Shown one piece after another: positions 1 through 64,000 of a stretch of 64,000 bases of DNA. The notes under the pieces were generated by a model, which saw only the letters and a list, made by a program, of their open reading frames with translations, searched no databases and was not told where the DNA came from. A program made the position numbers and the translations under genes. Numbering within the stretch: the stretch's first letter is position 1; every line of letters begins with the position of its first letter. The stretch comes from an uncultured Methanobacteriaceae archaeon (GTDB lineage: Archaea > Methanobacteriota > Methanobacteria > Methanobacteriales > Methanobacteriaceae), in the NCBI GenBank assembly GCA_963775495.1, contig CAVZIM010000009.1, positions 39,962 to 103,961 of the forward strand. The letters are read 5' to 3'.

Positions 1-198
1 TAATATTTTTATGATAATATTTTGATAATAAAATAATTAGTTTTATGTTTATATATTTTATATAATGGAGAGCTGTTTGATTAGGATTTAAAACATTGTT
101 ATATTGGTTGATACCCCAAATAAATGTCCTAACCGTGTCAAAATAAATTCTTTTAAGTTTAAAAAAAAAATAAGAAATTTCATTAAATAATATTGGAG

Positions 199-1077
199 TT
201 ATTTAGAAGCAAATCCTACTCCTGTTACATTTTCATATGTGTCCGGACTTATTTCTGTGAAAATCTTATTTATTAAATTTTCATCTGGAGCTTTCGATTG
301 AAAATTGGATAAACCCTTTAATGCATAACACAATCCTACAATAGCCATATGCCTTATTTTATAATCATCATCGTTTAATAGCCCGGATAAATGAGATATA
401 CTGCCGTTTTCTTTATATGTCATAGTATAAACCGTTGCCAGTCTATCTATATGAACTTCTTCTGGGACTTCTATTTGGGATAGTTCGTTGTACTGTAGGT
501 TAAAAGATTTGTCTAAATCATTTTGATAATAATCATCCACATCAACCATGTTCATTTGGAAAATATCCAAATCTTTGTCGATAAATAACATGATCTTCAT
601 TAAATTGTACATCATATTATCCCATGATACAGAAAATCTCGAATTAGCAATCTTTGATTTTATCACAGAATTGATCTTAGAAAAAAGACTATAATTGGTG
701 GGGAGATGACTCTTGAAAGAACTGTAATTATCTAATTTAGAAATTATCTGGTCTAAAATTTCTTCACTATAGTCTAATATCTCATATCTATTGAGTTCAC
801 AAGATATTGTGTCCAATGATTCTTCTGCAGATTTCCTTATACTCATTCTCTTATCGCATTTCATTTCATTTAATTCGTTAATAATAAGCTCACGAATAGA
901 TTTATCTCGGATAAGAACGTATAAATTTCCTAGACTTGATGCAACAACTTCTTCTTTATCATGAGAAATAAGGGTATTAATAATCTTCAAAGCATTATTA
1001 AGGTCATTATCTTCAGTTGAGGCAATTAAATCCGTTATAATGCATTTAAAGTCTTCTATATTCTCAGGTGTTCGCAT
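199..1077 (-). CDS. Hypothetical protein with HEAT/PBS-lyase-like repeats
   Basis: 292-aa ORF; segments such as LLNDDDYKIRHMAIVGL and DKRMSIRKSAEESL resemble HEAT repeats. The frame stays open about 36 codons upstream, so the start is uncertain. Confidence 0.6.
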   Translation of the reverse strand: MRTPENIEDFKCIITDLIASTEDNDLNNALKIINTLISHDKEEVVASSLGNLYVLIRDKSIRELIINELNEMKCDKRMSIRKSAEESLDTISCELNRYEILDYSEEILDQIISKLDNYSSFKSHLPTNYSLFSKINSVIKSKIANSRFSVSWDNMMYNLMKIMLFIDKDLDIFQMNMVDVDDYYQNDLDKSFNLQYNELSQIEVPEEVHIDRLATVYTMTYKENGSISHLSGLLNDDDYKIRHMAIVGLCYALKGLSNFQSKAPDENLINKIFTEISPDTYENVTGVGFASK

Positions 1078-1208
1078 TCCAGGAAAAGGTTCATGTACCG
1101 ATTTGTTTAAAAATACGTTACCTAAATAGTTTTCTTCATTAAATTTTCCACCTGTTATTCTAGTTGATATTTTACATCCCCCCAGATTTTAAATTTTTTT
1201 TATACGAA

Positions 1209-1481
1209 TTAGAGTTGATTTTTTTCAAGAATTATCAAACTATTGGCAATAAAATCTAGTGCATCCTTCCTATCCTTGTATGGGACCTGCTTTTTTTGAA
1301 GAAAATTCATTAATTCGGTTATACTCCTAAATGAAATATTTTGATTATTAACATCAATCAATAAAATATCCCTGCTACCTGGTTCTTTTGAAGGAGTAAC
1401 AGTTATAGCAGCCCAGATATTGTTGTTCTTATCTCTAAGATTCTTGCTGAAAGAAAAGTTATTTTCCTCAATATTCATCAT
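1209..1481 (-). CDS. Hypothetical protein (90 aa)
   Basis: ORF with typical composition and an upstream GGGTG SD-like motif; same strand as the downstream gene. Confidence 0.65.
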   Translation of the reverse strand: MMNIEENNFSFSKNLRDKNNNIWAAITVTPSKEPGSRDILLIDVNNQNISFRSITELMNFLQKKQVPYKDRKDALDFIANSLIILEKNQL

Positions 1482-1786
1482 CTTATTGCACCCTAATACA
1501 ACTTAGGACAGCATGATGTATATATTTTTCTATAATAAAAAAAGATCAAACTTAATCAGTACCAACATAAAACTCTCTAATTAAATGGAATAAGCTCAGA
1601 TCATTATATTAATGATAGTTTAAATGCGAATATTAATAATATAAAAATCTAAACATTAGAATATAAAAATAAATATCAAATTGAACTTATCAAGATTTAA
1701 TCCTAATTTAATCTTAATATAGCACCTACAACAATCCTAAATAATAGAATTACAACTTTAAGCACAGAATTATATAAGGAGTTTAT

Positions 1787-3820
1787 ATGCCTGGAATCTA
1801 CAGTACATATGTAATACTACTATTAATTTCAGCAGTTATTACATTATATTTAACATATTACAGCTGGAATAAGCGATCAAATCCTGATGCATTCTATTTT
1901 TCGTTTTTAATGCTGGCGGTTACAATATGGTCCCTTACAAGCGCCTTTGAAATGACATCACCCAGTATTTCAACTAAGATATTCTGGTCACAAATAAGTT
2001 ATCTTGGAATAGTATTTGTTGGACCGCTCTGGATCCTGTTTACACTGAGTTATACAGATTATGGAAAATGGTTAAAAAAGACATTTATTGGCTTGTTAAT
2101 GATAGTACCTATCATCATACTGATTCTTGTCTTGACAAATGGATGGCACGGACTCATATGGCCAACCATAACACCAAGCTCCAGTCAAGTAGGTTCAATT
2201 ATAATATACGGTCATGGTTTAGGATTTTATGTAAATGTAGCCTATTCATATTTCCTTTTGTCTCTAGGACTTTTATTATTGATAAGATGTTTAATTCAAA
2301 GCCCAAAGTTATACCAGAAACAAGTATTCTTGATAATTATTGCTGCTTTAATACCATACATAGCAAATATAATCTATATTGATCAATTGAGTCCTGTTCA
2401 AGGACTAGATCTAACACCATTTGCATTTACATTAACAGGAATTTTGGTTGCATTGAGTATTTTCAGGTATAAAATGCTTGACATTATCCCAGTAGCATAT
2501 AATAATCTATTCAACAAGATGAGTAGTGGTGCAATTGTTATAGATTCCTTAAAACGGATAGTTGAGATCAACCAAGCAGCTCAAAATCTTTTAAAAATTG
2601 ATAAAATATTGATAGGAACATATTTGGAAGAAAATTTACAACAACTGAATCAAATATTTCCCAAAATAAAAAATGAAACATCCACAACAAAAACAGAAAT
2701 AAAAATTACCAACCCTAGGGATATGTGGCTAGATCTGCAGATAACCCCATTACATAAACAAAATTATCAATTATTAGGATGGTTAATCACATTTAGAGAT
2801 ATTAACCCACGGAAAATAGCAGAAAGTTCTTTACAGAAATCTGAAAAGGATTATAGAGATATTGTGGATAATGCACTTGTAGGGGTATATAAAGCAGATC
2901 AAAGTGGTAATATCTTATTTGTAAATGATTCAATAGTTAAAATGTTTGGATACAATTCCAAAGAAGAAATTGAAGATCTTAATATCTCATCATTATACAA
3001 AAATCTTGATGACAGAAATATTGTACTTGAGAATTTGAATAATTATGGAAAATTAGAGGAATATGAAGTAGAAATGGTTAAAAAGAATGGTGATATCCTT
3101 AATATCCTAGCTAGTACAACCAAAAATGGTGAAACCATTTCAGGTATGATAATGGATATTACTGATAAAAGGAAAGCAGAAAACGAGATTAAAAGGTCTC
3201 TAAAGGTCAAAGATATGCTTCTAAAAGAGATTCATCACAGAGTTAAAAATAATTTAATGGTTATTTCAAGTCTTTTAAGTCTCCAATCAAGTTATATAAA
3301 AGATGAAGCATCTAAAAGTGTTTTTAGAGACAGTCAGAATCGTGCCAGATCAATGGCCCTTATACACGAACTACTTTATCAGTCGAACGATCTTAAAAGC
3401 ATAAACTTTGGAAGTTATATTAATAAATTAACCAATGAACTCTACAGCATTTATGTAACAGATTCTAACATGATAAAATTAGATATGGATATTGATGATG
3501 TAATGATTGATATTAACACTGCCATACCTCTGGGACTTATTGTTAATGAATTGGTCTCAAATTCGATGAAACATGCATTTCCAAACAATAAGGACGGAAA
3601 AATTGATATAAAACTTAAGTTGTCCGATGGTAATTATTCTATGATAATTTCAGATAATGGTGTAGGATTCCCCAAAGATTATAATATCCAAAATAGTAAT
3701 TCATTAGGTCTAAAAATTGTAAATAGCTTAACAGAACAGATTGATGGGGAAATTAAAATCGAAGGAATTAATGGTACTACATTTATAATAAATTTTAAAG
3801 AAGAAAATTATAGCAACTGA
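1787..3820 (+). CDS. Sensor histidine kinase: N-terminal 7TM domain, two PAS domains, HisKA_2 + HATPase_c
   Basis: Seven hydrophobic segments (W...Y.GIVF.GPLW, DLTPFAF); H-box [11 protein letters not shown]; N-box [11 protein letters not shown]; DNGVG G1 box; AAGGAG SD. Confidence 0.92.
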
Positions 3821-4081
3821 TTATTTGAACACCCTACAAAATCACAATAGAGTTTGAACCATCCAGTAAATATGGTATAAACATTGAACTCTTACAATTA
3901 TATAATTTGGATAAAAAAATTATCTTGTCGGCATTTTAATCACGCCTTAATCTTATTAATAAACCTGATTTTAAAGGAGGATAACAGATTTTAATAGTAC
4001 CATAGTAAGGAATAGAATTAAAGCTTCCTAAAGTATTATAAGAGTGGATTGAATATTAGAAAGATCTCCAAAAGGAGGTAT

Positions 4082-4540
4082 TCACTGATCATACAATGTA
4101 TCGTTGATCTCATTTTTAATATCAGATTTCACGTTACTAAATGAAGCATTGTGTATTAAAATATCTTCATCAGATAGATTACCTGAGAAAAGAATTTTTT
4201 TTGTGTTAGACAATTTGGTTAAAGTATCATTTGTAAGTTCACTATTCGTTATGACTGCATTTAATTGTTTATTCCTTTCTTGACTTGATATTAATCCTTC
4301 AGAGTATTTTTCATTGATACTGGATATTTGGGATTCATATAGGCTATTGAAATAATTAAACAAAACATTATTTTGAATGTTGATTGAATTAAGTATTGTA
4401 ATATTCTCTTCTTGATCAAAGTTCATAATGCTCCCACTGTAATTAGACGAGTTATAATGAGTCGAATATATAACTGATACAGCAATTATTAGCACAATAA
4501 TACATAATAACAACAGGTTTTTAATGTTCTTGTAATTCAT
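4082..4540 (-). CDS. Hypothetical membrane-anchored or exported protein
   Basis: 152 aa; N-terminal hydrophobic helix; many N-x-S/T sequons. Confidence 0.6.
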   Translation of the reverse strand: MNYKNIKNLLLLCIIVLIIAVSVIYSTHYNSSNYSGSIMNFDQEENITILNSINIQNNVLFNYFNSLYESQISSINEKYSEGLISSQERNKQLNAVITNSELTNDTLTKLSNTKKILFSGNLSDEDILIHNASFSNVKSDIKNEINDTLYDQ

Positions 4541-4791
4541 TAGATTTCCATTGTACCATATTATAATTATATTTAATGGATAGATGAATGTTTAACATGA
4601 TAAATTTTTTTTGTAGGTGTCTAAAAATCTATATTTATCGTTAATTTTATTATAAAATTTTTTTTTCATTTATTATTGGATTTATCTAAGATTCGTCAAC
4701 AAAAATATAAAAATAATTTTAATGTATTGATTAAAAAAATCATAAATTTTTAATCATTTTCTACAAAACTTTTATATATCGGTTTAGTAGA

Positions 4792-4886
4792 ATATCAAGT
4801 ATTAAATATCAAATGCTTGATATAATTTATGAAATTTATCTTTTATTTTAAGTAAAAAGATTATTTATCCAGTATTTGATATCAAA
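4792..4886. promoter_or_regulatory. Candidate PadR operator: ATATCAA-N4-TTGATAT palindrome plus extra half-sites downstream of a TTTATATA TATA box
   Basis: Perfect 7-4-7 inverted repeat at 4806-4823; extra ATATCAA at 4792; TTTGATATCAAA palindrome at 4875-4886; TATA at 4771-4778. Confidence 0.5.
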
Positions 4887-4925
4887 ATAATGATATTAAT
4901 CAAGTGGATGATATGGAGGTAAAGT

Positions 4926-5474
4926 ATGAGACATATGGGAATGGGACTTTCAGGAGATCATTGGCAAGATATTCATAGGAATTTTCATGAAAGTCTTGAA
5001 GATATGCAACAATTAGGGGGTTTAAGAATGTGGATTCTCCATGTCCTGGATGAAGAAGGACCTAAAAATGGTGTCGAAATTATGGACGCTGTCCAAGTTC
5101 ACACCGAACGATCAGATCGTGTAAATAGAGACCCGCATGGAATACCAAGAAATACAAGGCCACTACCAGGTTCAATATATCCTATGCTAAAAAAAATGGT
5201 TTCAGAAGATCTGATAATCAAAAGACATGATGGAAGATATGAATTAACAAAAAATGGACAAGAACTTAACTCCAAATTATTAGGACGTTTTAAAGGAGTA
5301 TTTAACGGTGATGATCGAAGATCATGGGATATAAAAAATGTATTAACAGAAATTGACAGCTATGTATCCTATCTGGAAGATATTAAAACAGAAAAGTTAG
5401 CCCCTCACAAAGAGCAAATGGAAAGCATTAGTAAACGAATAATAGAGTTAAACAAATCTTTAATTAACGAATAA
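4926..5474 (+). CDS. PadR-family transcriptional regulator
   Basis: LRMWILHVL..., PGSIYPMLKKM and GRYELT winged-helix motifs; GGAGGT SD. Confidence 0.88.
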   Translation: MRHMGMGLSGDHWQDIHRNFHESLEDMQQLGGLRMWILHVLDEEGPKNGVEIMDAVQVHTERSDRVNRDPHGIPRNTRPLPGSIYPMLKKMVSEDLIIKRHDGRYELTKNGQELNSKLLGRFKGVFNGDDRRSWDIKNVLTEIDSYVSYLEDIKTEKLAPHKEQMESISKRIIELNKSLINE

Positions 5475-5699
5475 ATCTGTTTCAATCCGATCTAATAATA
5501 ATTAAATGATAAAATAACTGAATAAAAAAAGAATTCCGAGTTTTTACTGGACTATTATTATTGTTTTATGTTTAAGTTAGCTCATGCTTTGGATTTTTTT
5601 TGCTTAGAACGTATTTCAAATAAAATAAAAGGTGAAAAATAATGAATCAAAAAAATTACATTCCAATAAAAAATCGTGGAAAAGATGGTGGTGAAGGAT

Positions 5700-7397
5700 T
5701 TGGAATATAAATGGACAGCATTAACAGTTGTTATAATTGCATCAATAGTTGCAATGATAAATATGACCATAGTGCTTATTTCTTTGCCAGCAATCTTTAA
5801 CGGTATCAACATTGACCCACTAAATTCATTCCAATATCTTCTATGGATTTTAATGGGTTATGGACTCGTAGTCGCTACTTTACTTTTAAGTTTTGGCAGG
5901 CTGTCAGACATGTATGGACGTATAAAGATGTTCAGATTAGGGTTTATAATTTTTACAGTAGGATCTGTACTACTATTTTTAACTCCATCAACTGGCCATG
6001 CTGGTGCTTTAGAAATTATAATTTTTAGATTGATCCAAGCAGTTAGAGCAGCATTCTTCATGGCCAACAGCGCTGCAATAATCAGAGATGCATTCCCTCC
6101 AAATGAAATGGGAAAAGCATTAGGAATGAATATGGCAGCATTAAGCTCAGCACAATTCATTGGTTTAGTTTTAGGAGGCATATTAGCTGTATTCAACTGG
6201 AGATATATATTCCTTATAAGCGTACCATTCGGATTTATTGGCACCATATGGTCATTTAAACTCAAAGAAATATCCATTAAAGCTGTAAAAACTAAACTTG
6301 ACATATGGGGAAACCTAACATTTGTTTCAGGTATTACTATCCTACTTATAGGGGTTACCTATGGATTAATGCCATACGGAACTAATCCAATGGGATGGAG
6401 CAACCCATGGGTTATAACATCAATGATATCCGGATTACTATTGTTAATTCTATTCCCATTTGTTGAAAACAGGGTTGAATCACCTATGTTTAATTTCAGC
6501 TTATTTAAAATCAAAATGTTTACATATTCCAACTCAGCAGGTTTGTTGATGGGACTTGCTCGTGGAGGTATGATGTTCATGCTTATTTTAATGTTACAGG
6601 GCATTTGGCTGCCGTTACATGGATATAGTTATGAATCCACACCATTTTGGGCTGGAATTTATATGGTACCCTTAATATTAGGAACAGCAATTATGGGTCC
6701 AATTTCAGGAATCTTATCAGATAAATATGGACCAAGATGGATAGCTACCGGTGGAATGTTAATAAGTGCAATAGGTTTCGTGTTGTTAGCTTTACTTCCA
6801 TATAATTTTGACTACCTGGAATTTGGTTTAATATTGTTCCTACTTGGTAGTTCATTTGGAATGTTCGGTTCTCCAAACAACTCATCTATAATGAATTCGG
6901 TTCCACCACAAGATAGGGGTGTTGCAAGCGGTATGATGTTTACAATTATGAACACATCTATGATTGCAAGTATGGCCATATTTTTTACCATATTAATTGT
7001 AGGGATAACACAAAGATTCCCAGATGCAATGGTTACATCACTGACAAGTATAGGTGCTATTCATTTAGCTCCAATCCTGAGTAATATTCCACCTGCTGGA
7101 GCATTATTTTCGGCATTATTAGGATCAAATCCAGTTAATGCAATGCTGACTAACCTGCCACCAGCAGTTGTTTCAACCATTCCACAATCAACTCTTAATA
7201 CAATAACTGAAACAACATGGTTCCCAATTACATTTGCAAATTCATTTATACCGGCACTAAAAACATCATTCATCATAGGGGCCGTATTCTGTGTTGTGGC
7301 AGCTATATTATCTTCACTTCGGGGAGAAAAATATATATACGAATATGAAGTTCTTAAACCAGATACAGAAATCGATATAAAAAAAACAAGAATCTGA
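5700..7397 (+). CDS. MFS transporter, DHA2 (14-TMS) drug:H+ antiporter type
   Basis: Motif [10 protein letters not shown]; about 14 hydrophobic helices. Start refined to TTG 5700 behind a GGTGGTGA SD (track start 5676). Confidence 0.9.
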
Positions 7398-7631
7398 AGT
7401 AAAAATGAAATCTAAATAAAAGAAATGCGGTTTAATCAAATAAAAATCATAATAAGGAGGTTAAAAACAGTCCCCCAACAAAAATAGGTATTTTAGAATA
7501 TAAGAATCTTCAATTAAATAAAAAAAATTATTCATATTTTTTTAAATATTTTTTTTAAATTAAGTCACACATCTTTATTTCCAACCAATAAATTTTGATA
7601 TTTTATAAAAAATTTAAAAAAAATAATAAAT

Positions 7632-8078
7632 TTAGGATATTACCGAAACATGTACTTTTGCGTCTCTCACAACCTTATCAGTTGTTCGACCCAATAGTAA
7701 TGATTCTAGTCCATGTTTACCAGATTTTCCCATTATTACCTGATCTACATTTTCCTCATCAATGGTTTTTAAAATAATATCTGCGGGTTTACCTTCTTTA
7801 ATAACAGTTTTAAATTGAATATTCTTACAAACACCGTTACACTGACTTTCTTCTAAATTCTTTTTAAAATCTTCAACTGCCTTAATTCCATCGGCTCTTA
7901 ACTCATCATCTAAATTTTTTCTAACATCCGGTTGTGGTACTGCATCTAAATAATGAGTATCTATTACATTTAAAACAATAATTTCTGCACCACTAACATC
8001 TGCAAGTGATATAGCATATTCACCAGCTCTTTTCGCATTTTTAGAACCATCAGTAGGTAATAATATTTTTTTAAGCAT
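7632..8078 (-). CDS. Universal stress protein (UspA family)
   Basis: [10 protein letters not shown] and [22 protein letters not shown] motifs; start refined to ATG 8078 with a GGAGG SD. Confidence 0.93.
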
Positions 8079-8349
8079 ATAAAATTCCTCCAAAGAAATA
8101 ATTACAATTCTTTCATAAACATATAATTTCAGAATATAATAATAAAAGTACAATTAACTATATTATAGTACAGTTTATTTATTTATATCGATTTATCTTT
8201 TTTAATACTCTCAAGTCGTCATTCCTATTATATCCAAAAAAAATACGAGTAAAAATTTAACACAATAATTTAACATATTTATAAAAGTAATTAGATGATT
8301 TAAACCGATTAGTAAAATATTAGCAAAATGATTACGGGGTGGTTGATTA

Positions 8350-10809
8350 TCACTGTTGAATACCTTCTTTTACAATAAACTTTTTGAAATAACCATGTTC
8401 TAGTATTTTGTAGAAGTATATTTTCATCTGGTCTTCTATAACGAATGCCACAAGTGAGTAACCCCAAACTAAAGCTGCTAATCCCCATCCAATAGGTGTC
8501 AAGAATACTCCAAATACCACCAATAGTGTTGCAAATATATCGGTTAAAATTACAGACCAGAAGAAGATGCCACTTGGCTTAACAGACCAGAAATGACCAG
8601 TATTACGGGTAACAAACATGGTTAAATGGCCAGCAACGACTAACTTTAAAAATATTAAAGATTGTAATACACCCGTATCTAAGTGTAAAACCACCTTCCC
8701 TATATAAAATAATAAGAGCGATGATACAACACCTAAAATCCCTAACAGTGTTGCCATTCCAATAACTTGATACATATCCCATTTTTGGGGTTTGTTAACC
8801 TTTTCAGTTCTATCATATGCAATGGTCATCACTGGAATGTCATCAAGAAGAGCTATGAAAACTAACATCAGGGCTGTAACAGGATAAAAATTAAATAGCA
8901 ATATGACCATTGCAACAAAGACTAAAATACGTATGGTTTCAGCCACCCTGTATATAGAGTAACTTCTCATACGATGAAATATTTTATAACTTTCTTTTAT
9001 TGCATTTATTATAACAGAAAGACCTGGAATGGTAAGTACGATATCTGCAGCAGATTTAGCTGCGTCTGTTGCTTGATATAATGCTATTCCAGCATCTGCT
9101 TTTTTTAATGCAGGTGCATCGTTAACACCATCACCGGTCATTCCAACAATTTTTCCCCTATTTTGAAGAATTTCTAGAATACGATATTTATGCTCCGGAA
9201 AAACTTCTGCAAATCCACTAGCCTTTTCAACTACTTTAAAAGCTTCATCTTCGGGAAGATCTAAAAATGATGATGGTAGCATAATATTGGTACTTAAATC
9301 CAGTTCCTTGGCTATTTGCTTAGCAATGGCTATATGATCTCCTGTTATCATCTTTACATCTATACCCATTGATTTTGCATCTGCAATAGTCCTTTTTGAA
9401 CTCTTCTTTGGTGGATCATAAAGTGCAATTAATCCCAAGAACTGCCATTCATTATTAGAATCTGTTTTAGCTACTCCCAAAGATCTGTAACCCTTTGTTG
9501 CAAAATGATCCACATTTCTTTCGACTTTAGTTTTAAGTATATCATGATCATTAAGGAGGGATAAAATGACTTGTGGTGCCCCCTTTGAGACTTTGAATCT
9601 AGAGTTGTTGTACTCTATTTCGCTTTCTGTGCTTTTGCGTATCGGATCAAATGGATTAAATTTAAGTATTTTATAATCTGAAGTATTTAACGATAAATCC
9701 TTTGAAGATTCAATTTTATCCAGTATAGCCTTATCTAAAGGGTCTTGTTCCAATCTTAACGATGCTAATCCTGCGTAAAATATTACTTCATTTTCTTTAA
9801 ATCCATTATATGCTTCTATTTCTGCTATGGAAATTTCATTTTTTGTTAAAGTACCTGTCTTATCTGAAAATAGCACTTCCATACCAGCTAATTCCTCTAT
9901 GGCTGTGAGTTTACTTACTATGGCTTTTTTCTTTGCCATTGCCATTGCACCAACTGTGAGTGTTACCGATAGAACAGCTGGTTGTGCAACGGGTATAGAT
10001 GCTATGGTTAAAACCAGTGCAAACCCTAAAATATCAAAAAAGCTTTCATGGCGAATCAAGCCGGCGACGAATATTAAAGAAACCATAATAAGATCCAATA
10101 TTATTAAATAGTCCCCGATTGTTATAACAGCCCGCTGAAGATGGCTTTTTGGGCTTAGACCCGAGACCAAACCCGCAGCTTTGCCAAAATAAGTATTCAT
10201 TCCGGTTGCAAATACAACCCCATTCATTTGGCCCTTTTGTATTATAGATCCCGAATATATTATATCATCTATAGTCTTATCAACAGGTAGTGATTCTCCA
10301 GTAAGTGATGACTCATCTACTGTTACATAGCCTCCTTCAGTTAGTTTAATATCTGCAGGAACTATATCTCCAAGATGAACCTTAACAATGTCACCAGCTA
10401 CAATATTTTTAGAAGGGATATTAGACCATTTACCTCCCCTCAAAACTCGAGCTTTATAAGCAAGTTTCTCCTTTAACAATTCTATTGCATTATCTGCTCT
10501 ACTTTCTTGAAAGAATCCTACAAGCCCGTTTATTAAAAGCAACAATAAAATTATACCAAATTCTGGCCAGTGTTGTATTAAAAGTGATATTATAAGTGCA
10601 AATTCAATCATCCACGGGATGGGTCCCCAAAAATAGCCTAAAAATTTCCTGAGATGATTTTGTTGACCCTCAGAAATTTCATTTATTCCGTATTTAAGTC
10701 TTGTTTTTGCATCTTCTTCAGAAAGTCCCTTAAGATCAGATGATAATCTATCCAATAGTTCAGAAGTTGAAATTTTCTTTACTTCTTCTACACTGATCTC
10801 CAAATCCAT
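8350..10809 (-). CDS. Plasma-membrane proton-efflux P-type ATPase (type IIIA)
   Basis: TGES, phosphorylation site DKTGTLT, KGAPQ, TGD, GDGVNDAPALKKAD; ASIPVA in TM4; IALLDD in TM6. Confidence 0.93.
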   Translation of the reverse strand: MDLEISVEEVKKISTSELLDRLSSDLKGLSEEDAKTRLKYGINEISEGQQNHLRKFLGYFWGPIPWMIEFALIISLLIQHWPEFGIILLLLLINGLVGFFQESRADNAIELLKEKLAYKARVLRGGKWSNIPSKNIVAGDIVKVHLGDIVPADIKLTEGGYVTVDESSLTGESLPVDKTIDDIIYSGSIIQKGQMNGVVFATGMNTYFGKAAGLVSGLSPKSHLQRAVITIGDYLIILDLIMVSLIFVAGLIRHESFFDILGFALVLTIASIPVAQPAVLSVTLTVGAMAMAKKKAIVSKLTAIEELAGMEVLFSDKTGTLTKNEISIAEIEAYNGFKENEVIFYAGLASLRLEQDPLDKAILDKIESSKDLSLNTSDYKILKFNPFDPIRKSTESEIEYNNSRFKVSKGAPQVILSLLNDHDILKTKVERNVDHFATKGYRSLGVAKTDSNNEWQFLGLIALYDPPKKSSKRTIADAKSMGIDVKMITGDHIAIAKQIAKELDLSTNIMLPSSFLDLPEDEAFKVVEKASGFAEVFPEHKYRILEILQNRGKIVGMTGDGVNDAPALKKADAGIALYQATDAAKSAADIVLTIPGLSVIINAIKESYKIFHRMRSYSIYRVAETIRILVFVAMVILLFNFYPVTALMLVFIALLDDIPVMTIAYDRTEKVNKPQKWDMYQVIGMATLLGILGVVSSLLLFYIGKVVLHLDTGVLQSLIFLKLVVAGHLTMFVTRNTGHFWSVKPSGIFFWSVILTDIFATLLVVFGVFLTPIGWGLAALVWGYSLVAFVIEDQMKIYFYKILEHGYFKKFIVKEGIQQ

Positions 10810-10955
10810 GAATAATATATGGTTTTAAGTATTTTAAATCTATTTATTTAATTTATAAAAAAAATAAATTAGGATTCATAAATGGAGTAATAGATAAAGG
10901 TCAAACATATGTTTAGGAATTCAATGATTTTATTATTCCAATAAAACTATTTATA

Positions 10956-11102
10956 TCACAGAAAAGAACCAGTACGAACTACAGCACCTATTACAACAAC
11001 AATAATTAAAAAAATTATAATACCCAATAAGATAAGAGGGTTACTCCCACGTGGTATTTCCTCTTCAGAGATGTCCTCATTTTTTAATTCTTTATCATCC
11101 AT
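10956..11102 (-). CDS. Unannotated 48-aa single-TM microprotein (MDDKELKNEDISEEEIPRGSNPLILLGIIIFLIIVVVIGAVVRTGSFL)
   Basis: Hand-translated ATG 11102 to TGA 10956; acidic N-terminus plus one C-terminal hydrophobic helix; below the ORF-track length cutoff. Confidence 0.65.
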   Translation of the reverse strand: MDDKELKNEDISEEEIPRGSNPLILLGIIIFLIIVVVIGAVVRTGSFL

Positions 11103-11211
11103 GATTATAATTTACTTTTTGTTAAATTAAAGTTTTTGGATATTATATCGTGGAAAATTAATTTATTTTTCGATTTATGAAAATATTTCAAAATAAAAAT
11201 AATTATTTTTA

Positions 11212-12042
11212 TTATAAGATAGACAAATTAAAAAAACCAGTTTTTGGAATAAAAAACATAACAAAAATTTGTAGACCTACTACAACCAGAAGAGTAGTCA
11301 ATATGAAGAAATATTCATTTTTGCCTATAGTTTTAGTTTTAGCGTTATAAATTTGGGATTGATCAGAATATCCCCGACTTAACATACTTAAATATACACT
11401 TTCACCCCGTTCATATGATCTTAAAAACATCATAGCTACAGTATATGCTACTTGTCTGAGTCTCCACATATAATCAATCTTTTTATTGAAAATATCAAAA
11501 TTACGAGTAATTTGAGCATTCCTTATTCTTTGAAGTTCATCGTAGAACATGAAGAGAAACCTTATAAAAAGACTGAAGATCATTGAAAAATCTCTTGGCA
11601 AACCCAATTTTCTGAAGGATTCAGCAACTTCCTGCATGGGACTTAAAGAAGATAGGAGTACTATACATGTTAATGTTACTATGAGTCTGGAAATAAGCAA
11701 TGCACCAAATATTACGCCTTGTGAGGTTATATGTATTCCTAAAGGTAAAGAATAGATAATTGTACCAGAATGTACAAACGGCTGCAATATAGCTATTGAT
11801 CCACCAAATGGAATTATCAGTAGTATTTTAATAAATGAACTTTTGAGTGATAGACGTGATAATAAAATTAACGATACAAGATATATTTCAATTAAAGCTA
11901 GAATGAGAATGTTTGTTGTGTAAACTGCATAAATTATTATGAATATTAAAACAATCAATTTAACTCTACCATCTAATGAATGGAGAATACTTTCTTTCAT
12001 GCTTTCTCTTTCAAGCTCGTAGAATTGTCCTTCGGCACTCAA
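11212..12042 (-). CDS. cbiQ: Ni/Co ECF transporter transmembrane T component (CbiQ/NikQ)
   Basis: LDGRVKL, LFIRFLFMFYDELQRIRNAQITR and RSYERGESVYLSMLSRGY motifs. Confidence 0.9.
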   Translation of the reverse strand: MSAEGQFYELERESMKESILHSLDGRVKLIVLIFIIIYAVYTTNILILALIEIYLVSLILLSRLSLKSSFIKILLIIPFGGSIAILQPFVHSGTIIYSLPLGIHITSQGVIFGALLISRLIVTLTCIVLLSSLSPMQEVAESFRKLGLPRDFSMIFSLFIRFLFMFYDELQRIRNAQITRNFDIFNKKIDYMWRLRQVAYTVAMMFLRSYERGESVYLSMLSRGYSDQSQIYNAKTKTIGKNEYFFILTTLLVVVGLQIFVMFFIPKTGFFNLSIL

Positions 12043-12121
12043 TAGTGTTAAACCTCGATGATATTTGATTTACAGTTAAGATGTATTTGATTAAAGGATT
12101 AAATGAAAACTAGAAAATTTT

Positions 12122-12430
12122 CTAGTTATCAATTTTTTTGTTCCTTCTTTTTAGTATTTCAGTTACAATGTATACAAATCCAAGTGCTATTAGAACACCT
12201 ATTACCAATGCTACTATTCCTGCAAGCGGACTATTGCCTAAAAACGGAACTTTATAGTTTTCAAACGGCGCATGATAATATCCAGGGTTTTGCATTACAT
12301 TAGGATTTAAATGTTCTGCTGTTGCTTCGAGTCCATCAGGATTGGTTGAAGCTATAAATGGTGATAAAACACCTAATATTAAAGCAATGATCAACCCGCC
12401 TATCAAAAGATTTTTATTTTTAGGATTCAT
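12122..12430 (-). CDS. PDGLE-domain protein (NikN-like ECF accessory subunit)
   Basis: ASTNPDGLE motif flanked by two TM helices; overlaps the cbiM/nikM stop codon. Confidence 0.88.
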
Positions 12431-13152
12431 TTTGCAACAGCCTCTACGGGTCCAGGTTCTTTAATATCGGTTTTAGGTCTTTCTAAGCTATTCCATACCA
12501 ATAGATCTGGTCTTACCTTCTCTAATGTTGATATGACAATAACTGTGATTATTGCTTCGAATATACCTATCATTGCATGGAATCCACCCATATATAACAG
12601 TCCTAAGCCCAATGGGAATGTGCCTGCTAACCATAGTTCCACGGATGCCAGACAAGCAGATAGGAATATAGCTACCCATGATGCTATACCAATAGCCCAC
12701 CACTTACGTTTCCCTAAAATCCCTGTTCCTTTTAGTACACCATCTGAACCCATTCTAGGTTTGTATAGTGTTTTCCAACCGTAATATCCTACAAAACCGC
12801 CACATATCCCCATATTTATTATGTTAGCTCCCATGGTTGTTAAACCACCATCGCCGAAGAATATTCCTTGTATCATTAATACTAACGCAATAACAATAAC
12901 TGCTGCCCATGGACTCATGAATATTATTGCCACCATTGCAGCCCCAACCATATGGCCACTAGATCCAAATGGAATAGGAATATTCATTGACATTATTGCA
13001 AATATACCCGCAGCTAAAACAGCCATCAAAGGTATGCTTTTTTCACTTAGTTTTACCCGACCCCATCTGAAAGCAAATATCAAAGCAATAACTGCTATAG
13101 TCCAATATATGGCACATTGCCACAACGGTATAAATCCATCCGGTATATGCAT
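12427..13152 (-). CDS. cbiM: Ni/Co ECF substrate-binding S component (CbiM/NikM, NikM-like N-terminus)
   Basis: N-terminal MHIPDGF metal-binding motif; [23 protein letters not shown]; AGGAGG SD. Confidence 0.92.
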
Positions 13153-13203
13153 TTAAATCCTCCTTTTATCCCTATTGTGATATTAAAGCTTATAAATATA
13201 ACA

Positions 13204-13218
13204 CATAGTAATACTATG
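13204..13218. promoter_or_regulatory. Perfect palindrome CATAGTA-A-TACTATG next to the cbiM/nikM TATA box; candidate metal-responsive operator
   Basis: 7-1-7 inverted repeat; the GTAATAC/GTATTAC core recurs at 13240, 13319 and 13657. Confidence 0.55.
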
Positions 13219-13560
13219 CCACGATTTTAAGGGGAGAATGTAATACCACCTTAAATATGCTTTAACGTCTTAAAACCTTATTTAAGGTTTAAATCTTATA
13301 ATATAAATACTTAAGTTGGTATTACTAATTTGATTTTTTTATACTTAAAATTATTACATTTATTATTACAATCCATATACTATTTAGATAAATGAATTTG
13401 ATTAGTTGTTTTAATATTGATTGGATCAACCTTTGCATTTTAGGGGTTACACTTCAAGATCACTTTTTAGTGAAAATAAAAAAGTTAATGATTATTACAT
13501 AGGGTATCTGATACATTTGAGCAAAATGATGATAGATACCCCATATAAACTTGATTTACT

Positions 13561-13594
13561 GTAGGGATCCGTGGTTTATAATACGGATCCCCAC
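13561..13594. other. GC-rich intergenic stem-loop (GGGATCCGT-N10-ACGGATCCC)
   Basis: Perfect 9-bp inverted repeat, 13564-13572 with 13583-13591, in a 950-bp AT-rich intergenic region; function unknown. Confidence 0.5.
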
Positions 13595-14101
13595 TTCTAC
13601 GCAGGTATATGGCTTGAGTTTATCAAATTAATAATTTATTATATTATAGAATGTTAGTAATACTAAATTTCTATTTGTTCATATTATAAAGTTGTCATAT
13701 TTAATATATAATACTTTCTATTTCTTTCGTAATAATACTTTTAACCACAAAATAGGATTATGAGTAATAACTAAGTAGTAGAAGTTCAAATTCACAAGAA
13801 TCATCATATCAAATAAATACAGTCAATATATCTTAAAAAATTATTTTTAAAAAGTATGAATGTAATCCTAAAAAACATACAGAATTTATATCTAATAATT
13901 ATAAAATAAAACTATAATCATATTTTAAAGATAATTCTCAAAGAATAAATTGATGGATAATTATCTCATATACTGTATTTTCATTATAGAAACTGCATTA
14001 TTGTCTAAATCATCATATAGTTAGATGTATACTTTTTATAATGCAATGGATAACTATTTTTTAAAAAAAGTATGGATTAAAAATATAAAAAAAATCTAAA
14101 T

Positions 14102-14524
14102 TTAGTTAATGTTTACGGTGAAGCTTTCTTTCTTCTCTAATTTTGGTACTTCTACTGTTAAAAGTCCATTTTCAAATTTGGCATTAGCTTCTTCGGCGAA
14201 AACTTTTTTAGGAAAACGTACAGTTCTTCTAATGATTGTTGGCCTTCTGTTATAACCCGTTACATCTTCTATGTGTTCATCTTTAAACTCGGCCTTTACT
14301 TTCAGTTTAGTATCTGTGATATTGATTTCAATATTTTCCTTTTTTACTCCTGCAAGATCGATTCTGATAATTATGGTATCGTCAGTCTCGATTATATCTT
14401 TACCTGGAACAAAAGTGTAATCGACTATTGATTTTTCTATGTCATTTTTGATGCTTTCAATGGTACATGCAGTGTCCTCTAGCATCTGATCTATAAATCC
14501 TTTACTATCCATTCTTTTTTTCAT
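14102..14524 (-). CDS. Small heat-shock protein (Hsp20/alpha-crystallin)
   Basis: IRIDLAGVKKENIEI and AKFENGLLTVEVPK motifs. Confidence 0.92.
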   Translation of the reverse strand: MKKRMDSKGFIDQMLEDTACTIESIKNDIEKSIVDYTFVPGKDIIETDDTIIIRIDLAGVKKENIEINITDTKLKVKAEFKDEHIEDVTGYNRRPTIIRRTVRFPKKVFAEEANAKFENGLLTVEVPKLEKKESFTVNIN

Positions 14525-14725
14525 ATTTTTAGCCTCATTTTTGAGTCGAGATTATATTTACCTTAGGTAACTATAAAGCTTTCGTTTTAAACAAGGTCAT
14601 GAATGTGTTTAAACCTAAAAATTTTTTTTAGGGGAATAAACAGAGCCAAAATTTAAGGGACAGTTAAATGAGTAATATTAAATAAAATGTAATATTAAAT
14701 TACCAATAAATAAGGAGAAAAAAAC

Positions 14726-14908
14726 ATGCCAGTTATAACAATAGATGGGCCTAAAATGAATAAAGAACAAAAATCTAAACTTGTAGCAGCATATGCAGAA
14801 TCTGCAAGTGAAATAATGGGACTTCCAGTAGATGCTATGGTTATTATTATAAGGGAAGTTGAAGGAGAAAATGTTGGGGTTGGAAACAAACTCTTGTGTG
14901 ATAGATAA
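14726..14908 (+). CDS. dmpI: 4-oxalocrotonate tautomerase family protein (DmpI-like)
   Basis: 60 aa, Met-Pro N-terminus (catalytic Pro1), EQKSKLV, ENVGVG; AAGGAG SD. Confidence 0.9.
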
Positions 14909-15024
14909 CTTTTAAGAATATTCAATCTTTTATTCTAAACATTAATAAAAACATTAAAATAATTGTGATTTGGTATAAACAGAACTTTTTTATAATATGA
15001 TATAAAGATTAATTAGGATAACAC

Positions 15025-15787
15025 ATGAAAGCAATAAAAAAACTAGAGATTAAGAAAACACCTCAATACAAAATATTTTCGTTCGATAATAAGGTAGATG
15101 TTGTAAAGGGACAGGTTAAAGTTAAGATTCTCGATTCATTATATCTAAAGAACATGAGTTTTAATGAAATAGTGGAGTTAACTGGAAAGGCTAAACCAAC
15201 AGTATCCCAACATCTTAGAGAATTAGTCGATGAGGGGTTAATTAAATCTACTAAGGATCCTGGCGATGCTAGAAGGAAAATATTTTGCTTAAATGCAGAG
15301 TTTTTAGGGGAATTATATAGGAATAAAGAATCTAAATTTGATATAGATGAATATTTCTCAAAACTGCCACAGCTAAAAGAATCCATTTGAATTCTACAGA
15401 CTAATTTTACGTTCACTTAGAGCTGAATTTTGGAACGAAGGAATTAATATCGACCCAATACTCCACAATGCAGGAAAAAGGGTAGGCGATGTTTTTTATG
15501 AAGAGCTAAAAAATAATGATCTGAAGATACTCCTTAAAAACATTTCAAAATTTTGGGAAGACAAACAATTAGGACAGATAGAGGTTAAAAAACTGGTTCC
15601 ATTAACAATTTGTGTATATGATTGTTTTGAATGTAAAGATCTGCCTGAAATAGGTGAACCTGCTTGTTCTTTTGATTCGGGAGTTTTAGATTCAATTTTT
15701 TCCAGACATTTTAAAAGAGATATAATAACCATTGAAACCGAATGTTATGCAATGGGAAATGATTGCTGTAAATTTGTAATTGACTAA
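15025..15787 (+). pseudogene. ArsR-HTH + V4R regulator (MsvR-like), frameshifted near 15375
   Basis: The HTH frame ends at TGA 15390. The +1 frame from 15380 reads NPFEFYRLI...DCFECKDLPEIGEPACSFDSG...ECYAMGNDCCKF and ends at TAA 15787, colinear with the intact paralog at 43.3 kb. Confidence 0.85.
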
Positions 15788-15801
15788 CATAATAATAAAT
15801 A

Positions 15802-17055
15802 TAGGGTCCTAGATTTTCAAGTTTCTGAAAGCTTTTGTAGGGCTGTTTTGGTGTTGTAACCGTTTGTTGTGATGAGTCCTGCTAAAAATACAATTAATGT
15901 GGTTGTTCTTTTGGCTGATTCTGGTGTATATTTGTGTAATCTTTTCAGACTTAGACCTGATTTGCATAATTTAAAAAAATCTTCGATTTTGCCACGGATT
16001 GGTTTGTATTTTTTCCATTTACTTATTTTTTTTAGTAATTCTGTTTTTAATCTTTTGTATAGTTTTTTTGCTTGTTTTTCTGTATTTTTATCATTAAATA
16101 TTCTCAATGGGTAGGTTAATTTGTCATTTAGCTTTTGGATCTTGAAATTTTCTTTTGGAAATATTAAAGGAACAATTTTGTATTTAGATATGCCGATTTG
16201 GTAGTTTTTGTAGCTGTAATATCCTCTGTCAAATATTATGGTGTCGTTTTTCCTGATTATTCTCCTTTTTTGCAGGTTTTCCATTATTTCTGAGAAAATT
16301 CTAGAATCGTGTGGGGCTCCAGGATGGATTATAATGGCAACAGGCATTGCTGATTTCTGTTCTATAACTATAGTTGCTTTAAATCCTATATAAAAGCCAT
16401 AGGAAGATGAATAACTCCATTTTAGATTTCGTTTTGCAAGATATTTTTTGGAACGTTTTTTCCGTTTAACATTGTAATCTAAATCCACGGGAGTTGCATC
16501 AACGATAAAGGTTAGCTTTCCACGTCTTTTTAAAGGTTTAGTATTTAATAAAATGCTGTTTACAATTTTAACGTATGTATTGGATTCAAATCGTGACAAA
16601 AATTCGGAAATTTGGATAGCATCAGGAACATTTGATATTTCAAAAAAATTTAGCAAACGTTTATCGCTTTTTAGCTCTTGAACAACAAATTCCATTGTTG
16701 TATTAAAAAATATGGCTGTAAACATAATTTTAATGGATAAAATCATCATATTTACATTTTTAATGCCTTTTGAAGCCATAATTGTTTTCGATTTTCTTGA
16801 ACCGATAATTTTAAATATTTTACTTAACAAGATATAGTTTGGGTCTTCTTTACTGTAATTTAGATGATGCTGCATATTTATCGCCAAATAAATATCTGTA
16901 AGCATTATTATTTAAATTTTACGGTTTAGAAGGCCCTTTATATTTATATAATTAAATATGAAATGTATTTTAAGAAACTAAAGATAAATACTACTTAATA
17001 AACTAAAAATACTAAAGGTTAACGCTTCAAAAAAAGAAAATAATCTAAGACCCTA
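15802..17055 (-). mobile_element. Insertion sequence (DDE, IS4/IS5-like), about 1.25 kb
   Basis: Terminal inverted repeats TAGGGTCCTAGATT (15802-15815) and TAGGGTCTTAGATT (reverse complement of 17042-17055), 13/14 match; flanking direct repeat TAATAAATA at 15793-15801 and 17056-17064. Confidence 0.9.
15817..16905 (-). CDS. DDE transposase
   Basis: IVDAT (D), FDRGY (D), RGKIEDFFK (E); single ORF inside the terminal repeats. Confidence 0.92.
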   Translation of the reverse strand: MLTDIYLAINMQHHLNYSKEDPNYILLSKIFKIIGSRKSKTIMASKGIKNVNMMILSIKIMFTAIFFNTTMEFVVQELKSDKRLLNFFEISNVPDAIQISEFLSRFESNTYVKIVNSILLNTKPLKRRGKLTFIVDATPVDLDYNVKRKKRSKKYLAKRNLKWSYSSSYGFYIGFKATIVIEQKSAMPVAIIIHPGAPHDSRIFSEIMENLQKRRIIRKNDTIIFDRGYYSYKNYQIGISKYKIVPLIFPKENFKIQKLNDKLTYPLRIFNDKNTEKQAKKLYKRLKTELLKKISKWKKYKPIRGKIEDFFKLCKSGLSLKRLHKYTPESAKRTTTLIVFLAGLITTNGYNTKTALQKLSET

Positions 17056-17203
17056 TAATAAATATAATAGTTGTTAAATATTTTTTTCATAAAATATCAG
17101 GATATCATCTCAACCAATAATATCAAATTCTATTAATCAGATATATAATCACAACATTTGTACTAAATAGATTAATTTCTTTAACGGAATTTAGGTGAGA
17201 ACC

Positions 17204-19321
17204 ATGAAAAGTCCTGAAGGAAAAGCTTCTAAAAATAGATACAACCATTTAAAGGATGAAAAAAGTCCTTATTTAATACAACATGCAACTAACCCCGTAG
17301 ATTGGTATCCTTGGGGTGATGAAGCATTTAAGAAGGCTGAAAAAGAAGATAAGCCTATTTTTTTATCAATTGGATATTCTACATGTCATTGGTGTCATGT
17401 TATGGCACATGAATCATTTGAAAATCCAGAAATTGCTACTCTTTTAAACCAAGTTTTTGTTCCAATTAAAGTAGATTGTGAGGAACGACCCGATATTGAT
17501 GGTATTTATATGACTGCATGTCAGATAATGACTGGAACTGGTGGATGGCCGTTAACCATTATTATGACTCCCGATAAAAAGCCATTTTTTGCTGGAACCT
17601 ATTTCCCAAAGGAAAGCGGATTCGGTACAATTGGTTTGAAAGATTTGATATTAAATATTCAAGATATTTGGAAAGATAACAGGTCAGAAGCCCTGAATTC
17701 TGGTGAACAGATATTAACTGCACTCCAAGAAGTTTCAAAAACTGGAAACGGAGAATATCTTGGTGAAAAGATATTAGAAATTACTTATGAGGAACTTTCA
17801 AAGGTATTTGACGATGAAAATGGTGGTTTTGGTGATTTTCAAAAATTTCCAACACCACATAATTTAATGTTCCTTTTAAGGTATTGGAAACGTACAGCAA
17901 ACAAACATGCATTGTATATGGTAACAAAAACCCTTGATTCAATGGCAATGGGTGGTATCTACGATCATCTTGGGTTTGGTTTCCATCGTTATTCGGTTGA
18001 TAAGGATTGGCTGGTACCGCATTATGAAAAGATGCTTTATGATCAAGCATTAATTGCAATAATTTATACTGAGGCATTTCAGGCAACTGGAAACTGGTAT
18101 TATAAAAGAATAACAGAAGAAATATTTGAATATGTTCTTAGAGACATGTGTTCACCAGAAGGTGCCTTTTATTCTGCAGAAGATGCTGATAGTGAAGGGG
18201 TTGAAGGTAAATTTTATGTATGGACAGCTAATGAAATTAAAGAAGTTCTTGATCATGATGATGCCAAGTTTATATCGTTTGTTTATGATGTCAAGGATGA
18301 TGGAAATTTTAATGATGGTTACTCCCAAAAATCCAAGAACAACATTCTACATTTAAAACATGATATTAATGAACTTACAGAGTTGCTTGATCTCTCAAGA
18401 TCGGAAATAGAAAATAAAATCGAAACCATACGTATTAAACTTTATAATGAACGTGAAAAACGTATCCATCCACATAAAGATGATAAAATATTAACTGATT
18501 GGAATGGATTAATGATTGCATCATTATCCCAAGCTGCACAAGTATTTAATAATGAAAAATATTTAGAAGCAGCGAAGGTTGCAGCAGATTTTATTCTAAA
18601 AAAACTTTTAGTTAATAACAGACTCATGCACAGGTACCGTGAAGGTAATGCAGGAATAGATGGTAATTTAGATGATTATTCATTTATGATATGGGGTTTA
18701 CTGGAATTATACACCGCAAGTTTTGATGTTAAATATCTAAATGCTGCTATAAACCTTAATAAGACTTTAATAAAATATTTCTGGGATATTGAAAACAATG
18801 GATTTTACTTCACTGCATCTGATTCTGAAAAGGTTCTTATTCGTGAGAAAAAAATATATGATAGTGCAACACCCGCAGGAAACTCTGTTGAATTATTAAA
18901 TTTGCTACATATAGCAAGGTTAACAGATGATCCAGAACTTGAAGCAATGGCCGTTAAGATGGAGACTTCATTCTCAGAGGATGTAATGAGATTACCAACA
19001 GGTCATACATATTTTATTACAGCAGTTGATTTTGATGTTGGACCATCATTTGAAGTGGTTGTAGTTGGTAAATCTGGTACATCCGATACTCAAAACATGT
19101 TAAACAAAATAAAAAAACATTATATACCAAATAAAGTGGTAATATTCAAGGATCCTGATAATCCAGATGATGTGAATAAAATTGCCGAGTCAATAAAGTT
19201 TAAGGAAAGTATTAATGGTATTGCTACTGCACATATCTGTACTTCTAAAAGTTGCAAACAACCCACAACAGATGTTAATGAGATGTTAAAACTGTTGGGT
19301 ATTAATTTAGATATTGAATAA
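17204..19321 (+). CDS. Thioredoxin-domain protein, YyaL/SSP411 (DUF255) family
   Basis: [44 protein letters not shown]; start refined to ATG 17204 behind GGTGA. Confidence 0.92.
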
Positions 19322-19413
19322 TTCAAATAAAAAAAATACTTGAAAAAAACCCCATCAAAGGATATCTAAACCATAAATTGTTATTCCAGATCATATGGGT
19401 ATAAAAACATTAA

Positions 19414-20082
19414 TTATTTTTTAAGATAGTTTACACCATCTTCTTTTCCAACAATGACCTCATCAACAATTTGGGAGAATATACCATTCTCAACTACTCC
19501 GGGTATTGTGTTGAGTTCTGTTTCTAATTTTTTAGGGTTTTTTATGATAAATTTCACATCGTAGATAAAATTTCCATTATCTGTTACAACAGGACCATCC
19601 TTCATTTCAGCCATTCTTAATTGGGGCGATCCCCCCATATCAACCAGGTGTTTTCTTACTGTCCGAGTTGCCTGCGGGATCACTTCAACTGGTACTGGAA
19701 AACTTCCTAGTTCCGATACTATTTTACTTTCATCTACAATTACAACAAATCTTTTTGCTGATTCATCAACTATTTTTTCGAGTGTGTGTGCGGCTCCCCC
19801 ACCTTTTATTAGATTTAGTTTAGGATCGACTTCATCTGCACCATCTACTGCAATGTCAACTTCGTGTTCTTCTAAAGTTGTTATTTGTATGCCGGCATCT
19901 CTTCCTAGAAAGAAGGATTGATAAGATGTTGGAACACCTAATATAGTAATATCTTCATTTTTAATCCTTATACCGAGTTTTTCAATGAAATAATGGGTGG
20001 TAGATCCAGTTCCAAGTCCTACAACATCTCCATCATTAACAAGTTTTGCTGCTTCGTATCCAACTCTTTTTTTAAGTTCCAT
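19414..20082 (-). CDS. rpiA: Ribose-5-phosphate isomerase A
   Basis: [33 protein letters not shown]. Confidence 0.97.
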
Positions 20083-20112
20083 AAAAATTTCCCCAATAAA
20101 ACTTGTTAATAA

Positions 20113-20553
20113 TCAATATTTTAAAAGTACCATGTTAAGATCTAGGCCTTTTGGACATTTTTCTCTAGGCTTTCCCATGTTTCTAATGATTTTACACCTG
20201 TCTTCTTTGTAAAGACCATCTGGAAAACACATATCCCTCAGAGAACATTTTTCGTCACATTCTGGATGGTTGAAAACTATTTTTGAGCCTTCAAATGATT
20301 TTTTAGCGTCAATTAATCCCCTTATATATGCTTTTTCAACTTCTACTACCTTTACTTTTCCACCCTCATGAATGAGGCATGGTTGTTCTCCATTCTTTAC
20401 ATTTTTAATAATATACATTCTCCCTACTTCAAGGGTATCTATACATGTATTTTTAAATCTGCAGGATTCACATTCTGATGAAGCCCCGTAATGCATAAAT
20501 TTTAGTCCTTTATTTGCCAGGCTCTTGCCTATAAGCGTTATCATTATTATCAC
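20113..20553 (-). CDS. UPF0179 family protein
   Basis: Archaeal Cys-rich pattern [31 protein letters not shown]. Confidence 0.85.
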
Positions 20554-20780
20554 CTTATAAATGGGTTTTCATCCAAATTTTAAATTTGTTAATTTAATTG
20601 ATAATTATTTGAAATTATATTAAATTTAATAAAATATTTCATTAAGATTTTGTATATCGTTCAGATTATATAAATAGATATAAATTATGAACCTATTAAT
20701 GAGAATAACTAAAATGAATTGGATGTAAAAGTATTTGAAATCCATTTTAAAATTTTAAAAAAAATTATAGAAGTTCTTAT

Positions 20781-21827
20781 TTATTGTATTACACCGGTAT
20801 TAATTGCTAGATTTTCGGCTGCCTCTTCAGTAAGTCCTCTATCACTTAATATAGTGTATCTTTCACTTCGAATTGTGTGTGCCATTTTAAGGGCTTCTAT
20901 TATATATTCTGGTTCTATACCCATTTCTTTAGCAGTTGTTGGTGCTTTTATAATTTTAAGTGTGTCTCTTATGAACTTCCAGTCACCACCGTGTAAATAC
21001 ATCATCATTATGGTACCTACACCACATTGTTCGCCGTGTAATGCGGGTTTAGGTGCTATTATATCAAGTGCGTGACTGAATTTATGTTCTGATCCACTTG
21101 CGGGTCTGCTTGTACCTGCTATACTAATGGCTATACCGCTACTTATCAATGCTTTTACAACCAGACTTGCACTTTCGGTTAAACCTTCTTTGATTGCATC
21201 TGCTGATTTAATAGTCATCTTTGCCGTCATCATAGATAACGCTGCAGCTGAATCACTATAATCTTCATTTAGAAGTCTATGGGCAAGCTTCCAATCTAAT
21301 ATGGCCGTATAGTTCGATACGATGTCGCCACATCCTGCAGCGAGTAGTCTAAATGGTGCCATACTTATGATCTTAGTATCTGCAATAACTCCTATCGGTG
21401 GTTCAGCTTTTAAAGAAACACTACCGCCTTCATTCTTAATACTCGCTCTTGGTGATGCTATTCCGTCATGTGATGCTGCTGTAGGCACGCTTATGAAATT
21501 AACCCCCGATCGTGTGGATGCAAGTTTGGCTACATCAATAACTTTACCTCCGCCAACACCTAAAACAATTGAACAGTTTCTAATCAATGTCTGAACCTCT
21601 GCAACTGAATCTCTTGACGCATGGTTTATGGTAATATCTTGAACATCAAATCCTTCATCCAATAAGCTGTCAATAGCAGCTTCACCAGCTATTCTACGCG
21701 TGTTAGGTCCTGTTACTACCAATACTTTACCTTCAAGTCTTAAATTTTTGCAGATAGTACCAGTTTCATTAATTACTCCAGCTCCTGTGTGAATCTCCCT
21801 CGGTAATTGAATCTTTCTCACATCCAT
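20781..21827 (-). CDS. egsA: Glycerol-1-phosphate dehydrogenase [NAD(P)+]
   Basis: [45 protein letters not shown]; start refined to ATG 21827. Confidence 0.96.
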
Positions 21828-22051
21828 GTTATCTATTACTCCATTCGACATCAAATTGTAATAAGGATAAGATAATTTTTATTAATTATATAAACATATT
21901 ATAATATCATATTTTATACTATCAACATTTCTAGGTGTTAAATAATATAATGGTAGAAATCTCAATGCTTTGTATAGGGTTTCCAGTGATTGTTTAATTT
22001 TATTTGATTGGTTGTTTCTATATAAATTATTACTATTAAACATCGATTCAT

Positions 22052-22074
22052 ATCCGCCCATTCAGATGGGGGAT
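22052..22074. other. GC-rich hairpin in the egsA/proS divergent intergenic region
   Basis: ATCC-G-CCCAT-[TCAG]-ATGGG-GGAT: 9-bp stem with one bulge and a tetraloop. Confidence 0.35.
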
Positions 22075-22392
22075 TTTAAGGTGGAAATGTTAAATAATGC
22101 AAATGATAAGTATTCATGTAGATATTTAATTTATTAATATTAAAATCCTTGTAAATATTTTCCATAAAATTTCCTTAAAGTTAGATATTAATAATATAGA
22201 TTAAAAGCTAAAAACATCAAAGTTATAATTGATAATGGTATTGAAATCATATCTAGTTTAATTATATCAAGAATTGAAAATTATTCAAATTATACTCTTG
22301 GATAATATTAATGCGTTTAAATATTAATCTGATTATAAAAGATTTTATTAATGTTGAATAGATTACAAAAACTTAAAATAAAGGGTGAATAA

Positions 22393-23802
22393 ATGTCAGA
22401 ATTCAGCGAATGGTTCCATAATATCCTCGAAGAAGCAGAGATAATCGATACAAGATATCCAGTTAAGGGAATGCATGTTTGGCTTCCCCAGGGTTTTAAA
22501 ATAAGAAAACACACCCTCAACATATTGAAAGAAATATTGGACAAGGATCATGAAGAGGTTCTATTTCCACTTTTAATACCTGAAGATGAACTTGCAAAGG
22601 AAGCAATACATGTTAAGGGATTTGAAGAAGAAGTTTACTGGGTTACTCACGGCGGTCTAACAGAACTAAATGAAAAACTTGCATTAAGGCCAACAAGTGA
22701 AACTGCAATGTATCCAATGTTTTCATTGTGGGTTAGAAATCACAGCGACCTTCCTATGAAATATTATCAAGTGGTCAATACATTTAGATACGAAACTAAA
22801 CATACAAGACCACTTATAAGAGTTAGAGAAATTACAACATTTAAAGAAGCTCATACTGTCCATGCAACAGCTGAAGAAGCAGAACAACAGGTTAAAGATG
22901 CTGTTAAGATCTATAAAAAATTCTTTGACATGCTGGGAATACCATATACAGTTAGTAAACGCCCTGAATGGGACAAGTTTCCAGGTGCATTATACACAGT
23001 TGCATTTGACACAATTATGCCCGATGGTAAGACACTACAGATTGGTACTGTTCATAATCTGGGTCAGACATTTGCCAAAACATTTGACATTACATACGAA
23101 ACAGCCACAGGTGAACATGAATATGTTTATCAAACTTGTTATGGGCTTTCTGACAGGGTAATTGCTTCTGTAATTGGTATTCATGGTGATAAATCTGGTC
23201 TTTGTATGCCTCCAGATATTGCCCCATACCAAGTAGTAATAGTTCCAATAATCTTCAAAAAAGGTGGTGAGGAGGTACTTGAATTTTGTAGGAATCTCGA
23301 AGAGAAATTAAAAAGTGAAGCTAACTTAAGGGTTTACTTCGATGATAGGGATATAAGGGCTGGTAAAAAATATTATGAATGGGAAATGAGAGGAGTGCCT
23401 TTAAGAATTGAAATAGGACCAAGGGACATTCAAAATAAAAAAGTAGTAACCTATAGAAGAGATACTCAAGAAAAGGAGATAATTGACTACAATCCATTAG
23501 CCGTATCAGAAACAACCTTCGAAATTCTGGGAGAAATAAGTCTTAACATGAAAGACAGGGCATGGGAAACATTCGAAAAAAATATCAGGAGTGTTAATTC
23601 AATTGAAGAAGCAACAGATGAAATGGCTAAAGCCAGTGGAATAATAACTTTCAACTGGTGCGGTGATGAAGATTGTGGAAAAGATATTGAAGAAAAGGTT
23701 AAAGTTGCTATTTTAGGAGTTCAAGAATCTGATAATAATTCAACTTGTATCAACTGTGATAAACCTTCAAAACACATAACACTAATAGCAAAAACCTACT
23801 AG
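22393..23802 (+). CDS. proS: Prolyl-tRNA synthetase (archaeal/eukaryal type)
   Basis: [44 protein letters not shown]; C-terminal Zn-binding Cys residues. Confidence 0.97.
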
Positions 23803-23812
23803 GAGGTATTAT

Positions 23813-24499
23813 ATGAGTATAAGACTGGTCTTTTTAATATTTGTAATTGTAATCTTTGCAGCTGGAACAGGTTTTTTAAGTTACTCCCAGTCAACTGGAA
23901 TATCACTAGCACAAGCTTATACCAATGGAAATGTGAATATAACACAGATTACTCCGGCAGGAAGCATACCGCATCAAGTAAATATTACCAATAAGGGCAA
24001 TGAACCAATAGATGTTCAAATTGGAGATACACTCATATCAAATGGTTCCCAAAACCTTGTAATTGCCCAAAACGAAACAGTGGATCAAAATTCTTCGGAT
24101 AGTGTATCTGCTTACTGTATTCAACCAACACAAAGGGCAGTACCCGGTGCAAAATTAAGTGTAAATGGAACATCATCCAATGCAGTTATACAAGTAATAG
24201 AAGGTTCTAATCCCAATGATATTACTAATGCAACCAATACACAGGCACAAATATTCATACTCACCTCTGGAGTGAATTTCTACATATACAGTGGCGAACC
24301 CTATGCAGAAGTCTTGAATCAAAGCATAACTTATACAAAGTATAGACAGATAGTTGTAGCAGCATCACAATCGTTGGCAACACAGTTTAATGTTAGTGTT
24401 AGTAATATTGGTAATATAAATCAGAACCAAACATCAAACTCCTCAAATTCCCTAAATGGTTTTTTAAACTGGGTTAAAACAACTACAGGAATCTCATAG
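23813..24499 (+). CDS. Exported or membrane-anchored hypothetical protein with a single Cys (AYCIQP) and a TQxxIF motif
   Basis: N-terminal hydrophobic helix; many N-glycosylation sequons; AGGAGGT SD; lies between proS and cofC. Confidence 0.8.
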   Translation: MSIRLVFLIFVIVIFAAGTGFLSYSQSTGISLAQAYTNGNVNITQITPAGSIPHQVNITNKGNEPIDVQIGDTLISNGSQNLVIAQNETVDQNSSDSVSAYCIQPTQRAVPGAKLSVNGTSSNAVIQVIEGSNPNDITNATNTQAQIFILTSGVNFYIYSGEPYAEVLNQSITYTKYRQIVVAASQSLATQFNVSVSNIGNINQNQTSNSSNSLNGFLNWVKTTTGIS

Positions 24500-24536
24500 A
24501 ACATAAATAATCTTTAAATTCATTAAAGGTTGGAAC

Positions 24537-25217
24537 ATGAAGAAAACAATTGCAATTATACCAGTATCTAGATTTGCACATGCAAAAACTAGACTTTCAC
24601 CCACTCTAACGCCATTAGAAAGAGAAAATCTTTTAAAATCCATGTTAAAAGATGTTATTGGTGTTCTAAAACAGAAGGTGAGTGAAGTAGTAGTAATAAG
24701 CTCTGATGAAGATGTTCTTAGATATGTTGATGATATGGGTGTGGTTTCATTAAAAGAGGATGGTACAACAGATCTTAATGGCGCTTTATTACAGGCCATT
24801 AAATGGTGTTCTAAACTGTCTAACCAGGTTCTTATAGTGCCTTCAGATGTTCCACTCATGAAAGTGGAACATGTGGATAAGATAATTAAAATGGGAGAAA
24901 CAGCAGATCTTGTGATAGCACCAGCAAAAGGGGGAGGTACAAACGCTCTTTTGTGTCCAGTAACAGATATGGAAACGAAATTTGGGGAATGCAGTTTCTT
25001 TGAGCATCTCAAAGTTGCGTCTTTAAAAAATTGGCAGTATGCTGTTTTTGACTCGTTTTACATGTCGTTAGATGTTAACACTGCAGAAGATTTAGGTGAA
25101 ATAATGCTTCATGGATTAGATACTGCGACTAGAAGTTTTTTAAAATCCACAGGATTAGAAGTATCTTCCAACCATGGTAAAGAACGGTTATGTATTAAAA
25201 GGAGCACATCAAAATGA
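24537..25217 (+). CDS. cofC: 2-phospho-L-lactate guanylyltransferase (F420 biosynthesis)
   Basis: [36 protein letters not shown]. Confidence 0.93.
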
Positions 25218-25966
25218 TGGCAATGACCATAGGAGGTTACGATCCCTCGGGTGGTGCTGGTATTTTAAGTGATATTAAAACATTCCATGCACTCGGTGTT
25301 TATGGAACCGCAGTTATCACTGTATTAACTGCCCAGAATTCTAAAAGAGTCGAAGATATTCGAACTATTTCAACTGATTTTATCCAAAAACAAATAGAAA
25401 CAATATTAGAAGATATTCCCATTAAATTTACGAAAACAGGAATGTTGTACTCTTCAGAGAATGTCAAAGTTGTATCGGAGAAAATTGTTGATCACGATCT
25501 TAATCTGGTTGTTGATCCTGTTATGGTTGCCGGATGTGGTTCCCTCCTTTCTGTTGAGGGTTACGTAGAATCGGTAAAAAAGTATCTGCTTCCAAATGCC
25601 GTACTTACAACACCGAACATTAACGAAGCTGAACAGCTTTCAGGTATTAAAATAAATTGTATCGACGATGCAGTAGATGCCGCCATTGAAATTGGTAAAA
25701 TATGTGATGTGATTGTAACAGGCGGACACCTAAATGGTGAAAATGTACTTTTTAATGGTACAATTGCAATTATCAAGGATGAAATTGTTGATAGTATTAA
25801 CACCCATGGAACTGGTTGTTCTTATTCTGCCGCAATAACAGCGGGACTTGCAAAGGGTACTGATTTATTATCATCTGTTGAAATGGCAGGAGAATTTGTT
25901 AAAGAAAGTGTTATTAATGGTGATTGGGGAACACTAAATCAATTTCATAACCCCAAATCCAAATGA
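25214..25966 (+). CDS. thiD: Hydroxymethylpyrimidine/phosphomethylpyrimidine kinase
   Basis: [42 protein letters not shown]. Confidence 0.95.
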
Positions 25967-26008
25967 TAAAGAGGATAATAAGATAAACGATCATTTATTA
26001 ACTAAAGT

Positions 26009-26824
26009 TTGGGTGGTAAAGTGGTTTCTAATGAAGAAATTAAACGAATGCTTGAGGCTAAGAGAAAGGGGATTAATATTAAAGATTATAAAAATAAATC
26101 TGAAAATTATAAAGTATGTTCCCAATGTGAAACTAAAAATCCAGAAAACGCTATCTTCTGTGTTAACTGTGGAAACAAATTAGATAAAAATTTGAATATT
26201 AAATGTCCTTCATGCGGTACAGAAAATAATACTAATGCTAAATTCTGTGTTGGATGTGGAAAAAACTTAAATCAAAAAACAATTGTATCCGAACCAATTA
26301 AAGTCATTCCCAAAGATCAAACAGCCGATAATAGTGGATATGATGTAGAATTTTCAAAATCAAAAAATAAATCTGAAAATAATAACAAAAAATTAGAAAA
26401 CAAAGATGAGTCAATCACAAATCCCCTCACACCAGATATCACAGAACAGGACCCATTAATAAAAAATGATTCAAAAAAGGTCTGTCCCGCATGTAATGGT
26501 AAAAATCTTAAAACTGCTAAGTTCTGTGTTGTCTGCGGTAAAAACTTTGATAAAAAAGACATAACATCCCCATCTAAAGAAATAGAAGAAAATAAAAAAC
26601 TTCAAAGTATAACACCCGAAATTAAGGTTCCCAATGGCATATTGAATGTTAATAAGAAATATACTAATGATAAAGAATCAAACAAGAAACGTGAATTATC
26701 CACCGAAAACAATTATATCGATCCAGTTGAGAAAATAAAAAAAAGTAAAGAACTACTGGATATGGGTGCTATAACTTCTGAAGAGTTTGAACATATAAAA
26801 AAGAAGTATTTAGAACAGATATAA
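26009..26824 (+). CDS. Zinc-ribbon (double zinc ribbon) protein with C-terminal SHOCT domain
   Basis: Three CxxC-x10-CxxCG ribbons; ELLDMGAITSEEFEHIKKKYL SHOCT motif. Confidence 0.85.
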   Translation: MGGKVVSNEEIKRMLEAKRKGINIKDYKNKSENYKVCSQCETKNPENAIFCVNCGNKLDKNLNIKCPSCGTENNTNAKFCVGCGKNLNQKTIVSEPIKVIPKDQTADNSGYDVEFSKSKNKSENNNKKLENKDESITNPLTPDITEQDPLIKNDSKKVCPACNGKNLKTAKFCVVCGKNFDKKDITSPSKEIEENKKLQSITPEIKVPNGILNVNKKYTNDKESNKKRELSTENNYIDPVEKIKKSKELLDMGAITSEEFEHIKKKYLEQI

Positions 26825-26837
26825 AAACAAAAAGGAA

Positions 26838-27269
26838 TTATAAACTGTACACCTCATCAGATGTAAGTACAGTTATTCCACCCTTTTCTAATGCATTTAT
26901 ACCGGCATCAATATCTTCGGTACGTATCACAACAATTGCATTTTTCCCCTTTTTTTCAACAAAAGCATATAAATATTCTACATTAATATCTAATTTGTTT
27001 AATGCTTCTAAAACACTATCTAATCCTCCAGGCTCGTCTAAAATACTGACAGCTATCACATCGTTTACCTTAACAACGAAATTTGATTCTTCAAGTATAT
27101 TCTTGGCTTTTTCAGGTTCAGGTACAATTATTCTTAAAATACCAAATTCGGAAGTATCAGCAATTGAAAGAGCTCTAATATTAATTTTTGCAACTGAAAG
27201 TATATTCAATGCCTTCCACAACCGCCCTTTTCGATTTTCTAGAAATACAGATATTTGTTTTAATTTCAT
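26838..27269 (-). CDS. ACT-domain protein (tandem ACT)
   Basis: [40 protein letters not shown]; usual neighbour of paaK-like genes. Confidence 0.92.
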
Positions 27270-27335
27270 TTTATCCCTCAAAATTTTTAGATAACCATGA
27301 ATTTAAAAATTTAAACTTCGATGGCTTAATCTTTA

Positions 27336-28634
27336 TCAGATACTCCTTTTGTCAATAACTCTAACAGCTTTCCCTTCACTTCTTGGGAGGCTTTTAGGTT
27401 CCACAAGAGATATATTGACACGTAATCCAATTTCATTGTGTATTTTATTCTCGATATTTCTCTTTATTTCTTCAACATGTTTAACTTCGTCTGAAAAGAG
27501 TGCTGGTGATGTTTCAACCATCACTTCAATTTCATCTAGATGGTGTGGTCTTGTAACAATTATCTGATACTGTGGTTCTAGACCTTCTATTTTAAGAAGT
27601 GCCTTCTCAATCTGGGATGGGAAAACAATAACTCCCCTTATTTTAAGCATATCATCACTACGCCCAGTTATACGATCCATTTTAACTTGTGTCCTACCAC
27701 ATTCACATATACTCCTATTTAATGCAGTTATATCCCGTGTACGGAATCTGATGACGGGCATGCCGTCTCTTGTTAATGTGGTCAACACAAGTTCACCATT
27801 TTCTCCATCTGGGAGCTGTTTAAGTGTCTGTGGATCTATTATCTCGGGATAAAAATGGTCTTCGAATATGTGGAGTCCTTTTTTAACTGGACATTCCATT
27901 GCAACTCCAGGGCCCATAATTTCTGTCAACCCATAAATATTCTGGGCCGAAATATTGAGTCTCTTTTCAAGTTTTTCCCTCATTTCTTCAGTCCACATTT
28001 CAGCTCCAAAACATCCGGCCTTGAGTTTGAGTTTTGATGTATCTATACCTTCATTTTCCGCTACCTCTGCAAGGTACAGACCATAGGAAGGTGTACAAGT
28101 CAACACAGTTGTTTCAAAATCTTGCATAATTTCAAGCTGTCTCATGGTGTTTCCTGCAGATATTGGTATAACAGTTGCCCCTATTTTCTGGCCACCATAA
28201 TGGACTCCCATTCCCCCGGTAAAAAGACCATAACCATAACTGTTTTGTATTTTATCATTTCGACGAACACCAGTCATTGTTAATGCCCTTGCCATTACTT
28301 CACCCCATATTTCCAGATCTTCTTTTGTATAACCCGAAACCGTTGGTTTTCCAGTTGTACCGGATGTTGTATGGACTTCAACTATTTCCTCGGTTGAAAC
28401 AGCAAACATACCAAATGGATATGCATCCCTTAGATCAGTTTTACTCGTGAACGGAAGTTTTTCAATATCTTCTAATGTTTCAATGTCTTCTGGTTCAATT
28501 TTAAGATCGTTAAAACGTTTATTATAATATGGAACTAGCTCATAGGCCCGTTTTACAACGGACTGTAATCGTCGAAGTTGAAGTTCTTTTGTTTCTTCTG
28601 CAGACATACATTCTGCCTCTTTATTCCAGATCAT
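27336..28634 (-). CDS. paaK: Phenylacetate-CoA ligase / F390-synthetase-like adenylate-forming enzyme
   Basis: [10 protein letters not shown]-loop, [28 protein letters not shown]. Confidence 0.9.
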
Positions 28635-29059
28635 TGTGTCCTCCTACTAAATCATAAAACTTTAAAAGAATGAATCAAATTTTAGTTTAATAATAAATCT
28701 AGTTAAAGCTTACTATAGCATTTTAGTCGGCAGGAGAATGACAACAAAAACAATTAAATATTAACAGAATTTAATCGAGATTTATAACTTTTAAATTGTA
28801 TACAGTTAGTTTTTCTTAAAGATGTAAGATTTGCATTACTTAATTTTGTTAAATAATTGTAATATGTTTGTTGAATATTATTTATCTCAATAAATTTGAG
28901 AATATTTGATTATAATTTACATGAAAATTAGTGATGTAATTAGATGTAATTTGATGTAATAAATTGAAATAAGAAAACAATTATTAAGTTTATTTTATAA
29001 TATTTAATTATACAATAAAATTTGTGTAAAAAAAAAACTTTTAAATCTAATTGGGGGGA

Positions 29060-32000
29060 TTGAAAATATTTCAGAAAATAAAATATTTAAATCTATTATT
29101 CCTAAGATACTAACTATAATTTTATTTTCTATAATCATTTTAACTTGCGCTACAAACGAAGTATCTGCAGCTAACTCCACTGCCTTATCAGGAGATAACA
29201 GTATTATTAACAGTACCAATTATTCGGTGGATTCTGCTCAAAGTAATGGGGAAATTTCTAGTTTTCAGAGTTCTTCAAGTAATACAAGCAATATTAATAT
29301 TACTGATGATTTTAAAGATGCTTACAATCCAGGATATCCGAATCCTGGAAGTGAAGTATCACAGTCAAATTACTGTAGCTGGGTTTGGAACGATATTAAT
29401 ATAACAAATAATGGTCCTAATGATTCAAATATAACTATTGATGACAATCAATCAAAAGGATTTGTTTATTACAATCCTTCAATTGGATGGCAAGGTTATG
29501 TTCGATTCAATAATGGTTCGGGTTGGACATGGGACAACAATTTTAATGTTACTACAGGTATTGGGACATATGATGTCATAAGTGGTGATAGTTACCAGAT
29601 TGCAATTTTAGGCTACATAAATCAGACAGGTACCATAAACAATACTGTAACCGAAATTTCACAAGATTCGACTTCTTTATATCCATATCCCTCGACAAAT
29701 GCAACTTTAACAATACCGAAAGCCGCAATAATCAAATTAAAAGAAGATTTTAGAAATAGTTTAAATGGTACTACAATAAGTACTGGAAATTATTTAGATT
29801 GGGTTTATGCAGTAACAACCACAACCAATAACGGCCCAGATACTGCTAATGTAAGATATCAATCTGAATCAGGAGGATTCACACCTAACGGAACATATTA
29901 TGTGAGTAAAGACAACGGAGTAACATGGGTTAAGAATGATAGATCTTATAATATTTCAACGGGTATATGGAGTGTTGACATACCGTCTAACTCATCATAT
30001 TTACTTGCGATATACGGCCAGATTACACAGCCTGCTAATATTAATAATACTATAACTGAGATATCCCAAGACGTATATAACCCGTACGGTCCCAACAACA
30101 CTATACCTAAGTGTTTATTGGTGTTTGATGATGGAAACATTGCCCAGTATAGTATTGCTTTTAAATATATGCAAACTAAGGGGATCTTAGGCACGAATTA
30201 TATAAACGGCTACGACATCGGTCAAATTGGTGTAGAAACTCTAGCAGATTTACAAGAAATGAATGCAGCTGGATGGATCATAGCAAATCACACCTATGAT
30301 CATCTTGTTTTAACAAAACTAACGGATCAAGAGATTAGTAATGAAATATTAGAAGATACTAACTATTTAATCGATAATGGAATGCCTAACGGTGCATATG
30401 ATCTAGCATATCCTGGAGGATATTCAGACCCTGATGTTTACAATATTATGAACGAATTAGGTATTCAAACTGGACGAACAACAGTAGGAAGTAGTATAAG
30501 TAATCTTAATGCTCTAGATCTCTACCAGATCCCCGCATATACCATTATAAATACTACTTCTGTCACAAGCGTAGAAAGTTATGTTAATAATGCAATGACT
30601 TCGGATTCAACTGTCGTTATACTATTTCATGATATAGTAAGTTCTAATGCTACAGAATACCAATATTTAACAAGTGATTTTCAGGATATAATTGATTACA
30701 TATCTGATAGTGGAATAGATTGTATAACAATTAATGACTTGTATCAAGATGCAACTGTTGCTCCAATAAACATCCCCACAAACGGATCTGAATATAATAA
30801 CAATTCAACTTCAAATGGATACGCTTCTGCTGTTGGATACATCCAACCAGAAGCAGATATACAAATTAACAATACAGCATCTAATATCACACCCAAATAT
30901 CATGATTACGTAACATTAACCGTAACTGTTACAAATAACGGACCTAACAATGCAGAGAATGTGACAGTAGGCGAATGGTTGGGCAATGGCGATTTAACAT
31001 ATGTATCAGATAACAGTGATGGATCATATAATCCTGTAACAGGAGTATGGACGATAGGATCACTAGAAAATGGCGCTTCAGAAACTTTAAATATAATCAC
31101 ATTGGTTTCAATGGAAAATGTAACAATAACAAATGAAGCAACTTATAACTCAGGATCAACCTATGATCCTAATCCTGATAATAATTATCAAATCATAAAT
31201 ATGACAGTACCTCCTGAACCTATAGTAGAATCGATTGATCCATCAGAAAATGCAGTAAATATTTCAGCAAATAAAGTGATTACAATAACATTAAGCGAAC
31301 CCGTTAATGCTGGTAGTATGTGGATTGTACTTCAGAAAAGTTCTGGAGTTTCAATACCCATAACAACAGATATAAACGGTAACATACTGACTATAACACC
31401 TAATGTATTATTATTAAATGGCGGATATGAAATAATCTTACATACTGGTAGCATAACTGATCTGGAAGGTAATATGCTAGCACTCTGGAGTAGTAACTTC
31501 GATGTTTACAGCACTCCACCATCAGTTAAAACAATAACTCCCTTAAAAAATACAATTAATAGAACATCTAATCAGGTTATTAAAATTACATTTAATCTGC
31601 CCATTAAAGCTGGTAGCATGTGGATTGTACTCGAAAATAGTTCAGGAGTATCAAAACCCATAAAAATGAATATTAACGGTGATATACTAACCATAACACC
31701 GGATGCACTATTAGCAAATGGCGGATATGAAATAGTCTTACATACTGGTAGTATAACAGATCTAGCAGGTAATAATCTCGTACTTTGGGGTAGTGGTTTT
31801 ACAGTAGACATCATCCCACCAACAGTGAAAACATGGACACCTACAAGTAATGAATTAAATGTACCTATAAACCAAGTGATCAAAATAACCTTCAATGAAC
31901 CAATAAAAGCGGGAAATATGAATTTTGAATTGAAAACTAGTAATGGAAAAGAAATAGCATTTACAAAAACAATCACCGGAAATACATTAATTCTGAAACC

Positions 32001-32115
32001 TACAACATATCTAGATAAAGGAGTTAAATATACAATAATTCTGCATACAGGCAGTGTAACCGATTTAAATGATAACAATTTAAAGGTATGTAGTAACATA
32101 TTCACCACAATTTAA
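29060..32115 (+). CDS. Large surface protein: signal peptide, DUF11-like repeats, CE4/NodB polysaccharide deacetylase domain, three C-terminal Ig-like (Big_5) domains; 5' end lacks an in-frame canonical start
   Basis: VFDDG, NHTYDH, AYPGG and ILFHD deacetylase motifs; repeated LHTGSITDLxGN. The frame upstream of GTG 29227 encodes KILTIILFSIIILTCATNEVSAA. Confidence 0.8.
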
Positions 32116-32428
32116 ATACACATACCATTTTCTACTTTTTTTTGATTAAAAAATTTAATGCTAAAAATTATTTGATCAACAAGTAACAACTCCAAAAATT
32201 CCGTGAATCGTCCAGAAATAGATGTATAGGATATTACTAAATCAAACAGATAATTGATATCATGATGGAAGACTCAAAACTATAAATATCCTCTCATAGA
32301 TTTTTTTTGTGATACTCAGTTAATTTTTTATGAACAAAAATACATAATAAATCTATGATATGGTTTTGTTCAAGTTTTAAGTATAGGAATTTGTTGTTTT
32401 AATAAACTTTCCGTGGAGGTATTTGTTT

Positions 32429-32596
32429 ATGGATAGATACAGATGTGGAATATGTGGTTATGTATACAATCCTGAAAAGGGTGAATCAAGAAATAAAACA
32501 GCTCCAGGGACTGCCTTTGAGGATCTTCCTGAAAAATGGTTCTGTCCATCATGTGGCGCTGCTAAAAGACGTTTTAAAGTTACTAAAAGACCATAG
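32429..32596 (+). CDS. Rubredoxin (55 aa; not in ORF track)
   Basis: [18 protein letters not shown]...[15 protein letters not shown]; GGAGGT SD. Confidence 0.95.
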
Positions 32597-32619
32597 TAAT
32601 ATTTAAAATTTTTATTTAA

Positions 32620-32635
32620 TTTTTTTTTTTTTTTT
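32620..32635 (+). terminator. Oligo-T tract between the convergent rubredoxin and sod genes
   Basis: 16 consecutive T just after the rubredoxin stop; oligo-U tracts act as archaeal terminators. Confidence 0.5.
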
Positions 32636-32682
32636 AATTATATTTTTATTTTAAATAAAAAAAATAGAAGATAAGAACTGAA

Positions 32683-33297
32683 TTAAAGAGGAGATTTGAG
32701 CCATGTATCTGTTTTTCGGTTTACTTCATCCCAGTTAATTAGTTTCCAGAATGCTTCTATATAATCCGGTCGTTTATTCTTGTAGTCAAGATAGTATGCA
32801 TGCTCCCACATATCCAATACCATCATTATTCGAAATCCTGGTATCACATTTACATTATGTTTTTCTATTTGCATAATGAATATCCTGTCTGTTTTTCTAC
32901 ACAATGTTAATACAGCCCAACCAGATCCTTCTACACCTGCAGCAGCTTGAGTAAATTCCTTTTTAAATCTTTCAAATGTTCCAAAATCCTTTTTTATATA
33001 TTCTGCTATGGTTCCTGTTGGTTCTCCACCACATTTATCTGCAGGTCCCATATTTGTCCATAAATAGTTATGGAGTACAAATCCACCTACATTAAAACTC
33101 AATTCTTTTGCAACAGCCTTAACATCAAATTCTTCATCATTTCTTGAATCAAATTTTTTAAGTAAAGCGTTTGCTCCATCAACATATGCTTGGTGATGTT
33201 TATCATGGTGTAATTTCAATTGTTCCTCTGATATGTATGGCTCAAGATCCTTATATCCATACGGAAGATCTGGTAGTTTGTAATATTTATTATCCAT
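32683..33297 (-). CDS. sod: Fe/Mn superoxide dismutase
   Basis: [26 protein letters not shown]; start refined to ATG 33297. Confidence 0.96.
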
Positions 33298-33356
33298 TTC
33301 TTTGTTCCTCCCCAAATATGAAATTTATATTTGAATCTAATTCAAAATTTCAGGTA

Positions 33357-34043
33357 TTACCATTTATAGTAGTTTCTGTAGCAAAGCCACCAGTCAAAAC
33401 ATTTATATTTTCCTTGACGTTTGTTTATACTTTCAATATCGGAAGGAGGTGGAATTATCAGTCCTTTGCCTATAAGTTCGTTTTCAGGCCAATTTGCAGG
33501 TATTGCTACTTGTTTTTCTTCTATCTGATTGAATCCTTCTATCATTCTTAGAATTTCATCTATGTTACGTCCAAGTTCTTGTGGATAATATAATATAGCC
33601 CTTATAATTCCTCGTGGATCGATTATAAATACGGCCCTTACTGTATTGGTTGCTTTTGCCGGGTGAATTAAACCTAAACAATTTGCTACATCACCTGTAT
33701 CGGCAATTACAGGGAATTCTATATCAACACATAAATTATCTTGTATCCATTCAATCCATTTAAGATGCGAGAAAACTTGGTCAACACTTAAACCAATTAG
33801 TTCACAGTTCAGATCCTTAAATTTCTGGTATCTGTTTTGAAAAGCAACAAATTCTGTTGTACAAACCGGTGTAAAGTCAGCTGGATGACTAAAAAGAACA
33901 AACCATTTATCTTTAAAAGCTTTTGGAAGTTTCATCATTCCCTGTGTTGTTTGAACCTTCATCTTTGGGAATTCATCCCCAATTAATGGCATTCCCTTTC
34001 CATCATTTCTCATCTTCTTTGTGATGTAAACCTTTTCACCCAT
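33357..34043 (-). CDS. Peroxiredoxin (AhpC/TSA, archaeal Prx6-like)
   Basis: [36 protein letters not shown]-terminal CFDWWLC. Confidence 0.95.
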
Positions 34044-34094
34044 AGATTACCCTCCCATTTTGGAAACTATATTACACACTTTTTCTAAAAATAT

Positions 34095-34111
34095 TACATA
34101 ATAATTATGTA
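34095..34111. promoter_or_regulatory. Perfect palindrome TACATAAT-A-ATTATGTA at the peroxiredoxin promoter (Fur/PerR-box-like)
   Basis: 8-1-8 inverted repeat between a minus-strand TTTAAATA TATA (34120-34127) and the ATG (34043). Confidence 0.6.
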
Positions 34112-34231
34112 GTTATTTTTATTTAAAAATTTCGAAAAATGATATTTAGGGTTACAAATCTGTTAAAAGACTGTAATAATGGATTTCAATAAATTAAATA
34201 AAAAAAAGTAGGTAGTTAATGAAAAATTAAT

Positions 34232-34741
34232 TCATTTGTTTGTGGCGGGTGGGGTGAAAATACGCTGAGCAAGCTCATTATCCAGCATCAACATTCCGCT
34301 TAATGAACCTTTGGCCATTGTAACCTTTTTAAGCACACCACTTGATGATTCTTCTTCTTCTACTTGTTCAGCAACGTACCATTGTAAAAAGTTGTTGGTT
34401 GCATGGTCTCCGAGTGAAATTGCCAAATTTACAAGCTGATTTATTAAGCCTGTAACTTTTTGTTCATGTGAATAAACATGTTCAAAGACTGTTACTGCAG
34501 ATTCCCATTCTGTAGGTGGTGAATCTATCCTTATTAGTATTGCCCTGTCCCCTCTTTGTAATATATAATCATATATTTTCATTGCATGCATGAGTTCTTC
34601 TTGAGCTTGAACTCTCATCCAATTAGCAAATCCACTCATATCTTCCGATTCAAAATAGGATCCCATCGATAGATACAAGTATGAAGAATACAACTCCGCA
34701 TTCAACTGACTGTTTAATGCTTCAACCATTTTTTCATCCAT
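34232..34741 (-). CDS. ftn: Non-heme ferritin
   Basis: [38 protein letters not shown] ferroxidase residues. Confidence 0.95.
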
Positions 34742-34798
34742 TGTTCTTCCTCCAAAGATCTACATCTTATACGAATTAAAAAAAATAAATAGAATTAT

Positions 34799-34960
34799 TT
34801 AATCTGTTTCTTCGAATAACTCTTTTCCAACCCCACATAAAGGACAAACCCAATCATCGGGTAGATCTTCAAAGGCAGTTCCTGGAGATATCCCTGCATC
34901 GGGGTCTCCTGCTTCAGGGTCGTATATGTATCCACAAGCTGTGCATATAAATTTCTTCAT
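34799..34960 (-). CDS. Rubredoxin (53 aa; not in ORF track)
   Basis: [19 protein letters not shown]...[17 protein letters not shown]. Confidence 0.96.
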
Positions 34961-35048
34961 GTTACATCGCCTCAAAATTTTTTTTTTATTACCTTTAAGT
35001 ATTGATCTAATGAATATTAAATTTTTATTATTTTAATTTCTTTCTTAG

Positions 35049-35208
35049 CTATTTAGGAATAAATCTGTTTATCCCTGCACCACATTGAGGGCAACTCCAG
35101 TTATTTTTCAGATCTTCAAACGGTGTTCCTGGAACAATATTATTTCTAGAATCACCTACCGCAGGATCATAAATATAACCACAAACCTTGCATTTATATT
35201 TCTTCATT
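35049..35208 (-). pseudogene. Rubredoxin, frameshifted (one extra base) at codon 3
   Basis: GAGGTG SD and ATG AAG AAA ATA TAA. Removing one A gives [19 protein letters not shown]...[23 protein letters not shown]. Confidence 0.85.
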
Positions 35209-35336
35209 TAGTACACCTCTCAATATCATTAATAGAATGTAAATATAGATTTGTTTTACTAGGATAAGAATTTTATTATTCAAGTATAAAATTAAAAAAA
35301 ATTTATCTTGGAATATTTGTTTCTAAAACTTGTATC

Positions 35337-35768
35337 TTATCGAACAATTTCCCAGGCTTCTATACCACCTTCTACAACTATGAAAATGGGATTTGGTTCG
35401 GGGTTCTTTATATTTAATAATTCCATGTACTTTGACTGGTCCCTTATTTTGAGTTTTGATAAGAGGTGATCTAGTTCGAATTCAATTTGCCCATCTGTAA
35501 CATCGATCTTTGATTGAGTAAATTCTGAGCCTATTTTATTCCTGTTAAATTTATAACCCCTTGAAATTGACTCGTGATAGATATGGAGTAGGTAGGTGTT
35601 AATCAGGGCATGAGAATTTTTATTTAATTTAAATCGTATGAGTTGTGGATGATTTTTATATCCCTTTGTTTTTCCATTAAGAACTTCCCTTGCAAGAAGT
35701 GCCTCTCTCCATAGTGCTACAAGGCCCTTTGAATCTAAATATTTGGGATGTAAACTCCAAAGTCTCAT
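35337..35768 (-). CDS. Pyrimidine-dimer DNA glycosylase / endonuclease V (DenV-like) family protein
   Basis: MRLWSLHPKYLD..GLVALWREALLA, GYKNHPQL.RF signature. Confidence 0.85.
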   Translation of the reverse strand: MRLWSLHPKYLDSKGLVALWREALLAREVLNGKTKGYKNHPQLIRFKLNKNSHALINTYLLHIYHESISRGYKFNRNKIGSEFTQSKIDVTDGQIEFELDHLLSKLKIRDQSKYMELLNIKNPEPNPIFIVVEGGIEAWEIVR

Positions 35769-35837
35769 TTAAATCAAAAGAATATATTAAATTCCCATAT
35801 TGGGTTTAAAAAAAGGTTTTTTTTTTATATTGAATTT

Positions 35838-36143
35838 TTATTCTTCGAACTGTGGATATGTATCCCATACTTCGTGAATTGCCACTTTCGGATCTACATT
35901 AAATTTTTCAAACAGTTTAACATCAGCAGTTGTTTCATCATTGTCCATTAACTTTTTTAATGTTTCAGGATCTGCCCATACACTTTCAACTGTGTATACA
36001 TCAGGTTCTATCATATCTTTAAGTAAGTAAGAAGCTATTAATCCTTCAGGTATTGGATCTTCTTTCATAGATGCATATGCAGTTTTAAAATCATTTAATG
36101 ATGATTCAGGTATTTTTCCCTTAACCATTGTTATTATTTCCAT
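35838..36143 (-). CDS. Hypothetical protein, probable dimeric alpha/beta-barrel (ABM-like)
   Basis: 101 aa; YTVESVWADPE pattern and size fit ABM-like barrels. Confidence 0.6.
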   Translation of the reverse strand: MEIITMVKGKIPESSLNDFKTAYASMKEDPIPEGLIASYLLKDMIEPDVYTVESVWADPETLKKLMDNDETTADVKLFEKFNVDPKVAIHEVWDTYPQFEE

Positions 36144-36228
36144 CTTTTTACACTTCCTAAAAGTTTTTTTTAATGAATATTTATTATTAATTCGATTAAA
36201 CAGGGAATCACAAGTTTAACCATAATAT

Positions 36229-36633
36229 TCAATTTATTTTTTTTACCAGTAACACAGGTACTTTTACGGTTTTTAGCGCGTTTTCAGCAACGCTTCCCAT
36301 TATTAGTTTTTCTAGTCCTGTTTTCCCATGAGTTCCAATTACCACAAGATCAGAGTTTGTCTTTTTAACGATCTTTTCCATATCATGGATTGGGCTTCCA
36401 ACTATCAAGACCTCTTCAACATGCAAATCCATTTTTTCAGATTCTTCCCGTACAGTATTCAGTATGGATTTTCCCTCGTCTTCAAGAACTTCAAATGGAT
36501 AAATGAGTTTATCATCTATTATATGTACTGCTACTACAGTTGAATTAAATTTCTTTGCTATTTCAAGTGCAATATCTTTTGATCTTGCTGCAAATTTTGA
36601 ACCATCAGTCGGAATCATTATCCTCTCGAACAA
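36229..36633 (-). CDS. Universal stress protein (UspA family)
   Basis: RIMIPTDGS, IGTHGKTGLEKLIMGSVAENAL; start refined to TTG 36633. Confidence 0.93.
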   Translation of the reverse strand: MFERIMIPTDGSKFAARSKDIALEIAKKFNSTVVAVHIIDDKLIYPFEVLEDEGKSILNTVREESEKMDLHVEEVLIVGSPIHDMEKIVKKTNSDLVVIGTHGKTGLEKLIMGSVAENALKTVKVPVLLVKKIN

Positions 36634-37300
36634 AATCCATCCCTCCATGTTTGAACTTAAATACTATATATTTTTTTTATGATTAATATTTATCCTAATT
36701 AAATAAATCCCTAATTACTATAAATTAATCCACTAAAAAGGTTATCAAACCATTTCTTAGATAAGTAGGTATGGGATTAAAGAGTTTTTTTTATTTTTGA
36801 ATATGTTCTAGCCGTGTTTTAAACCTCGAGGATTTTTACAAAAAATCATCAAGATCCAGAGTAAACTCTTACAGGAATATTTGGGGATTCTATCTTTATT
36901 GAGTTTTACTGGCCCAACCACTTTCTATGGGTATTCATTGTATAAATAATTTGATTTGTTCAGATAATCTATCATTCATATTTATTAAATACAATCAAAA
37001 CTATTTGAAGAATTCTGAATGATAATGCTTAAATAACGTTAGAACAAATCAAGGATATTCTTAAAAATAAGTTGATATATCCTACGAAATGGAAAATTTA
37101 TCTTTAATTGTAGAATAATTAATGAAAAATAGTTAAATCCCTAAACAAAGGATTTTATATCCGAAAAAAACTGGGAGTACTTACTATATAATAAGAAATA
37201 ACCTATAAAGTTTAAATATTCAATAATATAACAATTGTTTAAATATAATTAAAATATTAATATGGGATATTAAAATTTTTAGAAATTTAGGTGAGCAAAA

Positions 37301-37525
37301 TTGGTAAAGCATTGGAAACGATGGACAAAAGAAGAGCTTCAATATCTTATTAAAAATTATTCTAGAGAAGATATGGAGAAGATGGTCAATTTTCTCGGAA
37401 GAACCGAAACTGCTATTAAAATTAGAGCTCATAAACTAAAATTAAAGCGGATAAGGGGTAATGGAATTTTTAAGCGTATCATAAATAAACAAAAGAAATT
37501 GAGGAGAAATAAAATTAGTGACTAG
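37301..37525 (+). CDS. Small basic protein with a Myb/SANT-like HTH pattern
   Basis: RWTKEELQYL...LGRTETAIKIRAHKL; GGTGA SD before TTG. Confidence 0.6.
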   Translation: MVKHWKRWTKEELQYLIKNYSREDMEKMVNFLGRTETAIKIRAHKLKLKRIRGNGIFKRIINKQKKLRRNKISD

Positions 37526-37880
37526 GAAAGAATTCTGTTTAAAGGATATTATAAATTTTATGATTATATACTGTCTTGTTTTCAATATTAATTAAAAACA
37601 TTTTTGTAGGTATTTTAAATCTTTATTTTATATTTAATTGTGAATGTGCTTTAAATTAAGCTGATTTTGAATAAGCTTCTTATATTAATATGTATTTGTT
37701 GTTTTATATCCATATTTTTACTGATAAAAATGATGGATAAAAAAATTCAAAATTTTGTTAAAAAAAAATAAAATATTAATGCATTAGATAATAAATTATC
37801 TAATATTGAATACATATTTATGAAATCTCTTTTACTTAATTGGAAGAATAGAATATACCCTCTGGTATATTCCATTTATT

Positions 37881-39614
37881 TTAGTCACCTGCAAGTTGTT
37901 GTCTTAACTCTTCAAATCCTAGAAGATAATCTGCTTTACACCGTTTAATGAATTCTTTAGATAGTTTGTGCGGATCTCCATCCATTACAAGTTCTCCTTC
38001 TTCCATCAAAATTGCTCTTGTGGAAACCTCTTCAATAAAGTCTACATGATGGCTTACCATGAGAATAGTGGTATCAAATTCCTTATTAATACGTTTTAAA
38101 GAGTTTGATACAATTCTGAGAGTAATTGGATTGAGATCTCCAAAAGGTTCGTCCAATATTAAGACTTCGGGTTGTGATGTTAATATCAGTGCTAGTGTAG
38201 CTCTAACCTTTTGTCCTCCAGATAGTTCATAGGAACGTCTATCCAAAATTTCCATTGGAAGGTCCAGTGCTTTAAAAACAGGTTCTGCATACTTGTTAAT
38301 CGCGGTATCTGGGAAACGTGGGAATAGTTCTCCTAATATGTCCGGAGTTAAACCTACTTTCTCGAGTTTTACTTTAGCTTCAGTTTCTGGAAGGTCTGTT
38401 AGCTGGTATAGCAGATCTAATACTTGTTCACTAATATCTAATTCATTAGCAACCTTCTTAGCATTTGCTATCACATTTTCTCCCTTAACACCTAATCTAC
38501 CAGCAATTTGATCCCTTATAGTTGCGTGGTGTACTAGTGCAAATTCCTGATGCATGAAACCTAACTTACGTCTTACCTTCATTCTGATGATACCAGGTTC
38601 TTGCATATCTACCCAATCTTCATTTAGTTTGAATAAAACATCACCTGCATCTGGTTGTTCTAATCCTGCCATCATACGTAATAAAACCGTTTTTCCAGCA
38701 CCACTTTGTCCAATTAAAGAGATTATTTCCCCTTCACTAACTTCAAAGTTTATATCCTCGATTTTAAGGACATTTCCTCCCTTAAGCAGCACGAATTTTT
38801 TATTAATATTTGTTACCTTTATCACGGATTCCCCTATTTCTCCAGGTTCTCTTTGAGGTTCTGGTGCATCCATGTCGGATATGAACTTAGGAATAATAGC
38901 TTTAGGTGTTCCTTCATCCACTACCTTACCATTTTCCATTAAAACAAGTCTGTCTGAAAGGTATAGGTGTACTTCAGGCAGGTGAGATACCACAATAACT
39001 GTAACACCAAGTTCTTGGTTGATGCTTTTTATGGCGTTTAAAATATCCTGTTTAGTTTTTGGACATGACATGGTAGCTGGTTCGTCTAAAAGTAACACTT
39101 TAGGCTTTTTAGCGAGCTGTCTGGCCATTATTAATCTCTGCTTTTCTCCACCACTTAACACAGGTGCAAAATGGTCTGCTTTCTCTTCGAGTCCAACAAC
39201 CTTTAATATTTCCCTGGCTTCCTCTCCAAACTCACTGTATGCAGAATTAAAATCTGTTAATCCTTCATCACCATATTTAACACCGTTTAATTTCCTTATA
39301 ACATTTTGTAGAGCAGTTTCGGTCCACAGTCCAAAGGATCTCTGCAGGTGTATTGCAGTTGCTTCTCTTAATTTCCTAAAGTAGTATGGATTTGAATCAA
39401 ATTTAACATCTACATCACCAACAATTATTTCACCAGAATCAAAAGATTCAACACCCCTTAATATCCTTAAAAGAGTACTTTTACCCGATCCACTGACCCC
39501 AATGATCCCTAGTATCTCTCCTTTACTTGCGTCAAGGGATATATCATCTAAAGCCTTAATCTCTCCACCATCTTTCATTTTAAAAGTCTTAGAAACATTT
39601 TTAACACTAATCAT
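37881..39614 (-). CDS. atwA: Methyl-coenzyme M reductase system component A2 homolog (twin ABC ATPase)
   Basis: Two Walker A motifs (GVSGSGKS, GQSGAGKT), LSGGEKQR and LSGGQKVR, AIHLQRSFGL, GFMHQEFAL; no TM segments. Confidence 0.9.
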   Translation of the reverse strand: MISVKNVSKTFKMKDGGEIKALDDISLDASKGEILGIIGVSGSGKSTLLRILRGVESFDSGEIIVGDVDVKFDSNPYYFRKLREATAIHLQRSFGLWTETALQNVIRKLNGVKYGDEGLTDFNSAYSEFGEEAREILKVVGLEEKADHFAPVLSGGEKQRLIMARQLAKKPKVLLLDEPATMSCPKTKQDILNAIKSINQELGVTVIVVSHLPEVHLYLSDRLVLMENGKVVDEGTPKAIIPKFISDMDAPEPQREPGEIGESVIKVTNINKKFVLLKGGNVLKIEDINFEVSEGEIISLIGQSGAGKTVLLRMMAGLEQPDAGDVLFKLNEDWVDMQEPGIIRMKVRRKLGFMHQEFALVHHATIRDQIAGRLGVKGENVIANAKKVANELDISEQVLDLLYQLTDLPETEAKVKLEKVGLTPDILGELFPRFPDTAINKYAEPVFKALDLPMEILDRRSYELSGGQKVRATLALILTSQPEVLILDEPFGDLNPITLRIVSNSLKRINKEFDTTILMVSHHVDFIEEVSTRAILMEEGELVMDGDPHKLSKEFIKRCKADYLLGFEELRQQLAGD

Positions 39615-40076
39615 TGACTATCACCGTTATATTAAAACTTAATTGAGATTTATTATATCTTTTTTTTGTATGGTTTATATAAACCCACTTTTGTATTTAG
39701 ATCAATAAATAAGTTATCTCTAAAAAGAGGGTTATACTATAATAAAAAATGAAAAAAACTCTAAAACTACCAATTTCAATCTTAAAAACCGATTACTGAT
39801 ATATATTTCCTATATTAATAATTGTAACAAAGACCACAATTCATTAAAGCAATTTAATAATATAATCAGTAATATGGTAAAATTTAATCATTCTAAATGC
39901 CCAATCACAACACTAGAATTACTAAGACAATAACAGAATTATTTAAATAATTATTTCTTTATATTCACAAATTCTCTGTTAATAATTAATCAAAATTTAA
40001 TTCCCATATGATATTAATTTAAATATTTCAATTACTAGATGGGTAAATAATGTAATTCAAAGGATGAATTGTTATT

Positions 40077-40652
40077 ATGAAAATCAAACCGGAAAAATAT
40101 AACCCTAAATGGAAATTTTTCTTTGAAAACGAGAAAGAAAAGCTTTTGAATGTTCTTGGTTCTAATGGTATCCGAATTGAACATATAGGTAGTACATCTA
40201 TCCCCGATATCTGTTCAAAACCCGTAATAGACATAATGATTGGTGTTCAAACAGAAAAACAGTTAGATAATAATATAAATAAAATATTAACCCTAGGATA
40301 TACTTATGTGCAAAAATATGAGATTTTCCTGCCATTTAGAAGATATTTTTTCAAACTCAAAAATCATGATGTTAAAATACCAAGAGTAATAGGTTTTGAT
40401 GACCCAGATATTGATAAAGGAACACATGAAGACTTTTTTCACATTCATATGGTTAAAATCGATTCAGATTTCTGGATAGATCAACTTATATTCAGAAATT
40501 ATTTGAGGAACAATTATAAAGCCAAAAAAGAATATGAAAATATAAAAAAATCGCTCGCTAAAATGGAATGGGATAGTATTAATGAATATGCTGAAGCTAA
40601 ATCAGATTGTATCACAAAATTGTTAGAAGAAGGAAAAAATACAAAGATATGA
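40077..40652 (+). CDS. GrpB/UPF0157 family protein
   Basis: IEHIGSTSIPDICSKPVIDIM, HIHMV, FRNYLR, YAEAKSDCI. Confidence 0.9.
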   Translation: MKIKPEKYNPKWKFFFENEKEKLLNVLGSNGIRIEHIGSTSIPDICSKPVIDIMIGVQTEKQLDNNINKILTLGYTYVQKYEIFLPFRRYFFKLKNHDVKIPRVIGFDDPDIDKGTHEDFFHIHMVKIDSDFWIDQLIFRNYLRNNYKAKKEYENIKKSLAKMEWDSINEYAEAKSDCITKLLEEGKNTKI

Positions 40653-40711
40653 TCATTCTAAAATAAAATCGACCAAAGAGTTTATAAAATTATTTGATGG
40701 TTGAATAATTT

Positions 40712-41352
40712 ATGCCGCTAAAATTTCGTAATTTCTCTATAAGTTCAATTTCAGGGCTTACAGCATTTATAATATTTACTGTTTTCATTTTAACATCTTT
40801 TACTTTATATCCCACACATTACAATCCATTATACGACTGGCTTAGTAATTTAGGAAATATTAATTTAAATCCAATGGGTGCTTTTTTCTTTAACTGGGGT
40901 TGTATAATCTCGGGTTTAATATTGATACCATTCTTTTTTGGATTGTATTCATGGAAACCTCAAAAAAAATTGAGCAAATCACTTCTTATATTAGGGATAA
41001 TTATTGGAATTTTTGCTTCTTTATCACTGATAATGGTAGGAGTTTATCCAGAAACTCAAGTAAATCTTCATGTTCAAGCTGCTACAGCGGTTTTTATTCG
41101 TTATTTCTAATAATTATATTAATAAACCTGGCATTATTTCAAAATCCAAAGTTTATAAGGAGCGTAGCATATTTTGGTGTTTTTGCAATTGTAGTAGATT
41201 TAATATTCCAATTTATGGTTATATCAAACAAGAATATACTCGCAGTATTAAATCCAACAACTCCTATTCCAGGTTTAGAATGGGCATGTACATTTTTATC
41301 GCTGGGATGGGTTGCACTTTTAGCAATCAACATGTTAATAAAAAAAGTATGA
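40712..41352 (+). pseudogene. DUF998-like multi-TM membrane protein, frameshifted (one T missing at 41091-41095)
   Basis: The 5' ORF (YNPLYDWLSNLG, FFNWG, VGVYPE, HVQAA) joins the 3' frame (YSLFLII...GLEWACTF) if the T5 run becomes T6, giving about 213 aa. Confidence 0.78.
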
Positions 41353-41411
41353 AGTCATAATAAAACGATTTAAAACCTATAAAATTTATTAAAATGGAAG
41401 GTTAAAATTTT

Positions 41412-42716
41412 TTAACCCAACATTTTCTTTATATCTTCTTTAGGATCCCCAATAGGAGTTAAACCGTAATTTTCTACTAAAACATTTAATATATCTTCAT
41501 TAACCCATCCGGGGATAATAGGTCCTAGATACATATTTTTAATATCGAGTGCGAGTAGACTCCAGAGTATAGCAGCTGCTTTTTGTTCCATCCAGCTTAA
41601 TACAAAGGTTAATGGTAAGTCGTTGATTTCCATTCCAAATAGATCGGATAAAGCAACTACAACATCTATTCCAACTATTGCATCGTTACACTGTCCAAGA
41701 TCTATTAATCTAGGTACTCCCTCAATGTCTCCTAGATCCATATCATTGAACCTGTACTTTCCACATGCTAATGTTAGTACTATGGTATCTTCGGGTAAAT
41801 TTTTAACAAATTCTGTGTAATAGGTTGCCTGTGGTTTTGGAGAGTCACAACCTCCCACAACAAAGAAGTGTTTAATTTTTCCTGCTTCTACCAGTTCTTT
41901 AATCTTACCTGCTAGTGAAAGTATTGTTGATGCTCCGAATCCTGTTGTAAGAACAGTTTCTCGGGGTTCATCTTCTAGATCTGGAAGTGATTTTGCGGTT
42001 TTAATTACATCTGAGAAATCATAATCTTCAATCTGTTTAACTCCAGGTAGCTTTGCAACTCCAACTGTAAACATCCTTTCTTTATAATCATCATCAGGTA
42101 TGAGTACACAGTTTGATGTTCCAACAATTGCAGCAGGATACTTTGAGAAGGTTTTCTTCTGGTCAAACCATGGTCCACCTATCTGTCCAACTAGATGTTT
42201 GTACTTTCTGAGTCCAGGATATCCATGTGCAGGTAAAAGTTCTGAATGAGTATATACATTTATTCCAGTTCCTTCTGTCTGTTTTAACAATTCTTCAAGG
42301 GCCTTCATGCTGTGTCCAGTTGCAATAATACCTTTACCTTTTATTGAACCGACTTTAACTTCTGTTGGTGTTGGTTCTCCATAGGTTTCGATATGTGCTT
42401 TTTTCAACAACTGCATAGCCTTGATATTCATCATTCCAGATTCTGTTGCAAGTTTAACAAATTCTCCAGCATCGAAGTTCACATTGGTAAGAGTAGAATA
42501 GAGTCCCCTTTCTAAGAATGAATCTACTTCAGGATCTGTATATCCTAATTCTCGTGCATGGTACACGTAGGCTGATATTCCTTTCATTGAGAATAATAAG
42601 TTATCTTGAAGTCTTGCAACTGTAGCTTCTTTACCACAAACTCCTTTAACTGTACATCCAGTCTCAAATGCAGTTTGAGAACACTGGTAACAAAACATAT
42701 CTAATTTTTCGGCCAT
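41412..42716 (-). CDS. hcp: Hybrid cluster protein (hydroxylamine/NO reductase)
   Basis: MFCYQC..TA...[53 protein letters not shown]; start refined to ATG 42716. Confidence 0.95.
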
Positions 42717-42760
42717 AAATTTCTCCTCCAAAATCTTAAAGTCATTATTACTCGAAATTA

Positions 42761-42813
42761 TAATGTTCGTTTATAAACGAATGTTCTTTTATATACGAAC
42801 AAGAGTATTTATA
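42761..42813. promoter_or_regulatory. Operator/promoter cassette copy 1 (hcp side): TTCG-N8-CGAA + TTCT-N8-CGAA + TATTTATA
   Basis: TAATGTTCGTTTATAAACGAATGTTCTTTTATATACGAACAAGAGTATTTATA; 48/53 identical to 43166-43218. Confidence 0.8.
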
Positions 42814-43165
42814 TTTTACTGTTCACCACTCATATTCGTCAATTAATCGGAGCAATTGGATTCAAATTAATTAATATCTATTTTAAATTCAATACAAAAA
42901 AAATTAGGAATATACTGAGAAACAAATAAAATATGGATTGAAGTATTGTTTGTTATTGTCTAAATTATATTTGAATAAATGAAGATAGTTAAATCATTGT
43001 AATAAATTTCCAAAATTCATCAACCTATCATTCTCCAGGTCTTCGTAAGTAATTTATATTTCTCTTTCAGAATAATCACCCAACTTTCTACATGTTTATT
43101 AACAAACTAACTTCTAAATTACAATTAGATTGTATGATTCAACATATTATATATTTCAAAAATAT

Positions 43166-43218
43166 TAATGTTCGTTCAAGAACGAATGTTCTTTTATCTA
43201 CGAACATGAGTATTTATA
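43166..43218. promoter_or_regulatory. Operator/promoter cassette copy 2 (regulator side)
   Basis: TAATGTTCGTTCAAGAACGAATGTTCTTTTATCTACGAACATGAGTATTTATA; direct repeat of 42761-42813. Confidence 0.8.
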
Positions 43219-43285
43219 AGTTAAAGTCATCATAATAATTTTAGAGAAAGAGAATTGAAATAAGAAACCAAAATAAGTGATTAAA

Positions 43286-44053
43286 ATGAGTAAAAAAGAA
43301 CCTTTTAATGATATGCAGATAGAACTATTCTCCACATCAGAAGGTATTTATGCAATTAACAGCCCAGTAAGGGTAAAAATATTATCCATGTTACGAAATG
43401 GAGAACTAAATTTTGATCAACTTGTTGAAATGTCAGGAAAAGCCAAATCTACTGTATCTGTCCACCTAAAAAGGATGACAAACGAGGGAATTATTGGTTC
43501 AAAAATTGATCCACAAGATGCCCGTAAAAAAATATTTTTTATAAAATCCGAGTATCTCGGCAAATTATCCGGTAAAAAGGTTGTAACAGAAAAAATAGAA
43601 GATTATGTAACTAGCTACGTTGACAGTGCAGGAGATCCATTCGAATTTTTTAGACTCATATTTCTTACCATACGTGTTTCCCTAATAAGACAGGGAATAG
43701 ATATTGATCCAATACTATATGAAGCAGGTATAAAAGTTGGAGAAACATTATATAATAAAATCAAGGATCCAGATATAAATAAACTTGCAGAAAATATAAT
43801 AATGTTCTGGAAAACCCATAATCTAGGACAAGTAGAGATTAAAAGTTTAAAACCATTAATAATCAATGTTTCCGATTGTTTTGAATGTCAAAGCTTGCCA
43901 CCAATAGGGAGACCAGCATGTGCATTTGACTCAGGTATTCTTAAAGCTGTATTTTCAGCACATTTCCAAGAAGAACTAGCTGTAAACGAAACTAAATGTT
44001 ATGCATTAGGCGATAACTATTGCTCGTTTACCATTAAAAATAAGGACTGGTAA
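43286..44053 (+). CDS. ArsR-HTH + V4R domain regulator (MsvR-like)
   Basis: [17 protein letters not shown]; V4R Cys motifs [23 protein letters not shown]; divergent from hcp. Confidence 0.9.
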
Positions 44054-44093
44054 CCTAAAGTCATTAAATTAATTAATACAATATTAATAATAA

Positions 44094-44723
<630 letters not shown>

Positions 44724-44759
44724 ATCAATAAACATTCAGTTACTCACAGATGTGATAAA

Positions 44760-45197
44760 ATGACCGTCAGAATAATAGAAAAAACTGCAGAAACAATTGA
44801 GATCTGCGATTTAATTGATTCAGTGAAATGTAATCCTAGGATCATAGAATGCGGTGCTATATTTTCATTTGAAGGAATTGTACGTGGAAAAGAAGTCGAT
44901 AAAAATACAGTTAAAATGGATTTAACAACACCAGACATTAAAGAAACAGAAAATGAACTTCGAGATATTGTAAACGATATTCAAGATAAGCACGGCGTAG
45001 TTGAGGTTGCTGTGGTTCATTACATAGGAAAATTTTCACCCGGAGATCCATTGTTTCTAGCAGTTGTTGCTGGAGCTCATCGACATGAAACAAAAGCTGC
45101 CCTGGATGATGTTATTGAACGTGTAAAATATGAACTGGACTTTAAGAAAGAGGAACACACAGACGATGGTACCAATATCATAATGTCGGGTGGTTAA
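44760..45197 (+). CDS. moaE: Molybdopterin synthase catalytic subunit MoaE family
   Basis: CGAIFSFEGIVR, VAVVHYIG, VAGAHRHE, KKEEH; ends in MSGG. Confidence 0.88.
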   Translation: MTVRIIEKTAETIEICDLIDSVKCNPRIIECGAIFSFEGIVRGKEVDKNTVKMDLTTPDIKETENELRDIVNDIQDKHGVVEVAVVHYIGKFSPGDPLFLAVVAGAHRHETKAALDDVIERVKYELDFKKEEHTDDGTNIIMSGG

Positions 45198-46358
45198 ATG
45201 AAATTTATAAGAGATAGTCTTCATGGAAATCTTCAGATCAATGAATTTGAAGTTAAGCTAATTGATACTCCACAAATTCAGAGGCTAAGACGTATCAAAC
45301 AGCTTGGATTTACTTATTTAGTTTATCCCGGAGCAAATCATACCAGATTTGAACATTCCATAGGTACTATGTATCTTGCATCTAGACTTGCAAACAGCCT
45401 TGAATTGTCAACCGAAGAGAAGGAAATGCTACGAGTCAGCGCAATACTCCACGATGCAGGACACGGTCCTTTTTCACATGTTTCAGAGTCTGTACTAGAA
45501 AGATCACACGAAGAATTAACAACAAAGCTCATATTGGAATCTGAACTTTCGGATATACTATCAGAAAAATTTGATCCAAAGGAAATAATTAAATTGATAA
45601 GTGGAGAAGGAAGATTGGGCCATATAATATCAGGAGAACTTGATGCTGATAGAATGGACTATTTATTAAGAGATTCATATTATACAGGGGTAGCATATGG
45701 AGTTATAGATGTTGAAAGATTAATACACAACATGAAACTTGATGGTAATCTTATACTCAAAGCAAAAGGTGTACAAGCTGCAGAATCAATGTTACTAGCA
45801 AGATATTTCATGTATCCGAGCGTTTATCAGCATCATACAACACGTATAATCAACTCCATGTTCAGACGATGTCTAAATCAACTCTTTAAAAAAGGACTCA
45901 TAATACCCGAAAAAATTTACAAATACGATGATGCAGATATCATAATCACCGCAAGAAATCAAAAGGGATTCATAGCAGATATGATGCATAGACTGGATAA
46001 TCGAAAACTTTTCAAAACAGTCTACTCTCTAAAACTTGATGAATTAGAAAATCCCAACGCTGTTTTTAAAATAGACATAGGGAAAATAAGATCATTTGAA
46101 AAGGAAATATCAGAGGAAATGAATATTCCTGAAGAGTATGTTATTATTGATGTTCCGGATTATCCATCATTTGATGAAATGAAAACAACAGTATCCTCAA
46201 AGGGAGACCTGGTTAATCTAAGTGAAATGTCCACCATAGTTAGGACTCTCCGTGATGCAAGATTCAATCATGCTGATCTATGTATATATCTACCAGAGGA
46301 ATATTCAAACTGTTCAAAAGGATTCAATTTTGAAAACTATATTGAAATACCTAAATAA
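45198..46358 (+). CDS. HD-domain phosphohydrolase (SAMHD1/dNTPase-like)
   Basis: QRLRRIKQLG, HTRFEHSIG, LHDAGHGPFSH, LDADRMDYLLRD, VYQH. Confidence 0.92.
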   Translation: MKFIRDSLHGNLQINEFEVKLIDTPQIQRLRRIKQLGFTYLVYPGANHTRFEHSIGTMYLASRLANSLELSTEEKEMLRVSAILHDAGHGPFSHVSESVLERSHEELTTKLILESELSDILSEKFDPKEIIKLISGEGRLGHIISGELDADRMDYLLRDSYYTGVAYGVIDVERLIHNMKLDGNLILKAKGVQAAESMLLARYFMYPSVYQHHTTRIINSMFRRCLNQLFKKGLIIPEKIYKYDDADIIITARNQKGFIADMMHRLDNRKLFKTVYSLKLDELENPNAVFKIDIGKIRSFEKEISEEMNIPEEYVIIDVPDYPSFDEMKTTVSSKGDLVNLSEMSTIVRTLRDARFNHADLCIYLPEEYSNCSKGFNFENYIEIPK

Positions 46359-46431
46359 TATTATTAATTTAGGTTAAAACCGAAAAAAATAAGCATATTT
46401 AATCGTATATAGAACAATTTGGCGTGAAAAA

Positions 46432-46992
46432 ATGATAGTTATAGCAATTACCGGTGCAAGTGGTGTGGTTTATGGTAAAAGACTTCTTGAAGTTTTAAAC
46501 AACCTTAAAGAAGAAACTGCAGTTGTTGTTACGGATCCAGCAAAAATAATCCTTGAATATGAACTAGGAATTAAAGAAGATGAAATTAAGAAACTGGCAT
46601 CCGAATATTACAGCCCTAAAGATCTTACATCTTCAATTAACAGTGGATCCTTTAAATTTGAATCTATGGTCATTGTACCCTGTACAATGAAAACCCTTTC
46701 TGCAATAGCAAATGGATATGCAAATAATGCAGTTACAAGATCAGCAGATGTAACTCTTAAAGAAAGAAGAAAGCTTGTAATCGTTCCTAGAGAAACTCCT
46801 TTAAGATCTGTTCACCTTGAAAATATGTTAAAAGTAAGTAATGAAGGTGCAATAATTCTCCCAGCAATGCCTGGATTTTATCACAGACCAAAAACCAATG
46901 AAGAATTAGTTGATTTCATTGTTGGGAAAATATTAGATGTTCTGGGTATAGAAAACAACATGTTTGAAAGATGGACAGGGGAAATGGAATGA
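46432..46992 (+). CDS. ubiX: Flavin prenyltransferase UbiX
   Basis: AITGASG, SSINSGS, PCTMKTL, LKERRKLVIVPRETP, PAMPGFY. Confidence 0.96.
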   Translation: MIVIAITGASGVVYGKRLLEVLNNLKEETAVVVTDPAKIILEYELGIKEDEIKKLASEYYSPKDLTSSINSGSFKFESMVIVPCTMKTLSAIANGYANNAVTRSADVTLKERRKLVIVPRETPLRSVHLENMLKVSNEGAIILPAMPGFYHRPKTNEELVDFIVGKILDVLGIENNMFERWTGEME

Positions 46993-47564
46993 TTAAGGAT
47001 CAAGATTTTATTAAAAATCCAAATGTACCAGGTCCAACTAAGGAAGAGGTTAGATGCATTGTAATATGTAAATCCCTTATAAAACCCGATGATATTGTAG
47101 TTGATATTGGATGTGGAACTGGAGGTTTGACATTAGAATTTGCAAAAAGGGCTAAAACCATTTATTCTATAGATATTAACCCTGATGCAGTTGAAACAAC
47201 CCAACAAAATCTTGAAAAACATGGCCTAAAAGGAAATGTTGAAGTTATTAAAGGCGATGGCTTAGAAGTACTAGATAAAATTGAAAAATTTGATTTACTT
47301 GTTATAGGTGGAAGTGGTGGTAAATTACCGCTTTTAATTGAAAAGGGTTATAAAAAGCTCAATAATAATGGTAGAATTATAGTAACTTCAATACTTCTAG
47401 AAACAAGTGCAGAAGCAATATCTTCCCTTAAAAAACTTTCAATAGAACCTGATGTGGTGACTGTTTCAATTTCTAAGGGTAAAATAACCAAAAGAGGAAC
47501 TATGATGATGTCTAGAAACCCTATTACCATAATATCAGCCCAGAAGACTTTTAATAATTTATAA
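46989..47564 (+). CDS. cbiT: Precorrin-6Y C5,15-methyltransferase (decarboxylating) subunit CbiT
   Basis: VPGPTKEEVR, DIGCGTGG, IGGSGG, SRNPITII. Confidence 0.93.
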   Translation: MIKDQDFIKNPNVPGPTKEEVRCIVICKSLIKPDDIVVDIGCGTGGLTLEFAKRAKTIYSIDINPDAVETTQQNLEKHGLKGNVEVIKGDGLEVLDKIEKFDLLVIGGSGGKLPLLIEKGYKKLNNNGRIIVTSILLETSAEAISSLKKLSIEPDVVTVSISKGKITKRGTMMMSRNPITIISAQKTFNNL

Positions 47565-47572
47565 GTGACACT

Positions 47573-48349
47573 ATGAAAATCGTGAAGAGATTTGGTTGGC
47601 GTTTTGAAATTGCCATTCTACTTATTTTAAGTGCTGTTGTACTGTATCTAATCCAGTTTTATATATTCCACGAACCTAGAACAGAACTATTTTACTTTGG
47701 AATAGACCTTGCATTTTTACCAATAGAAGTTTTACTAGTTGTATTAGTAATAGAAACAGCTATTAGTAGAAGAGAAAAGAGTGTATTGCTTGAAAAATTA
47801 AACATGGTCATTGGAGTTTTTTTTAGTGATATGGGTACAGAAATTCTGGGGGAAATATCTAAATTTGATTTAAAATCGAAAACTATCAACGAAACTTTGA
47901 TAATAAATTCTAATTGGGTTGATTTAGATTTTAAAAAAGCTAAGGAAGATATAACCATGCGTAATTATCATCTTGAAATCCATGGAAACGATCCAAATTC
48001 AATAATTTTTTTAGAAGAAACTAAAAAGTATTTAATGGGTAAAAGAAGGTTGTTATTAGCTTTACTTGAAAATCCCAACTTATTAGAACATGAAACTTTT
48101 ACTGAACTTTTAAGAGCTGTTTTTCATCTTACAGAAGAACTTGAAAAACGAAATGATATTAAACAGCTTCCCAAAGCAGATTATGATCACCTGAAATTTG
48201 ATACTGAAAGGGTATATAACTTGCTCATCTATCAATGGGTGGAATATATGGAACATCTTATGAACAACTATCCTTATCTTTTCTCACTGGCCATGAGAAC
48301 AAATCCATTTGATCCAAATGCAACTGTTGAAATACAAGATAGCGACTGA
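47573..48349 (+). CDS. Hypothetical membrane protein (2 TM + cytoplasmic domain)
   Basis: 258-aa ORF; DLAFLPIEVLLVVLVI TM; LLENPNLLEHETFTELLRAVFHLTEEL. Confidence 0.8.
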   Translation: MKIVKRFGWRFEIAILLILSAVVLYLIQFYIFHEPRTELFYFGIDLAFLPIEVLLVVLVIETAISRREKSVLLEKLNMVIGVFFSDMGTEILGEISKFDLKSKTINETLIINSNWVDLDFKKAKEDITMRNYHLEIHGNDPNSIIFLEETKKYLMGKRRLLLALLENPNLLEHETFTELLRAVFHLTEELEKRNDIKQLPKADYDHLKFDTERVYNLLIYQWVEYMEHLMNNYPYLFSLAMRTNPFDPNATVEIQDSD

Positions 48350-48491
48350 TATCATAAAATATCTTTATAATAATATTGTTAACGAAAAATAATGCTAAAT
48401 ATGTTCTTTAATTCACAAAATATTTATATGGTCATTTACATACATCTAAAAAAGCTTTAATATCCTAAAAAAAAGTAAAAAACAAGTAAAT

Positions 48492-48737
48492 GTGGTTGAT
48501 TTAATGGAGAGGTTAACTCTCAAGCAGTATAGACAGATGGTTGAAAAGGTACTCGAGTTCAAAAAGTTGAACGGAGAAATGCCCCCCTATACAATTGTTG
48601 ATGGTTGTAAGATTAGCAAAATTGTATATGTTGACATGATAGAAACTGCAAACAAGTTTCTACTTGAAATGGGCCGTAACCCAGAAATTGTTGAAATTGG
48701 AAGACAAACTGATATGAACTGTTTAATAAAGTTCTAA
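48492..48737 (+). CDS. Small pseudomurein-binding-repeat (PMBR)-like protein with two repeats
   Basis: LTLKQYRQMVEKVLEFKKLNGEMPPY and ISKIVYVDMIETANKFLLEMGRNPEIV fit the PMB repeat pattern. Confidence 0.7.
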   Translation: MVDLMERLTLKQYRQMVEKVLEFKKLNGEMPPYTIVDGCKISKIVYVDMIETANKFLLEMGRNPEIVEIGRQTDMNCLIKF

Positions 48738-48902
48738 TCGTTTGAAAAAAATCCATTTTGGGGATGCGAATAAAATCTCTTATTAACACTATTTTTAATG
48801 TTCGAATTTTATCTGATAGATTCAATTATTTATCAGAAAACTTATTTTCTTTAAATTAAATATTTTGAATTAAGTTTTAAAGAGATATTAATTCTTGTTT
48901 TA

Positions 48903-49553
48903 TCAAATATTCTTTTTATTAGTAGCATTATCAAAATCTGTCTGGTATATGTGAGCACTTACAGAATGAACAGTTATTGGCCCAATTTTTGTTCCTAAAT
49001 GTTCAGAAACATATTTTGAGAGTCCTTTAAGTCCGAAGAAGTTAGGAATCCATGATCTGTAAATATCTTGACTTCTCCAAATAGCGGTTGTAAATAACAT
49101 GTTTTTGCGAATTTTAAAATCAATCATAACCAGACTTGGGATGTCGTTCTGGCATTGATCTATCGATGGATCAAATGTGGTCATTGTTGCTCTTCTTGAT
49201 GTTTTACAGTTATTAAGTCGGTTTATAACTGATTCAACCTGATCAATTTTAACCTTGTAAATATCACGACCCATCTTAAATCCAAAATGCTCCCTCAGCC
49301 GTTTCCCATAATTAATGCCATCATGATGATTTTCACTGTCTAAAAACGCTTCTTCATATCTTTTTAACTTTTCAGGAGATAAATATCCCATTGGTAGTTC
49401 TGAATTTACAGGATCTTGGACCGTTACTATCATATTTAAAATTTCCTTTGTGATATGATTACGTTCATCCTCCACTATATCTCCATTACCCATTATCTGT
49501 TCTATTATAATGATCCATGCATCTTCGGCTTTTTTAGTTTCTATTGTGAACAT
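48903..49553 (-). CDS. Thymidylate-synthase-family protein (archaeal type) with Ser at the catalytic Cys position
   Basis: DER, YGKRLR, SRRAT, DIPS (normally PC), RSQD-x7-N, SAHIY. Confidence 0.85.
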   Translation of the reverse strand: MFTIETKKAEDAWIIIIEQIMGNGDIVEDERNHITKEILNMIVTVQDPVNSELPMGYLSPEKLKRYEEAFLDSENHHDGINYGKRLREHFGFKMGRDIYKVKIDQVESVINRLNNCKTSRRATMTTFDPSIDQCQNDIPSLVMIDFKIRKNMLFTTAIWRSQDIYRSWIPNFFGLKGLSKYVSEHLGTKIGPITVHSVSAHIYQTDFDNATNKKNI

Positions 49554-49927
49554 ATACCATCACTATTTTAGTTCAATACAAATATTTTAAAAAAATAATT
49601 TATATCCTAATTAAGAGTAACTTCTCTAAAAGATAGACTCTTGACAGGTAAATTCTTAAGATTTTTATGATAGTTTTAGATTGTTCTGCAATATAAATAA
49701 ACTTTAGCTGTTATTTAAAACTCTTTTATACAAATTTGATATTTAAAGATAAAGTGGTATTGTAGCATTATTTTCAAGTATAAAGTTATTCTTTTGAAAC
49801 TAGTTAAATTAGGAATTACATTTGAGTTATCTATTTCTCTGAATTCCAGCATTCAATCTTGTGTAGATAATCAAGTAAAACAATTATGGATTTATTTTAA
49901 AAAAAGAAAAAAAATTAGGTTTGGGTT

Positions 49928-52900
49928 TTAACCTGTTTTGAATTTTATTGTGTATGCTGCTGTTAGGTTTCCAGCTAAGTCTTTAAATGCGTCTTTTGGT
50001 ATGTATATGATGTATTTGTTGTTGTGTAATCTGCTTTTTGTCATTTTGATTGTTAATGTATTTTTGGATAAGATCTTAGTTATTTGTACTAGTTTTCCTG
50101 TGTTAACGTTTTTAACGTAAATATCATTGTAGTTGATTCCTTTGAGGATGTTTTCGCTGAAGGTTATAGTTAATGGTGTTGTGAGTGGTACGTCGATTGC
50201 ATTGTATTTAGGGTTAGTTTTAACAATTGTTGGTGCAACTTTGTCAATTACATAGTTTTGTACGTTGATTGAGGATTTGTTACTTGCTAAGTCTATTTCT
50301 AAGTATTTGAGTGTGCTTGTTGATGAGATGGTGATTGGTTTGGTGTATAATGTGCTTTTACTGGTTGGTGTGGTTCCATTTAAGGTGTAGTAGATGTTTC
50401 CTGGTTCACTCATTGTGAGTGTAACAACTTTATTGGTGTTGTATAATCCGCCTTTAATGTTTGCATTGGCTGTTGGTATGGTTGTGTCGATGGTGTATGT
50501 TCTTGTTACTGTGTTGGAAATATTTCCAGCTGTATCCATAGCAATAAATTCAAGTGTAGTTGTTCCTAATTTACTGATAGTTAATGGCTCAGTGTATAAT
50601 GTGCTGCTTGTTGTTGGTGCGGTTCCGTTTAGTGTGTAATAGATTTTAAGATTTGGGTCGTTGTCAGTAGCTGTTAAATTTACTGTCTGATTCGAGTTGA
50701 ATATTCCACTTGCTAACGTTGCATTAACCACAGGAATACTTGTATCTGGTGTTACATTAACTGTTAATATTGTAATATTACTTCCACCAGGTCCAGTTAC
50801 TGTTTCTGTGACATTATATGTTCCACCTATTGTGTATGTGTGTGTAGGGTTTTGTTCTGTACTATTTTGTGATCCATCTCCGAAATTCCAATTATATCCT
50901 GTAATATTTCCATTTGAGTTATCTGTAAACTGAACTGATTCTGGTGCTGTACCACTTGGTTGGTTTACTGTGAATCCTGCGACTGGTGTTGGATAATTCA
51001 CATTTATTTTTGAGGTTGTGGTATTGTTTCCTGCACTGTTAGTTACGGTTAATGTTACGTTGTAGGTTCCTGGAGTGTTATAAGTGTATGTTGGGTTTTG
51101 TTGTGTGCTGTTTCCTCCATCTCCGAAGTTCCATAACCAACTTGTTATGTCACCTATTGATTGATCTGTAAATTGCACATTTAATGGTCCTACTCCATTA
51201 TTATTGTTTTCTGTGAAATTTGCTACAGGTGGTAATTCCTGATATGCAACACCCGCTATCATACCGAAGTCATATTCGCTACCTAAATATTGAACAGTTC
51301 CATTAGGGAGAATTTCTTGAATAAGATTATCACCTTGGTCTGTTATGTAAAGGTTTCCGTTTGGATCAAGAGCCATGAGTGCTGGTTCATTGGATTCTCC
51401 AATTTCAGTTACACTACCATTAGCACCAAATTCCCAAATCCCCCCATTATTATTATCGGACATGTATATATTTCCTTGAGAATCAATAGCTACTCCATCT
51501 TGACCAAATCCAGATGTAGTACCCATTGTCTTGATAGTTCCGTTAGTGTAGACCTCATAAACCGCAGTACCATAGTCACCTACAACTACATTGCCTTGAG
51601 CGTCAACAGCAACGCCACATGGAGCTATCCATCCACTACCTATCTGTATTACTGTACCATTAGTTAAGATTTCCTCAACTAAGCTGTTACCTACATCTCC
51701 TACGTATACATTGCCTTGTGAATCAACAGCAATGCCTACTGGACTGTTAAATGCATATCCATTTCCCAATTGAACAACAGTTCCATTAATATAAATCTCA
51801 TCAACTGCATTATTACCCAAATCTGCCACATACACATTGCCTTGTGAATCAACAGCAATCCCATATGGCGTGTTAAATGCATACCCGTTTCCCAACTGCA
51901 CCATTGTTCCGTTAGGATGTATTTCATATACTGCATTATTACCAGCGTCTGTAACATATAAATTTCCATTTAGAGTTGGTGGTTTTTTAACTGTGATATA
52001 ATTATTTTCTATTATAGTATTGTTTCCCCCAGCTCCAGAGGCTGTTTCTGTTACTGTGTATGTTCCAGATGTCGTGTATGTATGTGTAGGGTTTTGTAGA
52101 GTACTAGTTGTTCCATCTCCGAAGTTCCATAACCAACTTGTTGGATTGTCGCTGGATGTATCTGTGAATTGGACGTTTAATGGTGTATTACCATTAGTTA
52201 CATTTGCTATGAAACTTGCGATTGTTACTTGATGGTTAACTGTTATGGTTTTTGTTGTGGTATTACTATTTCCACCGGGTCCTGTTACTGTTTCTGTTAC
52301 TGTGTATGTTCCGGGTGTGGTGTAGGTGTGTGTTGGGTATTTATTGATAGATGTTGCTCCGTCTCTGAAATCCCAATAATATCTTACATCACCTGTGGAC
52401 TGGTCAAAGAAATACACATTTAATGGTGCTGTTCCGTTGGTTGTGCTGGTTGCGAAAACTGCAAGTGGAGCTACATGGATATTCATTCCTGTTGTTGTAT
52501 TGTTTCCGTCAGGTCCTGTTACTGCTTCTGTTACTGTGTATGTTCCAGGTTCGGTGTATGTGTGTGTTGGGTTTTGTATTGTGCTCGTTGTACCGTCTCC
52601 AAAGTTCCATAACCATGATGTTGAATTAGTTGAGTTGTCTGTGAACTGTGTGTTTAATGGTGCTGTACCATTTGTAGTATTTGCTGTAAAATTTGCAGCT
52701 AGTATTGTTGGGGTGTTTAGTTTTGCTATAAATGCGTTTTCAGTTCCGTTATTATTGGTTTGGTATGCTCCAGTGGTAGTTGGGAAATCATTTGATGAAG
52801 TATAACCTGTGATATAGACATTTCCATTATCATCTATTGCATCATATTCTCCATAGTTAAGAGCACTTCCTCCAAGGTATGTGCTGTAAATCAAAGTTTT

Positions 52901-54403
52901 ATTTGAATTAAACTTTGTTACATATGAATCGTAAGTACCATTACCAAAGATAGTTTGATAGGCTCCACTGGTTGTTGGGAAATTTGTTGATGATGTGAGT
53001 CCACTTAAGTAAATATTGCCTGCACTGTCCACTGAAAGACCATATCCCCAATCACTGCCGGTTCCTCCGAGGTAAGTACTGTAGATTAGACTTTCATTGG
53101 AATTAAATTCGGTTAAAAATGCATTATTTACTGCACCAATCATTGTTTTTTGGTACGCATTGCTGGTAGTTGGGAAGTCAGGTGAAACTGTAAATCCAGT
53201 TAAATAAACATTTCCTTGACCGTCTACTGCAACACTATTTGAATAGTCACTAGTATCTCCGCCGAGATATGTGCTGTAAACTAGATTTCCACTGGAGTTA
53301 AATTCACTTAAGAAGGCCATGTTACTGCCATTTTCCCAGACCGTTTGATATGCTCCAATAGTTGTTGGAAATGTAGGTGAAAATGTAGTTCCTGTTATAA
53401 ATACATTACCGTTATTATCTACAGCTACACCATATCCGTAAGTATCGGCTCCAAACTTAGAATTTCCTCCTAAGTAGGTGCTGTAAATCAGGTTTCCACT
53501 GGAGTTAAATTCACTTAGGTATGCATCGGTAACTCCACTATAAGTTGTTTGGTATGCATTACTGGTAGTAGGGAAATCTGGTGATTCAGTATTCCCTGTG
53601 ATATAAACAGTTCCTTCATTATCCACTGCAATATTTCCTACATAGGTACTACTTGTTCCTCCCAAGTATGTACTGTAAATAAGATTTCCAGTAGAGTTAA
53701 ATTCACTTAGGAATGCATTTTGTAACCCATTATTGGTAGTTTGGTATGCTCCATTGGTTGTTGGGAAATCTGTGGAATTTGTCCATCCTGCGACGTATAT
53801 TATTCCGTTATTACCCACTACAACACTCATCCCATAGTCTGTGTTGTTTCCTCCTAGGTATGTACTATAAATCAAATTTCCACTTGAGTTAAACTCACTT
53901 AAGAACACATCTTGCCCTCCTGAGTAAGTTTTTTGGAACGCATTACTGGTCGTAGGGAAGTTTGCTGACGTAGTGGAACCTGTAACATAAATATTCCCCA
54001 TACTATCAACCGCAATACTGTGTCCCTGATCAGTTTGGTTTCCTCCAAGATAAGTTACATAGTTGGTTGGTATAACTGCTATGTAGTTGTTTTGGGTATC
54101 CGTGTTACTGCCACCGGCTCCTGTTACTGTTTCGGATACATTATAGGTTCCTGCATTTGTATAAGTGTGTGTTGGATTTTGTAGTGTTGAATTTTGATTA
54201 TCTCCAAAGTCCCAATACCAACTGGTTGAATTACCAGTTGATGTGTCGTTGAATTGTACAGATAGTGGTGCAGCGCCATTTGTCACATTACTTGTGAAAT
54301 TGGCTACTGGTACATCTGCTGCGCTCGCTGCTCCTACTCCTGAAATACAGAAAAAAAGAGCTAAAAACATGAGCAAAAGTAATTTTTCTTTATTCCTAAA
54401 CAT
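49928..54403 (-). CDS. Adhesin-like surface protein: signal peptide, PKD, SBBP beta-propeller, 3 PKD, NHL propeller, 2 PKD, 2 chitobiase/Fn3-associated domains, Big_5
   Basis: Repeated WxWxFGDG...QNPTHTY; LIYSTYLGG...AVD..GNxYxTG repeats; PxGIAVDSQGNVYV; IYYTLNGTxPT; start refined to ATG 54403. Confidence 0.92.
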   Translation of the reverse strand: MFRNKEKLLLLMFLALFFCISGVGAASAADVPVANFTSNVTNGAAPLSVQFNDTSTGNSTSWYWDFGDNQNSTLQNPTHTYTNAGTYNVSETVTGAGGSNTDTQNNYIAVIPTNYVTYLGGNQTDQGHSIAVDSMGNIYVTGSTTSANFPTTSNAFQKTYSGGQDVFLSEFNSSGNLIYSTYLGGNNTDYGMSVVVGNNGIIYVAGWTNSTDFPTTNGAYQTTNNGLQNAFLSEFNSTGNLIYSTYLGGTSSTYVGNIAVDNEGTVYITGNTESPDFPTTSNAYQTTYSGVTDAYLSEFNSSGNLIYSTYLGGNSKFGADTYGYGVAVDNNGNVFITGTTFSPTFPTTIGAYQTVWENGSNMAFLSEFNSSGNLVYSTYLGGDTSDYSNSVAVDGQGNVYLTGFTVSPDFPTTSNAYQKTMIGAVNNAFLTEFNSNESLIYSTYLGGTGSDWGYGLSVDSAGNIYLSGLTSSTNFPTTSGAYQTIFGNGTYDSYVTKFNSNKTLIYSTYLGGSALNYGEYDAIDDNGNVYITGYTSSNDFPTTTGAYQTNNNGTENAFIAKLNTPTILAANFTANTTNGTAPLNTQFTDNSTNSTSWLWNFGDGTTSTIQNPTHTYTEPGTYTVTEAVTGPDGNNTTTGMNIHVAPLAVFATSTTNGTAPLNVYFFDQSTGDVRYYWDFRDGATSINKYPTHTYTTPGTYTVTETVTGPGGNSNTTTKTITVNHQVTIASFIANVTNGNTPLNVQFTDTSSDNPTSWLWNFGDGTTSTLQNPTHTYTTSGTYTVTETASGAGGNNTIIENNYITVKKPPTLNGNLYVTDAGNNAVYEIHPNGTMVQLGNGYAFNTPYGIAVDSQGNVYVADLGNNAVDEIYINGTVVQLGNGYAFNSPVGIAVDSQGNVYVGDVGNSLVEEILTNGTVIQIGSGWIAPCGVAVDAQGNVVVGDYGTAVYEVYTNGTIKTMGTTSGFGQDGVAIDSQGNIYMSDNNNGGIWEFGANGSVTEIGESNEPALMALDPNGNLYITDQGDNLIQEILPNGTVQYLGSEYDFGMIAGVAYQELPPVANFTENNNNGVGPLNVQFTDQSIGDITSWLWNFGDGGNSTQQNPTYTYNTPGTYNVTLTVTNSAGNNTTTSKINVNYPTPVAGFTVNQPSGTAPESVQFTDNSNGNITGYNWNFGDGSQNSTEQNPTHTYTIGGTYNVTETVTGPGGSNITILTVNVTPDTSIPVVNATLASGIFNSNQTVNLTATDNDPNLKIYYTLNGTAPTTSSTLYTEPLTISKLGTTTLEFIAMDTAGNISNTVTRTYTIDTTIPTANANIKGGLYNTNKVVTLTMSEPGNIYYTLNGTTPTSKSTLYTKPITISSTSTLKYLEIDLASNKSSINVQNYVIDKVAPTIVKTNPKYNAIDVPLTTPLTITFSENILKGINYNDIYVKNVNTGKLVQITKILSKNTLTIKMTKSRLHNNKYIIYIPKDAFKDLAGNLTAAYTIKFKTG

Positions 54404-54810
54404 TATTCCTCCCAAACATTTTTTTTAATCACGTCAAATTAAGATCCAAATAAAAAAAAGTGATCTTCAATTTGAATTTACAAACTGCAAATAAGTACTT
54501 ATCGATTATAACAGCATCTAACACTGAAATTGCAATTTATAGATCAATTAGGAGAATATTCTCACAAAATAAATAATCTAAATGTATTATACTGCACATC
54601 AAATATGAATGAATGTTGTTTGAATTAATAACCTCTAACAATAAAAAGCTTCACATGCTCCAGATCAGTCTTCATTTAAAAGAAAGAGAAAGAAATCTGT
54701 TTTAAATTATTAGATACATAATGAGTAATGTTTTATTATTCAATTTAATAATATCCAACATTTTTAGCTAAAAAAAGAATTTTATAATTATTTAAAAAAA
54801 ATTTCGTATA

Positions 54811-57267
54811 TTATACAGTTTTAATGGGTAATGTAAAGGAGAATGTTGTTCCTTTTCCGGGTTCCGACTTTACCCATATTTGTCCATTGTGATGTTGTAT
54901 AATTTTTTGTGTTATTGAAAGTCCGATGCCAGTTCCGGAATATTGTTCTCTGGTATTTAATCTTTTGAAGACTTCAAAGATTTGTTGATGATGTTCTGGT
55001 TTGATGCCAATACCGTTATCTGATACAGAAAATATCCATTCTTCTTTGTCTTTTTGAGCAGATATATTTATTTCTGGTGGGTTATGACCATGGAATTTTA
55101 TTGCGTTACTTATCAGATTTTGGAAAACTTGTATCATTTGATTTTTATCGACAAATACACTGGGAAGCAGGTCATGTGATATTGTTACATTATTTTCAAC
55201 TATTGATATGGCTAAATTGTGAAGAACAACATCTAATACTTGTTCAAGGTTCACTTCCTCAAATTCTGCAGCCTGATTTTTGACTCTGGAATATTCAAGA
55301 AGATCATCTATCAATTGTTTCATACGTTTAGCACCTTCAACAATAAATTCAATAAAATCATTGGCATCAGAATCTAAATTATCTTTATATCTCCTTTCCA
55401 ATAACTGAGAATATAATGTAACCATACGTAATGGTTCCTGAAGATCATGGGATGAAACATAAGCAAATCGTTCAAGCTCTTCATTAGAACGTTTCAATTC
55501 AATATTAAATTTTGAAAGTTCTTCTGTACGTTTTTGAACTTTTTCTTCTAAAAGTTTGCGATCGGAAATATCGGTGGAAACAGAACCAACCCCATAAGGT
55601 TTACCATTAACATCATAGATAGGGAATTTATTTGCAATAAAAGTATGATGTCCATCATTCAAATCTGCTTCTTCTTCTACACGTATTGGTTTCCCTTCAT
55701 CAAGCACTTTCTGGTCATTAATTCTATAATAATCTGCTAATTCCTTAGTGATGATATCATAATCAGTTTTACCCTTTATTTCTTCATCTTTAACTCCAAG
55801 TAATTCCTCTAATTTGTTATTAATTGTTAAAAATCGTCCTTCAACATCTTTAACAAAAATAGGGGATGGACAACCATTAATTATATCATAAAATAATTTT
55901 TGACTCTTATTAAGGTCTTCTTCGGCCTTTTTTCGTTCTGTAATATCTGTATACATCGTTAGATTACCAATATGATCCCCTTTATGGTCATAAATTGGAC
56001 TAACACTTCCATGTGTCCATAAAATATCACCATCTTTCTTAATAAATTTAAGTTCATATTCTCCTCTAATTCCCTTTTTCCTATCTTCAACTCTTTTTTT
56101 TGCATTTTCAACTTCATTTCTATCAATAAGGGCAAAACTATCTATTCCTATTAGTTCATCAACAGAGTAACCTAATATTTCTGCCATTTTAACATTTGCA
56201 AAAGTAATAATTGCAGAGGGATCTGTTATCATGATTCCTTCATTAGCAGTTTCTACAATACTTCGATATTTCTCCTCGCTTTCTGCTAATGCATTGTTGA
56301 TTTTTAACAATTCGTGTCCTTGATTACGAAGCTCTTCATTTGTAACTTGAAGTTCTTCTGTTGTGGATTGTAATTCTTCATTTGACACTCTTAGTTCTTC
56401 TGTTGTGGATTGTAATTCTTCATTTGAAGTTTGAAGTTCCTCTGTTAGTTGTTGTTCATTCTCTAAAAGTTTCTGTTGCAGTTGTTCTCCTTTTTTTTGT
56501 TCGGTGATATCACGATAGATGACCACATAACCTATTGGGATTCCAGAACTATCATTGATTTGAGTTGCATTCTGTTCGACAATGATTTCAATACCGTTTT
56601 TATGTCTAAATTTATTTATAGTCATTAAACTGCCATTATTTTTTAACTCTTCGGATTTTGCATCTCTTTCACCAGGATCATATATTGGACGTAGTAGTTC
56701 TGCTGAGTTCATTCCCAACGCTTCATCTTTAGAGTATCCAAATACCTTTTCAGCAGCTTTATTCCAATAATTTATTTCAAAATTAGTATCAGTTCTAATA
56801 ACCGCATCATATAGTTGGTCCATTAGATCTGCATCATTTTTTATTTGTTGGTCCTCTTTTTTATTTGCTGTAATATCTTTACCTATGTTAAGTAGAATTT
56901 CTTCACCGCCTATATTAAGGTATCTAGCCGAATAAAGAACATCTATATACTCTCCATCTTTGCGCTTTAGCTTTAATTCAAAATTAGTTACAATTTTATC
57001 TCTTTTAAGTGAGTCAATATATTCCTGACGATTTGGATAAACATATAAATTCAATTCTTGTGATGTATGACCTATCAATTCATCACGAGTATATCCTATC
57101 TGATTCAAATATTCCTGATTAAAATAGATAAATTTTCCATCGGATACTCTTGTAAGAGCAACAGCATCAGGACTGAGCTCAAATATGGCAGGTAATATTT
57201 CTGAATATTGATATAATTCTTTCCTAGTTTTAGAAAGCTTTTCTTCAGATTGAAATTCTTTGATCAT
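54811..57267 (-). CDS. Cytoplasmic multi-PAS sensor histidine kinase (HisKA + HATPase_c)
   Basis: Four PAS/PAC segments; ELERFAYVSSHDLQEPLRMV H-box; QVFQNLISNAIKF; DNGIG; GTGIGL; no TM helices. Confidence 0.93.
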   Translation of the reverse strand: MIKEFQSEEKLSKTRKELYQYSEILPAIFELSPDAVALTRVSDGKFIYFNQEYLNQIGYTRDELIGHTSQELNLYVYPNRQEYIDSLKRDKIVTNFELKLKRKDGEYIDVLYSARYLNIGGEEILLNIGKDITANKKEDQQIKNDADLMDQLYDAVIRTDTNFEINYWNKAAEKVFGYSKDEALGMNSAELLRPIYDPGERDAKSEELKNNGSLMTINKFRHKNGIEIIVEQNATQINDSSGIPIGYVVIYRDITEQKKGEQLQQKLLENEQQLTEELQTSNEELQSTTEELRVSNEELQSTTEELQVTNEELRNQGHELLKINNALAESEEKYRSIVETANEGIMITDPSAIITFANVKMAEILGYSVDELIGIDSFALIDRNEVENAKKRVEDRKKGIRGEYELKFIKKDGDILWTHGSVSPIYDHKGDHIGNLTMYTDITERKKAEEDLNKSQKLFYDIINGCPSPIFVKDVEGRFLTINNKLEELLGVKDEEIKGKTDYDIITKELADYYRINDQKVLDEGKPIRVEEEADLNDGHHTFIANKFPIYDVNGKPYGVGSVSTDISDRKLLEEKVQKRTEELSKFNIELKRSNEELERFAYVSSHDLQEPLRMVTLYSQLLERRYKDNLDSDANDFIEFIVEGAKRMKQLIDDLLEYSRVKNQAAEFEEVNLEQVLDVVLHNLAISIVENNVTISHDLLPSVFVDKNQMIQVFQNLISNAIKFHGHNPPEINISAQKDKEEWIFSVSDNGIGIKPEHHQQIFEVFKRLNTREQYSGTGIGLSITQKIIQHHNGQIWVKSEPGKGTTFSFTLPIKTV
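56351..56427. repeat. Intragenic tandem repeat: two exact 35-bp copies at 42-bp period, encoding SNEELQSTTEEL heptads
   Basis: AGTTCTTCTGTTGTGGATTGTAATTCTTCATTTGA at 56351-56385 and 56393-56427. Confidence 0.9.
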
Positions 57268-57555
57268 AATTTACCCCAAAATAAAATACGATTATTATAA
57301 AACTGGAATTATGTTTATAGAATTATTATATTTAAAATGATTGATTGAATAAATAACTTTAACTGAAAAATAGGAAATATTCTAAGGATACCCAAATCAA
57401 TCGAATTGTATCGTTATTGGTTAAGTAGCTTCCAGATAAATTCAAGGTCAATATTTTTCTATTTGTAGACAAACTTCAAATATATTTCAATACATATTAA
57501 ATATAAAAATTATTATGGTGGATAATTATTTTTTTTGAGTAGGGGGATTTTATAT

Positions 57556-58581
57556 TTGGCTAAAAATATGATACGTGTTATGCTTGTTGAAGATAATCAG
57601 GGTGATGCTCTAATTTTATCTGAAATGCTTAAAGAAATTTATGATAAACAATTCAAACTTGTAAACTTTAAACGGTTAGATGAGGGATTAAAGCATCTTA
57701 CTGAAGAATTGGATATTATACTCTTAGATCTTAACCTTCCAGATAGTCATGGAATTATAACATTTAAAACAATGAAGAAAAATGCTCCAAATTTGCCTAT
57801 AATAATTTTAACAGGACTAAATGATGAAGATCTTGCCATTAATATTGTATCAAAGGGAGCTCAAGATTACCTTGTTAAAGGCCAAATCGACAAACAATTA
57901 CTTTCAAAGTCGATTAAATATTCAATTGAACGTAAAAATATCGAAAATCAGCTTCAGATATCAATTGAAGATAAAGAATTACTTCTTAGAGAATTACATC
58001 ATCGTGTTAAAAATAATTTAATGATCATATACAGTTTATTAAACTTGCAATCAGCATATATTAAAGATGAAGAGTCTAAAATGATTTTTAAGGAAAGTCA
58101 AAACCGTGCAAGATCTATGGCATTGATTCATGAACGATTATATCAATCAACAGATCTTAAAAGAATTGATTTTGGTGATTATATTCGCACTTTAGCTAAC
58201 GATCTTTATCATACCTATGTTATGGATACAAATTTAATAAAGTTAAATGTTGATGTAGAAGATATAAAATTAGATATCGATACATCAATACCTTTAGGAT
58301 TAATTTTAAATGAATTAGTAACTAATAGTTTGAAATATGCTTTTCCACAAGGATCACATGGAGAAATCGACATAATATTTCATACACAGGATAATAAATT
58401 TTTATTGGAAGTTAAAGATAATGGAATAGGGTTTAGTAAAGATATTGACTACAAAAATACGGATTCATTAGGATTGAGACTGGTGACTAATTTAACGGAT
58501 CAAATTGAAGGAAAAATAGAATTTAACAACCAACCCGGTACATCATTCAAGATCATTTTTAAAGAAAAAAAATTTGAATAA
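57556..58581 (+). CDS. Receiver-domain + HisKA_2 histidine kinase
   Basis: MLVEDNQGD, LLDLNLPDSHG, ILTG, AQDYLVK; [11 protein letters not shown]; start refined to TTG 57556 behind an AGGGGG SD. Confidence 0.92.
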   Translation: MAKNMIRVMLVEDNQGDALILSEMLKEIYDKQFKLVNFKRLDEGLKHLTEELDIILLDLNLPDSHGIITFKTMKKNAPNLPIIILTGLNDEDLAINIVSKGAQDYLVKGQIDKQLLSKSIKYSIERKNIENQLQISIEDKELLLRELHHRVKNNLMIIYSLLNLQSAYIKDEESKMIFKESQNRARSMALIHERLYQSTDLKRIDFGDYIRTLANDLYHTYVMDTNLIKLNVDVEDIKLDIDTSIPLGLILNELVTNSLKYAFPQGSHGEIDIIFHTQDNKFLLEVKDNGIGFSKDIDYKNTDSLGLRLVTNLTDQIEGKIEFNNQPGTSFKIIFKEKKFE

Positions 58582-58620
58582 ATCTGCCTTTTTTTTGCTT
58601 TTTCATATAAACAGGCAGAT
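58582..58620. terminator. Inverted repeat with an internal oligo-T between convergent genes
   Basis: ATCTGCCT (58582-58589) pairs with AGGCAGAT (58613-58620), enclosing T-tracts. Confidence 0.4.
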
Positions 58621-58656
58621 ATTAATGGTACAAGTGATATTTTTAAAACAAACACC

Positions 58657-59256
58657 CTAATTTGAAATATCATCCATACGATTTATATTAAAAAAATTCC
58701 TACCCGTATCATCTAAAGAGTCAACATCTATATATTTTACATTCAATTCCCTTATCAAACTCTTAACATCCCTTATATCTTCTTTTAAAAGCTTTATTAT
58801 GTTAGACCTTGAATCTTTTTTATAAATCGAATGTAAAGGTTCTAACTTCCCATCGGACCATTTAGGAACAAATGCATCAAAATCTGATTCATTTGAATAT
58901 AGAAACATTTTTTTTATGAAGTATTCAGAAACAAATGGAGAATCGCATGGAACAACCATTGCTCTATCCGACAGAATATTCTCCAAACCGGTTAAAATAC
59001 CTGCAAGCGGTCCCTTATCTTCTAAAATATCTATAGATATGTGAAGTTTAGATCTATTTAATTGTAATTCATCAAAAATTTTGTTATAATCATCAACCTG
59101 ATTTTTATCTCTTAATACAACTATTATCTCATCGGCAATTTCGATTATATTTTCTATTACATGTACAATCATGGGTTTTCCATTTAAGTTCATTGAACCC
59201 TTATCTTGACCCATTCTTCTACTTTTGCCGCCACATAAGAGAATAAATGATTTCAT
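58657..59256 (-). CDS. mobA: Molybdenum cofactor guanylyltransferase
   Basis: LLCGGKSRRMGQDK, GPLAGI, VPCDSPF, EPLHSIY, FFNIN. Confidence 0.95.
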   Translation of the reverse strand: MKSFILLCGGKSRRMGQDKGSMNLNGKPMIVHVIENIIEIADEIIVVLRDKNQVDDYNKIFDELQLNRSKLHISIDILEDKGPLAGILTGLENILSDRAMVVPCDSPFVSEYFIKKMFLYSNESDFDAFVPKWSDGKLEPLHSIYKKDSRSNIIKLLKEDIRDVKSLIRELNVKYIDVDSLDDTGRNFFNINRMDDISN

Positions 59257-59338
59257 TACACACCATTTGAGTATACTGTAAAGTGATCCATGTTTATTTT
59301 TGATTTATTTTAATTTAAAAAAAAATATATTCTGATCT

Positions 59339-60826
59339 TTACATCAACCTTGATGTTGGATAGTTTGGACTCTCGTTGGTTATCATAAGATCGTGTGGGT
59401 GACTCTCTGTAATTCCACTGGAAGTTATTCTTACAAATTTTGCATTTTTCTGCAAGTCTTTTATGCCGCTAGCACCACAGTAACCCATAGATGCTTTAAT
59501 TCCACCTATTAACTGGAAAAGAATCTCATTTGTATGTCCTTTATATGGAACTACTCCTTCTACCCCTTCTGGTACAAGTTTTGCATGTTTCATTGGACCT
59601 TTTACTTCTTGGAAATAACGATCAGTTCCAGCTCCTACTCCACCGGTCATAGCACCGAGCGAACCCATACCACGGTATTGTTTGAACTTCCTTCCATTCA
59701 TAATAACAACATCTCCGGGTGATTCATGTGTTCCAGCTAAAAGACTTCCAAGCATAACTGCATCGGCCCCTACTGCAAGTGCTTTTGCAACATCTCCAGA
59801 GTATCTTAAACCGCCATCACCAATTACAGGAACTCCATAATCTTTTGCAACATCTGCAACACTAGATATAGCTGTTAGTTGAGGAACTCCAACTCCGGCA
59901 ATTATTCTAGTTGTACATATGGATCCTGGCCCAATACCTACTTTGAGACCATCTACTTCTGCTGACAATAAATCTTCAGCTGCCTGACCAGTTGCAATGT
60001 TACCTACAAGAAGATCGGCTTCAATATTTTCATTCATTGTCTTAGCAAATTTAACTATACTAGGTTTGTGAGCATGTGCACAATCCACAGCAATTATATC
60101 TGCACCTGCATCGTCAAGTGCCATGGCGCGTTCTAAATCAAATGGCCCAGTAGCTGCTGCAACTAAAAACCTGCCTTTTTTATCTCTTGAAGCATTTGGG
60201 AAGTTTTTGCGTGCAAGAATATCCCTCATGGTCAATATACCAACAATAAACCCATCATCAACAACAGGCAACCTTTCAACCTTGTTTTCATATGCAATGT
60301 CCAAGGCTTCTTCAGGAGTTGTTGATTCAGAAACTGTGACAACCTCTTCGGTCATTATATCCATTACCTTTCCTTGAGGAGTAGAATTAAGAATAGGTTT
60401 TACATCCCTTCTACTTATGATCCCAATAACAATTCCTTCTTGTACAACTGGTAGTCCGCTTATTTCTTCCTCATCCATGATCTCTTGAGCTTCTTTTATC
60501 GATGCTTCTGGATCAATGGTTATTACATCACGTATAGTTAGGTCTCCTGATCTTTTGACCTTTTTAATCTCATTAATTTGCTCATTAATGGTCATATTTC
60601 GGTGTATTACTCCTAAACCACCTTCTTGTGCAAGAGCTATCGCCATTTCAGATTCTGTTACAGTGTCCATTGCTGAGCTTATGATTGGAATGTTTATTCT
60701 ATAATTTCTTGAAATTTGGGTCGTAGTTTCAACGTCCTTCGGTTCAACTGACGATACTGATGGTAGCATCAAAAAATCGTCAAAAGTATACCCCATGGGT
60801 GCATTATTTAACTTTTCAGAGAACAT
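59339..60826 (-). CDS. guaB: IMP dehydrogenase with CBS pair
   Basis: [45 protein letters not shown]; start refined to ATG 60826. Confidence 0.97.
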
Positions 60827-60973
60827 ATAGTTACCTCCAACCCTTAAAAGGTTGTTCAAATAAATAATTTTAGTTGAATATTGACAGTATCATCAAAACC
60901 TATTTCTTTACATACTCAAATTTGAGTATCAAGAAATTTTTTTTAAATTTCTTTAATATAGGGTTTTGAAACT

Positions 60974-61687
60974 TTAAAAGTTTTCTATCATATTCTTCAA
61001 TTCCATTACAGCAGTATGGTTTATGGTCCCTTTGTTTCTGTCCCCACCAGTGCATGCTGCTCCCCTTATACCAACAACATCACAACCAATATCATATAAC
61101 AATCTGAGCTGATTCTTCTTAATAGAACCTGCAAGAGCTGATTTAAGTCCGTAATCATGTATGATTTTATTGAATTCAATGAGTTTATCCTTATCCATGA
61201 AATCAAACAGTGTTTTACCATCTTTAATAGCTGTATCAACCATTGCAAGATCAGCACCGCTTTCTGCTGCTACTCGTGGTATTTCCATTGGATCAATAGA
61301 ACCTATTCTATGTGCATCTGCATATCCCGATGCAACAACAAGGGCATTATCATCAAATTCTTTAACAGATTTAACAACATTTTCCATGACCTCTAAAGCT
61401 TCATCATAATTTTTAGTACCATAAAGCCCTACTTTTATATAATCCGCACCAGAAACAACTGCTCCCGCTGCTGCTAAAGATACTGTACCTGGTTTATATG
61501 GTACATCACCGAGAGTTGCACTTACATGCATCTCATCTGGTGTGATTTCCCTTATGTTCTTGATAACCCATGGAAAATTCGCACCCAAAGATCCCTCCTT
61601 AGGATTTTTGACATCTATTATATCGGCACCACCTTCGACAGCTTCACGTGCCTCTTCACTGTTAATTGGACTAATTAAGAGAAGCAA
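60974..61687 (-). CDS. mfnB: (5-formylfuran-3-yl)methyl phosphate synthase (methanofuran biosynthesis)
   Basis: [53 protein letters not shown]. Confidence 0.94.
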
Positions 61688-62082
61688 ATTTTATACCTCC
61701 TATTTTTCTATAAAAACCCATATTTATACTCAAAACGGATGAGTCTATTAAAATTATATGATTATTAAGAATATAGATAGTTGCCATATAAAGATATTCC
61801 CATAATAAGTTTATGATCAACTATCCTAAGTTACAGATAAATTAATTTCACCATAAATTTTATCAACTTATCTTAAACGTTTATTTTATACATTTAATTC
61901 AAATTGTAATATTAATTCATTCTCATTGTATAAATAAATGATTTTATTAACAGATAAACAACTTAAATGATTATAATATGAACCTGTTACAGTAAGGAGT
62001 TAGTAATGAAATAATTAAGTGAATCTAAAACTATTTAATCAACTGATTACAATAAGTTAATATACTATTTTAGTGGTGGAAA

Positions 62083-63507
62083 ATGTCTGAAGTAACAACT
62101 TTTACAATAGATACTGCGGTTGCACCAGCACATCGAGATGAAATTTTAGATTATGTTTATAAATATTATATACTACCAAAACATGATAATTTTGGTTTTA
62201 TAAAGAGGGTATACGAAAATAATGGTTTAAATCTATATTTTACCGGTTTTAAATTAGATGAAGGTTGGAGAGTAGAAATTGAGATGGACTCTGGATCACC
62301 CATAGTAGTTAAAATGGAATGGGATGATAACACACCTCAAAATTTCGTAAAATCTATAAAGGAAGATCTTATACTGGCTGTACAGTTCTATCATGAAAAT
62401 GTTAGACAGTCTACATTGTATTTTGCATGGGTTGAAGGTGAAGATATAATTCCAGAACAACCACCCACATCAAGAAAAAAACTTTCTGATAGACTATTTG
62501 GGAGTAACTTGCTTTTTATTTACTTACTATTCTTTGGAGTAAATATTATACTACTACTATTGTTAGGCCTTAGATTTGCCATTGTAGCGATTATTGCCCT
62601 ACAACTTGTTATTGTAGTATTTTCTGATCGTATTTATCTAAGGGGCAATAACTGGAGGATCACTCAATCAAATCCATTTGTACATATATTAGAATATCAG
62701 CTTCCGGTAAAGGAATTCCAAGAATTTAAAGAGAAGTTTGGGAAGGAAATTGTTACCAAGATGAAAAAAGATATATACGACAAAACATTGGGCGTTGGTC
62801 AAGAGCCTACTTGTGAACTTGGAGAGAGTATATTTGAAGATTATGGTTTTAAATGTAGTCCAGAGACCAGATTAGTCAAAAAGATTGATGTGTACGATAT
62901 TGTTAAAACAGCTGCAGAAAAATTTGATCTACCAATTCCAAAAATCGTTATATCCAACACAATGGTTCCCAATGCAGCTGCAACCGGACCAAGTCCAAGC
63001 AGAGGTTTAGTACTTATAACAACCGGATTATTAGTTAGTCTTGAAGATAATGAAATATTAAGTGTGTTAGGTCATGAAATGGGGCATCTTAAGGGAAGGG
63101 ATCCAATAGTTCTCTTTTCAATTATATCGGGTGAATTCATACTCAGGTTCACAATATTTTTCCCGGTTGTTATATTAAATCCAATACTTTACATTATCGT
63201 TGTTATGGCTCTTATTTTCTTTGTGGCCAAATTCTTTGAAACAAGGGCCGATCTTGTGTCTGCCATAAACATCGGCCAACCTAAAGTACTTGCAGATTCA
63301 CTTAGAAAGATTGGTTTTAGCCGTCTTCAAATGGAAAGAACATCGTCAAACAATTTCCTACAATGGCTTGCATGGGATCCTCATCCACCACTCTACTTTA
63401 GAATAGAGAGATTAGATAAGATGGAAACACCGGTAAAAGTTAAACATCCATTTATACAATCTGCAAAAGATGTTTTTAATGGGTTTAGACATTCATTCCG
63501 TCGCTAA
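62083..63507 (+). CDS. M48 (HtpX-like) zinc metalloprotease with an extended N-terminal domain
   Basis: PNAAATG, LITTGL, HEMGH (HExxH), FETRAD, HPPLYFRI. Confidence 0.9.
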   Translation: MSEVTTFTIDTAVAPAHRDEILDYVYKYYILPKHDNFGFIKRVYENNGLNLYFTGFKLDEGWRVEIEMDSGSPIVVKMEWDDNTPQNFVKSIKEDLILAVQFYHENVRQSTLYFAWVEGEDIIPEQPPTSRKKLSDRLFGSNLLFIYLLFFGVNIILLLLLGLRFAIVAIIALQLVIVVFSDRIYLRGNNWRITQSNPFVHILEYQLPVKEFQEFKEKFGKEIVTKMKKDIYDKTLGVGQEPTCELGESIFEDYGFKCSPETRLVKKIDVYDIVKTAAEKFDLPIPKIVISNTMVPNAAATGPSPSRGLVLITTGLLVSLEDNEILSVLGHEMGHLKGRDPIVLFSIISGEFILRFTIFFPVVILNPILYIIVVMALIFFVAKFFETRADLVSAINIGQPKVLADSLRKIGFSRLQMERTSSNNFLQWLAWDPHPPLYFRIERLDKMETPVKVKHPFIQSAKDVFNGFRHSFRR

Positions 63508-63569
63508 ATGTCCATTGAATTTATTTTGTTGATGTATTTTAGAATTTAATTTGTTAAAAATAAAATATT

Positions 63570-63719
63570 TTACTTAAAAAGTAATATCAACGCCACAACA
63601 ACAATTAAAATAATAATTATTGCCAGGACAAATCCTCTTGAATTAGTATTTTCCCTTTTTTTATGTGCATAGTGATGTATACTTTCATCAATATCTTCAT
63701 CTAGATCATCATCTATCAT
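63570..63719 (-). CDS. Unannotated 49-aa tail-anchored microprotein (MIDDDLDEDIDESIHHYAHKKRENTNSRGFVLAIIIILIVVVALILLFK)
   Basis: Hand-translated ATG 63719 to TAA 63570; acidic N-terminus and a C-terminal TM helix. Confidence 0.6.
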   Translation of the reverse strand: MIDDDLDEDIDESIHHYAHKKRENTNSRGFVLAIIIILIVVVALILLFK

Positions 63720-63828
63720 GATAATAAATTTGTCTATGCCAGATAAATATAAATTTCCAATGAGATTTGATTATTTTAAGTAAATTTATTGTTAGGTGTT
63801 TATAACAGATTATTGATGGTGAAAAAAT

Positions 63829-64000
63829 ATGGAAAAAAAGAAAGAAAATATACCCGAAAAAGGTGCAGCTGTACAACGTGATATGAACACATATGCAATA
63901 ATTCCATATATTCCGGGTGGCCTTTTAGATCCGGCTACATTACGTAAATTAGCAGATGTAGCAGAAAAATATCGAGTTAAGATTATTAAAATGAATTCTG
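63829..64000 (+). CDS. 5' fragment of a nitrite/sulfite-reductase ferredoxin-like domain protein (runs off the window)
   Basis: MEKKKENIPEKGAAVQRDMNTYAIIPYIPGGLLDPATLRKLADVAEKY...; GGTGA SD. Confidence 0.75.
   Translation, partial: MEKKKENIPEKGAAVQRDMNTYAIIPYIPGGLLDPATLRKLADVAEKYRVKIIKMNS

Follow-up and report, generated by a model that had tools for sequence, protein, structure and literature searches.

The hcp–msvR locus

The locus lies in a 64-kb stretch of DNA (the window) from a peat Methanobacterium, in which MsvR, a known redox regulator, is encoded beside hcp. The two genes are separated by a 569-nt intergenic region (Table 1). The flanking genes of hcp encode GrpB, DUF998, MsvR and a cytidylyltransferase-like protein, and no Crp/Fnr- or Rrf2-family regulator was found beside or upstream of hcp among them.

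Table 1 Features of the hcp–msvR locus (window coordinates).
Feature	Position	Strand	Basis or remark
hcp, class III hybrid cluster protein, 434 aa, lacking an N-terminal rubredoxin domain	41412–42716	-	Pfam, TIGR01703, PDB 7e0l
Cassette 1, hcp-proximal MsvR operator/promoter (predicted)	42755–42818		Repeat and motif search
Cassette 1, box 1 TTCGTTTATAAACGAA	42766–42781
Cassette 1, box 2 TTCTTTTATATACGAA	42784–42799
Cassette 1, box-2 spacer TTTATATA	42788–42795	- (for hcp)	Best candidate hcp TATA box
Cassette 1, rightward TATTTATA	42806–42813
Left spacer part	42819–42930		Alignment; colinear with the sequence after cassette 1 in L001, L002 and L004
Stub of deleted Abhydrolase_3 gene	43020–43079	-	Alignment; GTG at 43079, 19 codons MIILKEKYKLLTKTWRMIG, stop
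Cassette 2, msvR-proximal operator/promoter (predicted)	43160–43223	+	Repeat and motif search
Cassette 2, box 1 TTCGTTCAAGAACGAA	43171–43186
Cassette 2, box 2 TTCTTTTATCTACGAA	43189–43204
Cassette 2, msvR TATA TATTTATA	43211–43218
msvR, hcp-linked paralogue, 255 aa	43286–44053	+	Pfam, NCBIfam NF053755

The ATG of hcp, at 42716, is preceded by a Shine-Dalgarno sequence, GGAGGAG, at 42723–42729. Its product matches Pfam Prismane (E 4e-120) and TIGR01703 (644 bits against a cut-off of 361). We assigned it to class III, defined as an HCP fold without the approximately 100-residue middle segment of classes I and II and close to the solved class III enzyme. It gave one continuous alignment to that enzyme, the HCP of Methanothermobacter marburgensis (PDB 7e0l), whereas class I and II structures aligned in two pieces only. 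The M. marburgensis protein has the same short class III form (PMC10502027), and identity to its residues 61–490, covering the whole HCP core, is approximately 80% as counted by eye. It differs from the window protein in having a rubredoxin domain fused to its N-terminus. Some related loci have a separate rubredoxin gene immediately up- or downstream of hcp, which fits the proposal of rubredoxin as the partner of unfused class III HCPs (PMC10502027).

The second gene encodes an ArsR-type winged helix-turn-helix at its N-terminus (Pfam HTH_5, residues 26–70, E 3e-12) and a V4R domain at its C-terminus (residues 192–251, E 1e-19). The original prediction had called the product an MsvR-like regulator. 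This name understated the relationship: the protein matches the NCBIfam MsvR equivalog model NF053755 from position 1 to 236 of 236 (337.4 bits, cut-off 220), making it a full family member, and belongs to a distinct, hcp-linked paralogue clade. Its cysteines are arranged as C198-x2-C201-x3-P205 (CFECQSLP), C212, C238 and C246, and all five are invariant in 20 homologues of 61–93% identity. MsvR proteins have three conserved V4R cysteines, C206, C232 and C240 in MaMsvR (MA1458 of Methanosarcina acetivorans), and in some cases a CX2CX3H or CX2CX3P motif (PMC3729527). The +26/+8 spacing of the MaMsvR cysteines recurs in C212, C238 and C246. MaMsvR differs in having seven extra cysteines and no CX2C motif, which the window protein has. 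MthMsvR, from Methanothermobacter thermautotrophicus, likewise combines CX2CX3(H/P) with the three V4R cysteines, as summarised in PMC3729527. The cysteine equivalence was taken from spacing, and the family assignment is based on the NCBIfam model, the domain and cysteine pattern and synteny.

A duplicated candidate operator-promoter cassette

A repeat search returned a single family, a 64-nt direct repeat of 86% identity whose two copies, hereafter cassettes 1 and 2, start 405 nt apart. The original prediction had described a 53-bp direct repeat (42761–42813 and 43166–43218) with 48 of 53 positions identical; this repeat was recovered, and a count by eye gave the same 48 of 53. The best ungapped self-match in the intergenic region scored 38, approximately 21 sd above 200 dinucleotide shuffles (mean 10.6, sd 1.3, maximum 16).

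Both cassettes contain, in the predicted order, TTCG-N8-CGAA, TG, TTCT-N8-CGAA and TATTTATA, and their spacers also read as had been claimed, namely TTTATAAA and TTTATATA in cassette 1 and TTCAAGAA and TTTATCTA in cassette 2. The boxes fit TTCG-N7-9-CGAA, the MsvR motif named in that prediction, which MaMsvR binds and which Isom et al. 2013 (PMC3729527) reported ahead of every msvR gene. Exactly two matches to this motif occur in the 64 kb, both in the cassettes (0.6 expected). When GTTCG-N8-CGAAY was searched with one mismatch allowed, all four boxes were matched, and the total of 11 matches in the window, against 1.7 expected, was reached by none of 100 shuffles. The one-mismatch matches at 25348, 33476 (within a peroxiredoxin-like ORF, 33357–34043) and 58183 are each isolated and were treated as chance occurrences rather than further MsvR targets. 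The motif scan of the window found no exact box in a nearby antioxidant gene island.

Each cassette is near-palindromic, with 27-nt arms that are 74–78% complementary. The two had been said to share one orientation; the TATTTATA tail does set a common orientation, but the near-palindromic boxes define it only weakly. In cassette 2, both boxes lie upstream of msvR, and CGAAC, the right half-site of box 2, stops 6 nt short of the TATA box, at the expected place of the BRE. The register of its tail, TATTTATAAGTTA...CATAATAATT, is kept in all single-cassette loci. This geometry matches the one described for MaMsvR, in which the msvR TATA box comes directly after the boxes and binding would cover the BRE (PMC3729527). 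Overlap of MsvR operators with BRE/TATA and redox-dependent DNA binding through the V4R cysteines are known from the literature (PMC3729527, PMC7278568).

The M. thermautotrophicus system (Karr 2010, as summarised in PMC3729527) likewise has an ArsR-HTH and V4R regulator divergent from a redox-stress gene, an operator made up of an inverted repeat TTCG...CGAA and a further direct-repeat half-site, and boxes overlapping the TATA/BRE and start-site region of two overlapping promoters. The window differs from it in its predicted target (hcp instead of fpaA-rlp-rub), in its box spelling (a TTCG-N8-CGAA core instead of TTCGTA-N4-TACGAA) and in the duplication of the operator in its lineage. The window regulator is not a positional orthologue of MthMsvR, its divergent neighbour being hcp and not an FpaA–rubrerythrin–rubredoxin operon.

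Linkage of hcp and msvR across related loci

We compared the best 80 of 181 matching loci (numbered with the prefix L), mostly from metagenome-assembled genomes, and counted hcp when it lay within the fetched locus beside msvR. In 61 of these 80 loci hcp adjoins msvR (47 divergent, 14 co-directional), which covers essentially all Methanobacterium-type loci. The adjacency is kept over MsvR identities from 56% to 95% and through three layouts (divergent, inverted and single operon), bearing out the proposed tie between hcp and the regulator. The 19 loci without hcp comprise 16 of Methanoregula, Methanoculleus, Methanofollis or Methanocella type, two that are cut by contig ends and one genuine exception, L027.

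The cassette moves together with hcp. Loci of the inverted layout (L017, L024, L046) have it upstream of hcp, and msvR follows hcp without boxes of its own. In the operon layout (L040, L047–L056, L059, L064), box-like sequences precede a (rubredoxin)-hcp-cupin-Zn-ribbon-msvR unit. Finally, in L002 and L004, cassette 1 remains beside hcp even though msvR is 1.5 kb away.

Peat metatranscriptome contigs (Logan) contained short pieces of both hcp and msvR. Parts of msvR are covered by contigs with 99% identity or more. One contig starts at 43275, in the predicted msvR leader, and none of the contigs found covers the hcp–msvR spacer; these are low-depth contigs, in which DNA may be included. For the cultured-strain locus L037, metatranscriptomes and six runs of unstated kind were listed, and no labelled pure-culture RNA-seq was found.

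A single cassette as the probable ancestral state

The usual state among the best 80 of 181 loci is one cassette in a shared promoter region of 130–200 bp. Approximately 27 compact intergenic regions in this set contain one conserved cassette, with the consensus tGTTCGt..A.a.aCGAATGTTct.tTaTataCGAACaa.AgtaTttatA.gTtacg. Of its four half-sites, three are strongly conserved (GTTCG-N8-CGAATGTT-N10-CGAAC) and the fourth is weaker; a TATA box completes the cassette. Cassette 1 of the window agrees with the single cassettes of L003 and L005 at 56–57 of 64 positions.

In the compact loci the hcp ATG lies 22–25 nt from box 1. The hcp promoter must therefore overlap the boxes there, and of the compact-locus sites only the box-2 spacer would be compatible with a TATA box. 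The hcp TATA box is thus most likely the A/T-rich box-2 spacer on the opposite strand, although some lineages may instead use a TATA box beside an extra box; the window offers three A/T-rich candidates that would fit. The original prediction held that the spacers had drifted in the regulator's copy. This is right for box 2, where TTTATATA is ancestral and kept beside hcp only, but not for box 1, where the drift is in copy 1. The box-1 spacer of copy 2, TTCAAGAA, resembles TTCAAAGA of L009 and L010 and looks like the ancestral state, copy 1 apparently being the one that turned TATA-like.

Proposed insertion and loss of a hydrolase gene

Among the best 80 of 181 loci, two cassettes are confined to a small clade formed by the window, L001, L002 and L004, which in a quick neighbour-joining tree is monophyletic and sister to the single-cassette loci L003 and L005. 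In L002 and L004 the cassettes flank an alpha/beta-hydrolase (Abhydrolase_3) gene, which is intact in L004 (312 aa, 2869–3807, Pfam Abhydrolase_3 E 2e-67) and frameshifted in L002. L001 has lost it wholly, with end points that differ from those of the window. Only the first 20 codons are kept in the window, within a stretch from approximately 43008 to 43165 that is homologous to L002/L004 and includes the hydrolase upstream region. The left spacer part holds a decayed copy of the beginning of the msvR leader, reading TTTTACTGTTCACCA where the consensus has AGTTACGGTTATCATA.

These comparisons suggest a history in which an ancestral Methanobacterium had one cassette between divergent hcp and msvR, 130–200 bp apart, serving both genes, with the msvR TATA box after box 2. 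Before the window, L001, L002 and L004 diverged, the hydrolase gene would have been inserted between hcp and msvR, along with a duplication of the cassette and of the opening bases of the msvR leader, after which each side would have kept its own operator-promoter. The window would later have dropped the hydrolase body, leaving the two cassettes 405 bp apart. The copies may then have specialised, copy 1 keeping the hcp-side TATA-like spacer and losing the msvR leader consensus, and copy 2 keeping the msvR TATA box and leader while its box-2 spacer changed. An origin of the hydrolase from an existing 'esterase-msvR' locus (L027) was rejected, as that esterase is unrelated (34% over 100 aa) and the L027 intergenic region has no boxes.

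The two-operator layout with a different geometry for each gene, on which the original prediction had centred, thus gives way to a single cassette that is both ancestral and commonest, two copies being confined to one hydrolase-insertion clade. The prediction's own caveat, that the repeat might be a strain-specific duplication, applies to the duplicate, which is lineage-specific, but not to the cassette and its linkage to hcp, which are wider.

Two MsvR paralogues

The hcp-linked MsvRs form their own clade in the neighbour-joining tree and are 52–54% identical to a second paralogue, encoded by msvR-2. This gene is divergent from a flavodiiron (FpaA-type) gene and rubrerythrin in L032, L034, L036, L039, L042 and L069, the arrangement studied in Methanothermobacter, and its loci carry tandem cassettes of their own. 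In the tree, the fpaA-rubrerythrin-linked genes of L032, L034, L039 and L069 fall into a clade apart from the hcp-linked ones. In some genomes the fpaA-rubrerythrin/msvR-2 unit lies next door; the 64-kb window contained no fpaA homologue at E < 1e-3.

Regulatory model and alternative explanations

Taken together, we consider it probable that a canonical MsvR operator-promoter cassette serves hcp and msvR, that it was duplicated when a hydrolase gene was inserted, and that the regulator is an hcp-dedicated paralogue. We infer repression of hcp by MsvR from position and conservation; most likely, the dedicated paralogue represses hcp and its own gene, and modification of its thiols ends the repression. 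If it works as MthMsvR and MaMsvR do, the reduced regulator would bind the boxes, block TBP/TFB and so repress both genes, and oxidation or other modification of the V4R cysteines would release it. In bacteria, a stress-responsive factor (HcpR of the Crp/Fnr family, NsrR, FNR or OxyR) likewise lies beside or controls hcp (PMC1274295, PMC12750200). The bacterial regulators are of unrelated families and sense through haem or Fe-S rather than V4R cysteine thiols, and they act on sigma-factor machinery rather than the archaeal TBP/TFB. HcpR activates, whereas MsvR is expected to repress.

It is unlikely that MsvR regulates only itself, with hcp as a bystander that has an independent promoter and cassette 1 as a decaying relic of the duplication. 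MaMsvR, which has no divergent target gene, does regulate itself alone at its own locus, and it failed to bind several stress promoters expected as targets (PMC3729527), so that the motif alone is no proof of binding; the rightward TATA box and leader copy of cassette 1 are also visibly decaying. However, the adjacency of hcp and msvR has withstood both divergence and rearrangement, an inverted hcp takes the cassette along and msvR does not, and hcp in compact loci starts so close to box 1 that its promoter must overlap the boxes. Moreover, cassette 1 agrees at 57–61 of 64 positions with the corresponding cassettes of L001, L002 and L004, while the adjoining spacer has been deleted or has diverged. 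We give still less weight to the two-copy layout being adaptive in itself, through DNA looping or a deliberately different operator geometry as first proposed. The complementary divergence of the copies would agree with it, and cassette or box duplications recur in L013, L015, L016, L018, L020, L021, L030, L034 and the msvR-2/fpaA regions; yet the inter-copy distance is not conserved (405 nt in the window, ~330 nt in L001, ~1400 nt in L002 and L004), what lies between the copies is a dying hydrolase gene, and sister lineages manage with one cassette. That the repeat is a small mobile or repetitive (MITE-like) element, a structured RNA or a small protein gene has almost no probability. Its near-palindromic form is what might recall a MITE or an RNA, but only two copies exist in 64 kb and they are orthologous to a promoter element that dozens of genomes carry once and at a fixed position, which led us to reject a mobile element. 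We likewise discarded the 350-bp spacer as the site of a structured RNA or a small gene: Rfam gave no match at E up to 1, and the ORFs across it, of 22–47 aa, are all junk.

A further question concerns the signal alone and is otherwise compatible with an hcp-dedicated, repressing MsvR. The paralogue might be specific for reactive nitrogen species, such as NO, hydroxylamine or species derived from nitrite, and not respond to general oxidants, for instance if its V4R cysteines are S-nitrosylated; we regard this as possible though rather doubtful. NO and hydroxylamine reduction are the best-supported HCP activities (PMC10210160). In some of the same genomes msvR-2 already stands beside the O2-detoxifying fpaA-rubrerythrin, suggesting a division of labour between the paralogues, and the boxes of the two differ at their flanks within the same genomes (TTCGT...ACGAA for the hcp-linked paralogue, TTYGG...CCGAA for msvR-2). 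On the other hand, the sequence does not discriminate the signal, and all five cysteines are shared with the family at large; methanogens have no obvious NO source, and nitrogen source had no effect on hcp expression in M. thermolithotrophicus (Lemaire et al. 2023, PMC10210160). In addition, hcp is co-operonic with rubredoxin and adjoins oxidative-stress genes; the rubredoxin and the neighbouring fpaA-rubrerythrin/msvR-2 unit would suit a general response to oxidants or redox change no less well than a nitrosative one.

Implications for HCP and MsvR in methanogens

Class I and III hcp genes have been described as standing alone in most cases, without neighbours that hint at their role (Lemaire et al. 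2023, PMC10210160). Methanobacterium contradicts this picture: its hcp is tightly coupled to a dedicated MsvR paralogue and often also to rubredoxin, a small cupin and a Zn-ribbon protein. The pairing, kept across the genus, is apparently new to the literature. The original prediction knew of no V4R control of hcp, and in the literature searched we found no such pairing and no joint mention of MsvR with hcp, prismane or hybrid cluster protein. In this reading, hcp is a probable new target, and the hcp-linked MsvR a new paralogue, of an already known system, whose regulon would thereby extend past fpaA-rlp-rub. The duplication of the cassette is a by-product and not the main point. The locus also offers what is probably a small, clean case of a bidirectional archaeal promoter that was duplicated and then split between two genes after a gene insertion.

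For hcp in Archaea, these results provide a candidate regulator and operator as leads, together with rubredoxin as a candidate partner in the search for the electron donor. Tentatively, and against somewhat long odds, MsvR may have split in Methanobacterium into two insulated sensors, an fpaA-linked one for O2 and reactive oxygen and an hcp-linked one for reactive nitrogen or another HCP substrate. If this is true, the hcp-linked MsvR would be the first transcription factor in Archaea known to act on hcp, and its inducer would indicate the purpose of HCP in methanogens.

The hcp-msvR locus

The regulator gene msvR diverges from hcp across a 569-nt intergenic region. Its product matches NCBIfam NF053755 ('transcriptional factor MsvR', equivalog) end to end at 337 bits, against a cut-off of 220; the original prediction of an MsvR-like regulator was right about kinship but understated it, as the protein is a full MsvR. 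Its cysteines (C198-x2-C201-x3-P205, plus C212, C238 and C246) are invariant in 20 homologues. The spacing of the last three, +26/+8, is also that of C206, C232 and C240 in the Methanosarcina acetivorans regulator (MaMsvR), and CX2CX3P is the variant mentioned by Isom et al. (PMC3729527) for homologues of MthMsvR, from Methanothermobacter thermautotrophicus. The nearest relatives come from peat and bog, as metagenome-assembled genomes of Methanobacterium.

Translation of hcp starts at position 42716 with an ATG, and GGAGGAG lies ahead of it. Hcp gives one continuous alignment, with ~80% identity by eye, to the Methanothermobacter marburgensis class III HCP (PDB 7e0l; PMC10502027), covering its residues 61-490. 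Since the alignment begins at residue 61, the N-terminal rubredoxin domain of that protein is absent here. Directly downstream of hcp, a DUF998 membrane-protein gene appears as two ORFs, which may reflect a frameshift or a pseudogene.

Features of the window, with the basis of each assignment
Feature	Coordinates	Strand	Basis or content
hcp, hybrid cluster protein	41412-42716	minus	Pfam Prismane E 4e-120; TIGR01703 644 bits
msvR	43286-44053	plus	ArsR-type HTH + V4R domain
Cassette 1 (hcp-proximal)	42755-42818		repeat search
Cassette 2 (msvR-proximal)	43160-43223		repeat search
msvR TATA, TATTTATA	43211-43218		
Hydrolase stub (MIILKEKYKL...)	43020-43079		colinearity with L002, L004
DUF998 gene	40712-41352	plus	overlapping ORFs in different frames, 40712-41110 and 40900-41352
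MsvR-like pseudogene	15025-15781	plus	HTH in ORF 15025-15390; V4R in another frame to ~15781
362-aa ORF directly downstream of the pseudogene	15817-16905	minus	presumed transposase, from appearance
Presumed rubredoxin	32423-32596	plus	translation
Presumed Fe/Mn superoxide dismutase	32683-33315	minus	translation
Presumed peroxiredoxin	33357-34043	minus	translation
Presumed ferritin-like protein	34232-34741	minus	translation
Two further presumed rubredoxins	34799-34975, 35049-35207	minus, minus	translation

MsvR boxes in the window

A repeat search of 42600-43400 returned one long direct-repeat family, the two cassettes (64 nt, 86% identity); the 53-bp repeat claimed originally is borne out, with 48/53 identical over its narrower coordinates. 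The top ungapped self-match of the intergenic region scores 38, while 200 dinucleotide-preserving shuffles gave a mean of 10.6 (sd 1.3, maximum 16). Both cassettes read GTTCG-N8-CGAA-TG-TTCT-N8-CGAAC-N6-TATTTATA, in agreement with the predicted succession of TTCG-N8-CGAA (box 1) and TTCT-N8-CGAA (box 2), and with its two 27-nt arms each is also an imperfect palindrome. A search of the whole 64 kb for the published MsvR motif, TTCG-N7-9-CGAA, gave exactly two matches, one per cassette. With one mismatch allowed, GTTCG-N8-CGAAY recovered all four boxes among 11 matches in the window (1.7 expected), a number reached in 0/100 shuffles.

The genes at 32423-35207, which we take from their translations alone to be an antioxidant cluster, lie 6-9 kb from hcp. 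The motif search found no exact MsvR box in this interval, and a one-mismatch match at 33476 falls within the peroxiredoxin-like ORF.

Linkage of hcp and msvR across relatives

The comparison set comprised the best 80 of 181 matches obtained when a genome collection was searched with an alignment of MsvR (loci with L numbers). Using tblastn with the window Hcp, hcp was located beside msvR in 61 of the 80 loci, so the adjacency proposed originally extends to related loci, in three layouts. These 61 loci (MsvR identity 56-95%) include nearly every Methanobacterium and Methanobacteriaceae locus in the set. The same search did not find hcp in 19 loci, 16 of which are Methanoregula, Methanoculleus, Methanofollis or Methanocella-type; contig ends intervene in two (L045, L067), and L027 is a genuine exception.

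In layout (a), with 47 loci, hcp and msvR are divergent, and in ~27 of these a single cassette occupies a compact intergenic region of 130-260 bp. The ungapped consensus of 35 cassettes, tGTTCGt..A.a.aCGAATGTTct.tTaTataCGAACaa.AgtaTttatA.gTtacg, therefore reveals three strongly conserved half-sites, a weaker fourth, and the msvR TATA with its initiator region. Two of the strong half-sites form an inverted repeat, whose right arm recurs as a direct repeat in the third, the same logic as in the Mth promoter, where boxes 2 and 3 are inverted and box 1 is a direct repeat of box 3 (Isom et al., PMC3729527). In layout (b) (L017, L024, L046), cassette and hcp are flipped, the cassette lying upstream of hcp, with msvR following hcp without boxes of its own and the former msvR-side TATA pointing at a small Zn-ribbon gene. 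These loci are additional copies, found alongside a divergent pair in the same genome (L017 + L018 on OY969779.1; L022 + L046 on CP099988.1). Layout (c), found in a deeper Methanobacteriaceae clade (L040, L047-L056, L059, L064), is a co-directional operon in which boxes precede (rubredoxin)-hcp-cupin-Zn-ribbon-msvR (for example L054 2132-4720), encoding a cupin of ~112 aa and a Zn-ribbon protein of ~65 aa (CxC...CxxC...CxxC). The Zn-ribbon gene also adjoins hcp in L013, L017, L024, L046, L051, L058 and L061. The boxes accompany hcp in every layout, which is the main argument for hcp being a real target rather than a bystander; from box position, hcp is a predicted target of MsvR.

Two hcp-msvR pairs per genome or MAG were seen in L017/L018, L022/L046, L012/L024 and L013/L026. 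As the second msvR is interrupted in L024 and L046, and hcp too in L046, the additional pair is apparently in decay in these two loci. L061, from a MAG labelled Methanomicrobiales, holds a Methanobacterium-type pair (hcp 80% identical), and the MsvRs of L052/L057, labelled Methanocellaceae and without hcp, branch next to the hcp-linked MsvRs; these oddities reflect mis-binning or else lateral transfer. Lemaire et al. describe a lone Methanomicrobia class III HCP that groups with Methanobacteria.

Origin of the duplication

Among the best 80 of 181 matches, two full cassettes far apart occur only in the window, L001, L002 and L004, which form one clade, sister to single-cassette L003 + L005, in a neighbour-joining tree. 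L004 carries between its cassettes an intact 312-aa minus-strand Abhydrolase_3 esterase (HGGG and GDSSGG motifs, Pfam E 2e-67), of which L002 has a frameshifted version. The window spacer is colinear with both in two parts, the sequence directly right of cassette 1 and the first codons of the hydrolase with its upstream region; the L001 spacer bears a different, larger deletion. Together, these remains point to insertion followed by decay: the hydrolase gene, accompanied by an extra copy of the cassette and of the opening bases of the msvR leader, would have inserted and later decayed independently in several descendants. By these sequence comparisons, the duplicated cassette is probably a lineage-specific scar of gene insertion and deletion. 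Lineage specificity, the possibility raised against the original prediction, thus holds for the duplication but not for the single cassette and the hcp linkage (~27 compact loci; 61/80).

Decay of the two copies is complementary. In all four genomes cassette 1 retains TTTATATA, the ancestral spacer of box 2, and its tail on the msvR side now reads TATATTTTAC instead of TATAAGTTACGG. Cassette 2 retains the msvR TATA and leader, with a changed box-2 spacer (window, TTTATCTA; L001 and L002, TTTATAAA; L004, TTTATAAC). The box-1 spacer is variable everywhere. The drift originally ascribed to the regulator-side spacers is therefore correct for box 2 but not for box 1, where copy 2 (TTCAAGAA) resembles the ancestral TTCAAAGA and copy 1 has turned TATA-like.

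Tandem cassettes in L030 and L034, an extra hcp-side TTCG-N8-CGAA in L013, L015, L016, L018, L020 and L021, and the msvR-2/fpaA regions described below indicate a promoter type prone to duplication. The A/T-rich TATTATATATTT directly left of cassette 2 box 1 (within 43092-43170) corresponds to what was probably the TATA of the lost hydrolase gene, seen likewise in L002 and L004, and may still drive a short orphan transcript that runs leftward into the stub of 20 codons.

Proposed promoter geometry

In cassette 2, CGAAC of box 2 ends 6 nt before the msvR TATA, so bound regulator would cover the BRE, as proposed for the M. acetivorans msvR promoter (PMC3729527). One metatranscriptome contig begins at 43275, compatible with an msvR start site ~25 nt downstream of the TATA.

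In L003, L005, L014 and L026, no more than 22-25 nt separate box 1 from the hcp ATG, which has a conserved Shine-Dalgarno. This leaves a single sensibly placed putative hcp TATA, the minus-strand reading of the conserved spacer of box 2, and would put box 1 over the start site. In L016 and L020, the box-2 spacer is not TATA-like; closer to hcp, these loci have an additional box as well as a separate TTTAAATATT. In the window, 49 nt lie between box 1 and the hcp ATG, and there are three possible A/T-rich TATA elements: the spacers of box 2 and box 1, and ATTATAAT, directly downstream of box 1. As the boxes overlap or abut the hcp core promoter with every candidate, this geometry predicts repression by occlusion. 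Binding, repression and signal we infer by analogy and by position.

Two MsvR paralogues

A second MsvR (msvR-2, 52-54% identical) lies 2.7-4.3 kb downstream in L032, L034, L036, L039, L042 and L069. In L034, it diverges from a flavodiiron protein gene (fpaA; metallo-beta-lactamase + flavodoxin, 407 aa) followed by rubrerythrin, the same arrangement as in the studied M. thermautotrophicus locus. This gene group spans L034 5284-7891 and recurs in the other five loci; the shared msvR-2/fpaA intergenic region contains two tandem cassettes, GTTYGG-N6-CCGAATGTA-N10-CCGAAC, plus a TATA. The fpaA-rubrerythrin/msvR-2 and rubredoxin-hcp/msvR-1 units make up a redox-stress island of ~6 kb.

In the neighbour-joining tree, hcp-linked MsvRs form one clade, apart from msvR-2 and the Methanomicrobiales and Methanocella MsvRs. 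Box flanks in the four to six genomes holding both also differ (TTCGT...ACGAATGTT...ACGAACA for the hcp-linked type vs TTYGG...CCGAATGTA...CCGAACT for msvR-2), which hints at insulated specificities of the two paralogues.

The window also contains a frameshifted MsvR-like pseudogene, 40-53% identical to the hcp-linked copy and L034 MsvR-2; the motif search of the 64 kb window found no TTCG-N7-9-CGAA upstream of it.

Implications

The MsvR family, its motif, autoregulation and redox switch are known (PMC3729527; PMC7278568). In the literature library searched, no paper pairs MsvR with hcp, hybrid cluster protein, prismane or hydroxylamine reductase, a passing mention in Karr 2010 being possible, in line with the original view that V4R-thiol control of hcp is not known to have been described. 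The original observation is confirmed and its interpretation partly supported; the 'nitrosative' label is speculative, the genomic context speaking neither for nor against it. Lemaire et al. 2023 described class I and III hcp genes as typically isolated, without synteny, and the role of HCP in methanogens as unresolved. What is new here is a target, hcp, and a paralogue within the known MsvR system, and the point of interest is that, throughout the genus, hcp is coupled to an MsvR paralogue dedicated to it, often together with rubredoxin, cupin and a Zn-ribbon protein.
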